A DNA stretch of 64,000 nucleotides from the NCBI GenBank assembly GCA_002189035.1, contig CM007990.1, forward strand, positions 4,402,001 through 4,466,000, written 5' to 3'. Under the pieces are notes generated by a model that saw only the letters and a program-made list of their open reading frames with translations, was not told where the DNA came from and did not search any database. Shown here in pieces: positions 1 to 64,000 of the stretch; the stretch's first letter is position 1; every line of letters begins with the position of its first letter. Both the position numbers and the translations under genes were made by a program. The stretch is from Utricularia gibba (lineage: Eukaryota > Plantae > Magnoliophyta).

Positions 1-1367
1 TTGCACCAACGTGTAGTGGTCACAATTGTGGCCCATTTATCTCATTTATATAGCAACATGATACCTACTTTTCTCCAATTTATTTCAATTAAATCTATTT
101 TCAACATGTGCAAGAAGACTAGGGGAAGTAACGTTTTTCTAGCACGTGACAACTTAGTCTAATATGTAAGAACGTGTTTGGTGTATGAGATGAGTATTGA
201 ATGAGTTTATATTATTTAAATATAAATAATTTATTAGTGTTTTAAAATCATAACATATTTGTACATTATTTCATTATACAATATTGTCGATTTCGAACAT
301 CTAACTTTCATGATTTCATATTCTGTTTTTTCAGAGAAAAGTCTTCATTCAAAATTATAAAAGTTTCCTTTATAAAAATTGTTATTTTATTTTATCCATA
401 ACGATATATGATTTATCTAAAATTATTACACTATTCATTTGGTCGAATCTTTTCAACCCTTCTTAAAAACTAAATGTCTAGGGTTCATTCCACCACTGGT
501 TATATGTTTAGATTTAACTATGATATCAAACGTAATAACTCATATGTTATTTTTATAATATTTCATTATAGTGTCTTTTGAGTTTTTAATTTAGACTAAA
601 TAAAACGTAAATTATTTTTATAATGAATTGAATCAGATTTTATTCAATGTAAAAAATATTATGAAAATAAAAATAATTTTTTTAAAAAAATTCTAAATTC
701 AAATTGGTCCGTCCAAGTTTAGTTCTGTGCTCAATCTCAAATATTAAAACTATTATATACCGATCAGTCAAATACATTCTGAAAATATACATAGAAACTT
801 GTTTTTAGCTTACAAGAGATGACCATATTGTTTGGTTGGATCGCGAAATTTCACTAATATCGAAACAAAAAACGGAATCCGATCATAGACTAGACATAAT
901 ATTTTGTTTTTTAGATCAGATATGGCATCGCAAACGATGATTCTTTATCAAATATCATCTCTTGCTTTGCTTGTTTCTCCACAAGAAGCTCGTCCACAAG
1001 AAACGAAACACGTTGGCTCCAAAGTCTGGATGCCTAACTCCTGCTGATCGACTGTCAGCATCCCACTCCCAGCACTAGCACGTGCAGCAAAGGCAGACAT
1101 GGGGGAAAAACCAGAGAATGATAATTCATTCACCCTACTGATAATCATGCAATTAGCCCTCGTGCTTTAGGAGATAAACATCATTAGGGGATGGCTAATC
1201 AGGCTCTCAACGCCCACGCAATACTCTGGATGCTGAGGTAGACGGAGGGGAAATAGCCCTCGTGCTGTAATTCAAAAGCCAGGCCTAGGATGCCGACCAT
1301 TGCCAACGACACCTGAAATTCGCAACGCTCACACAAGCATGTTTAATGGCGAAGGAGACGTACGGGG

Positions 1368-1502
1368 ATGGGCCTACGACTCGCGTTGACCAGGTATCGG
1401 ATCGGATCGTATCACAATTTTGAAATTAAGCATGCGAATAATTAGAGTTCCAAGAGTATGTGGAAATGGGGAGATACTAAGGCCCATGTTCATTAGGCCC
1501 AT
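1368..1502. promoter_or_regulatory. Cluster of three site II (TGGGCC/GGCCCA) motifs
   Basis: ATGGGCCT at 1368-1375, AGGCCCAT at 1480-1487 and 1495-1502. Such clusters typically mark TCP-bound promoters of housekeeping/snoRNA genes. No protein gene lies next to them. Confidence 0.45.
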
Positions 1503-1518
1503 GTCATTAGAAATTTAA

Positions 1519-1977
1519 TGAGGTGTTTAGCGGGTGATTAAGTTTATTTTTAAAAGATGGTATAATTAAAATAAATATTTGATATGACATTTTATTTTAA
1601 AGTGAAGATTTGATAATAAATTGATTTTATAGAAAATAAGGGGAGAGGAGCATTTTATTTTAAATTTATTAGAATGTATTTAATAGACTTGTTAATGCTT
1701 TTAATTATGCGTAATTGAAAATTATGTTTATTTGATAAAGGTGTTATTCGAAACCCATACAAAACTTATTGAATTATATGAAAAAAAACTCTCATCCCAC
1801 TTGATTTTTCTTATTAAGCCAAAATTTGGGATTTTTTTTATTTATTATAAATTTACTATCAAATATAATATTATTTTAAATATTTGTTTCTTAAACTTAT
1901 ATATCAAGATATTTTCAATTTTAAGCACATGACATAATTATTTATAAATAAATAATTCAAAATCATATTCTAAACAC
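1519..1977. mobile_element. Possible degenerate Tourist/PIF-Harbinger-like MITE
   Basis: Left end taa-tgaggtgtttag...tgatt and right end aatca...ctaaacac-ttaa form short imperfect inverted termini around a very AT-rich interior. Confidence 0.3.
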
Positions 1978-2437
1978 TTAACGCATAATTAAATTTATCT
2001 ACAAAACACATTTTGAGTTTAAATCCACAAATTTTGTTTATAACTTACATTTTAAACAAGCTAGAAACCATGTAAAGTGTATTTGCATTTTGGTGGATTT
2101 CATATGTAATTACTAATGCACAATATTGTTCGTTTTGAATATTCAATTATTATGATATTTTATACATATTTTGTATACTTTTCTAGGTCACTTATATTCA
2201 TTTTACTCTAGTTTAAACACACTTTAACTTTGGAATTACTATTAAAAATATTTTGATGTGTTTAGGAAAAAGATTCATCCAAAATTTGTATAATTATTCT
2301 ATTCAATTTCATATTTTTCCCCTTCCTCGGTCCATCACATTCCCAAGTCATTGAACCGAGTCGAAGAGTTGTCGAGGCATGATATGGATTTTGGTTTTCT
2401 TGAAAATTTACATGAGAGTCGGCAGTGTAGAGATCTT

Positions 2438-3924
2438 CTAAGAGTAATAAGATTGGAGCCACAGATCGGCATCTACGAAAGATGCGTTCAGAAAGGGCGA
2501 GGCCTGAGTTTCGTTGAGCTTCTGTGCATAGGGCACCCTGGTCGTCGTGTTGGATCCCTCGCCTGAGCAGTTGTATTCTCCATAAAACACGCTTCTGAAC
2601 AGCAATCTGTCAGCAGCAATATTCCATTTTAAATGAACAGCACGATGCAGGAATGCTAAAACACTGACTGATCTCGCGTAGGGTCATTGAAATCGCTCCA
2701 GCCCTCCGGCGCGATGACCTCAGACATCGCCGTGTAGGAGAAGACCACCGTGGAGAACGGCCTCCACGCCCGCCCCAGCCAGATTCGCCCCGACCCGCCG
2801 ATGCTGCAGTTGACGAACGCAAACCCGCTCTTCTCGTCCGCCGAGGCTCGCCCGTGGGCCGTCACCGCCCCGTCCACCACTCTGCTTCCGACAGCCAACG
2901 GGCTCGCTATGGAGACAATATGACAGTTCTGTAATGAACTGAGTTATTATATTAATTAAATAAATTAAATTTACATATCAAACATTTTTTTCTATCAATT
3001 TTAAATTAAAAAATATATATATTTTTTAATAATTACCTCATAAAATGACTTGGCGTTGCCAAAAATGAAGTCAATGGAGCCTTGTATGTAACATTCCTTG
3101 AAGTAATGGCGACCCCTGTCGTCATGTAGAGTGTCTTGTGCTCCAAAGAAGCCGCACCCCCAGAACGCCGCCCGGTCGCCGGCGATCCGCAGAGCCACCG
3201 CTTGCGCCCCGATCGCTCCGGGCTTCGGAGTCGGAGCCACATTCTATTCAAACGAGAGAATTTTGTTTTGTTTTTTCTGTACTCAAAAGTGCACATTCAG
3301 AGAGAAGAAGTTGTCGCGTCGCAGACCATAAAGCTTATGTTCTTGGCAACGAAATTTGGCGAGAAGACTTGAACGGAGCCGCTGTAAAATGTCCCGTGGG
3401 AGGAGTTCGCCGTGTCGTTCCAAACGATTGCTGTTGAAGTGTAGCCTTGTCCTTGGAATGTAATGTTAGGCTTCGTCTTCCTCACGATCACCTTCTCACT
3501 TTTTCAGGAAGATTTCGTTATTATGAGCTCACCGGCGGCAATATTCAGATAACTACACAACGAAAAAGCATGCTCACACATAAATCCCACTGTTGATCCA
3601 AATGACGAATTTTTTCAAGCTGGCGGTATCGTTGACGGCATCCACCGCAGCCTGAACGGTGGTGAAGTTGCAGCACCCGTTGGTATCAACGCACAAGACT
3701 GATGTAGTGTTCGTTTCTCCGGGAACGGAGCTCATCGGGAAATCATCGCAGACACTCTTCTCTGTTCCCTTCTCATGATGATGATGATGGCGGTGGTGGT
3801 GTCCAAAAGAAAACCATGGAATCGGGTGATCGCAGAGAATATTGTTGTGGAGGAAAAAGAGAACTGAGTTGGTGGAAGTTAAGGTTGCAAGAACAGAGAC
3901 CAAGATGGAGATAATAAGGTTCAT
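2438..3924 (-). CDS. Pectin methylesterase (type II, no PMEI domain; PME8/PME15-like), 5 exons
   Basis: Spliced ORFs give MNLIISILV..., a His-rich tract, [61 protein letters not shown] and [10 protein letters not shown]. The protein ends ...[11 protein letters not shown] with TAG at 2438-2440. GT-AG junctions keep the frame. Confidence 0.95.
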
Positions 3925-4893
3925 GTTGATGCTCTCATGGCTGGGGAGATGGAGGATGTGATATAAATGGGGCACAGTGCTTTGAGTACAAGGATGCAGT
4001 TTTATTTCTTGGAAGACATCTTCCTGTCCGAATGAGAAAACGTGCAGATACAGACCATCACATAGCTTCCGACAACAACAGCATTATGCGTAGACAGACA
4101 AATCATGGCAATGATGCAACAGAATAGAGACAACATTTAGGAACCGATCGATTGGTTAATCCATGAACCGTCAAACAGCTTGATTTAGTTTGGATTAGAA
4201 CTGTTAGAACTCAAAAACCCTATTTACCATGCTCTCTTTGGACCATTTATACTCTCTCACATATACTATGTCCAAAAAAATATATCAAGAATGCATAAAT
4301 TTCTCACAATAGTGAGAGGCTGGCAATATTTCTAAATACCTCTGCTTTCATTGGATACTTTCATCTGCAACAACGCTGCAGTTTCCCCTTCTTGGCCTTG
4401 AGGCCCTTCACCATTTTCCCTTGCTGCCCACACAGCTCCTTGCACTGCATTCTCACCTCTCAAAACTCCCAAACCCGCATGCATTTTGTTGTATTAGAAC
4501 AAACAATTTCGTTTGGAGATTGAAAGTGAAATAATTAAGTATATAATAAATTATAAATTATTAATAATTAATTATATTTAATATTCTCTAATATGATTGA
4601 TGTTTCTTATATATTTAAATTTTACGTATACTCGATTAATCAAATTCTTAATTTCAATAATTGAGACAATTTACAACCTCTCACCTTTGACTTGCATTGA
4701 TTAAAATCGCTGGATATATTCATATGCATCCGTTAGATACCATGAAACACCAGAGTTTGAGGTCTTTTCGGGAAAGGTTTCAGAAACACTTAATAATCGT
4801 GTTGGACATTTTAGTAATTTAGCTTTATGGGTAGTTTGTTATTATTTAGGTAATAAAGAAAAAAAAGAGACACTTGTTTTTGAACTGAGAAAC

Positions 4894-7187
4894 ATGGCTT
4901 TGTTGATGGACGCCGGCGCAGAGCCAAAAACAGACGAAGAAATCTTTGACCTGGAGGCTATCGCTGCCCTCAAAGAATCTACGGCTATCGAACTCAAGGT
5001 CTCTAACTTCAAATTATTCTTCTTTTTCATTTTCTTGGTGTAATTACAGATTTGTTCACTGGTTGTGCGTGTGCATAATCTCGATTAGAACTTTTTGGGT
5101 TAAACTTTTGGATGTAAATTGATTCTTCTTGGGTTGGTAATCTTGAGGTGTCGGAACTAGCTTCCCGCTTCCTTTCCAATAAATCTCTTCTAGTGTGGTT
5201 GTTTCTCAAGATATTAAAATATTTGGGGGTGGTTAATCCATTTTTCAGATATAAATGAATAATATGCTTTATAAGGATAAGCGTAAAGCAGTAAACTTGA
5301 TCAAGGTGTCTTCTTTCCATCTGTCTTCTGAAATTGCAACAATGTTGTTTTAATATTTCATGACTGATTTTAGGAAAAGGGAAATGAATATGTGAAGAAA
5401 GGGAGCAAGCACTATCTTGATGCAATTGATTGCTACACCAGGGCTATTAATCAGAAGGCATTGAGTGATTCTGAGAACTCTGTATTGTATTCAAATAGGG
5501 CGCACGTGAATCTGCTCTTAGGAAATTTCAGGAGAGCCCTGGAAGATGTTGAGCAGGCAATTAGACTTTGTCCTACAAACATTAAGGTCTGCCTTTCACC
5601 ACTTTTGTTATAATGTACCATGTTGATCTGTCCGTCAGAATACCCATTTCTTTGATTACATGTAGGCTATTTACAGGGCCGCTAAAGCAACAGTATCACT
5701 TGATCTGTTGGATGAAGCTGAATCATATTGTGAAAAAGGCCTTCAGCTGTCTCCTGAAAATATAGAACTGAAGAAATTGGCTGGACTAGTGAATGCTAAA
5801 AAACTGGAGCACAGCAAGCACGAAATAGAAGTTGCTAATGCTGTCAAAGCAGCTGAGGTTCTAGGTCCTATTCACTGGTTGAAATTACATCTTTTCCCAT
5901 ATTTTTGAAGACTCATATTTGAAATGGTGCAGGCCCTTGTCTCTTCCTTTGAGAGTAGAAAGATAAAAATGGGAAAACCAATGTATCAAGAGCTCACAGG
6001 AATTAAGAAACCAATGCTCGATAAACACAATATCATTCATTGGCCTGTCCTATTCCTCTATGCAGAGGCTATGTCTAGCGACTTTATTGAGGATTTCTGT
6101 GAGACTGACATGTTCTCCGTTCACTTGGACACAATATCCTCGCATCGAATTGCTTTATTTTTTGCCGTTACATTATGATTCTTGTTACCTTGAATCCGTT
6201 GAGGGAATGTCTCACTGTGAAGTCTGTTACTGTCATGAGCCTTAGCTTTCTAACATGTTTTCAGAATCGGCTCTGCCTCTTCCCTGGGATAGAGAAAAGG
6301 CATACCTCCGGCATGCACTTGAGCTATACTATGAGGTAACAGCTATACACCACAGCAACTGTTTGCACTATGAACCCTTTTTAAGTGATTAACACCTACA
6401 TTTGTTTTCAAAAAAATTGTTAGTCCCTCCAAACCGTGATTTTCTCTGCATTAGCATATAGATCGTCCGCACTGAATGATGTTTATACCTGCCATTATTC
6501 TTTTCAATTCTATTAGATATTTTTTTGCTTTCTGAGTTAACAGGTCTACCCCGGGGTGACATTGTCTAGGAAAGAAATCCTCTGGTATCTGTTACAAGGG
6601 ACTGCTGCATCTAATCTAGAAAACATTTGTGGTGAAGAGACTGATGATGCTGGTCATCGTTCTCTTTCAAATGGTATGAGTTTATTGACTCCTTATAACT
6701 CCAGACAGTGAGTAAACTGTAAAATTACTGGATCAAATAGTGGAGGACCCATCTATTATAGCTTCTGTTTAAATTTGAAGTGCTATTTTCCCTTCCACAT
6801 TATGGGGTTTCCAACGTATTCCTCTGCACTGTCCATCAACTTTTATATTCCATGTTAATGTTTGTCTGTTGCCTGTATCAGATCATTTAAACTGCCTGGC
6901 AATGCCAACCTTTTTGGTCTTTTACGCAGGAGGTGGCCCAAAATGGGTGAGAGTAAATGAAAGGGCAACTCTTCACGATGTTCTCATGAAGCCTGATATG
7001 ATCATTCCGGGAATTCCTGGTTTGTCCATGCTACCTTGTACCAATATATAAATTATGCAGTTTATAAAGAATAAATACTTCAGTTCCAAATCTTTGCTTC
7101 TCCTTGTGTGCAGTGTTTTTCATTGTTTCAAGAATGTCAAGCTTCTATAAGGTTTTCAGGTCCGGGAATTGGGCTCCAAATCTTTGA
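4894..7187 (+). CDS. TTC4: TPR co-chaperone of the TTC4/Cns1 family (Arabidopsis TPR2-like), multi-exon
   Basis: Starts MALLMDAGAEPKTDEEIFDLEAIAALKESTAIELK. TPR segment EKGNEYVKKGSKHYLDAIDCYTRA...YSNRAHVNLLLGNFRRALED. Cns1/TTC4 C-terminal motif IIHWPVLFLYAEAMSSDFIEDFCE. Ends ...SGNWAPNL* with TGA at 7185-7187. Confidence 0.92.
6134..6254 (+). other. U12-type AT-AC intron in TTC4
   Basis: 5' end ATATCCTC, branch-like GCCTTAGC about 10 nt before the 3' end ...TTTCTAAC. Removal joins HLDT|MFSESALPLPWD in frame. Confidence 0.85.
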
Positions 7188-7520
7188 ATTGCTCGTACAA
7201 AGCAATTTTCCATCAGTGTAACCAAAACTGATCACTAAATAGAGTAAGAACATCGAAGGTGAGATAAGAGATTGAAGATATGATTTCTACCTAATAGGGT
7301 AGAGCAAATGTAGTATGGGTCTGTTCCCCGGACTGCATGTTTTGTTATTATAGATGTTTTTAATATAGTATTTACTGGATCTTCTTTGTAAGACAAGGAC
7401 GCCTGCGTTCTCAAGACCTCATGTCTAGGTATTCATGATATGTGTGGTTCACATTGTATGAACCTGTTAGTTTGTTTTTTCTAGTTTTGTTTACTTCTAT
7501 GACATTTCACTGTTGTGATG

Positions 7521-9149
7521 TCACTGGATTTTGATCCACATACTAGTACTAGGGATCACGCCATGCACCACGAACAGCATATAATATCCAGGTGGAGCAA
7601 TCTCCACTGTTGATGGTGCTACAGCATCAGCATGGCAGCTATGGTTGAAGTCAAAGTTGCTGCACCTCACCGCTGCTACTTTCAGGACTACCATCCTCTG
7701 GTTCATGGAAAAAGAATGTGTGTTGAACGGTGGTGCAAGTATTCTGATGCTGATCATGCTCGCTCCGAGGAAGCTTTTCATCCTGAATTGAACGGTGAAA
7801 ATACTTGAGTAGCTCAGTATCTCGTCGATGAAGGTGATACTTGGCCTCAGGTAGTCGTTCTCAGGCGACAGGTAAGGCGGAGAAAAGGACTCCAAGCTCA
7901 AATCCGTGGGATACGCGACGTTGGTAAAGTTGTAATACACATGTGGGTTGCTGCCGCCGACCAGCACCCGCCCGTCGGTGAGCAGAATGGCGGTGGAATG
8001 ATAAAGCCTCGGTCTTGTAGATTCAGCCATGACAGAGAATCGGAAGTGGGCCTCTTCATTCATCTTGTATATCACCGGCCTTTTGACTGGATTTCTAGCC
8101 TTTTCCCACCCCGCTGTGCCGGCGCTGGCTCCATTTATGATGATCAAATCACCGTTAGGGAGAATCAGCATGTCTCCCATCACTCGCGGTATCGGCATCT
8201 GTTCGAGCTTCCAGTTGGGTTCTTCATCTGTTATTTTCAGGCGGCCACAGGTGTCAGAGGAGCGTGGAAAGATACCACGATCGGTCTCCCTGAAAGCAGT
8301 TGCTGGGGCGCCACCGCATATCATGATTTCTACCTCAATCTGGTCAGCGTTTTCATCTATAGGGAGCAGCACCGATGAGCCGGAGCTCGGATAGTTCCGA
8401 GCATCGCCGCCTCCGAATGTGGGGAACTCCTTGATGACGTGATCGTGCTTGTAATCGAATAAGATGGACCTCGTGTTCGCGAAGATGAACAGGTTTCCAT
8501 CGGGAAGAAGATGAACGAATGGATACAAATTGTTCTCTGAAGCGTCTCTGGTTTGTCTCAAGAAGTCCATGTTAACTGCTCCGTAACTCCTGGGCCAGAA
8601 TTCGTAGTTGAACTGCCGCCTCCCACCGACGACAATCGTGCTCCCGTCGGGCAGAATCTGTGCTGTGGCGTACCATCTTCGCTGTGCAAGAACACCTGGA
8701 AACTCGTTCCAGTCGCAGTCTCGGTCGGCGCAGGGTGCCAGTGTACGCACAGCGTGATCTCCATCGTTGAAACCTCCAGCTTGAAGAAGAGTTCCGTTGG
8801 GAAGCACAGCCCCTGAAGAACACCAGGTATCAGTCTGCACCATCAGTGCACGGAAGGTGTTCGACCCAATGTCGTAGAGAACAGAATGTGCTGTGCAGTC
8901 CGTTTTCAATGCCGTGTCGTTGGCGTCATGACGGCACTGCCCATCGGGAAGAGAGATATTCGAAGGGCCGAAGTCCGTCCGGTCGAAAATGACAACCTTG
9001 TTATTGCTGAGCAGCTGCATGTGCATGGCAGAAATACCAATGCTTTGCTGCAGGAGAGACCACTCCCCATTGAAGCTCGGAGATGAAGCAACGAGTATGG
9101 AGGTCGTTGCGGCTGCGATGACCAACAAAAACATCGTCATCAGCATCAT
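7521..9149 (-). CDS. GLOX: Secreted glyoxal/aldehyde oxidase (copper radical oxidase, GLOX family), intronless, 542 aa
   Basis: Signal peptide and family motifs SAMHMQLL, TDTWCSSG, RRWYAT, NNLYPF, RVMGDM, RLYHST, NTHSFSMNQR. The Cys/Tyr/His copper-radical ligands are present. Confidence 0.95.
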   Translation of the reverse strand: MMLMTMFLLVIAAATTSILVASSPSFNGEWSLLQQSIGISAMHMQLLSNNKVVIFDRTDFGPSNISLPDGQCRHDANDTALKTDCTAHSVLYDIGSNTFRALMVQTDTWCSSGAVLPNGTLLQAGGFNDGDHAVRTLAPCADRDCDWNEFPGVLAQRRWYATAQILPDGSTIVVGGRRQFNYEFWPRSYGAVNMDFLRQTRDASENNLYPFVHLLPDGNLFIFANTRSILFDYKHDHVIKEFPTFGGGDARNYPSSGSSVLLPIDENADQIEVEIMICGGAPATAFRETDRGIFPRSSDTCGRLKITDEEPNWKLEQMPIPRVMGDMLILPNGDLIIINGASAGTAGWEKARNPVKRPVIYKMNEEAHFRFSVMAESTRPRLYHSTAILLTDGRVLVGGSNPHVYYNFTNVAYPTDLSLESFSPPYLSPENDYLRPSITFIDEILSYSSIFTVQFRMKSFLGASMISIRILAPPFNTHSFSMNQRMVVLKVAAVRCSNFDFNHSCHADAVAPSTVEIAPPGYYMLFVVHGVIPSTSMWIKIQ

Positions 9150-9793
9150 GATCCAGATGAATTTAAAGGGTTTTTCTTGGAATGGTAGATATGCCTTCTT
9201 TCTGGTAAGATTCTGGTGTGTTTCATGTTCCTTTATTCATCTGAGAGCTTTAGATTCGGACAACTTGCTAATGCACCAAGGTTTCTTGCACTGCAGAGCA
9301 GAACACAAAGAAGGTGATGCTAATATTTCTCTGTCATGGTTTCAGCAATGTCCGAAACTACAGTCCTTGCAAGACTTGCTTTATTCCAGAGCAGACAAGG
9401 AGAGGGTAAGACCGCCCACACATGCTCCAAGGTGCATCTAGGTATCTTTTCTATGAAAAGTTCCCAGTTCTTCATTTCCTTTTCAACCCATCTCCCTTAA
9501 AATTCTCAGCTTTTAATCTATTCCTCTGTACCCCTCTTCCATTTACATTGAACTTTATCTGAATTGAAGACGAAAAGTAGAATATTTTGGTGCCAACGTA
9601 GAGTTAGTAGTGGTGATATTCTTTCGTTAGTTTTTACTGCAGCAAGCAAAGCGTAAGCTTACTTCTGAGTTTTGTGTTAATTGCTTCACTGAAAACGTGA
9701 CTGCAACCAGCAACACAGAAAAAAGGCAACACCCCTGAGAGCTACTTCATTTTTCCTCTTTCTTATCAACAGGTTGGATCTCCCCTCAACATC

Positions 9794-11408
9794 TCAAATG
9801 CCTAAACAAAACCAAGCAACAACCAGTAGCATCATCAGCAGATGGAGCGGTGGCCGGACTGCGGATGACACGCTTTTGGTCACCCCGCCCAGGTCTCTGA
9901 GATCGGCCCCTATAATTTCCAGCTGAAAGTCGCAGGTCCGGATGGAGGGATCGTCCGGCACCACCTCGCCCAGACCATCGAAATCGCACATCGTGCCGTC
10001 GGCGCTGTACTGCGCGTTGGTCTGAAACACAGAGTTGAAGGCGTAGGATACATTGTGCTCGAATGACAGGAAGCTGCATGAACCCCCTGGATAAAGAGGT
10101 GTGCAATCCGCCAGGGCGCACGCCAAGCCGAACTGCTGCTGCACTTTCGTCATGTTGGATGTGTCCCCATTGAACACACACCACCTACTCTTCCAGGTAC
10201 ACGTTATTCCCTGTAATCATACATGTACTTAACCTTATTTCCTCGTACCTCTTTGGCATGTAGACCGTCCCTTTTGCTACGGTGGGGTAGACGTCGCCGC
10301 CCCGGCCGGAAAGATCGATCCTGAACTTAGGTTCACCGTTGGACTTGTAGATCCCCCAGTGACGCGTATAGGGTTGCTCCTGGGTGACCCCCATCATGTT
10401 CTCATCAGCCAAGCTACTGATATAAATCTCTATGGAAGCTCCCGGTCGTAGATGCGTCCCCTTGTCGTTCCTGATATGAGGGAGCAGCCCCTTGTAGAAG
10501 CGCTCCGCATTCGCCGGACTCGCCGCCGGGTGGCCGTCCGTCGGCCACCCGATTTGCGCGATGACGATCTTGACATCCGGCCACCCGGCTTTGGTCAAGG
10601 CGACGATGAATGAATCGTAGATCAACTCGAAAGCGTTGGTGTACACATGGGAGCCGTCCTGGACGGAGAAGTTGGACTTGTTGTCCATGAAGGCGAACTC
10701 CAGCGGCAGCCCGTTCCGGATGACGAACTCGAACGGCACCAGTGCGACGGAGAACGGAGAGTTGGTGCCGTCCATGATGCGGAGATACTCCATCACATGC
10801 TCCTTGTAGAGTGGATTGAAATCCGCCTCCGACGGCTTCGTTATGGGGTTCAACACGTCGACGCTGTGCACGACGGTGGCGTGAAGGTAGTCGTGCAGGT
10901 TCACAACGATGGCCCTCTTCAACACCCTCATCGCTCCGATCGCCAGGACGTACCTCGTCGTGTTGCCTGGTAATGTTACGTCTGTTGCCACCTGCAGGTA
11001 CCTGCGACCGGAGAACACGATCCACATTCAAGAAATGCAGACACAGAGCACGTCTGCATGCTCGAATATTCACCTCACGTCGATGCCCATATTCTTGAAT
11101 GATCGAACGTGCTGGTTCAACCAGTATCTGGGTATCCCGACCTGGTCCTGGACGAACTTCAGGTTGGATGACGGTAACGTGAGCGTGACGACGATCCCGG
11201 TATTCGAAAATGCCTTCATCGCCTTCACTTCCACGCTGAAAGTCCTCAGATACTTGATCTCGTTTTGCAGCATTATGTCCGCCACCATAGACGGCAGCAG
11301 CCGGTGGGTCGTTTTGCGTCCCCAGTTGACGCCAATGTTACCGGATTCCGCTGCGAGTAGCATCGCCATCAACGTGAAGGCTGCGATCACCGGCGGTAGA
11401 TTCTCCAT
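9794..11408 (-). CDS. GH17 beta-1,3-glucanase-like protein with X8 (CBM43) domain and GPI signal; both catalytic Glu substituted
   Basis: Three exons, with introns at 11002-11073 and 10185-10248. Signal peptide, IGVNWG, IGWPTDG, RHWGIY, a six-Cys X8 domain (WCVFNG...ACALADCT...GGSC...SYAFNS...MCDFDG...TCDF) and a hydrophobic C-terminus. Confidence 0.92.
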
Positions 11409-13449
11409 GGAGATGATCTCTCCACTGCAGGACGGTCCACCGGAGATGTGGAAAACAACAAACGCAGAAAAAGTTTGTCGGGAAAACACATCCCTTAATC
11501 ACCCACGATAAGGAAATTATACTACAGGCCCTGCTTCCTCTGTCCGTCAATGCCTACTAAAAAGCTCCTCCTCACAAAAAAAAAAAAAAAAAAATCTGTG
11601 AATTTCGAGTGATTTCCCAAAATATAATATTTTATTGAACAATAATGCCCAATTCAGACAACCATATCCGGTAAAAGGCGACGTTGACCTTACTATTCAT
11701 TAAAAAATGCTTGCCTACGTCATCTGGAAAAAAATATTTCAACTCTCGGTAACGGATATCGATCGTCATGGGAAAAATAATTAAATACATTTGATAGATG
11801 ATTTTTTTATATTAAATATAATTAGGTATAAATGTTTGGACTATGATTTTAAATTCGTAGGAAATTCAGAACAAAACATTATATTTCTACAGTTTTAAAG
11901 AAAATAATTTAAAACTTAAGTTCGAGTATAAAATTTAAATGATATTTATCTTATACAATTATTCAAAATATTGGATGTTCTGAATATATTAATATATCTC
12001 GTAGTTCATAAATTGTATTTTATCTAATAATTTCGACGATTCAATGTTTAATTTATTTGAATAATTTGATATTTTTTCGATTCTAAATAGTCTATCGACT
12101 ATGAAGATTATTTCATACCTATTAACCTATTACAAAATGGATGCAAAAATATACTGTTCTTGATCCATTTTTTTTAGATTTATTTGGATTTTCTTTGGTT
12201 GGGGCACTAAAATCCAAAGGTGCAGGTTTGTTCGTTAGAGGCTTTTCCTGCTCGGTTGACAAAATGACAACCAATTATTTCACTGGAACAAGGAATTATT
12301 ACAACCACACATCATACAAGTCCACGCAATCCCTCTCGAGATTTTTGTTTTACAATGGATCCGACAATATTAAGTATTTGATAGATCGAATGAATACATG
12401 TAAAATTAAATATATAAAAAATATAAATTATATTAAAAAATATTAAAACTAACTAATTAATATTGATCTGTAATTTCTTAAATAATTATTGTTTTACTTT
12501 TAAATCCTCATATTGGATCTACGGGGTTGAACATGAACAAAGTTTGTGAAAAGACAAGCAATTTAATTATTTTCTATAATATTATTCTAAAAATATGGCA
12601 TTTCAATTTGTCCCATACTAAACGGACAAATCCAACGGCGAACGTAGCGTAAGATCGATCATAGTCGACGCTAGATGTTTCCGCCGCTGGAAACGAGATG
12701 CATGATTCGGGAAAAGCACGCGAGGCTTATCCGGGCATCGGCCCTGCAAATATTCAGACCGCATACGCCCCAATACGACAAAGTGTTTGATTTATTCCAC
12801 AATGTGGTCCACATGTCCTAATCGGATTAGTTTATTTCAGATAGGCACCGCTTGAATCAGCACGGTTGACATACTGTAAACATCCCGCCCTCTCCCCATC
12901 TGAAACTGTCTTTGGCCATATCCTACTGCTAAAAGCCACCACGGAAGGGGCTCCTGTTGACATCTTGTTCTCCTGTAATCGAAGATATGGAAGAGTGTTA
13001 TGGTGATTTGTGTGTTGGAATGAGTTTGGGGTTTAGGGTTTGGGATGAGTGTGCAACGTTTGGAGAGGACTAGAAGGTTGATTGACATGAGGGGGGAAGA
13101 GCCTTCCTGGTTGAGGAATGGCCCAGATGAATATTTTTCAGAAAGGCATTAGAATATTGCCCTATTCTCAACGCTATCTTCAACTTCCCATCTATTTATG
13201 CGTACACACCCCATGTTTCGAAAGCTTCACCCCATTTGGCTCTCTCTTGAAGAAGCTCTTGGCTTGAGAATTTCCTTCTTTCCATGCTGAATCCTTTTGC
13301 TCTCTGCGAAGGAATACAGCCATGATCAATACAGCAGTGCCCAGGTTGAGGTCCATGTTCGATTTAGCGTACGACAGAGGGTAGCTTCTCACAAGAAAGC
13401 ACAACAGAAACTGCTCTTTTTGTTGGTTTTTTTTGTTGTGTCACGGGAG

Positions 13450-13872
13450 ATGGAAGTCTTGAAGAAGAAGAAAAGTTCATCGATTCTCAATAAGCTGGAA
13501 AGGTGCTTACGGAAGAGTGCGGGCAAGGCCGCCGCCGCCGGGAGAGTCGCGCCGGCGGGATGCTTCTCGGTGTACGTTGGCCCGGAGAGGCAGCGGTTTG
13601 TCATCCGGACTAAATCAGCCAACCACCCCTTGTTCAGGATGCTGCTGGAGGACGCGGAGATGGAGTACGGTTTCAAGAACGACGGCCCCCTGCTAATCCC
13701 CTGCGAGGTCGACTTCTTTTGCAAGGTCTTGGCCGAGATCGTCGCCGGCAGCGGCGATCATGAAGCCCCGGTTCACCCCAATTGCGGCTCCTGCTTCAGC
13801 CCGAGAACCTCGACGTCGACGACTCGGGCTTTTTCCGGATCCTACCAACTGCTCCCGGGTCACGTTTACTAA
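13450..13872 (+). CDS. SAUR: Small auxin-up RNA (SAUR) protein, intronless, 140 aa
   Basis: APAGCFSVYVGPERQRFVIRTKSANHPLFRMLLEDAEMEYGFKNDGPLLIPCEVDFF is the SAUR core. ATG at 13450; the longer ORF-track start uses a non-ATG codon. Confidence 0.95.
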   Translation: MEVLKKKKSSSILNKLERCLRKSAGKAAAAGRVAPAGCFSVYVGPERQRFVIRTKSANHPLFRMLLEDAEMEYGFKNDGPLLIPCEVDFFCKVLAEIVAGSGDHEAPVHPNCGSCFSPRTSTSTTRAFSGSYQLLPGHVY

Positions 13873-15871
13873 AAGGGATCACGGAGCTTGTTCTTTGTTT
13901 CAATAATCCATAATTATGTTCCACTAATCACCTCTCTTCTCCACTAATCACCCTTTCCTCCAAAAACATGTTACACATTATATTATACAAAAATAATAAA
14001 TCTCCATTTCCTATTTAATCCTGTTTGAATATATTCCTTCAAAATATTTCTTGATTTCTATTTTTTAAAATATAAAATAATTTATTTAATAACAAACATA
14101 TATATTTTTTCAAATAGGCTCTTAATATACATGGGCATGGTCAACTTGAGGGCATCCCTCCCTTGCTTTAATAATTCACATTTTTTTTAATCAAATGTAT
14201 ATTCCCAATTGAAATATTATCAATGAAAATAAAAATAGTTGTAATATCATATAGTATATCGCACTTTGGGCAGTTTAGAATCGAAGAAATGAAATTTTTT
14301 TCAAACAAACTGAATGATTTTCATTACAAAGTACAACTTACCAACTATCAATCGATACAAGTACGAAAAATCAATGTTTTTAGTTGGTTAAAATTAGCAT
14401 GAATATATAACTAATCCATTACATGTTTTAAAAAATTATACAAGATAAGTTTTTTGTCTCAAATTTTATGAGTATAATTAAATGTATCTAGCTTTATTTT
14501 TTTAAAAAAAATTTACTGATAAAAAACACAAATAAATAATTAAAATAATTAAAAGAAATTCGGATTGCCGTTTATAGTCATGAACAGTAGGTTGGATTTT
14601 ATAACTTAATACTAAAAAAAGAATCTGATTGGTTACGTCAGCTTGCAAATTATTTTAGTTCCATTATTTCAGATGCAGTTTCCCTGGATGGTTTTATATA
14701 GAATGTGATGGATAGTCATCACTATTTATCCAAATAATATAATTGATTTTTAAATATTTTTTTATTTATTTTTACAATGTTAAAATTATGCATATTCGAT
14801 TTTTAAAATCAAATAAAACCAATTTCTACTATTTCAATAAATATTTTGACACAAATATTTTTTATTATTTATATTATGAAAAAATATTGATCTCCATGTC
14901 GAATATTAATTTCTATCTCTAATTTTATTTATTTAGAATTTAGTATTTAGGGTTTAGAATTTTGAATTTATTGTTAATATCGCTGGTTGTCGTCCCTCCA
15001 CCGCCATAATTCGAGTTGTACCCTTTTTTTATACGCATTATTTGAAGTACCTATATCCACGTAGGCCCATTTAAAAAAAGACGAGAACTTGGATGGACCA
15101 AATGGTGTCATTCGCATGGGAATTTTGATAGTTTTGGTTTGAATAAATTGTATGTATTTTGAATTTATGCTTTAAATTATGTAAAACAGAATTAATTTTA
15201 AAAATATTATAGAATTGAATATATTATATTATATATTATAAATTAATATGATAATATAAATATTTTCGAAAATATAAACATAAATAGTATTTTTTAATTT
15301 ATTCTTATTTAATAACTAAAATAGATATTTAGTAAATTAATAATTTATATAAAAATCTAAATTTGTTATTTTACTCTAAAATTATTATAGATTAAAATTT
15401 ATAAATTAAGCACAATTACTTTAAGAAATTTTATAAATGGAATAGGTACAAAGTTTTTTTGGCAATGAATTTTATAAAAAAAATGTTTTTTTATATTTAA
15501 ACTTCATATTTAATTTTAATTAAATTTGATTTGAATAGTTACACCTGTAATTACTAATTATACGGCAAGATCGATTATCAACAACACACGGAAGCCCGAA
15601 ACCCGCGTGCCCGGACCCGTGGCCCAGTCAGAGTCCAGTGAAAGTTCTGCAACGTTCTCGGTTCTTCCCCCGAATGGGGGCGACACCGGAGACGAATTGT
15701 TGAAGAAGAGGTGATTTTTAGTTTTACTTTATCGTTATGGCTGTAGGGCATCTCTCATGCGCTTAGGGTTTTTCTTCCGACGCATTACGGCTAGTGGTGG
15801 TGATGACGAGAAGCGGTTAGTTATGAATCATCTGTTTAAATATTTTCATCTGGTGTAGCTGCTTCATTGTC

Positions 15872-18800
15872 ATGGAGGCGGAGAGGGAGGATGTCGGGGA
15901 ACTTGAGCGGAGAGTACTGGATAAAGTGGGATGCGTCATTTCTCGTATTGACGATTCCAAGAACGTCGATGAAGTCATCGTAGCTTTACATTCTCTCGCG
16001 GTCTGCGTATTTCCTAGTCAACAGTGCTATGTGAATGAAAAATACAATGACAAGGTGCGTGTACATCATGTCTTTATGGGTTAAAAGAATGTCATCTCAC
16101 CGAAACTTACGGAACTTCATTTTCTTGCCTTAGTTAGGAGATGTAGAAGTTCTATCGGAAGATGAGAAAACTCGGTGGTGGAATGTCTTTTACAGAGGAA
16201 ACGCATTTCGAACGTTTTCTAAAGTTCTGCTATATGGTAACGTTTCATAGGATGTTTATTTTCAAGTTGAGGCAGTTTATGCCATTGTTTCCTTTTAACA
16301 GTCCTAAAGTTGTACGATCGGGTAGTTTTTGGGAAAAAAAAACCCAAAAGGTGAACTCAGAATCTTGTCCTTTAAAGTGTGAAGAAAATAAATTATAGAT
16401 TATTCTCATTGTTTGCAGATATTGCTAGTAATTGGCTAGCATCCTTTCCTGCTTCGGCTAGAAAACATGTTTATGATGTGTTCTTTTCAAGAGGAAGTGC
16501 GAGTGAGATAGTCCACGCCTTAGTTCCATGCCTACAGTGTAGTAGTAGTTCAGTTCATGATCCCTTTGCTGTATGCAAGAATGCTGAGAGGTATTTTTTT
16601 CATAATTTGAAATGCATAAAGCTTTCGTGGTTATTTATTTTGTTTATTTATGTTTCATTTTACATTTGGAGAAATTAGTGAGAATTGCTTTCTTGAACAG
16701 ATTAATTGAGCTGTGCTTTTTAAAGAATGAGATGTTGCGACAGATGGCTATAGAATTTGCCCACGGTGCTAAAGACCTTGACAGCGAACAATTAAAGAAT
16801 ACTATTTCCAGGGTTACACAGCTTGTTACATCTATTCCAGACAAAGCCTCACGAGGAGCTTCCTCCTGTCTCTCTGCACAGTATGTTCATCTGCTTCTCT
16901 ATGCATAGTTTGCCTTGTGTGTATGAGAATGTGGCTTCCATTATGAACCAGTATTTATTTATAATCGTACTCATCAGTTGAGGGTTGCTTTCCTTTAATT
17001 CTGTTAAAATGTCGTAGTGCACACTGTTTGTTCTGTTGTTTTCCGTTTTTATTGAACGAACATAAAAGGACGTGCCACTTAGTAGATCTGGCTTCCAAAG
17101 ACAAGAAACTAATGGAAGGGAACTGCTGTGGCCTATAAACTTAACCTTGGTCTCAAGATACAAGTGGAGCTTTTTTTATTTTAATTCCAATTTTATCAAC
17201 ACATAGCATGATTGTTTTCTGGTATTCTTGATCTTCCAGCATATTCTACAAAACGATCTGCAGTCAGCTTCTCCATGCTTTGGAGCAGTTGGATATGATG
17301 TCAGTGGGGTCATCTGTTAGCGATGGCAGCTACACATTTCATCCCACGTTTTTCTCTGGGCAAATGTTTGCTCGGATTTGTCGTCGAGGATCTGCTGGTA
17401 TTTTAAATTTATTTTGATTTCAAACTCTTTAATAGTGTTTCTCCACCAGATCTCATAATCTTGCAGATGTTTTGTTAAGCGAGGTGATTCCATGGGTCCT
17501 TAAGAAAATTAGAAGCATTGAAATATCATCGTCTGATGCTGATATTAAGGAAATATTTCAGTCACAACGTGGTTTGTGCATCTGGTTAAAGGTCATGGAA
17601 GCTGTAAATGATTCACATTCATTGCAGCGCATGGCTGAAGAGGCACTGCATCACTTGGTTATTCAGAATGTAAATGATGTTGAGGGCTACTGGGTTTTGT
17701 GGGTGCTTTTTGGTCGAATGTATGATCGCCATCTTTCAGTGAGGTGCAAAATTCTTTCTTTATTTTTTTTCTTTGTAGGATATTTAAATTTGCTGGTAGC
17801 ACTCAAGAATGTATTCATTATTTGGCACTGTTTAAACAAATTGATTATATATGATGTCTAAATTGATAATTTCTCGCATCATCTTGAACTCACACTTTTT
17901 GCATGGACACTTATTCATCGTATTTTCCTTGTCACAGTTCTACGAAATTTTTACATTTTTTGTTTCTGTGGCAGGTCTATCTTTCTAGAGAAATTTCTTC
18001 TCTGGAAAGTTTTTCCCATCTGTTGCCTGAGATGGATTCTTCACTTCGCTGTCTTTCAATGCTCACCTGAGTGTGTCACATTGGAACATTTAAAATACAG
18101 TTTTCTCCGTGAAACTGTGGAACGTCTTGTTGCTGTTTGGTCCAGAAAAGAATTTCTGCAGTCTTCTTCTACAGAGCAGCAAGCCTGTATCCTAAGTTAT
18201 TCACGTGTTGTGATTCTTTGTTTTTCGGTCGCTTGCAATAGCAGAATTGTAATCGAAATCCACTAAAAAAAAAGGAAAGAAAGCGTCATCATATGCGAAC
18301 ATGTGGTTTCTGCACACTAATACAGTGTTCCTTAATTTTGTCTAAAGATGTCACTGCTGCCTTAGGCCTTTGCCTGGAGAAGATGACCAAGGAAGATCTA
18401 GATGCAACAAAGAATGCTCTGCATTGTGTTCTACAAGGAATCAGTTGTAAGCATGATTATTTAGCTGGAGATATTCCGCACAGTTTTGTTTAGTAAGCTC
18501 ATCTCCCGTTTCAATCTCAAATTTTTCAGGTAGGTTGGAGAGCCCTACCTTTCTGATTCGGAAAATGGCCAGTACTATCGCCTTTGTATTCTCGAAAATA
18601 ATAACGCCTGAAAATCCTTTGTATCTCGATGACACATGTCAATATGAGACAGTTGACTGGGAATTTGGATTATCGACAAGCACAAAAGAACACCATCAAG
18701 CAGTCAAGAATCAATACAATGGACAGATTCATGAAAAAGAAACCTTGTCAGCTACAAATGCAAGAAAACTAGTTACAGCGAGGGAAGAAAAAAAGTCTTC

Positions 18801-20672
18801 TGGTACTGTGAAAGGTAAAAAGGAGTTGGCTTCAAAGATCATAGATCTTGATGAGATCACTGACCCAGTTGAACTGCATAAAAAAGCCAGTCTTGATGAA
18901 TACGAGGTGGAAAGTGATGGTGAGAATTCCGAGGCCTCAAGTGACGACTCATTACAGCCTTATGACTTGACAGATCATGGTGATGACCTGAAAAAAAAAT
19001 CTTTGAAGTTGGTTGATCTTGTCACAGCACTAAGAAAATCAGATGATTATGAAGCTGTAAGTTCATCACTACCTTGCTTCTGGTATGCAGCTGGTGTTGT
19101 ACATAGTTATTGTCTCTTTGTCTTATGACAAATACATGCAATAAAGCCTGAGGTTGATTGAGGGACGCCATCTTTTTTGTGTCGCTCATTGGTGCTTATC
19201 TTGTCTCATATAGAAATTTTGCTGGGCCACAAGGTCCATCATTGACCAATAAAATAGACATGCATCTTTGAACACTTCACATCATTGAGATTTGTCACTG
19301 ATAACAATGAACTTGATAAATATTTGATGCTGCCTCACTTTCAGGTTGAAGACGCCCTTGATGTTGCTGAGAAGCTTATAAGAGCATCACCAGATGAGCT
19401 GAGATATATAGCCAATGATCTGGTGAGAAGCCTTGTGTATGCTCGATGCTCTGAACTTGCTGCTGATGGAGAAGAAGAATCAGCAGAAGAAAAGCGGCAA
19501 AAGGCCCTGGTTGCACTGATTGTCACTTGCCCTCTCGAATCCTTGGATTGTCTTAATAAAGTCCTTTATTCGTCTACTCTGGACATCAGCCAGCGGATAC
19601 TGATCATAGATGTCATGACTAATGCAGCTCAGGAGCTTTCAAGTTTAAGAATCTTGACATCTGAGCAATGCCCAAAGCCCTTATATCATCATATTCCTCT
19701 GTAAATCCATGGTTCATCCCAAGTGACTCTGGCCCTGCTGGAGCAGGACAGTGGAAGGAAATTTCTTCAGGAAATTTGGTGAACTGGACTCACTCTTATG
19801 AAAGAGAACTTCCACTAAAAGCAAGTCATTCTACTACATCCAAGACCCTGCGGCAGAGCCTTGGATCAAAAACTTGGAGTAATTCTATGAAGTCTCGAAA
19901 CTGTTTTGTGGGATATGCTGCTGCATTTATGCTCCCAAGCATGCAAGGATTCGATAAAAAGAGACATGGAGTTGATTTACTTGGTCGAGATTTCATCGTC
20001 TTAGGAAAGCTCATCTACATGCTTGGTGTATGTATACAATGTGCAGCAATGCACCCTGAGGCTTGGGTTTTGGCATCACCGCTTCTTAATATGTTGCAAC
20101 GCAGGCATGATCCTTGTTTTTTGCTTTGTTACTGTTGACCGATATTCACTGTGCAACATGATGAATCCTTTTCTATTATTCCAGGGAGATATGTCGTCAT
20201 GCTGAAGCATGCGTCAGGAAGGCCGTCTTGTTTGCAGCTTCATCTATCTTATCAGCTCTTCATCCATCATATGTGGCTTCAGCGCTAGCTGAAGGGAACG
20301 TCGAAATTTCTCAAGGCCTAGCTTGGGTCCGTACATATGCTCTGCAGATAGCTGATTCAGATATTGACAGAGAATGCCACACGGTTAGGAACTAGTACTT
20401 TTAGACTCTTTTCCATGATTTGTCGCATTGCGAAACAGAACTCCGTCACGTAATTTGGCGAGTGTCATGGAACGGAACTTGTCCAAGTTTTCATGCTTGA
20501 ACTTGTCATGCAGCTAGCCATGGTGTGCCTCCAAGCACATTCCGAGATGGCTCTTCAGGCTTCTCGCAAGCTCCAATCCTCCTCCGAAGATGCATCCCTC
20601 ACCAAAACCATCACTCTGTCTCCAAGCATCAACTCCAACAGATCAATCAAGATCCCCCATTTAAATTCTTAG
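15872..20672 (+). CDS. TELO2: Telomere length regulation protein TEL2 homolog (TTT complex), multi-exon; one apparent 1-bp deletion near 19667
   Basis: Spliced exons give DIASNWLA, MFARICRRGSADVL, LLWKVFPICCLRWILHFAV, RLESP..LIRKMAS, DSLQPYDLTD, RASPDEL, EEKRQKALVALIV, GFDKKRHGVDLLGRDFIVLGKLIYMLG. Ends ...KIPHLNS* at 20670-20672. Confidence 0.92.
18187..18347 (+). other. U12-type GT-AG intron in TELO2
   Basis: Donor GTATCCTAA, branch point TTCCTTAAT at 18328-18336, AAG acceptor 11 nt later. Joins EQQA-Y-VTAALGLCLEKM in frame. Confidence 0.85.
20105..20184 (+). other. GC-AG intron in TELO2
   Basis: AG|GCATGA donor and CCAG acceptor join LLNMLQR-R-EICRHAE, matching the family length better than nearby GT donors. 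Confidence 0.65.
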
Positions 20673-21411
20673 GTCATCATCCATCTCTCAGCTTCTTTTC
20701 TTGTTTCTTTTTTCTGCAGTCTGTCACGGAATTACCAAACATGGAAGATTCACTGTACCATGTGATGTTAAACTGCAGATATACAGTGACTTTCGGTTTC
20801 CCCATGATATGCCGACCATCTGAACAATCTTGTCACCATGTGGTGCTGGAGTCATGGAAACGACAACTCTTCATGATAGTATCTGGAGTTAATCACAAAC
20901 AAACACTGAAACTTAGGCTTTTCATAACTTAATGAAGGGCGTTGCACTCTTTTTTTGCCCTTTACATGTTCATAGTGTAGCGCAGTTGATGTTATCCCAT
21001 CCATACCTGTCCATGTTCAAGGTGTTGTTTTCTCTTGGTAATTCGGATTGGGTACAAAATTCCGATAATATGATGATGTTGTATGTGTTCTACTTACAGA
21101 AATGATATTGGTCATTCTATGCTGAGATCTTACTCATATTAAGAGGGAGATTGATCCTTTTCCATAGGCCAATTTCAAGCATGAAATAGAAACAGAAAGT
21201 CTTCAATTGAGAATCAAGTTAACACTTTTATAGAAACATAGGATTGTGCAGTAGTGAGACTACCTCATTATTTCAAATTACCATCAACTGTGATCAACCC
21301 CTCTCTGTGATTCAGGTGAATTTGGTGCCATGATGCAGAAGACAAGAATTCTCTGAAGATCGAAAATGCCAAGATGCCATCCATCATATGCAAGGGCGAG
21401 CCTGACAGGAT

Positions 21412-21612
21412 TCAAGGAGCGCAAGCGATGCAAGCCAGGAAGAGAAGAGCTGAAGAAACAGCCTCCTCTTCTGAATCAAAGGTGCTTCTCTTGAACTTCG
21501 TAGCTCTGCTTTTGTTGCATTGAACAACCTGCTGTGGATATGGATGGCTTCCTTTCCTCGTTGCACCTTCCTTTTTCACCTCCTTCGGCGGTGCTTCTGC
21601 TCTGGAAACCAT
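21412..21612 (-). CDS. Uncharacterised 66-aa small protein ending FKRSTFDSEEEAVSSALLFLACIACAP
   Basis: ATG at 21612, a TATA-like CCTATAAAAC about 70 nt upstream, single exon. The C-terminus resembles a conserved plant small-protein family (recalled pattern FKRSS..EEDGASSAILLLACIAC). Confidence 0.7.
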   Translation of the reverse strand: MVSRAEAPPKEVKKEGATRKGSHPYPQQVVQCNKSRATKFKRSTFDSEEEAVSSALLFLACIACAP

Positions 21613-23360
21613 TCCTTTCACCAACGCAAACCCCACTGTATATTTGGCCTGGAAAACTGTGGCATGGATCCTGTTTTATAGGCCTCCAGCAGCCACTCAA
21701 CTCTGAAATGAATTTGGCTGCAGGGGCCACACGGTAAATTTGTTTCACCTAGGGGTAAAAAAAAATTGTTTTTTTTTTGTTCCACCCCATTCGACAAGCA
21801 TTGCACAAGAAAGCCATGGACATTACTCACCTGTCACATTTAGTAGTGCTTTTTGTTCCAAACCTCGATGTCGGGTGCATTTCATCTCGTTTAGTTCTAA
21901 AGAAGACACAAGACTAGAAAAGCGCCTGGTGTTTGTTTCTATACCTGGTGCTAGAACTTAACTTAGTTACCAGTATAATATTTTGTATATGATATCCATG
22001 TTTAACACTGTTGGATTCATAAGATTACAATTTTGTTCCCATGATTTCCAAAAGAATCAAATTAAAGGGATACTAGAGAATCTGAAACTAGGACACATCT
22101 AGAGAATGAGAAAATAAAAAAATATATCTTTTTTAAATATAGGTATAAAAAACTATTGGATTCATAAGACATTACTCCTGCATGTCTTGAGCCTCTCAAG
22201 ATACCAAGTCCATTTACTGCTGGAGGCATGCATAACTATAAAAGCTACTGGAGACTACTACATCATGGCATTCACATGTACATCATGATGCTCCTCTCAC
22301 CAAGCTAGCTTTTTTACTTGTGAAGGATAAAGTTGGATGGGGTGTTTTTCTTGTATTTTAAAATTAGAATTTATCAATCCAATCACTTGTGACATGTGTC
22401 GTGTTAACCAATGGATTGGGGGATGAGATATATTTAAATAGATGAATTCCATTAATTTTGTATGAGATTCTGTATACTGAAAAAAAAAAAAGTAAAACTA
22501 TACATATAAAATGTTTAAAATAAACAATATCATATAAAAAGAAACGTGGATCATAACATTTGGTATCGTAAGTAAACTTGAGTACATGCCAATGATGGGA
22601 CAATGAACATTCAATGAAAATGATGAAGGTTTAAGTAGGAGAAAATTTGAGATTCATGATTTGAACAATATTCAACATTAATTACGTACAAGAAAAAAGA
22701 TATGCTTAAATAGAAAAATTATTCTAATTTTGTACAAGAGACAAAAGATATATTTAAAGCGTATAATATCATATAAGGATAGACATGATTTATGATATCT
22801 AAACTTATTTTTACCTACATAAATATTTTAGAAATATTGTTTATTAAATTGCCGGTAGATGTCACGTTTAGATGATGTTACAAGTCCAAGGCGTAACCAT
22901 TTGTTGTTGTATCCCGATCAATTATGCAGCTCTTGCATCCCCTAAAAGAGAACAAGATGGTTGTATTGATGTATTACAGTTTGCTATTTTTGGAAACAAG
23001 GTTACATCATTTCCAGGTTTGAATTGTTGATGTGCTCTCCCCGTGCCACGTGGATTCAAGGTGCTTATTTTTTATTTTTTGGGAAAAAAAAATTACTTGA
23101 ATTTTGTTTCGTCACAGACGAGGATTGAACTCGGGTACTGCAGCATAATAGTGTTCGTGAACTCGTTTTCTTTGACGCTTTTACCCTGACGGTTCGGTTT
23201 CTGTTTGCGATTCCCATGGCGATTTCTCGGTCGTCGAAGCGATTCCGGTCAGCGTCTCCTCTCAATCTCGCGTGCGCTGTTCTATTGTTGTAGATAGATA
23301 GTTCAAAGTCCCGTCCTCGGGATCGCAAGGATTTAGCGGGCGTCAAACGTGGACTTACAG

Positions 23361-27962
<4,602 letters not shown>

Positions 27963-28574
27963 TTCATTCCTCCCTGCATCCGCTCCGGAGTGTCGCAGGC
28001 TCTATTCTCGTATACAGCAGGTCATATACTCTTCCCTTTCATTCGTTGTTGGGTTGAATCAGCAATCAGCTGCAGCAGCATGTATGCCATGTGTGTTTCC
28101 CCTTTCGTTTTTCTAAATGGTTCTTGTTGGACTGTATTTTATTTGTCTTGTCACGCCCACATGCTACTTTACAAATGTTATTTTACAGAATTCATGGTGA
28201 AAGTTAGAATTCAGGGGATTTTGGGCATGCATTTTTTAAATTCTCAAAAAATGGGAATATAAAATATATTTTTATTTTATAATTAAAATGAGAATGTGAA
28301 TATGTTACTTAAAAAAAGAATGTGAATGATCATTAAAATGAATTGATGTCTTGTAATTAAAAAAAAATTGTAAATGATATATATAAAATATATTTGATTT
28401 CAAATTTATTGAAACCTTAAAAATAGAAGCCTGAACTAACGAGGGGTTGAATGATTAACCCTGCAGGCGTGTCTGTCTATTAATGGATAATTATAATCGT
28501 CAGAAAATAACTTCCGTCATCTTCTTCTTCCTTCTGTTCCCGCGAGTGCAGCAATCGGCGCGAAGGGGGCGCCA

Positions 28575-31500
28575 ATGGCCGCTGATGAAGTGACCGAATA
28601 TGGGCCGCACTTTACTCTTCAAGTACATTTCTCCTCCTCTGTTTCTTTCCACGTCATTCCTGATCACGCGCGCACACATACTAAATTCTCCTGAAAAGCA
28701 ATATTTAACTGCTCAAGGAAGATTGTTGTTGGAGTTTGCTATGGTTCTAGATCTGGGATCTTCCTGTTGTCGTAATTTGTGTTTCTTTTTTTTTTTGAAA
28801 GGTGAAGTTTTTACTGGAAGGGATATCTGTTGCTCAACCGGTTTTTTCTTTTCTTTTGGGAAAAAATGTATATGCAGAAGGAGGATGACAGAGATTTTGA
28901 TCTCGAAAATGCTGAGGCAGATGCCCCATTGCCTCTCACTGTTACATCACGGGTACATCTCCTCATTGGATTTTGTGCATCTCTTCCTTAGATATCCTCT
29001 TAGCGTCACTTTAGATATGGAATTTGGTTATTTGAATGGAATGTACAGGTGTTGTATATGTTGGGGGACATTACTGCAGGCCCTGCTTTCCGATTTGCTC
29101 AGTGGCTTGAGTTGGTACGAAAGCGCAGCAGTAAATCGAGAGCCTCTGGATTCCCACACCGGCCTCAACACCCGGAGAATGTGCCCCTGAGGTTTGTCTA
29201 TTTGACGAACATGCTTGTATTTAAACTCAGAGTTGATATTTTCTTCTGTTGGGATGTAAAAGCCTCGAATGTGGTTACTACTGTAGTCTCATATATGTGA
29301 TGGATATTTCTTTTTATTGACATGATGTCATGATTTCTTTGGCAGTACAGAAGAACAAAATTTAGAAGTAGAAGCTTCACCATCTGAGCATGGTACAGAA
29401 ATTAGTTTGTGGGAAAGACTTGGAAAGGCCGAAATAGTCGACATTGAATCAAGCTCCTTTTCTTGGAGTGCGCTTTCCTCTCTTCACCATACAGAGCATA
29501 GCAGCAGCACTGATCAATCTGAAGATGATATGAGTAAACCTCTAGAGGTATGCAGGATCATTTTTTGCTTAGAGTGGTAGCTTTGCCTTTCTATTTTTAT
29601 TACATGGGGAGGTGGCATCTCTTGCTCTTGGTGTACATGCGTTTAAAATAATTTTCCTTAAATTTTGGCATTTGTCACATGTTTTATCTTTATGCTTGAA
29701 CAGGTCACAGTGAATTCAGGGGGTGTTGTCTTTTTTGCACTATTTAATCGAACAGAAAGTGATGGGTCCTCCAAGGAAGCGGCAGCTGTAATAAAGTTTT
29801 CATCTTCAAGGATAGCCACCCAATCGGAACGACTTGGCTATGAATTTGCAAAGTGGCTTGGTGTCCATACCCCTCAAGTTGTGCCCTCTTGCATCAGCTA
29901 CCACATCTGAGACTGCAAAGTTTGTATTCCTAAAACATCTGATGATGAAATTTTCAGGCTAGAGTCATTCACAATGCAAGTTCTGAGTGGTTGCAAATCA
30001 AGGAAGCTGCGGAAAAAGCAAGGGATGCTTTTGTGGCTGAACAGGATGAAATTGGTGAAATGACATGCTCTGAACTTCTGGAAGCTCTTGAGCTTAGCCG
30101 CTGCCTTCTGGTCATGAAGTAAGCATACAGCTAATGCTTCTTACCTAGTTGATTGCACTGTATTTTGTGCATTTATTTTTCAGTTCTAACACCTCTTTTA
30201 GTTGAGTGGAAGTCTATTGTACCTTCTCAGTTATGTGCATGGATCTCCCCTACTGGAAAGCTCAAATGCATTCGAGTCACGGGAAAATGCTGAAAGGGCA
30301 GCAGCAGCACTTGGGAGGATCTTGATGTTAGACCTTGTCATAAGAAATGAGGATCGCCTCCCTTGTCGCCAACTCCGGTGGCGCGGCAACTCTGCAAATT
30401 TAATCTTGACAGATAAGGCATCGACTGTAAATGTTGATCCTCTTGAGGTGGCTTTTGACTCTGCTATCCAGAGATATAGACCAAAAGTTATTCGAGCCCT
30501 TCAGAAGGAGAGAAGGGCAACTTCTATTGACTGTAGACTGGCTCCTACTCAGTCAGCATTACTTTCACAGAATTCTGATCTGTCTGACTTATCAGAATCT
30601 CCACTCTCTAGTAATCTGAGTGTAAAAAGTTTATCCTTGAGCGAGCAACTTGGTTCAGATTTGCGCTTTGTGGCAATAGATTCTGGTGTGCCCCGTAGAC
30701 CTCCAGCTGGTAAGCGCACAAATGACCAGGCGACTTATCCTAAACTAGTTGAGCTCCTAATCAACAGTCCAGACTATGCATCTGAGCTCTTGTTTGAGAT
30801 AACAGGTGGAAAACTTGGGACTTCAACAGAAAATGCTAATGCTAGAAGTGATTTCTCTGAGAAGGAGATGAGTTCTATTGTGCATGAATTCAGAAGCGGC
30901 TTTCGAGCAGCTCTTAGGGACTTGCAGGGATTTCATATCTTCCTGATTACACTTTACCAAAAGTTAGAATGTAATTTGCGAGCATTGCTTGGCATTATCA
31001 ACAGATGTTCTTCTGGGGATCTGGAAAAGGAGGAGCTATTTGTCACTGATTCTCCATTGCCACCAAGAGGAACATACATGCATTGCCCATCATCACCTAC
31101 CAGGGATCTCGTTGGTGATAACATCTCTGATGTAAATGACTCAGAAACACACAGAACAGCTACAAGGGCATCAAGAGAAAGTTCAGATAATTACTCCCCA
31201 TTGACACGTGAAAATTGGCATGGGAAGTTCAACAAAGGCAGTGGTGAGCATATACGTAGCTTGAGGTTGACTACCAAGCTACGGGACTTCCACAAATACG
31301 CAAAGGTTTGCAAGGAATTAGTGGCTTGAGTTATGCTTCCTGTCAAGTGTCAACAACAGTTTGTTTACATAAGAATTTTCCATTAAGATGCACATATTTG
31401 TGGTTCTTCCTGAATCTTACTGTAAAGTGATTGGCTGGTAGCATCTATATCTCTGTTGTTGAACTCTGCTTTCTCTCAGGTTGATGCAGAAGTCCAAAGG

Positions 31501-32621
31501 GAGATAGATCAATGGAATAGTACACTAAAAAATGATGCCATCAAACTGTGCCAGGAGAACAACTTCATTACCGGATTCTTTAATGGTAGTGATAGCAATT
31601 ATGTGGTTGATGCTTATGAGCTGAAGGTAAGAAAGTATTACAGTGTTGCTCTCAAAAGTAAAATATTCTTGAACATGAACTATTCTATTACCAGGTGAGG
31701 CTAGAGCACATTCTTGAGAGGATAGCATTGATTTCTGATGCAGCAAACACCGAAAAGCCATCACCAATCTCTGAGAACCTGTTCATTGGTGGAGCACTTG
31801 CAGCCAGGTCTGTATACACTCTGCAGCTTCTGGGAATCAGCCATATATTATGTTTGTGCTCCAATGAAATCGGGCAGGCAGACTCCCAGTTTCCTGATTT
31901 GTTCGAATACAAGAACTTTTCGGTAACATGCCTACTTTTTATCTTCATCTGGCTTAGTAAAAATTCATTGCTACGTTCCTGATTTGGTTTACACCATCAG
32001 ATATGTGACAATGAAGATGCCAACATCAGTGATATTTTCCAAGAAGCACATGATTTTATTCAACACGTCGAGCAAATACAGGGGAAGGTCTTGGTTCATT
32101 GCTTTGAAGGCAAGAGTAGGAGTGCTACCGTGGTTCTGGCCTACCTAATGCTCAGAAAGTAAGCACTACATTTTTTAGTGGAATGACTTCTTCCTTGAGC
32201 TCAGAGCGCACAAGTCAAGGCAGTGAAGAGTTACCATGCACTGTGATGCAGAAAGATGACTCTTTTGGAAGCATGGAGTTCACTGAGAAAGGCCCATCGC
32301 AGAGCTCAGCCGAACGACGGCTTCGCAAGGATTCTGGTGGAGTTGGATGAGGAGCTACACGGCAAAGCGTCGATGCAATGGCAGCACCGAAAGCCAGTGA
32401 TGAAGGTGTGCCCAATCTGTGGGAAAAATGCTGGCCTCAGCAGCAGCTCCTTGAAAATCCACCTGCAAAAAGCACACAAGAAGCTATCTTCCGGCAGCGT
32501 GGACAGTGCCATGACTTTGGAGATTCAGAAAGCCGTCGATGCTCTCCGAATGAGCCGCGGTGGCAGCGTCAGCCCGACGCAACAGAGACAACATACCACA
32601 GACGCCGCATTCCATGACTGA
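28575..32621 (+). CDS. PHS1: PROPYZAMIDE HYPERSENSITIVE 1: atypical tubulin kinase plus dual-specificity MAPK phosphatase
   Basis: [23 protein letters not shown], kinase motif [20 protein letters not shown], intact DSP active site [17 protein letters not shown] and a C-terminal C2H2-like [23 protein letters not shown]. Frame is intact across all exons checked. Confidence 0.95.
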
Positions 32622-32900
32622 GGCCCATGCCGCCGGACCTCTTTCCGGCGCATATCTTATCGTTCCGTGGCCATGGGGGATGAATGCCGTGTGTTGTTTC
32701 AAAATGGTTCTAAATTTGAATTTATGATTTTTTAGGGGTGATTGAATAATTTTAAGAAATACTAAATTTAGTTAATTATTTTTGTTTTTATAATGTTTAT
32801 ACAATATTTGAATTTAATTTAATTTATTATTTAATCTTTAATGATTAATAAATCTAGACCACCACCGTACCAGCGTGCAGGAAACGCGGCATAGGAGGCG

Positions 32901-33731
32901 ATGCTCAAAATTCCAGAGCATCAAGTCGCCGGCCACAAAGCTGGCGGCGGAAAGCTCGGACCGTTAGTCGACGATTCAGGTCTTTTCTACAAGCCAATAC
33001 AGGGAGGTGATCGTGGTTCTAACGAGCTTGCGTTCTATTCATCGTTCTCCTCCAACAGTCAGATTCCCGAGCGCATCAACCGATTTTTCCCCAGATTTTA
33101 CGGTACTCAACTTCAGGACGCCTCCGATGGCTCTGGTGTCCTGTCTCATCTCGTTTTACAAGATCTCACATTTGGTAAATTGAATCCATCGGTAATCGAC
33201 ATCAAGATCGGTGCCAGAACGTGGCCTCCGCAATCGCCTGAAGATTATATCAGCAAGTGCTTGACGAAGGATAGATCGACGTCAAGCATTTCGTTAGGGT
33301 TCCGATTGTCCGGCTTGCAAATGTACGAAGGCGAAGAGTTGGGAATCTGGAAGCCGGAGGACAGGACCTCGGTTCAGTCCCTTTCCGCTGAAGAAGTTAA
33401 AACATTCCTGAAGAAATTTGTGTCCACGAGCAGCTCCAAACCCGACGCCGCTTTTGCTTCATCTGTTTACGGTGGACCAAATGGTATTTTATCGCAGCTG
33501 CTGGAACTGAAGTCATGGTTCGAGACTCAAACAGCGTATCATTTCTATTCCTGCTCAGTTCTCATGATGTTTGAGAAGGAGCATGCATTTAAGGGAAAGA
33601 GCCCTCTACCTGAAATCAAGCTTGTTGATTTTGCTCATGTTGTGGAAGGTGAAGGTGTAATTGATCACAACTTCTTAGGTGGGCTGTGCTCTTTGATCAA
33701 CTTCATTTCCCAGATCCTTGCATCTCCATGA
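32901..33731 (+). CDS. IPK2: Inositol polyphosphate multikinase (IPK2), intronless, 276 aa
   Basis: MLKIPEHQVAGHKAGGGKLGPLVDDSGLFYKP, PSVIDIKIGART (PxxxDxKxG), SCSVLMMFE, LVDFAHV, IDHNFLGGLCSL. Confidence 0.97.
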   Translation: MLKIPEHQVAGHKAGGGKLGPLVDDSGLFYKPIQGGDRGSNELAFYSSFSSNSQIPERINRFFPRFYGTQLQDASDGSGVLSHLVLQDLTFGKLNPSVIDIKIGARTWPPQSPEDYISKCLTKDRSTSSISLGFRLSGLQMYEGEELGIWKPEDRTSVQSLSAEEVKTFLKKFVSTSSSKPDAAFASSVYGGPNGILSQLLELKSWFETQTAYHFYSCSVLMMFEKEHAFKGKSPLPEIKLVDFAHVVEGEGVIDHNFLGGLCSLINFISQILASP

Positions 33732-34318
33732 AAATCCTGCTGCAAATGGAGAACCAGTTCCCACTAAAAGGAGCTCACTGGTAAGAGCTTTCATCTAGGC
33801 CATTCTCTTGGATTTTTTACTACATTATGAATTGAAGCATGTACGTCTGCTTGTAAGGGATTATTGCTTAGTTTCTTAAGCTAGTTGCTAGCTAGCCCCA
33901 AGCAATGGAACAATGAAGGGTAACGAGAGAGATGCATACCCTGAAATGTAAACTGATTAAATGCTGGGGAATTACATTGCAATAGTTATTTACAAAAGCT
34001 TGCTCACACTTGCGGCATCAGCCTGAGAGCTGTTGTCCGAATATTCAAAATTGTAAAGCCAACAGCAAACGCACCTCTATGTAGCCTGTAGACATATCCG
34101 TCGGTAACATGTCTATGAGGGAGCCTGCAGGAAACGCACCCCTTATTTGATTTAGTTCCGGATTGCTCTGCCCTGAAAAGGAATCATCTCAGGGTCACTA
34201 TGGTTCAAATTGCCTTTTGAAAGGCTGTTTTGGACGGTTTTCGCCCAAGGTTCGAGTCATTGGATCAATGAAATGGAGCTGGTTTTCCATAGGATGGATT
34301 GGTTACCTAGGCATGTGA

Positions 34319-37300
34319 TCAGGGAGTGGAAGAGGAAGTTGCAGGCATGTTCTTGGCTTCTTTGGGATCGACACCTTCTCCAACTGAAGAGTTGTCTTCC
34401 CCTTTGAATTGAAGCTCCCGAGATTCATGCGTTGGACCTCCTCCTTTGTGAGGATCAGGATCTTCCGAACCATGCGAACGAATTCTCTGTTTGTGGGCAA
34501 GGAGATTAGTATGGAAATCGGGGATGAAGCAAGAGAGCAGCAGATGATGTCTTACTCCCAGGGGTCATCTCCGACGAGCATCATATCATCCTCATCGTCG
34601 GTATACACAACCAGCCAATTCTTGCTTCGAACCTTGAGTTCGCCATTGAACTCGAACAGATTATCCAGTTCGGCTATCAATTCTTGGTAGCCGCAAAATT
34701 TCGTGAGATCCACAGATCGACCAAGGGCAGTTCCCTGCTTCAAGACCTGGAATAAGAACAGTTTCATGGACTATAAGATGATGAGAACCACTGATGCTGG
34801 ATGATTCAATGCCATAACATGTATAACCTTGGTGCAGCTCCTTGTTGAACTGCAAATGCCTCTGCCTTCTCTTTCTGCAGCTCCGGACACGGGGTGGGAG
34901 CTCGTGATTGACGAAGTAACAGCTGCTTTCGCTCCTTTTGATTGATCATATTCCAATATTGGGGCTTGATTCGCAAGGATTTCATGACGCAGGGAACTTG
35001 ACGGCTCAACCACACTAGTTTTGGGAAATGAAACTGGCTCCAGTGGAGCTGAGTCCCTGGTGAAAGATATGCCAAAAATCTTGCAGATCCCGTCTTTGGG
35101 CTTGCCGAAGTCCTGAGGTTGCCCCGGAATCATCTCTCGGGATTCAACTGGCGGCACATGAAGGAATGCTGGAGAAATCAACCAGTTTGGTTGCTCACAA
35201 CGACGATTCGGAAATGAGGAGAAATCTCTGAAAGCACCATATCTTTCATCATGCTGCGCTTGATATGAAGAATCAGCAGAATGATCTTGAGTTGTCATAC
35301 AAGACTCCATCAGATTCAATGAGAGCCTAGGAGATATTGTAGGCCAAAGATTCCCGCCTGCTAAGCTGTGTTTCCTCTCAACCTCTTGATGATATCGGCT
35401 TGAAGCAGTTACATTACTTGTTGGCCTGGAGTGCTCTCGGGATGCACTGTTCATCTGTGTTCCACCACCCGACAGCATATCAACGAATGATGACTCTGTT
35501 TGCCCCAGAGCTGACCTCTTATCTGAATGGTATATTCTTGAAACAGAAATGGCATCCTTCTCATCCATTGAGGAATTCCATAGTTGTGGCTTATTGGATG
35601 ACTCCGATTCATGACTCTCTCCCAAGGCTGCTCTCAAGGTCGATGTTTCTTGACCTTGAAAGACCCTTGGAAGCCCATTGGCAGGTGAAGGGTCTACTGC
35701 TATCTTCGTGTGGCCTGAGTTACAACATAAACAACTCGTCAGTTAAGAAAAGTAGAAGAGGCTTTGGGAAGAGAATGGCCTGGATCAGTGCAGTGATGAA
35801 ATTGTGGCTGAAACTTCATGAATACCATTTCGAAATCACTTGTGAATTGTGCATGGAACAAGGGCAGGATTAAGCTAAAAGAATCGACATAAAGAAATAA
35901 CAACCTTCTCGAGCAAGAACCGAAGGATCAGGCGATGAGGGATCCATGCACGAACGAGGTCTCTTCTGTCTAGAAACTGGAGGCAGATTAAGAGCAGGGG
36001 CGAGGGCAGGTTCTATTTTCCATGGTGAAACTCTATCTGGCCGAGGAATTGTTGAATTTTCGTCCCACCGTACCTGAGAAGAGTCAACCGATTTCCAGAG
36101 CATGAAAACCACAAAAGAGCTTATCAGAAATCATGGCTTCCATTTAAACCAGAGGTAATACCTTCAGGCATCTCCATTTCGAATCTGGCCATTTCTTTGG
36201 GTCTGCATCTTCAATGCCAACAACAGTTCCAGTGAACCTGGAGGGAAATAAGTCGTTAAAAATTTCACAGAGTAGTCTTCAGAAAGGTCCTGTGATGCAT
36301 TCATTATACCTTTGTTCAGGAGACTCATCACCTTCAAATCTCATCTTGAATCGCATTCCGATGGTATAATTGTTCTTGATGGACTCCATATATTGATGGT
36401 AAGGGACAATAAACTCAGCAGGGCTTGTCCTGTGAACAAATACAGCAAAGCCGCGCCCCATCACACAAACTGCCAGATTAAGCTTGCATTATGACCAGAA
36501 GAGCAAAAGCCACATACCTAGGCTTGTAAAATACGGTGAACATGCTCTTGGTCTGAATGGCATGCCAAGCTGTTGCAAGAACACCAAGTTGCATGCTGTG
36601 GCTGGATATGACCGGCGAAGGAGAATTTCCCTGTTGTCTCATCGCACGCCTGACACCAACCCGGAGCTCTCCATTCTCCCCTCTGTAAATCAGCTCTCAT
36701 TATTGAAAACTCACCAGAGGGAGACTCATTGACAAGCAAGGTTGAGATTTAACCTCAAGAATATGAAGGCATCCCCTGCAACAAGCCTCTTGGAGCTAAC
36801 AAAGACACTCCAGCCACTTTGGAGGAGATGCCGCCGTGGTTGACCTGTAAGTAATTTACAGGGTCATTAACAACCAGACTCTCTGAAAATAGAGGTTCTA
36901 ATTTCTTCCTTAGGTTTCATATTATCACTTCACATAAGGTACTTTTGAGCAATGAAATCTGTGACCACATCCACAGAATACAAAATTTTCTGCTTGAGCA
37001 TGGCATTCTACTCCTTAGCAGAGAAAACACATACGGTTCAGTGAAAATTTTCATGCAAAATCTTCAGAAGAAGACACTCTGCCTCTTGAAACAGAAACAC
37101 CGTAAGACTTTAGTTTTTACCACGAAATATGTGTCTGAATCTCCACTCATTCCCCAGGAGATCTCTGGCAACTAGTTCTTGAGTTGGGGCTGCTTCGACA
37201 TATCCTATATTGAAGGAAACAGTAAGAAAAGGAAAAAAAAGACACCCCAGAAACTTGCAGGTGCAGAAACTCATTCAAACCAGTGGAGGTAGGCATTCAT

Positions 37301-38164
37301 CAGCATGTCGTCTCAGCACTGAAAACCCACCATGTGTGCTTGTATCTGATGCTGTAAGAGTCTTGCAGAAGGAATGAACGTGGAACCGGGGAGGCGCCAC
37401 CACTGGATTAGAGTCCTTCTGCACTGCAGTCTCGTCTTGCTGTTAAACCACAGACACCATGAGAATCATCCAGATAAGAGAAGGTGAACAGTGACTGATA
37501 TGAATAGCTCACATTAGGTTCAGGCATCAGTGTAATTTGAGCAAAAACCTCATCCGTATCAGGCTCAGCCTACAACAAATCCAGAGAAAACCATCAAGAG
37601 AACTGCAAAACCCAGTGTCTGATGTTCAACCAGACAGCACTGCACCTTCAGACTAACGTTGACCACACGACAAAGGATCTTGGGGGGAGATTATACACAG
37701 GCATCTGCTGGTCTCCACTTTGATTGGTAGATGCCTCCACCTGTTGGACGAGAATCCCAACAGAAAATGAGGGAGAGACAGGGAGAAACCCTAGTTGCAG
37801 AACCGGGGCTAATCGAAAAGGAAAAGGCGTAGTTACTGAGTTCTGATCCTCAGAATTCAGGAACGCGACGCAGAACAAAGAGAGCACCTGCTCTATGTGG
37901 CCTTGAGGAAAATAGAAAGCAAGTTCGTTTTCGCGGGGAACAGAGACCAAGGGACCAGCGCAAGCCTTCCACAGCTCCGTGTACAACGCCGTTTCAGCAT
38001 CATCTGAAGAAGAACAACGCTTAATTACACCCGAAAAGCACTGACCCACAACATCATTAACCACGAAAATTACCCTTCCCGGCGGCGGAGCTCCCCTTCC
38101 CCGGCGAAGAGTTACAGACTCTGTTATCACTGTAACCCCTGATCGACACCTCCGATGCAGCCAT
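34319..38164 (-). CDS. ARF2: Auxin response factor 2-like repressor (B3 DBD, dimerisation domain, PB1); three apparent 1-bp deletions
   Basis: Starts [14 protein letters not shown]. Motifs [99 protein letters not shown]. The end is given for the frame-corrected stop (34319-34321); the uncorrected last exon stops at 34303. Confidence 0.92.
35647..35667 (-). promoter_or_regulatory. TAS3 tasiR-ARF target site in ARF2 mRNA
   Basis: The mRNA reads AGGGUCUUUCAAGGUCAAGAA. The + strand TTCTTGACCTTGAAAGACCCT matches tasiR-ARF UUCUUGACCUUGUAAGACC except at position 13. Confidence 0.9.
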
Positions 38165-38773
38165 TTCTCCACGAGTAACCAAATTTCACCTCAGATCTCC
38201 CATCTCCGAGCTCCACGAATCAAAAAAGCAACCAAAAGTAACTCCACTCCCTCTGCCGGCTAGGAACACGCAAAAGACCCAGCGGATTCGGACCGAACCA
38301 GTCGCACCCCTGTCGCAGGATTTCAGCTCTGGAGCAAATCTCGCGCGATTCCGGGAGGATTCTGCTCCGTCGACTCTCCGGGTAACACCTCCGACCGGGC
38401 TCTCCCCCTAGCGGAGAAGAGAAGCAAACGGCTCGAAAGATTCAGCAGGCGTTGAGGAGATAGCGGTAAGTCGGAAAATGGTAATGGAGACTATAAATGG
38501 ATCAATTCCGCCCGTCGCAGTGAAATTGTCTGCGACTCCACGAAATTGTTACACGAGCAACACGTTTCATCCCGCTTCACAGGTCGCCACCTACAGTTTG
38601 CCCCATCCTTTTTTACCCTCACCTTAATTACCATAAATATCATGATATACCTCAATACTTTTTTATCTATTTATAAACTTACCCCTTTAGTAATTACTTT
38701 ATTTTTTTATATATTTTTACAATAAATAAATTGAAAAATAGAATAAATCTCATTTTAAAACATTGATGTTACT

Positions 38774-39295
38774 TAGATATGTTTGTGGATCGGGTTTGAT
38801 CTAATACCTGTAAGAATTGGAATCGAATTTGATGAAATATTCGGTTAATCGATTCTTATTCAGACTATCAATTTTATTTCTTAATCGATTTTGATCTGGT
38901 TCTTAATCAATTTTGATTCGATTCTAAACAAGAATCGATTATAATTTTTTATTGATATTTTAGATTTTAAATATTAATCATATCAAATCTATATTGTGTT
39001 TTATTTTATTGATATATAAATGATAAATTTTATATTGTAAATTTAAATAATGTATGCATTTGTTCATAAAAATATAATATATTATATAATTAGTATTAGA
39101 AAATAATATTTGTATAAAAATAAAAATAATCGATTCGAATTTCAATAAATGGTTCGTAAGAATTAAAATCCAAATCAGGATTATTTAAATTGATTTTTAT
39201 AACTTTTTATTCATGCACAAACGATTTATTATTAATTCTTAAACTGTTTTGGTTCTATTCGTTTTCAAATAATATCCAACCCATGAACATCTCTA
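38774..39295. mobile_element. Non-autonomous hAT-like element/MITE, about 520 bp
   Basis: TIRs are TAGATATGTTTGTGG (left) and TAGAGATGTTCATGG (right, reverse complement). The 8-bp flanks ATGTTACT and CTATTACT match at 6/8, a degenerate TSD. Subterminal AATCGATT/GATTC repeats are present. Confidence 0.65.
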
Positions 39296-41745
39296 CTATT
39301 ACTATCGTTTTTAAAAATAATTTAATCTATTTACCAAAATTAAAAACTTTGGATAGTCGACCAATAGAAGCAGAAATGGAGGGGGCATACCTAAGGCTAG
39401 GAGGCAAAAATATCTGCATTTCTTTAATAGAGCATAATATTTAAAATTAATTAAACCAATGGAAAAATCGGCCAAGTTCAATGCACTAGAAAAATTACCA
39501 CCTATCCTCTTTAACTGTGGAAATTTGGGTAAGGGTCAAAGGGACATGCGGCGTTTTTACTTTTTACCTTTGCCTTTTTTTACCATTTACCTAACCACTT
39601 GGGGTGAATGGAGGAAGGTCAAGGCACATTTACTGATTTTACTTTTACTTTTTTTTTGTTTATTTACGGATTAACCCCCAGTTGAAATTTTGAACCAATC
39701 AGTGATTAGCACGACTCCGGGATTCAACGCGGGAGAGGACATGGTTGGTAAGAGTGGACTTTCTACCTTGAACCATTCCCAGGGAACAGGCAGTCCCTTG
39801 GGGGTCGATGTTGAAATTCACGAGAGTGGAGGAGGGGTTGGTTTGCAATTTTGGAAAAAAAGGAATATGCCCCCCACGCACTGTCCAAACTTTAGCGGGG
39901 CCCAGTTGTAAATAATTATATTTGTAGTGTAAACTTTCTCTCTTTAGGAATTCCCTTTGCTTCCACCTAATAAAATAAAATTAAATAATAATAATAATAA
40001 TAAAGAGATGTCTTTATTAATTAAATGTTGAAAATTAATGGTTTTATTTTCCATGTTATCATTTATTAATTTCAGTATAGCCCATGTGTAGCAAGCGCCA
40101 TGCTCCCCCCATCAAGTGTGACAACTAAGGAACAAGTCAACTTCCACAATATCCACAAATTGATTTTTGTCTCTTTTTTTTTTAAAAAAAAGTGATTTCT
40201 TGTATTTTTTTTACTATTTTTTTTAAAATTATGGATTCAATGTGAGGTTAAATTCGATTCATTTAAATAATGATGTTTTTTTTCAAATATTTCAAAAAAC
40301 TATTAAATCGATTCAATTTTGTTACGTTGGTATTGTCAATGGTAAGATACTAGAGGGCAGAAAATAATGGCTACCAAGAATGAAATAGGGCACCTTTCCT
40401 TGCTCGTCAAACTCCTAACCCTAGAGTAAAATCACCAAGTGGTTAAATGGATCATAATAGCAGATCCCACTTATTTTCCATTAATATAATTGAAAATATT
40501 TAAATATATCATAATTCATGAATTACACACTAGGTAACATAATTTTATAACACCATAATGTGACTCGTATGAAAGACATCGGCCGGGAGTCTAATAATAG
40601 TATTTCAAATTGATTACGAACAAGAAAGGAAACGTGTTAAAATAAACGAATACTCCTAATTTTGTATGAAATATTTTTATCGAAAGAAAAGAATCTAAAA
40701 ATATAAAATGTCATATACTTGAAGCAAATAATATTATACAAAAAAGAACGTGGGTCCGACACACCATTTCTCCAAGAGAATCACACTCAAAGATCCTAAC
40801 TCGATACTCATCAAACCTTGTTGAATAATTTTTTTGTATAAATAATAGGTTTTTATTAATTTTGAAATACAAATTGTACTGCATAACAAAAGTATTTCAA
40901 ATATAACATAATTTTACATCTAAGACATTCAATGTCCATGTAGCATCATTACTCAAACGTGAGATATATACCAAGGGAGACGTTGGATTCTAGTGACAAT
41001 AATCAATGCAAAGGAATCAATGAGGAATCTCGATATTCAAGTGATTTCTTCCATATTCCTCTCCATTTCACATTAAAAAAAATATTATTATTTATTTTGT
41101 CACTCAACGTTTCCACATAAAAATGAATTACTTCTAATTATATGTCAAAATGCCCAATGAGAATCATTAAAATAGAGAAGACGGCATGGAATTTTAGGGA
41201 CTATTCATTGCATGTATTACATCATATTTGTAAGCCCCCTTCCAAGGAAGCGTGATAGAACTAATTTAAGTTAATCCCTACATTGGTTACAGATAAGAAA
41301 AGAATAAGATTCAGTAGAAATTTTAAAGTTAAGTAGGAATTTTAAAGTTAAGTGTGTTTAATCCAACGTAATTTTAGGATGGGTGACTTCGGAAGCTACT
41401 GGCCAAAAATGTAAAAAACGTAAAAGGGAGGCGTGGTTTGTAACAATATTGAAAAATCAAAATTCAATAAACATAATCTCCATCCATATTAAAAAAAAAA
41501 ATCAAATTTGTGTGGGGATGGATCCTGGCCGTTGAAAGGAAGGGGCAGGCACGTGGCGGAGATGTTTTGTTACCACAAAACCGCGACAGATTTCCGTGGA
41601 TTTCGTCAAAGTGGCACCACAACAACAATCAAGTTTCGCATCCACAGGCAGCTCGCTCATGCACATGCTCCCTCCACAAGTACACACATTTACTCCACCC
41701 CCATTCCACGCCAAACGCCCCACGCCAAAATACCAACAATACTAT

Positions 41746-41915
41746 ATGATTCTATTTGGTATATAGATAAATTATATCTGGAATAAAAAAGATTATATAA
41801 AAAAGGAGCATATAACAATATAATTTTATTCAAACACTTCTATTTTTATTGTTTTATTTCATATTCATGATATAAATTATTTGAAATATAATTTATCTCA
41901 TCTACCAAACATCAT
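41746..41915. mobile_element. Tourist-like MITE, about 170 bp
   Basis: Left ATGATTCTATTTGGTATATAGATAAATTAT and right (reverse complement) ATGATGTTTGGTAGATGAGATAAATTAT form imperfect inverted termini around an AT-rich core. Confidence 0.55.
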
Positions 41916-44564
41916 GTTTTACTTTTCTCATTTAATTATACTCTTTTATAATTTCGACTAAATACACTCTATCGTCTCCAATACATACACGTCCTCTCTC
42001 CCACCCATTCCTTCATGTTGCATTAATTTGAAGGGCTCATTTGATATGATATGTAATACTTTGATTAATATTTATGTTTATGTAAAATTAATTTTATTAA
42101 TATTAAATAAATTAAACATATGCGGTTAACCATAGATGGTAAGAGCAGATGTGATGGATGTGGATCCTAAAGGGTGTGTCTGAGACTGAGGGGAATAGTG
42201 AGGGCACGCGTGAAGGGGGACTGCCGCACGTGCGCCACAGAAAAAGGGACGCCATCCTGTGCGCATGGGGTCGACGTCCCTTCTTGTTGGTCCAGCACCC
42301 CACGTTCCACTACACTACTATTCCACCATATTTACACTTTCCTCCCTCCCACTTTCTTATATTTACATTCAGGGTACAAATGCAACTTGGATGAATAAGA
42401 ATATGTGATTTAGAGTGTGTTTTATAATATAATATATTAATTTTATATTTAAGTTTACACATAAAGTTTTATTTGATTAATTATAATATGTATATTAATT
42501 TTGTATGTTTGTGTTATTCACATACTTATTTTTTTAAAATATGAGTGATATATAAAAATGTAGAGGGAGAGTGTAGCTTAATTATATCTAAATCACTCAT
42601 ATATTCAGATTTTTATTTTCGGATATCAAATATTATAATTATGCTTAATTGTAATATATTTAAATATATTAATACTTTCATATCAAGCTAACTATTATGT
42701 AAATTCATGTGCCTAACAACTCAATCATACAAAGATTTTACATTTAGTTTTTAATAACATTAAAAATAGTGTGAGTTTTTCCTCTCCAACCAAACTTGGC
42801 CTTCAAGTTTAATTACTAGGTAAATTGTGGGGGTAAAACCACGTGTGAAAAGAAGTAGGTCAAGATTTACCGGCCACAGTAAAAAGTATCCGATTAATGG
42901 AGTTTAATATATAATTAAAATGAGTAATTATTTAGAATAAGATGGAGTTCCTAATTTTCCAAATACTAGCGGTGGTAGTATCCAACGTCTAGATTTTCTT
43001 ATCCATCTCTCGACCAATCAGGACAACCGGTGTTTCTTTTCTTTTCTTTTTTTTACTTTTTTATTTTCCGGTGTCCGGACTCCACTCGCTTCATTAAATC
43101 CGATTTTTTTTATTTTTTTAATGTCCTTTCGGAATAATAGTACCCCCCGGTGGACCAATGGCAACGCAAAACCTGTAAAGCTGCCCGGTCGTGTTATGGA
43201 GACGTGGCGCTGTTTCATTGGTCCAGACTCCCGGTCTATAATATAATATCTTTTTTCCCTCAGTACCATGATTCAGATTCTTCTGTTTCCCTTTTTTTAA
43301 ATAAATAATTAAATGCGTTGTTGGCAGTGAAACAAGTTCCAACTGCAAGTTTCTCTATTTGCCGTACATCCCTCAGCAATAATTTCTTCGAATAGTTATT
43401 TTCTACAGAAATTCAAATAAAATAATTTAAAAATTCGTTCAAAAAGGGAATAAAAAGATGCACGAGATGCATTATTTGGGGGTGTTTTTTCGTAAATGGA
43501 AAAAAAAGTTAAGTTGAATTGTGTACAGTAGAAGGCGAGACATGGATGGTTTGTTTGTCTCCACGATCGCTCCCAAGGTAAAAAAAAAGATTATTTTTTT
43601 AGTATAAATATCACAAATTATTGAAATTTCTAAATAGGGGACACCTTCTTGCAATGACAAGACACTACATGAGCAGAGAGAAGAGAAATTATTACAATAA
43701 AAACTATATTTTATTGATTTTATTTTTAAATCAATAAAATTTATTTTATTTATCCTTCGATGGTCGTGGCAAGATTCCATTTTGTATGTATCAATATATA
43801 AAATAATGACGTTTCTTATTTAAAAAATAAAATTTTTCATTATCATATAAAAGAAAATTCATAAAAATGAACGTGTAATTAAATTTCAAGTTAATTTTAA
43901 AAAACTCTTAATGAAATAAAATAAAATAAAATAACTAAATCTTCTTTCTGGGCTAGCTAGTTTTGCGAGTTGAAGCCCAGCCCAAGAAAGGGCCCAGCAT
44001 GCGAGACCGTACCAAACTGATTCAATCCTCATGTGCAAGAAGAATAAAGTTACCAATGAAATGAATAAATAATTACAAAAGAAAAAGAAGCTACGATGGA
44101 TCATTCAGAAACTCCAAAACAGCGGATAAATTATAAATGTGAGAAAATCGAGTATTCATAATATAAATTTTTTAGCTTAATGTAGAAAAAAGTCCATTTT
44201 TGTAAATGACCCCAAAAACCGTTGCAGAATTGAAAAATGGATTTTACAGGAGGGTGGGTGGAAGTTGGTCGGAGGAGCGGGGCGATTCCTGTGGTGGTGG
44301 ATGAGCCCGAGGCTTCGAGTTTACGGCAGCAAGCGAATATTCGATCTGGATATGGCTAGACTCGTACTGTCACATGGCGACCGACCGTGCATTCGACTAG
44401 TAAAAGACCCACAGCGCAGAGCTGAGCCAGAGAGAGTCCAAATCACGCCATCGGTGGGTCTGGCTTGATCTCCCGACTCCCGATCTCTTGGGTGTCTCCG
44501 CCCAGCTCCCCTCAAGAATCCCTCGGTTCTTCAACTTTTTCTGGGCCAGTTTTTGGGGTCTCCT

Positions 44565-45550
44565 ATGGTGGGAATTGGAGAAGAACTCAAATCCAATGGG
44601 TTCTCTGCGGCCGCAGGAGCACCCCCTCGTGTGTTCAGGAAGTTTAGGATAAGTAAGATCAGGTTTCTATTCTCTGGGTCTTTGTTCGTTGGTTTTTGCT
44701 TGTTCCAATTAGTGATCATTTGGGCCGTTTTTGCTTGTTCTGAAATGTGATTGATTGCTCGCTGCTTCGCAAAAGCAGGGTTGTTCAAAAAATAAGACGA
44801 ATCTTATCTTTTCTTCCTTGAAACTTCAACAGGTTGATGAATCTTACTCGTAACCAGGAGTTCAATTAAGCTAATTCTCAAATCTGGTTACTGGATCTTT
44901 TATCTGAGGTTTTGTGTTCCTCATGGTTATTTTCCATGGTAGGAACCACGCAACAGGGTAATGGAGGGGTGAAGTCCATTGAGAAGGAGCAATCAGCAGC
45001 AGTAGAAGAAGAAGAAGGAGGCCCTGCAAAGGATATGCAACTGGACTCAGACACCCTTCCCATCTTATCAGAGAAGCGCAAGGCGCTATTTGAACCCTTG
45101 GAGCCTGTGGCTAACATTATCAAACGCCCTTCTGCAGAATCCCTCTCCCGCCACCTGATTTCGACTCCGCTAGCTACCCGAAAGGTTGGCTGATTGGAAA
45201 GAAGCGAAAGCTCGTCAATGTCGATGTTGTTGAGAGCATGAGGAGGATTGCCATTCAAGAAATGAACAGAAAGGTTTCAAATTTACATTCACTTTGCTGT
45301 CTCAGAGCAGCAATGGTGTTATTCAGAGAGTTCTTACTTGCAGGACAGAGAAATTGATGGGCTAAACGAGCAGCTCGAAGAAGATGCTCGTTGTCTCGAG
45401 CACCTGCAACTCCAACTGCTGGAAGAAAGGAGCAAGCGATCTGAAGCAGAGAGACAGAATGCTATGCTACAGAGCCAGATAGCGGTGCTCATGGAAATGC
45501 TACAAGAGGATGAAGCTGTGGAAGATGAAGGAAATGATCATGGGATGTAA
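44565..45550 (+). CDS. HDR1: HEADING DATE REPRESSOR 1-like protein, 3 exons; one apparent 1-bp deletion near 45143
   Basis: Exon 1 ...[17 protein letters not shown]. Exon 2 [14 protein letters not shown], then after a shift [42 protein letters not shown]. Exon 3 [32 protein letters not shown]. This matches recalled rice HDR1. Confidence 0.88.
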
Positions 45551-45920
45551 GATTCCACTCCCTACTCCATCGTTCAAATCTTTATATATTTCTTATTCTT
45601 TTCTGGATGTAGATAGTACACAAATGTTTGGAGGTATTGGTTCAAGCTGTAATGTCAAGAAAGCATATCCTGCATATGCTGCTTGTGAGTGTCAGTTTCA
45701 TGGTTCATAAGATAGATAAGTCGCAAGGGTGACTCGGGTGTTCTTGATGTACATACCTGTTATATTCATATGTGTGACAGTTTATTCAAAATTTGGCATC
45801 TTTCACTTCATGTGGAGACTATGAGAGAGCAAACACTTCATCTCAAAAACACACAGTTTTGAAGTTAATAAAATGGACGAAAGGTGATGATGCAACAAAC
45901 CAAGTATACAGGCATCAAAG

Positions 45921-46232
45921 CTAGAAAAGCTTTAATTTTCCCATGGCCATGGAAGCTTTGGCATGCTGCAGTTGGCAGGATACCTTCTGAGCACCACCCA
46001 AACCAGAACATGAATTTGTTGATCCAAGAGTCACGGCGAAGTACAAATAAATAGTGCACAGGCACGCAAGAATGGCAAGAGCTGTTAGAAGAAAAGAGTG
46101 TCTCCTGAGTAGTGTTGCGCAGTCTCCGAATTCGTCGGCTCGAGAAAATGGCCTCTTGAGCGACGCTGTAGAAAATGCAGTCTGCGATTGAGATCTCCGG
46201 TGGGGCGAAGTTATCACGCTGTCAAGAGTCAT
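45921..46232 (-). CDS. Uncharacterised 103-aa single-pass membrane protein
   Basis: MTLDSVITSPHRRSQS...RRHSFLLTALAILACLCTIYLYFAVTLG..CSGL...SCQL...GKLKLF*. One TM segment and a Cys pair; resembles a conserved plant family. Confidence 0.8.
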   Translation of the reverse strand: MTLDSVITSPHRRSQSQTAFSTASLKRPFSRADEFGDCATLLRRHSFLLTALAILACLCTIYLYFAVTLGSTNSCSGLGGAQKVSCQLQHAKASMAMGKLKLF

Positions 46233-47474
46233 GGTCTTGTCTGAAAAATGAACACCAAATGAGTCCAAAAAAACACCAAAACGTCACAGTTTGCAAATCA
46301 AAAGGAACGCAATCCCCAGACGGGATCAGACCCAAAAGCATGACCTAGTTCATGAGCTCGCTAAAATCATGTTGTTTCTGAGAAAAAAGGAGGTGTCACA
46401 CCCACAACTCAACAATACCCAATCACGTAATCAACATGCCAGCTTCAATTTCGAAAACCTAATCGGCACCAGCTTCAAAAAATAGAAAACCATATTCCAA
46501 CCAGCTTCATCCAAAACAGCACCACCAACACAGCATAAATCTGAATTCAGATCACCAAACAAATCTGGGCAAACAGGGAAACACACGCCCAGAAATCAAA
46601 CGCTCACCTACGAAAACGCGGCTCCGAATCCAATGGATTCCCTTGAACTGCAATTGACGAAGAAAGAAATGGGAACATTGCCCACGAACCAAAAGGCTGC
46701 CCTTGAAATATAAGGCATTGATTCCACAAGGCACCGCACGAGGCGTTGAAGAACGCGGACAAAATACGTCATATTTTAAAACAAATATTAAAAAATAAAT
46801 TGTTTTTAATCGAATCTACGGTTCGATGCATCGCACGTTTCAATATTAAATAAATGCAAATATTAATTAATATTCATATTATTAAGAAATCCATTATATT
46901 ATAATATCTAGAAGATGATCTGAGGCCAAAAAGATGGCCAACGGCGGGATCTTGTAGACACAAATCCAGAAAGAAAAGCTCGTTCAGTTCTACTCTCAAC
47001 GGGGATCCGCTTATGCCGGCCGCGCTCTCTCTCTGCATCGACATTTGCTCTCATTTTGTTGATTCTGTTGCAGATTTCTCTAGGATCATCTACGTGAATT
47101 TAACTGGGGTTGATTTGATACAAGGTTGTTTGTATCTCTAATTTCGTGGATGTGTTTAATGCTTTGAAGTATTGTCGATGTAAGCTGGTTTCTCGTGGTT
47201 CTTCTTCGAGCCTATTGGCGTAGTGCATTTACGCATGGCGTTGAAATCACGTGCATGTGGATTGAACTGGATGGAATAAAGTCGACGTGGGTGTGCTTTT
47301 GTTTTTCTAGACTATGAGTATTGATTTGGATGGGGTTTGAGTAACTGTGACTGGAGCTGTAACGCGTGGTTCTTGGCGTTGAGCGATAGTACTTGTTTAT
47401 ATGTATTGAGATCTGAGATCAGATGGACGGTTTGTTGCAGGTGTGATATATTGATGTCTTGAGGCTTGGATTCA

Positions 47475-50400
47475 ATGGAGGAGAGGAAGAAGTACCCGAT
47501 TGGCCCGGAGCACTATACTACGTTCGAGGAGGTGGGAATGGAGGCAGTGCTTCAGTTTATCGCGCACAATGCAACTCGCTCAATGAGATTGTGGCGATCA
47601 AGATTCTCGATTTCGAACGGCATAATTGTGATGTGGTAGGGTTATCTTTCGGTTCAATTCGAGTTTTCTTTTTGTAGTGCTATCTGACTGTTTGATTTGA
47701 GCGTGAAGGTAGCTTTCCTACTTCTCTTGTTATGGAAGGACCATGAATGCTAACTGTTTTGTGCACTAGTGTGCTTCCACTGTGGTTTCTGCTATTTCAG
47801 GATTCATATTTTTTTTCTGCTGTAATGTAAATCCGATGAGTGTGTTGTTACAGCATTTGCTTTTTATCATTGTTTGTGTAGCTCAACACACTCTCTATTG
47901 TATATTGATGGGAAGAAAAATCAAAAAACCTGATTCAGTTATGACATGTTGCATCTAGAATAATGTCTCACGGGAAGCTCAGACAATGGTCCTTGTTGAC
48001 CACCCAAATATTCTAAAATCGCACTGCTCATTCGTCAGTGACCACAATTTGTGGGTTGTGATGCCCTACATGGCTGGAGGCTCTTGCTCACATATTTTAA
48101 AGGCTGCACACCCTGATGGTTTTGAGGAGGTTGTCATTGCTACAATCTTGCGTGAGGCGTTAAAGGGCTTGGATTATCTTCATCAGCATGGCCATATTCA
48201 CCGTGATGTCAAGGTAAGTAGTCAGAATTTCGAACAATTGGAGAGTGTTTTCCTTGCCTTAAGACTTACTGTCTCTTTCCACATGTTTCAGTTTCATTTA
48301 AAACTCACACGTCTTCATACTAAATACTTTGTGCCTAAATTTTCCTGTCTACTCATCTTCTCAATTCTCGCTAACTTTCAGGCTGGAAATATCTTAATTG
48401 ATTCTCGCGGTGGAATCAAGCTGGGCGATTTTGGTGTTTCTGCCTACTTGTTTGATTCGGGTGACAGGCAGCGTATTAGAAATACATTTGTAGGCACGCC
48501 CTGCTGGTATGGAAAGAGGCCTTTCTTTTTCTCTTTTTGTTAGTGAACAGATCTCAACATTGCTGGAGATATTGCTTAACCTGTCACTTCTTCAGTTTTG
48601 GTGATCCTACGTGATACTTTCATCTTCTCTGTAGGATGGCACCGGAGGTCATGGAGCAACTGCATGGCTATGACTTCAAGTATTTTCTTCATTTTATGGA
48701 TATTTCTGATCTAGCTCTGGCCATCACCTCCTCGTTTTCCTATTTTGAGGATTTTCATTTCGTTTCAGAGCTGATATTTGGTCCTTTGGCATAACTGCTT
48801 TGGAACTTGCTCATGGTCATGCTCCTTTCTCAAAGTATCCTCCAATGAAGGTGTTAAACAATAGTTTTAAGACTCCTTTTCTTTAACAAGCCTTTTTAGA
48901 ATAGAGCCATGATCTTTACGATTTGAATTTTGCCGTAGGTGTTGCTCATGACATTGCAAAACGCACCACCAGGTTTGGATTATGAAAGAGACCAGAAGTT
49001 TTCGAAGGTATCCTTTTCAAAACCGTACATAGCTATTGACTAAAATTTGATTTACATGGCATTAATTTGTTTGTTTGTGTCATCCAGTCATTCAGACATA
49101 TGATCGCTAGTTGTTTGGTGAAGGATCCTTCTAAAAGGCCTTCAGCAAAAAAGTTGTTAAAACATTCTTTCTTCAAGCAAGCTCGGTCAAATGATTATAT
49201 CGCTAGAACGCTTCTCAAAGGGCTGCCACCACTTGGGGATCTTCTTCAGGAATTGAAGGTCTGTGCTTTCATGAAGATTGATCCGTATTTGGTGCCTGGA
49301 TATGGATATCCTGTATTTTGTCTCTATGCTAATAATTGATTTTAATTGATGATAGAGGAGGGAGGAAGATATGGTTGCTCAAAAGAAAATGCCAGATGGA
49401 GAAAAGGAGGAGATATCTCAGGTATCATCTGAACCACAGCATAACAGCCATGCTGATTTTACTCATGCACGTTGACTAATTTCACAAGGTGGGGATAGTT
49501 GATCCAAATGTTCCAAACATCCCAAAAGAGATGTGAACGCTGATCTGCATCTTTGCAAGCATGCTTAACCTTTCTCTTCATTCAGCATTCCAGTTTTCCA
49601 GATGGCATCTCACTTTTTCCTCAGTTTCCCTTCCTACAAATTTCATCAGCCGTATCTAGTCATGAGGCTTTCCCTAGCTTTCACCCTGTTGTGATTGGGA
49701 GTGAAACTTGAAGAATGTTTTCGTATGCTATTCTCATCAATATGGGTTCTGTGCAGTATGGATGAATAGTTCTTTCAGTTGGATGCTTTTTCAGCTGATG
49801 AAAGATACCTACGATCCTCCTAGGGAATAAGCTATAATGTTTATGAATTGTTCGCAGAATGAATATAAACGTGGTATCAGTGGTTGGCACTTCAACCTTG
49901 ATGACATGAAGGCCCAAGCTTCCCTAGTATGTGCTGTCCTTTCAGTTATATCATCTCGTAAATATGAGTCTGACTGTTTATTTTCTTTCTGCTTGATTTT
50001 AGATTCAGGATGATGATCTTACTAGTGAGAAAGATGAAGGTATTCAAACCAAACAAGCTGAACTCGGGACATCTTCATCCAGACATAATGAAAATTTCCA
50101 ACACCAGTTATCTTTTGCAAGCCGAAATTCTGATAATGCAGATTCTGTAAGTTGATATTAATTCTGCTTTGAAGGTAAGAAAAAATTTATACTTGCTTAG
50201 ACACCATGGCTCTTTGCACTTTGCAGGACGAAAATGGTCCTTCTGTCGCATCGGCGGACTCTCTGTTTATTGTGTACAGCTTATGTCTTTTCTTTTGTTA
50301 TCGGCTTCTTTATTTTGTGCCACCCTAATTGTGTTCATTTGTGGTTCAATTTTTCAAAAACAACAGCAATTTCAGTTGTGTAATTTTCAGTGATTCTTGC

Positions 50401-52240
50401 CTTATTGAACTATGAAATCCTTTTGGTGCTTGCGTGTGATTTTTTTCTACATGTTGATTGAGCTTTCTTCTACGCATAGACCTAGATGTTCGAGGGGTGA
50501 TGATAATGCTGGCCTTCCTGACGCAATTCCAGAACATGCGATTTTGTCTCCTGTTAACGAGAATCGGGTAGACATTGTGAGGAAAAAACCACAGGAATTA
50601 ACCGTAATGTCTTCTAACCAAAGGTGTGGCTTTCTATCTTGGCTACTGTAGCCCATCACAGATTTTGTTTGGTTGGTGCTCAATTGGTTCTTGCACTTCA
50701 TATCCTGGCTTGACAGATATTATCAAGTTTATAGTTAGTGCTCAACAGTAACCTAATATATTTGTATCTACTAGCAAATACAACGACAGGGGCAATCCAG
50801 GAATGGAGAACAGCAAATCTCAAAATCAATCAGAAATTTTTTCCGGTGCAGGTCTTGCCAATCCCCAGTCCCCAGATATTGTACAGCCCGAAGTAGTACA
50901 GTCCAAAAGCACAAAATCATCAGGCAATGAATATGTTGCAGTGAATTTTGGTAGTGCAGCGCATTTTGGTGCCATTTTTATCCTTATTAAACCCCTTTAT
51001 TTTGTTGCAGTTAATGGTGATGATGGTGAGGATAAAAATAAGAGTCCAGCTGTTCAGCGGAGAGGCCGATTCAAGGTTACATCAGAGAGCGTTGACATGG
51101 TAAATTATCGTTCTGACTTTTAGGGATTATTTTCAGCTTGCCTTTTCTTGATGGATGAGCTCTATTTTTGACAAGGTCGATCCGGCTTTGATATTAAGAA
51201 GCAGTACTTTGCAATTGTCTGAAAATCTTGTTTCGAAGGTAAATGTAACATTTTTCTTTTTACTTTCTTTTGAGCTCAGCAATACGGGAATCCTAAAACA
51301 TGAATACATTGCCTTTTGTTAGTTATTACATGCTTCTTTAACATAAAAAATTGTCCAAAGCGCCATGAATGTTCTGTTTTTCAAGTGGCTTATTTGATAC
51401 CAAATTTCAATTATCGCTCCTTGTGACAAGTCATTTGGACCACAAGATATGTTTATGATATGTTGATCCATGATTTTGAATATTATTATTCTGGCTCAGG
51501 TGATTGCGCAGCTTCCTGCTAGTGTTGCCCCCTTGTCTGAGGATGCTACTTCATCCGATAATTCTGGACTGGGGTCTTTCCTCAATCTGCAGCTTATGCT
51601 GTATGCAAATATAATTCAACGGGTAATGCTGTTCACCTTTTCCTATTGCTAACTCACTGGATTCCGAGGTGCTAACACTGGCTTGACAGGATTTTCTTAT
51701 TGCTCTGATGAAGCAGACGTCATCTAATGATCCCTCTGGTATCAATACGGATGCAAGGCTTTTTATCCTTTTCATATCTTTGTTCTCGTTGTCAATCACT
51801 CTGTTGTTACAATTTTATACAGACTGGACTCATGCTAGCATGGAAAGAGTAGAGAAAACACTGGTATGGTTCCCTTTGTGCCATTTCTCCGCTCTATTTA
51901 TTTCTGTCGTTTGCAAGCGAAATTGTGCCTGCTGTATTTAAACTCTCAAACCCAAACCATAAGGATTTGTGAAGTTGTTCCAACCTTCTCATGTTTTAGC
52001 ATCAATTTTTTTTCCTCTTTGAAGTTGGAAGCTGCCAATGAGAGGGAAAAGGACCTGCTACGGGAGGTCTCAGATTTGCAGTTAAGGTCTGAACATAACG
52101 TGAACCGATATTAGCAATAGTTTCTAGAGTGGAGTTAGGTTACTCATACTTGATCCAGAAATATGCTCCCCTGCAGGCTCATATGTGCTCAAGAAGAGAT
52201 CAAAAAGTACAAAACCGACAATGGCCGGGCAAACTCTTGA
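47475..52240 (+). CDS. STE20-like Ser/Thr kinase (OSR1/Fray-like MAP4K, BLUS1/TOT3 clade) with C-terminal coiled coil; one apparent 1-bp deletion in exon 1
   Basis: [127 protein letters not shown] at 52238-52240. Confidence 0.92.
49008..49087 (+). other. Possible U12-type GT-AG intron in the STE20 kinase
   Basis: Donor GTATCCTTT is the full U12 consensus. Only a weak branch candidate (GCATTAAT, 49059-49066) is present. Confidence 0.5.
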
Positions 52241-52543
52241 TCCTTGGAACATATGTTCACCTATTTGGCTAGCTTTTGGTGGTACCTTACCCCATTACGG
52301 TTCCTTCTACTTCAGCCCTGTGCAGCTAGCGCCAACCATAAGAAAAGCATGGCATCACACTGCACTGTACAGTAATTATGCACTCATTTGGAGGACTTGC
52401 GTGAAGAAAAGCTGCCGGGGTTTCATTTTGTTGCTGTCTCTTACCTAGAAATAAGAATTGTTCTGGTTTTCCAAGGAACAAACGGGATGGATGATAATGA
52501 TAAGAAATTCAAGCTTCCTGGAGCAAGCAAAAGAAGAAATAAC

Positions 52544-53441
52544 TCAAGAGCTGAGCTGAAGAAACGTCTGCGCCATGGATGTTTGGCCAGCGAGAGGAGC
52601 TGCGGCGGCAGGATCTCGACAATCTCGCCGTTGACGAGAAGGCAAACGACGTCCGCGATTCTCTGTATCTGTTTGATGCTGTGTGAAACCATTACGATCG
52701 TCATCCCCTGCTCCTTCTTCAGCTTCACCAGCACATCCTCCACATTCTGCGTCGACAGCGGATCCAGGGCGCTGGTGGGCTCATCCAGCAGCAAAACCTG
52801 CAAGACATGGCGGAGCTCAAATCCTCAGTGATGCCCACAGAAAGGAGGAGGACATGTCTGTTTTCCCTTCTCACCTCTGGTTCATTAGCCAGAGTTCTTG
52901 CAAGTGCAACTCTCTGAGCTTGCCCCACTGAAACACTCTCTTTCCCATAGAAGGATGAGTCCAGATCCGCCAACGCCAGCAGCTTATATACCTCTTCATC
53001 ACTCAGCTTCTTCCCTGTCAAACGAGGGCCGTACCTGACGTTCTCAGCCACCGTCCCTGCAACACAACAAACGGAAACAGTGAGGCCAGCCATAGTCTCT
53101 GGGTCACACACACACCAGCGCTACTCACCTGGAAACAGGGCCGGAAGCTGGAAAAGCATTCCGACCTTGCGGCGGAGGCCGAGGACATCGACGGTGGAGA
53201 TGTCGACACCGTCCAGGAAAACGGAGCCCGGAGCAGGCTCCCAGAGGCGGTTAAGTGCCCGGAGGAAGGTTGACTTGCCGCTTCCACTAGGGCCGATGAC
53301 TCCCATTATCACGCCTCTGGGAATATCCACATTGATTCTGTTCAAAATCAGGGAACCCTCAATCGACACCTTGCTCAGATCCCTGACCTCCATCTTCGGC
53401 ACCGCCGGTACCAACAATGCCTCCCGCGCCTCGCCTTCCAT
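52544..53441 (-). CDS. STAR1: Bacterial-type ABC transporter ATP-binding subunit (ABCI17/STAR1/NAP3), 3 exons; one apparent 1-bp deletion near the C-terminus
   Basis: Walker [25 protein letters not shown], signature [19 protein letters not shown], Walker [14 protein letters not shown]-loop [13 protein letters not shown] only. The frame-corrected end is [13 protein letters not shown] with the stop at 52544-52546. Confidence 0.93.
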
Positions 53442-56325
53442 CCAGACCAGAGAAGGAGACACAAACAACATAAGAAGAAGGCCGTTTTTTTCAGCACACG
53501 TGTTCAGACATCATTATCATGCGTACCTGGGAAATCGGCCATGGCTGGTAACGAAAATGAAAATGAGGTGGCTCTCTCTCTTGCTTGCTCTGGAGGGGGT
53601 TGACGGCGAAGCGTAAAGCTGACAAATGATTTATAGAAATAAAGAAAGCAACAAGATGCGATGCGAGCGCATGCTGCAGATGAAGCCTCCCCGCGATACG
53701 ACAAAGCGGGTATTTGTAGCATGCATCTGGGGAGCCCTCTTCTGGGGTTGAAATGGATCCTTTGTCCCAAGCACCCACTCCCACCCCCCCTTGGTGTCAC
53801 CAGGAACAACACACCAAATAAGCAAGAAAATGTCAAATCCTACACCCCATTCTCTTTTTATTTCATTGGTAAGTTAGCAGAGATGAGGAGTTGGAAAGCA
53901 ATCGCTTCGGGCATCTGAAATAATTGGCCTTTTCTTGTGTTTTGCATCCCTCGTCTGAAAACTACCCTTTTTTTAAAACCAACAGTACGACTACGGCTCT
54001 CGTACGATACCCATAATTGGGAATTTGTGTTTGGTCACAAATAACATTTAATAACTAGGGTTTGATGAAATTTGAAAACAAAAAAATGATTTCAAATCCT
54101 TGCAAAATGATATTAGCATATTTAATTTAAGAATAAATATGTAATTTCTTAACAACGGTATCGAATAATTTTGCATTTTTTATTCACCAATCAAAAATTA
54201 ATCTTTATTGGCATAGCAGTGTACTTGAAATGCACTCCAATTGTGTTCATATGTTACCATACCATACTATTAAGACATTTCACAACGAGAATGATAACAA
54301 AACAACCTTATCAATCGGGTTTTCGTGACGTGGTACTACTCGAATGATCCACATCACACGTTGAGTAACAAATCTCTTTGTTAGCAAAATTCATTGAGTT
54401 GAGTTGCAGGGGTACGAGGTGGTTTATACGAGATTTAAGGGTTAAATATTAATCATGATATATAACAATATAAAATACGTATTCTATCATTTTTTCTATT
54501 TAATATTTTATTTATAATAAAATAAAAATGTATGTACGAGATTAGTTTAGTTAACCCAAAGATTCTTTTTTTTTTCAATTATATGAAAAGTAATTAATTA
54601 CGAATATTTTAATAATTTAAATGTAAATTCAATTATAAATATACCAAATACACGATAATTATTACTTTATTAAGTAATATTTCTTATAAAATATGTTAAT
54701 TTTGTTTATTTCAAATCATTTATTATAATATAAATTAATCTCATCTGGTATCGTCTAAAATAAAACACAACAGTGACATCGAAGGTCCATTGGGCCATCG
54801 AACAATTTCCACTTCGGGACAGTGATCCGAAGAAGGCCCAATACTGCAAACCCGGTAAGCGTTCCTAGGATCTTGTATTATGATATATATATAATAATAT
54901 TTCAATATTTCTAAACGAATATGATAATTAATTTAAATTCTTGAAAATGTTTTAAAATAATGTATCAATTGGTAGTTGGATTTGATTCAATCTTATTAAA
55001 ACAGAAAATGATTTTAATTCGTATAAATAATAACTTTATTTTTATAAATATTTTAAAATATAATTAAAATTTTTTGAATTTGATTCATATTATGATAAAA
55101 ATTATTAAATCAAATAACCCATATTCGTTTTATACAATATTATTTGATTTAAACATTCAACTTTTATGATTTTATATTATTATCTTTAAGAAACAAATAT
55201 TCATAAAATATTAAAAGGATCATTCTATATGATTTATTTTTTTAATTTGATGAAGTATTTTGATGGCATGACTGCAGTCTGCAAATCTTGAATTGGAACC
55301 GGAGCTCGGGTGTGGGAAGCTCATCAGCTCGTCTTTTGTTTAATGGATCAATAGGAATGAGGTTAGGGAAAATGAAGACGCCACAAATTCCTTATGCCAG
55401 GACGGGTTAGCTAGTGCCAGGTTAAATTAGGTTCTGTTGTACAGCGCGCATGCGAAGGTGTACGTGGGTGCGACGGAATTAGGCGATGTAATGCGGGAGT
55501 AGAGAGAAGGGAGCATCGGGGAGGGGAGAGCGATCAGAGAAGGAGAACGAAAGGGGGTATTCAAATTTTGATTGCAATTTTGTTTATCAGGTTTCGGGTT
55601 CTGGGAGATTAAGGAAACTGTGAATTGGTAAGGGATGAAGACGCAAATGTCTGAAGAAGGGTGCTTGTGTTGGAGAAGTTAAGCAGCATTGAATAGAGAA
55701 CAAGGCTTAGATTTGTGATTCTTATGCGATAGGTTTTCGCCCGAATCTCGCTCATTTACTGGAGCTCCAATAACGTACGCTCATCGCATCTTTCTTGTCT
55801 GTGAGTTCGCACTTGAATGATTGGATATGAATTCTGAAGTTGGAAGTGGAGAATTCAAGCTTGATTTTTTTTTTTTTTAAGTCTCGGTGTGGCATTTGGG
55901 TGCTCTGAGTGAATTCTCTGGACACTGATGGAGGGTGGGTATTTTCTTTTTGTTTCAAGGAGAGCCTTTTGCTGCTGGGATATCGAAATCTGGTTCACCT
56001 TGAGTTGTAGCTTCATGTTTTGCATTTATTGTTCGATGTGCTTGGAAATTTTATGAATCGGGTTTGTTGTTGATTTGAAAGACATGAGTACCCAATGATT
56101 AAAAGCATTCACCTTTCAATCATTGGATTAAAGAAAAGCTGAGATGATTACTTGTTTGGCATTGTTAAGATTGCTACTGGAGATGCCAAATGTTGTTTAG
56201 AGAGTGAGCTGTTGGAATCAGCTCTATGCAAAACGTAGTTTTAGCTTGAAGTTTCTGCATCATAGATTCCTGGTTGCGTTTTTGTCGTGTAGATGTTTAG
56301 TTTGGAGAAGAGAAGGCTATAGGAG

Positions 56326-57576
56326 ATGCAATCACCTGATCAGTGTTCTCGGATCAATCTCGTGGAGTTGAAAGCTCATATGGTGAAGAAGTTGGGACTG
56401 GAAAGATCGAATCAGTACTTCTTTTACTTGCAGAAGTTTTTGGGTGCAAAGCTGAGCAAGGATGATTTCAATAAACTTTGCTTGACAATTCTAGGACGAG
56501 AAAATATCACTCTTCACAATTATTTTATTCGTTCGATACTGAGGAATGCCTGTAGTGCAAAGTTCCCATCACGAACATTAGAGGCAGATGTTGCATTAAA
56601 ACATGGTGGCAAGGAGATTCCAGCTGATGTTCACCATAAAAATGGGCTTCATGTAAGTGCTAATCAGGCTTTTGGTTCATCAGGTGTGTTAAATGGAGGT
56701 GATATCCTCCCAGTTTCACCCCAGAAGGCTGGAGCTGGTCGTCGGGATCGGAGAAATTGTGACCAACGCACTGCTATGGGGCCTAACGGAAACAGTAGCT
56801 TTGATTCTCATCTTATCAGCGTCCCTCAGTTCACTGATGGCGGCAGGTCTATGGAAAATGGAGATTTGACTGCGAAGAATGCCTCAATGTCAACGATACA
56901 TGGAAGCCGCATTATGCAAAAAGCTGATAGTGAAAACGGCAACCTGAGTAGTTCATACACATCAAAGCATTCTGTAGTAAGAACCCCAACTGATGATCCA
57001 GCTTCTATCCATTGTAGGCGTCAGCATGAGCTATCATTCAAAAATGTGAGTAAGCAGGGTTCTGCTAGAAGTCCACTTCGAGCTCCTCTTGGACTTCCAC
57101 TGTGTCCTTCCAGCACAGGAGCAGCCCGGAAAGCTCTCCCTCCTTCTGGAAGTTGTAGATTAACCAGCACCACTAGTGACGGTGCTTTGCTAGACAGCCT
57201 TGCGTTAAGGGAAAGAATGGAGCGTACTGCCCTGGAGCAGGGTCTTGATGGGGTGTCATTGGAATGTGCCGAAGCCTTGAACCTCGGATTGGATGTGTAT
57301 CTGAGAGGGTTAATTCGATCTTGTTGCAGCGTTGTGGGTAGAAAGCCAGTGAATGAGGCTAAATGTCAAGCGCAGCAGACCGATAGGAAGCTAATCAATG
57401 GAGTTAAACCTGACCATCAGTTACAGATTGCTGATAATAGCCAGCATTTGCGAAATGCAGTGTTACCGATCACCTTGCAGGATTTCAGAGTTGCCATGGA
57501 GCTGAGACCGTGCCAACTCGGTGAAGATTGGCCTCTGCTGCTTGAGAAAATATGTACACACTCATTTGAAGAATAA
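56326..57576 (+). CDS. TADA1: SAGA complex subunit Tad1/Ada1 (TADA1/HFI1-like), intronless CDS, 416 aa
   Basis: N-terminus RINLVELKAHMVKKLGLERSNQYF...LSKDDFNKLC...GRENITLHNYFIRSIL; histone-fold-like region RERMERTALEQGLDGVSLECAEALNLGLDVYLRGLI; C-terminus ITLQDFRVAMELRPCQLGEDWPLLLEKIC. Confidence 0.9.
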   Translation: MQSPDQCSRINLVELKAHMVKKLGLERSNQYFFYLQKFLGAKLSKDDFNKLCLTILGRENITLHNYFIRSILRNACSAKFPSRTLEADVALKHGGKEIPADVHHKNGLHVSANQAFGSSGVLNGGDILPVSPQKAGAGRRDRRNCDQRTAMGPNGNSSFDSHLISVPQFTDGGRSMENGDLTAKNASMSTIHGSRIMQKADSENGNLSSSYTSKHSVVRTPTDDPASIHCRRQHELSFKNVSKQGSARSPLRAPLGLPLCPSSTGAARKALPPSGSCRLTSTTSDGALLDSLALRERMERTALEQGLDGVSLECAEALNLGLDVYLRGLIRSCCSVVGRKPVNEAKCQAQQTDRKLINGVKPDHQLQIADNSQHLRNAVLPITLQDFRVAMELRPCQLGEDWPLLLEKICTHSFEE

Positions 57577-58318
57577 ACCGTGATCCGGCCATCCCTGATG
57601 GATGCATATCCCATTCCATGACCTCCAAATGAGTGCAGTTCCTCACAACTGCCCGCTTCCTGAATACCAGAACCAAAGCATGGATTGCACCTCCACTGAT
57701 CCTGCTGACAGCACACCTTAAATGGGAAGAATCATATTCCTGGAGAATCACAGGAGCGCAGGAATGTGGCTGTGGCTGTGGCTGTGACTGTTGTATGACT
57801 AGCATTTTCTCCTCTCCACTTCTAGATGTTCATTTCCTTTATGCTTCTCTCCTGTAATTTATAACCAGTGAAGGATTCTAGATCAGTTTTGTAGGATTTG
57901 GCTTAGTTTTAGTACCTCAGTACAAGGGGGGCATGATGTGTATGTATGGGCTTGTTCTGTAACAGGTTTTCCATCCAAATTTATACATCCCTCATTTGAA
58001 TGGCACAAAATCTCAATGCACTGTGTTTGGACAGGAGAAAGAAAAGCGGCTATTTTTGTTCTCTTGCTGTGACAAGGGAGCGGTTTTTTGGATGAACAAA
58101 ACTGAGGAAAAGGTAGCGGCATGCTTTACTTACAGACAGACTTCAAGACACTCGAAGTCACTACCATGTAACCTCAAACTCCACGAACAGACAAACAGCT
58201 CCGGGACACAACCATGAACAAAAGACACTCATGTCTTGTATAGATAATATCTACATAGGATCAGCAACAACCACAACTGCTGCAAATCCATGTCAGCTGC
58301 GAAGGAAATTGCTGACTT

Positions 58319-58987
58319 TTATTTACCGCAGGCGGCGGACTCCGGCGGTGGCTTGGCGGCGTCGGTCCAACCGAAGCTCTTCCAAAACCACTTGTTACTA
58401 CCACGCTTACCGGCACGAGTAATCTCGTCGCCCCTTACGAGGATTTCCCACATGATCTGGACATCCTCGTACCCGCAGGCTTGTATGTCTTGGTGAAGCT
58501 TTAGAAGCCCACTTCCTAACAAAATAAACATTCAGAATCAACAAGGTGATTTATATGCTTTTTTCTTTTCGCCTGAAAAATGAAGTCATTAAGCAAGGAG
58601 ATTATCAGGGGATAGAAGAAGAAGAAGAGACATGAAATTGCAGCGCTTTCGATGAATATCATATCCAAAATTCCCAAAGAAGTGACTGGTAGTTTACTGG
58701 GAAGACAAGGAAACGGAAAACAGGGGCTGTGTCACCCACTCAGGGATACAACGACTTTATTCTTCTGCACTAAACAGGCAGATAACCAGAGATTCGTATT
58801 CTGAGAAGAAACAGAGTGGATAAACCCACTGAATCCCAGAAACTCATATGATAATACGGAAACTAGCAAGGATTAGGAGATGAGAAGGGGTCAAGATTAA
58901 CTAACCATTTTTACGAGGCTTAAAGCGAGTTGAAACGGAGCACCAAGCTCTCTTAACAGGGAAAGCAAGCTTGCGCCACCACTCCAT
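58319..58987 (-). CDS. Uncharacterised 92-aa small protein, 2 exons
   Basis: Exon 1 (58987-58906) MEWWRKLAFPVKRAWCSVSTRFKPRKNG, GT-AG intron, exon 2 (58515-58319) SGLLKLHQDIQACGYEDVQIMWEIL... Resembles a conserved plant family (recalled GLLKLHDDVQTCGYEDVQVMWEML). Confidence 0.85.
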
Positions 58988-60489
58988 GGTGACCTTGTTC
59001 CTCCGGCGTCCTCCGCCGCCTAGACGACTCAGAACCACCCGGACTCCGGCCAGAGCTGGTCACCCCAATTCACAAAAAGGAAAAACCGCACTTATACATG
59101 GAAGCGAATCGAAAGATTGAGGCTTCAAAAGACAACCCAACACAACACAATCCAATCCAATCTTGTGAAAAAAACTGAATCTTTCTGCAACTCTTACCCA
59201 CAATATAAAGAGCATTAATCGGAACCGTCACAGACACTTGGGGAAGAATCACCAACACGTGTGGGATATTGGAGATTTTAATGAAATGGGGCTATCCCTT
59301 CTGACACGTTGTCCATGCGGAGCTCGTCAGATACCCGATTCAACAATTTAAACTCGAAAGAAAGACTAGATTTTTCTGGTGGGAATCGGGAGAGATTTAC
59401 AGTGAGCACATGAATTGGAATATTCGAGCAGTGATTGAGAATAGGCTCCTCTCAACAGTTGAACACCTAACTGTCACCGTCTTTCTTCTTCACCCCACAA
59501 ATTAAAACGGCAGAGAAAGAGAAAGAGCTTGGTGTCTTGTTGCAGTCACCCAGGACCTTTCTCACCAATGGAGTCATATATACAACTCCACCCACGAGTG
59601 TCCATCACTTGCAATACCAGAAACCTTTCCTTTTTTTTCCCTTTCTTATTTCCAAACTATTCACCATACACTGACTGATACTGAACCTTGAAGCGGTTTA
59701 CCAAAAATCTGAACTGAAACCCAGCTCTGGACTCTGGAGGGAGGCATCAAATCACCACGTGAGAGCAAATACCACCTTCATTATTACAGTTTCGTCGGTT
59801 AATCCATTGAATTGCTATTTTTTTAAAAAAAATTCCGATCAATGTGAATGGTGTGCTTGGAAAAATAGCGGTTGCAGTGCAACGTTGATGTCTCAACAAT
59901 CCATCCGTGGGGAGCTCCCGTTGTCCGCTTCTAACATGACGCATATTTGGTCCTCCACCGCATGTTAATATTAATATTCTTTTTATAAACAATATATATT
60001 ATATTTTATGATAAAAATCCATCTTATATAATTATTGATAAATAAAATATCAATTCGTATCCATTTAAATCATCAAATACATTGATATCTCATAAATTAT
60101 ACATTCTTTAGGTTATTATAATAATAAATATTCAATTTATTTGAACGTATGTACGTCATTATCAACTACTAATTATGGGGTTAATGACATAGGAAAATAA
60201 TTCAAGGTGCATATGGAAGCATTCGTTCCAGTGTCAAGATCGTTTCTGGACTTGGGAGGTGATGGTGGTTCGAATTCCCCATCACCATTTTTTCCTCATT
60301 TTTTTATTGTGTTTTCTTTTCTCCCACTTCAGCTACAAATCCACCGGCACGGCACATCTTCTGGAAAAAAGGCAACAACCGATGTGAGTTTTGTCGGCTT
60401 TGGAATTTTTTAATATTTAAATAACATTTTATTAATTATAAATTTGATGAGGGTAAAAAAATATCTATTAATGAAATGTATTATTTAAT

Positions 60490-61300
60490 GTACACATGAT
60501 AGTAAAAAAATAAGCACACATTTTTTGAATGGGTTTTATTAATTTCCTTGTTTGAAAATATATTATTATTAATATTCTGAAAAAAATAATTTTAATTCAA
60601 AAATATTACAATTTGATATCAACATTTTGATAATTTTCTATATAAGTTAAACATTTAAAGCACATGATAACCATTAACATTTTTTAAATAATATACTCAA
60701 TCAATCAATTCATCTGTACACATTTTCGAGAATTAATTCTTATAGAATAGAATCAATTTGTCTCTACAGCATTTTAAATGTAATAAGTCTTTTTAAAGCT
60801 TTATTCTTTTGATTAAAAATTTCTCGTATTAAGTAAAAACTATTTCAAACAGACAAATTTGTAATTGCAACATCTTAAAAGTAAAAAAAAAAGAAATGTT
60901 TCTAAATTCATATTATTTTTAAAAACCGATCGTATTTAATAATAAAATTATTTTTAAAAAGTAAAATGCATACCAAATTTGTAATTAATATACAAATTAT
61001 GATAAAAAGATAATCACATATTTTTAAATGAGTTTTATTACTTTCTTGTTCGAAAGATATTTTTTATTCTAACAATTTAATATCAACATTTTCATAATTT
61101 TCCATTTAATTTAAACAATTAAACACACGATAACTATTACTCATGTTTTAAATAACATTCTCAATCAATCAATTTATCTTTATAAATTTTCAAGAATTAA
61201 TCCTCCTAAAATGGACTGAATTTGTCTCTACAGTTTTTTAAACATGAGAAGTATTTTTAAATATTTTTTATTTTCAGATTAAAAAAATGATACGTAATCA
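60490..61300. repeat. Diverged direct duplication of an AT-rich unit (offset about 464-500 bp)
   Basis: Shared blocks in the same order: ATATCAACATTTT.ATAATTTT (about 60617/61080), CTCAATCAATCAATT (60696/61160), AATTTGTCTCTACAG (60755/61219). Confidence 0.8.
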
Positions 61301-62471
61301 CCGGCTTTAAAATATATTAAATTTAATCCCGGGCACGCACATTATTATTTATATGTGTGAGTGCTTGGAGGAGTGACGTGCACAATGTTGACGTGGGGAT
61401 TTAAATAACATAAGGAGCGCCATGTAGCAACGAGGCCTCCCATTAGTCTCCCAAACCTAAGTCATTAAGGGCCCCTACGCTCTGTTTACCTGTCGGCAGC
61501 CCGTAGGATAGCGTATTTTTAATCCACGCACCCAACCGACAATAAAATCATATATTAAATGTTAATGTGTCACGTTTATACCACGAAATCTTATCCATCT
61601 GCTCAAATGCTTAATTTTTTACCCCACAAAAAAATAAATAAATACTGAATGTCTCTGTTTTTTTTTTTTTTTATTGCGTAGTGTAATTAATGGAGGAGAG
61701 GGGACTGACGAACTACCACGTTTGAATGAGCCAAAAGGAGTGAAGGGACGCCCAAAGTCGACTTTATCAGCAGCGAATACGATTTGTCATCACCCGCAAA
61801 AGCGCCCCTAAACGTAGACTCCATTCTTTTAATAAATTGGGTTACATTAACCATAGAGTAAGTCACTACTATTGCAATAAACAGTTTTATATTTTGATTT
61901 GAAATTAAAATAATTAAATATATAAAAAATTACAAATCGTTATTAATTAGTTTCAATATTTTTTAATATAATTTATATTTTTTAATATAATTAAATTTCA
62001 AATGTAGTTGTTCTACTCATTTTTAATTTCAAGATAATATCAAAACTTTTGACTTGTAATCATGATCAAGATGAATTTCATATTGATTTGAATTTAAATA
62101 AAAAAAATAAGAAAATGTATTAGACTTACATGATAAAAATTCGATGTACTTATTATTTAAGTACCATCTATAATCACAAAAAAAAAATTTATTCGTAAGT
62201 ATTAGAATAAAAAAATTTATATGGAACTTAAAATTAAAATAATTAAATATAAAAAATTATAAATCAATACTAGTTGATTCAACCTTATGTTTTTTTAATG
62301 TAATTCATATTTTTACGTACTTGAACTTCACTTATTAATGCCATACCTCATCTTATCCTTCATTTCAATAATTACAAGTTAAAAAAAGGGCAAATCGTCA
62401 AAGTCTAAGGTGAAACAAAATCGTATTTTGGCAGCCTCGAGTGTCCACCTACACTTAACATACGATAAAGA

Positions 62472-62690
62472 GGCCCTAGCAGTTGAGTTAGCACCACCCA
62501 CTTCCTTGGAGTCAAGGGTTCGAGGCTAAACCCGGCCCGATCTCCAAGGAATCGGGATTTAGTGCCTGCATCCAGAATCTCGGACCGGGCCGGCCACCAT
62601 GGTCTTGGGCGGGTCCGGGGACATGAACTGGGCGGAGTGTCTCGGGTGGGCCGCCCCAATTCTCTCTTCCGGGGATTAGCCAACTATTCG
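62472..62690 (+). mobile_element. Probable tRNA-derived SINE
   Basis: GC-rich island in AT-rich DNA with an A-box-like TAGCAGTTGAGTTAGC (62477-62492), a B-box GGTTCGA (62517-62523) and a body ending GGGGATTAGCC. No clear TSD or A-tail. Confidence 0.5.
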
Positions 62691-63360
62691 GATTTATGTA
62701 ATAAAATTTAAGAATATAAAACTCTAATATAAATATTACCCCACCTGATATACTAATTAGTATTTTCTTTCGAATATTAAATTTAATTCTATAATATTTT
62801 TTATATAAATTAATTTATTAAATGACTATAATTTATTTTCCTTTTTTTTACAATAAGTAAAAGGGGGGCTGGAGGGCATTCACACATTTATCCTTATCTT
62901 TAAAACAAAGAATGATGCATGACATCATGACACCATCACCATGCCGTGCTTATCTTCCCCGGTTCCTTTAATTAATCACGCGACAGGTGGCGAAGCATGA
63001 TTGGACAGCGCGTTAGGTATGGATTTGTAGCATTGCGCCAACACACCCCACTACCCATTAAACAATGAGCCCTTGTTTGACTCTCAAGACTCATGCAAAA
63101 TGATTGTGAGGGAAAGAAAATCTCCCTCTACATTGAGATTCAAATTTTGAAATTATTTTTATTTCTAGAAAATTAGTCCATTTCTTTGGTGTTAAGGTGC
63201 AGCAGCTAAGCACGAGAGTTCGATAATTGGAGCAAGATTAGGTATCTTTTTAGTGCATAGTGGCTCAATTATGTGACATGGGGGGAAATGAGGCCTCCCG
63301 TTCTTGAATTTAATTTAAACCCATTATTGTTGCTATTTCATTATAGCATGTAAAATAATG

Positions 63361-63382
63361 CCCCCCCCCCCCCCCCCGCCCC
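63361..63382. repeat. Poly-C tract (C17-G-C4)
   Basis: Read directly from the sequence. Confidence 0.95.
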
Positions 63383-63899
63383 TTTTTTGCGGCATGTTTA
63401 GGTTTTGAGGTTGAAATATGAACAATTTTTTATAAATGGTTTTTTTTTTCAATTTCAAAATATTTTTTTTATTTTTGAAATTATTTTATCTAATTTATAA
63501 TTTATTTTTTCTTACTTTTTATTAATTTGATATTTTAAAAAATAAATTATATTTAATGAGTTTTTAATATATATATTTAAATCATTTTAAAAAGAAATCA
63601 AAATTCAACAATTTATGAATTTCAATGAGTATGAATTTATGAAGAAGAGGAGGTTTATGAATAAAGATTTAGTTCAAAATTCGAAGTTTAGATAAAAATT
63701 TAAAGATAATCATATAAGATTTATATAAAAAATTTTGATAGAAAATTTTATCGATATATATCACACAAATCCAATAAAATTTAAATCTTATTTTATATAA
63801 ATATCTTCTTTTCTCAATCATCTAGTATGATTTGAGTTCATAATAACGAGAATCATCAAATAATCGAATTGCATAAAACATTCATTGTTCGGAGTCCAA

Positions 63900-64000
63900 C
63901 TTGAGTGACAAAATCGAGCAATATTCTAAATTTCATTATGATGTAGATATATCATTGTAATAATTAGTTTTCGACGAGGAATTTCTAAGCACGAGTCGTC
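63900..64000 (+). pseudogene. Decayed 18S rRNA gene fragment running off the window edge
   Basis: AAATTTCATTATGATGTAGATATATCATTGTAATAATTAGTTTTCGACGAGGAATTTCTAAGCACGAGTCGTC aligns to recalled plant 18S AAATTTCATCGTGATGGGGATAGATCATTGCAATTGTTGGTCTTCAACGAGGAATTCCTAGTAAGCGCGAGTCATC. Confidence 0.65.

Follow-up and report, generated by a model that had tools for sequence, protein, structure and literature searches.

The GH17-X8 gene on the minus strand of the Utricularia gibba window (by which we mean the whole 64-kb stretch of DNA analyzed here) is intact and is maintained by purifying selection, even though the protein that it encodes carries neither of the two catalytic glutamates of its family. 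We consider it likely that this protein is a nonenzymatic GH17-X8 protein of the cell wall or plasma membrane. It belongs to a clade of asterid proteins that lack the catalytic machinery.

The gene extends from 11408 to 9794 and consists of three exons with 492 codons in total (Table 1). All searches with the protein, as well as its folding, were run exon by exon. Exon 1 matched the Pfam GH17 profile (PF00332) with 28.1 bits over profile positions 1 to 80 (residues 25 to 104), exon 2 matched the same profile with 102.4 bits (cut-off, 28.2) over profile positions 100 to 305, and exon 3 matched the Pfam X8 profile (PF07983) with 46.8 bits (cut-off, 25.7). The six cysteines of the X8 domain are residues 2, 22, 27, 36, 66, and 84 of exon 3, and one further cysteine is located in the tail. 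According to hydropathy analysis, the C terminus is composed of small residues (S-S-A), followed by a V-R-P-P spacer and a hydrophobic end of 17 residues. This is the customary appearance of a GPI signal, and the protein is, judging from its sequence, probably secreted and GPI anchored. Both splice junctions could be fixed because they match the protein sequences of orthologues: the junction at intron 1 (...GIDVR/YLQVAT) is collinear with ...GINLTSIHIGA in Genlisea, and that at intron 2 (...YMPKR/WCVF) corresponds to the ...MPKRWCVF found in all relatives. The preliminary description of this locus, which was made from the letters of the window alone, had proposed an intact frame with a signal peptide, a six-cysteine X8 domain, and a GPI tail, and this is borne out by the gene model, the Pfam matches, and the hydropathy profile. 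No other copy of GH17 was found in the 64-kb window by tblastn.

Table 1. Features of the GH17-X8 gene and of the antisense RNA that overlaps it (positions in the window)
Feature	Position	Strand	Description	Basis
Exon 1	11074..11408	minus	ATG at 11408; N terminus and initial GH17 portion	Translation, Pfam, hydropathy, tblastn to Genlisea genes
Signal-peptide-like N terminus	about 11343-11408	minus	Hydrophobic core, residues 6-20	Hydropathy
Sense intron 1	11002..11073	minus	GT..AG, 72 nt; read-through leads to a stop immediately after ...DVR	
Exon 2	10249..11001	minus	Remaining GH17 domain; all catalytic-cleft positions	Pfam GH17, E 4.7e-29
Thr-Asp (ACA GAC)	10980..10985	minus	Replaces Asn-Glu (acid/base) of NEP motif; GAC at 10980-10982	
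Val	10737..10739	minus	Replaces conserved cleft Tyr of N-x-Y-P-x-F motif	
Gln (CAA)	10554..10556	minus	Replaces nucleophile Glu (A-Q-I-G-W-P)	
Met	10392..10394	minus	Replaces Lys of D-E-N-x-K motif	Aligned to 6jms Lys
Thr	10365..10367	minus	Replaces Glu of E-(R/K)-H-(F/W)-G motif	Aligned to 6jms Glu
Sense intron 2	10185..10248	minus	GT..AG, 64 nt	
Exon 3	9794..10184	minus	X8/CBM43, linker, GPI-type signal, stop	
X8/CBM43 domain	about 9932-10183	minus	Six Cys	Pfam X8, E 4.7e-12
GPI-type signal	about 9797-9874	minus		Hydropathy
TGA stop	9794-9796	minus	End of exon 3	
Antisense intron	9442..9772	plus	GT..AG, pyrimidine tract	X4 contig loose end at 9771 continues with about 9410-9441
Antisense intron	10197..10263	plus	GT..AG	X1 and X4 contigs; X2 contig continuous here
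Antisense intron	11200..11270	plus	GT..AG; within sense exon 1	X4

The (beta/alpha)8-barrel fold of the catalytic domain has been kept. An AF2 model of exon 2 alone reached a pLDDT of 79 and a pTM of 0.82, and the nine best Foldseek matches to this model were plant GH17 chains (E values of 2e-17 to 6e-13; TMq of 0.70 to 0.77). Active plant GH17 endo-1,3-beta-glucanases (6jms, 3ur7/3ur8, 1ghs, 2cyg, and 4hpg) have the same fold as the exon-2 model, are about 25% identical to the U. gibba protein, and have the GWP, DEN, and FG motifs in common with it. The solved GH17 chains, at about 306 to 327 residues, are however without an X8 module or a GPI tail, whereas the U. gibba protein has both. When exon 2 was compared with all PDB chains by phmmer, VATD aligned onto VGNE and AQIGWP onto TESGWP of 6jms, a cedar pollen glucanase that was the alignment reference for both motifs, and neither alignment contained a gap. 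In the exon-2 model, the Gln is placed at the end of a strand that spans residues 145 to 150. The structures closest to the model are thus those of plant GH17 proteins, and the PDB chains put Asp and Gln at the catalytic places; together with the codons, the gap-free alignment upholds the initial observation of GAC at the acid/base position and CAA at the nucleophile position.

Retaining enzymes of clan GH-A need both catalytic glutamates, which in active GH17 enzymes are situated at the ends of strand 4 (the acid/base, in N-E-P) and strand 7 (the nucleophile, in E-x-G-W-P). To compare the cleft further, we set columns that are invariant across 23 canonical sister proteins against the U. gibba protein; in the exon-1 columns, many of the representatives are without an N terminus. 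Six cleft residues, all of which are present in the active plant GH17 enzymes, were found to be substituted, namely, the acid/base Glu and its Asn, the cleft Tyr, the nucleophile Glu, the Lys, and the second Glu. The sequence T-D-V takes the place of N-E-P (codons 10977-10985), so that the Pro after the acid/base is replaced by Val as well, and the Asn of the N-x-Y-P-x-F segment has become Ala. The places of the Met at 10392-10394 and of the Thr at 10365-10367 are those that we take to correspond to Lys282 and Glu288, respectively, of the barley enzyme (enzyme numbering). Retained in the U. gibba protein are the Glu of D-E-N, the G-W-P-T segment, and R-H-W-G. The presence of Thr-Asp, Val, Gln, Met, and Thr at these places of the cleft argues that the protein is most likely incapable of hydrolyzing beta-1,3-glucan; the Asp at the acid/base place could yet donate a proton. 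The nonhydrolytic character proposed at the outset, on account of the two glutamates, appears all the more plausible now that four more conserved cleft residues (the Asn, the Tyr, and the equivalents of Lys282 and Glu288) are seen to be gone.

Both catalytic codons are covered by contigs of sequencing runs X1, X2, and X4, which come from three independent studies, and GAC and CAA are unchanged in all of them. Zero indels were present across the gene in these contigs. The catalytic glutamates were, as initially proposed, lost via substitutions. An assembly error as the source of the Asp and Gln codons was rejected, since the three studies agree. One further run, labeled X8 like the domain, had no contigs on the 64-kb stretch. 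Just upstream of the 5' end of the gene is a run of about 20 A (plus strand; 11563-11600), at which the contigs of all runs stop.

The same contigs provided evidence of selection. Run X4 shows 8 coding differences from the window, 7 of which are at synonymous third positions; a share of at least 7 of 8 has a probability of 2e-4 under neutrality, with 23% of sites being synonymous. The sole nonsynonymous difference (Gly to Asp, position 10128) falls within the X8 domain at the conserved F-D-x-A-C. Because relatives have Asp at this position, the Gly allele of the window is the derived one. In comparison with two Genlisea genes, pN was 0.25 to 0.30 and pS was 0.65 to 0.70, with an omega of about 0.2 overall, 0.16 to 0.27 for the GH17 exons, and 0.12 to 0.14 for the X8 exon, all of which are rough values since dS is saturated. 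Neither the polymorphisms nor the comparison with orthologues indicates neutral evolution. We thus conclude that the gene is intact and maintained by purifying selection.

Next to be considered is the family to which the protein belongs. Relatives were collected by a word search, for which the stop-free open reading frame at 10188-11027 served as the query with its exon-2 part alone being scored, and whose candidates were 154 to 490 residues long. The nearest relatives were those of Genlisea aurea (61% and 53% over exon 2), followed by proteins of Lamiales and Solanales named glucosidase 5/8/9-like, most of which have Gln at the nucleophile place. Relatives longer than 490 residues, which were beyond the word search, were covered by an exhaustive search of 1.8 billion representatives, yielding 848 matches. 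Among 195 proteins from both searches, the residue that precedes (I/V/S)-G-W-P was Glu in 109 and Gln in 48 motif instances, with Ala, Lys, Ser, Gly, and others being found less often.

In a tree of 103 rows, U. gibba and the two Genlisea genes grouped together with a support of 100 and were nested in a clade of 69 rows (SH-aLRT, 99). When ten trait columns were removed, a clade of 49 rows still stood apart from all others (100/100), and the group of U. gibba and Genlisea was recovered with 100/99. The named members of the clade are all asterids, belonging to Lamiales, Solanales, Boraginales (Lithospermum), Gentianales (Coffea and Oldenlandia), and Escalloniales, and they include the Solanaceae Capsicum, Nicotiana, Withania, and Anisodus; no member from Arabidopsis or another rosid was seen among them. 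The nearest rows outside the clade are those of Striga, Momordica, Gossypium, Hibiscus, Amborella ("glucosidase 8"), and the liverwort Riccia, and the sister rows all have NEP and GE(I/V)GWP and, as a group, keep the Lys and the second Glu. The strong divergence from typical family members that had been noted for the U. gibba sequence is not isolated: it is the usual state of a clade that extends across the asterids, and in part it reflects a long branch common to the Genlisea genes.

The catalytic positions of the clade members have changed to various degrees. Where both columns are filled (58 rows), neither catalytic Glu is present in 33 rows, one is present in 20, and both are present in 5. 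The nucleophile column contains Q, A, K, H, S, T, or N, and the acid/base column is variable. The equivalents of Lys282 and Glu288, in contrast, occur in 0 of about 65 clade rows: the Lys of DENxK, found in 91% of the live sisters, is missing throughout the dead clade, as is the Glu of the ERHWG region, which 100% of the live sisters possess. The cleft Tyr is found in 95% of the live sisters versus 15% of the dead clade. GWPT, DE(N), and RHWG stay conserved in the clade, and those X8 columns that are conserved in the live sisters are equally conserved there. With the canonical enzymes taken as the outgroup, and with the Lys/Glu pair absent throughout the clade, the simplest reading would be that the equivalents of Lys282 and Glu288 disappeared along the stem of the clade, before the catalytic pair decayed in many lines.

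These columns also bear on whether the protein might still be an enzyme, that is, a weak hydrolase or transglycosylase in which the Asp serves as the acid/base and another residue or the substrate serves as the nucleophile, perhaps with a different glycan. The preservation of the fold, GWPT, D-E-N, and RHWG would be compatible with residual catalysis, as would the five clade members that keep both glutamates. Furthermore, a preprint on tomato cautions that an enzyme without one Glu is not necessarily dead and mentions a potato nucleophile mutant with residual activity (bioRxiv 10.1101/2021.09.29.462359). We nevertheless regard an enzymatic function as unlikely, given that the U. gibba protein has substitutions at six conserved cleft residues, that the Lys282 and Glu288 equivalents are missing from every member of the clade, including those with both glutamates, and that the nucleophile column varies freely, which is unlike the behavior of a catalytic residue.

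Members of the clade often reside in tandem arrays, as seen from neighboring locus tags in Paulownia, Buddleja, Anisodus, and Escallonia, and two predictions are fusions of two copies (P0049 from Penstemon, 886 amino acids, and P0053, 854 amino acids). In Genlisea aurea KE535277.1 (L002), a tandem second copy at 4156-6033 lies beside the intact copy at 2159-3614; in-frame stops and frame changes interrupt this second copy, which makes it a pseudogene of a pseudoenzyme gene. The Genlisea orthologues keep intron 1 and are devoid of intron 2 (L001, 1789-1793; L002, 3332-3336), which in U. gibba occupies 10185-10248. Its presence or absence is a matter of loss or gain within the family.

The contigs further revealed a spliced antisense RNA on the plus strand, which spans 9340-11544 and overlaps the whole GH17-X8 gene. 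None of the runs is recorded as RNA; X1 and X4 were taken to hold RNA because spliced contigs are present in them. All three plus-strand introns (Table 1) show, on that strand, a good donor as well as a pyrimidine tract, and minor alternative plus-strand joints were found at 10194/10349 and 10893/10993. We rejected the interpretation of these joints as sense-strand introns, since they would read CT..AC on the strand of the gene, whereas on the plus strand all three are GT..AG and are accompanied by pyrimidine tracts. An antisense coding gene is unlikely as well, as the plus-strand open reading frames over the gene had no Pfam match. The antisense RNA may originate in the gap between the GH17-X8 gene and a divergent glyoxal-oxidase gene. 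The latter lies directly downstream on the same strand (7521-9149, minus) as a single-exon open reading frame of 542 amino acids that is glyoxal oxidase/galactose-oxidase-like (Pfam Glyoxal_oxid_N, E of 6e-116, and GO-like_E_set).

The antisense RNA raises the alternative of a decaying gene that is silent in the sense direction, overlapped by antisense transcription, and only recently freed from selection. The RNA-like contigs of X1 and X4 are unspliced through sense intron 1 and contain three plus-strand introns but no sense splicing, although such contigs show presence only and do not establish that the sense form is absent. Moreover, the tandem copy in Genlisea has already been broken by stops and frameshifts. 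The U. gibba gene itself, however, has 492 codons free of stops and frameshifts and two canonical introns, and its polymorphisms (all but one of eight synonymous) and its omega speak against relaxed selection. The same residue losses are, in addition, maintained in intact genes across the asterids. Taken together, this makes decay quite unlikely.

In the reading that we favor, that of an intact and selected gene for a nonenzymatic protein, the predicted targeting signals would bring the protein to the outer face of the plasma membrane, where its X8 domain would bind beta-1,3-glucan of the callose type. The remodeled barrel might serve as a scaffold or provide a surface for a glycan or other ligand or for a protein partner, and the protein would act via binding instead of cleavage of beta-1,3-glucan. 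Its subclade branches from canonical GH17-X8 proteins, which are named "glucan endo-1,3-beta-glucosidase 5/8-like," a designation that goes back to ZERZAUST of Arabidopsis. More tentatively, the asterid clade might constitute a distinct pseudo-glucanase family derived from a ZERZAUST-like ancestor, in which the equivalents of Lys282 and Glu288 were lost first and both glutamates were then lost repeatedly, and which has been kept for more than 100 million years as a nonenzymatic wall sensor, coreceptor, or glucan organizer. We see this broader proposal as possible rather than probable. If it is true, the ligand or partner of the conserved barrel is something other than a cleavable substrate, and the function of GH17 cluster beta needs no hydrolysis.

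The preliminary description had also suggested a decoy that absorbs the glucanase-inhibitor proteins of pathogens, or a competitor of active glucanases for callose. The general logic of dead paralogues is what speaks for such a role, along with the tandem duplication common in the clade. On the other hand, nothing in the present data ties the gene to defense, and the live sisters, judging from their names, probably belong to the developmental, wall-organizing cluster beta and not to the pathogenesis-related cluster gamma. The cleft surface that an inhibitor would recognize is, moreover, heavily altered. We therefore consider this role very unlikely.

It is routine to annotate plant GH17 proteins as callose-removing beta-1,3-glucanases and to count them as such, and tomato, pepper, tobacco, coffee, sesame, and olive are all asterids. 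One cannot presume that proteins of the dead clade are enzymes, yet they are maintained by selection, and this affects how lists of callose-turnover genes are to be read in asterid crops. Within the U. gibba genome alone, the gene described here is an ordinary member of the asterid branch.

A survey of the family in 2014 described the catalytic glutamates as conserved throughout GH17 (PMC4033164), which is contradicted by this whole asterid branch. In tomato, as stated in the preprint cited above (bioRxiv 10.1101/2021.09.29.462359), 13 of 50 GH17 proteins have one Glu only and one protein has neither. GH17 proteins that lack one or both Glu have thus already been counted in tomato, and the U. 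gibba gene adds a member of a noticed but uncharacterized kind. The preprint lists these proteins but neither defines or dates a clade nor describes further residue losses or signs of selection; we infer that the tomato genes may be members of the dead clade. Within the limited literature that we could reach, we found no prior description of the clade, of its asterid range, of the absence of the Lys and Glu from all of its members, or of its selective maintenance.

Among known systems, the PDCB proteins are similar to the U. gibba protein in being secreted, in combining an X8/CBM43 domain with a GPI-type tail, and in that no hydrolysis is expected of them. They consist, however, of X8 and GPI signal only and have no GH17 barrel, whereas the U. 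gibba protein has a barrel of 330 residues that is conserved under selection. This barrel must therefore serve a separate function, and the protein falls outside the PDCB family, to which it had initially been likened in function.

A closer parallel is provided by the "atypical beta-1,3-glucanases" ZERZAUST (ZET, At1g64760) and ZETH of Arabidopsis, which have the same architecture of signal peptide, GH17, X8/CBM43, and GPI signal. ZET has been reported to act in wall organization and STRUBBELIG signaling rather than in callose turnover; it is required for wall organization and can do without its GPI anchor (PMC6726743). The tomato preprint assigns both ZET and ZETH, as signaling proteins, to GH17 cluster beta (bioRxiv 10.1101/2021.09.29.462359). 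The relatives of the U. gibba protein are named glucosidase 5/8/9-like after Arabidopsis proteins, with the tree itself being built from sequences other than those of Arabidopsis. While the live sisters keep NEP, the nucleophile Glu, the Lys, and the Glu, the U. gibba clade has lost them, with ZET standing outside the alignment. The signaling or wall-organizing role of ZET and ZETH suits a lineage that was selected for something other than hydrolysis. By analogy, the role of the U. gibba protein may resemble the non-callose, wall-organizing role reported for ZERZAUST, and the clade points to a noncatalytic use of the GH17 barrel that would match the puzzling "atypical" behavior of ZERZAUST itself.
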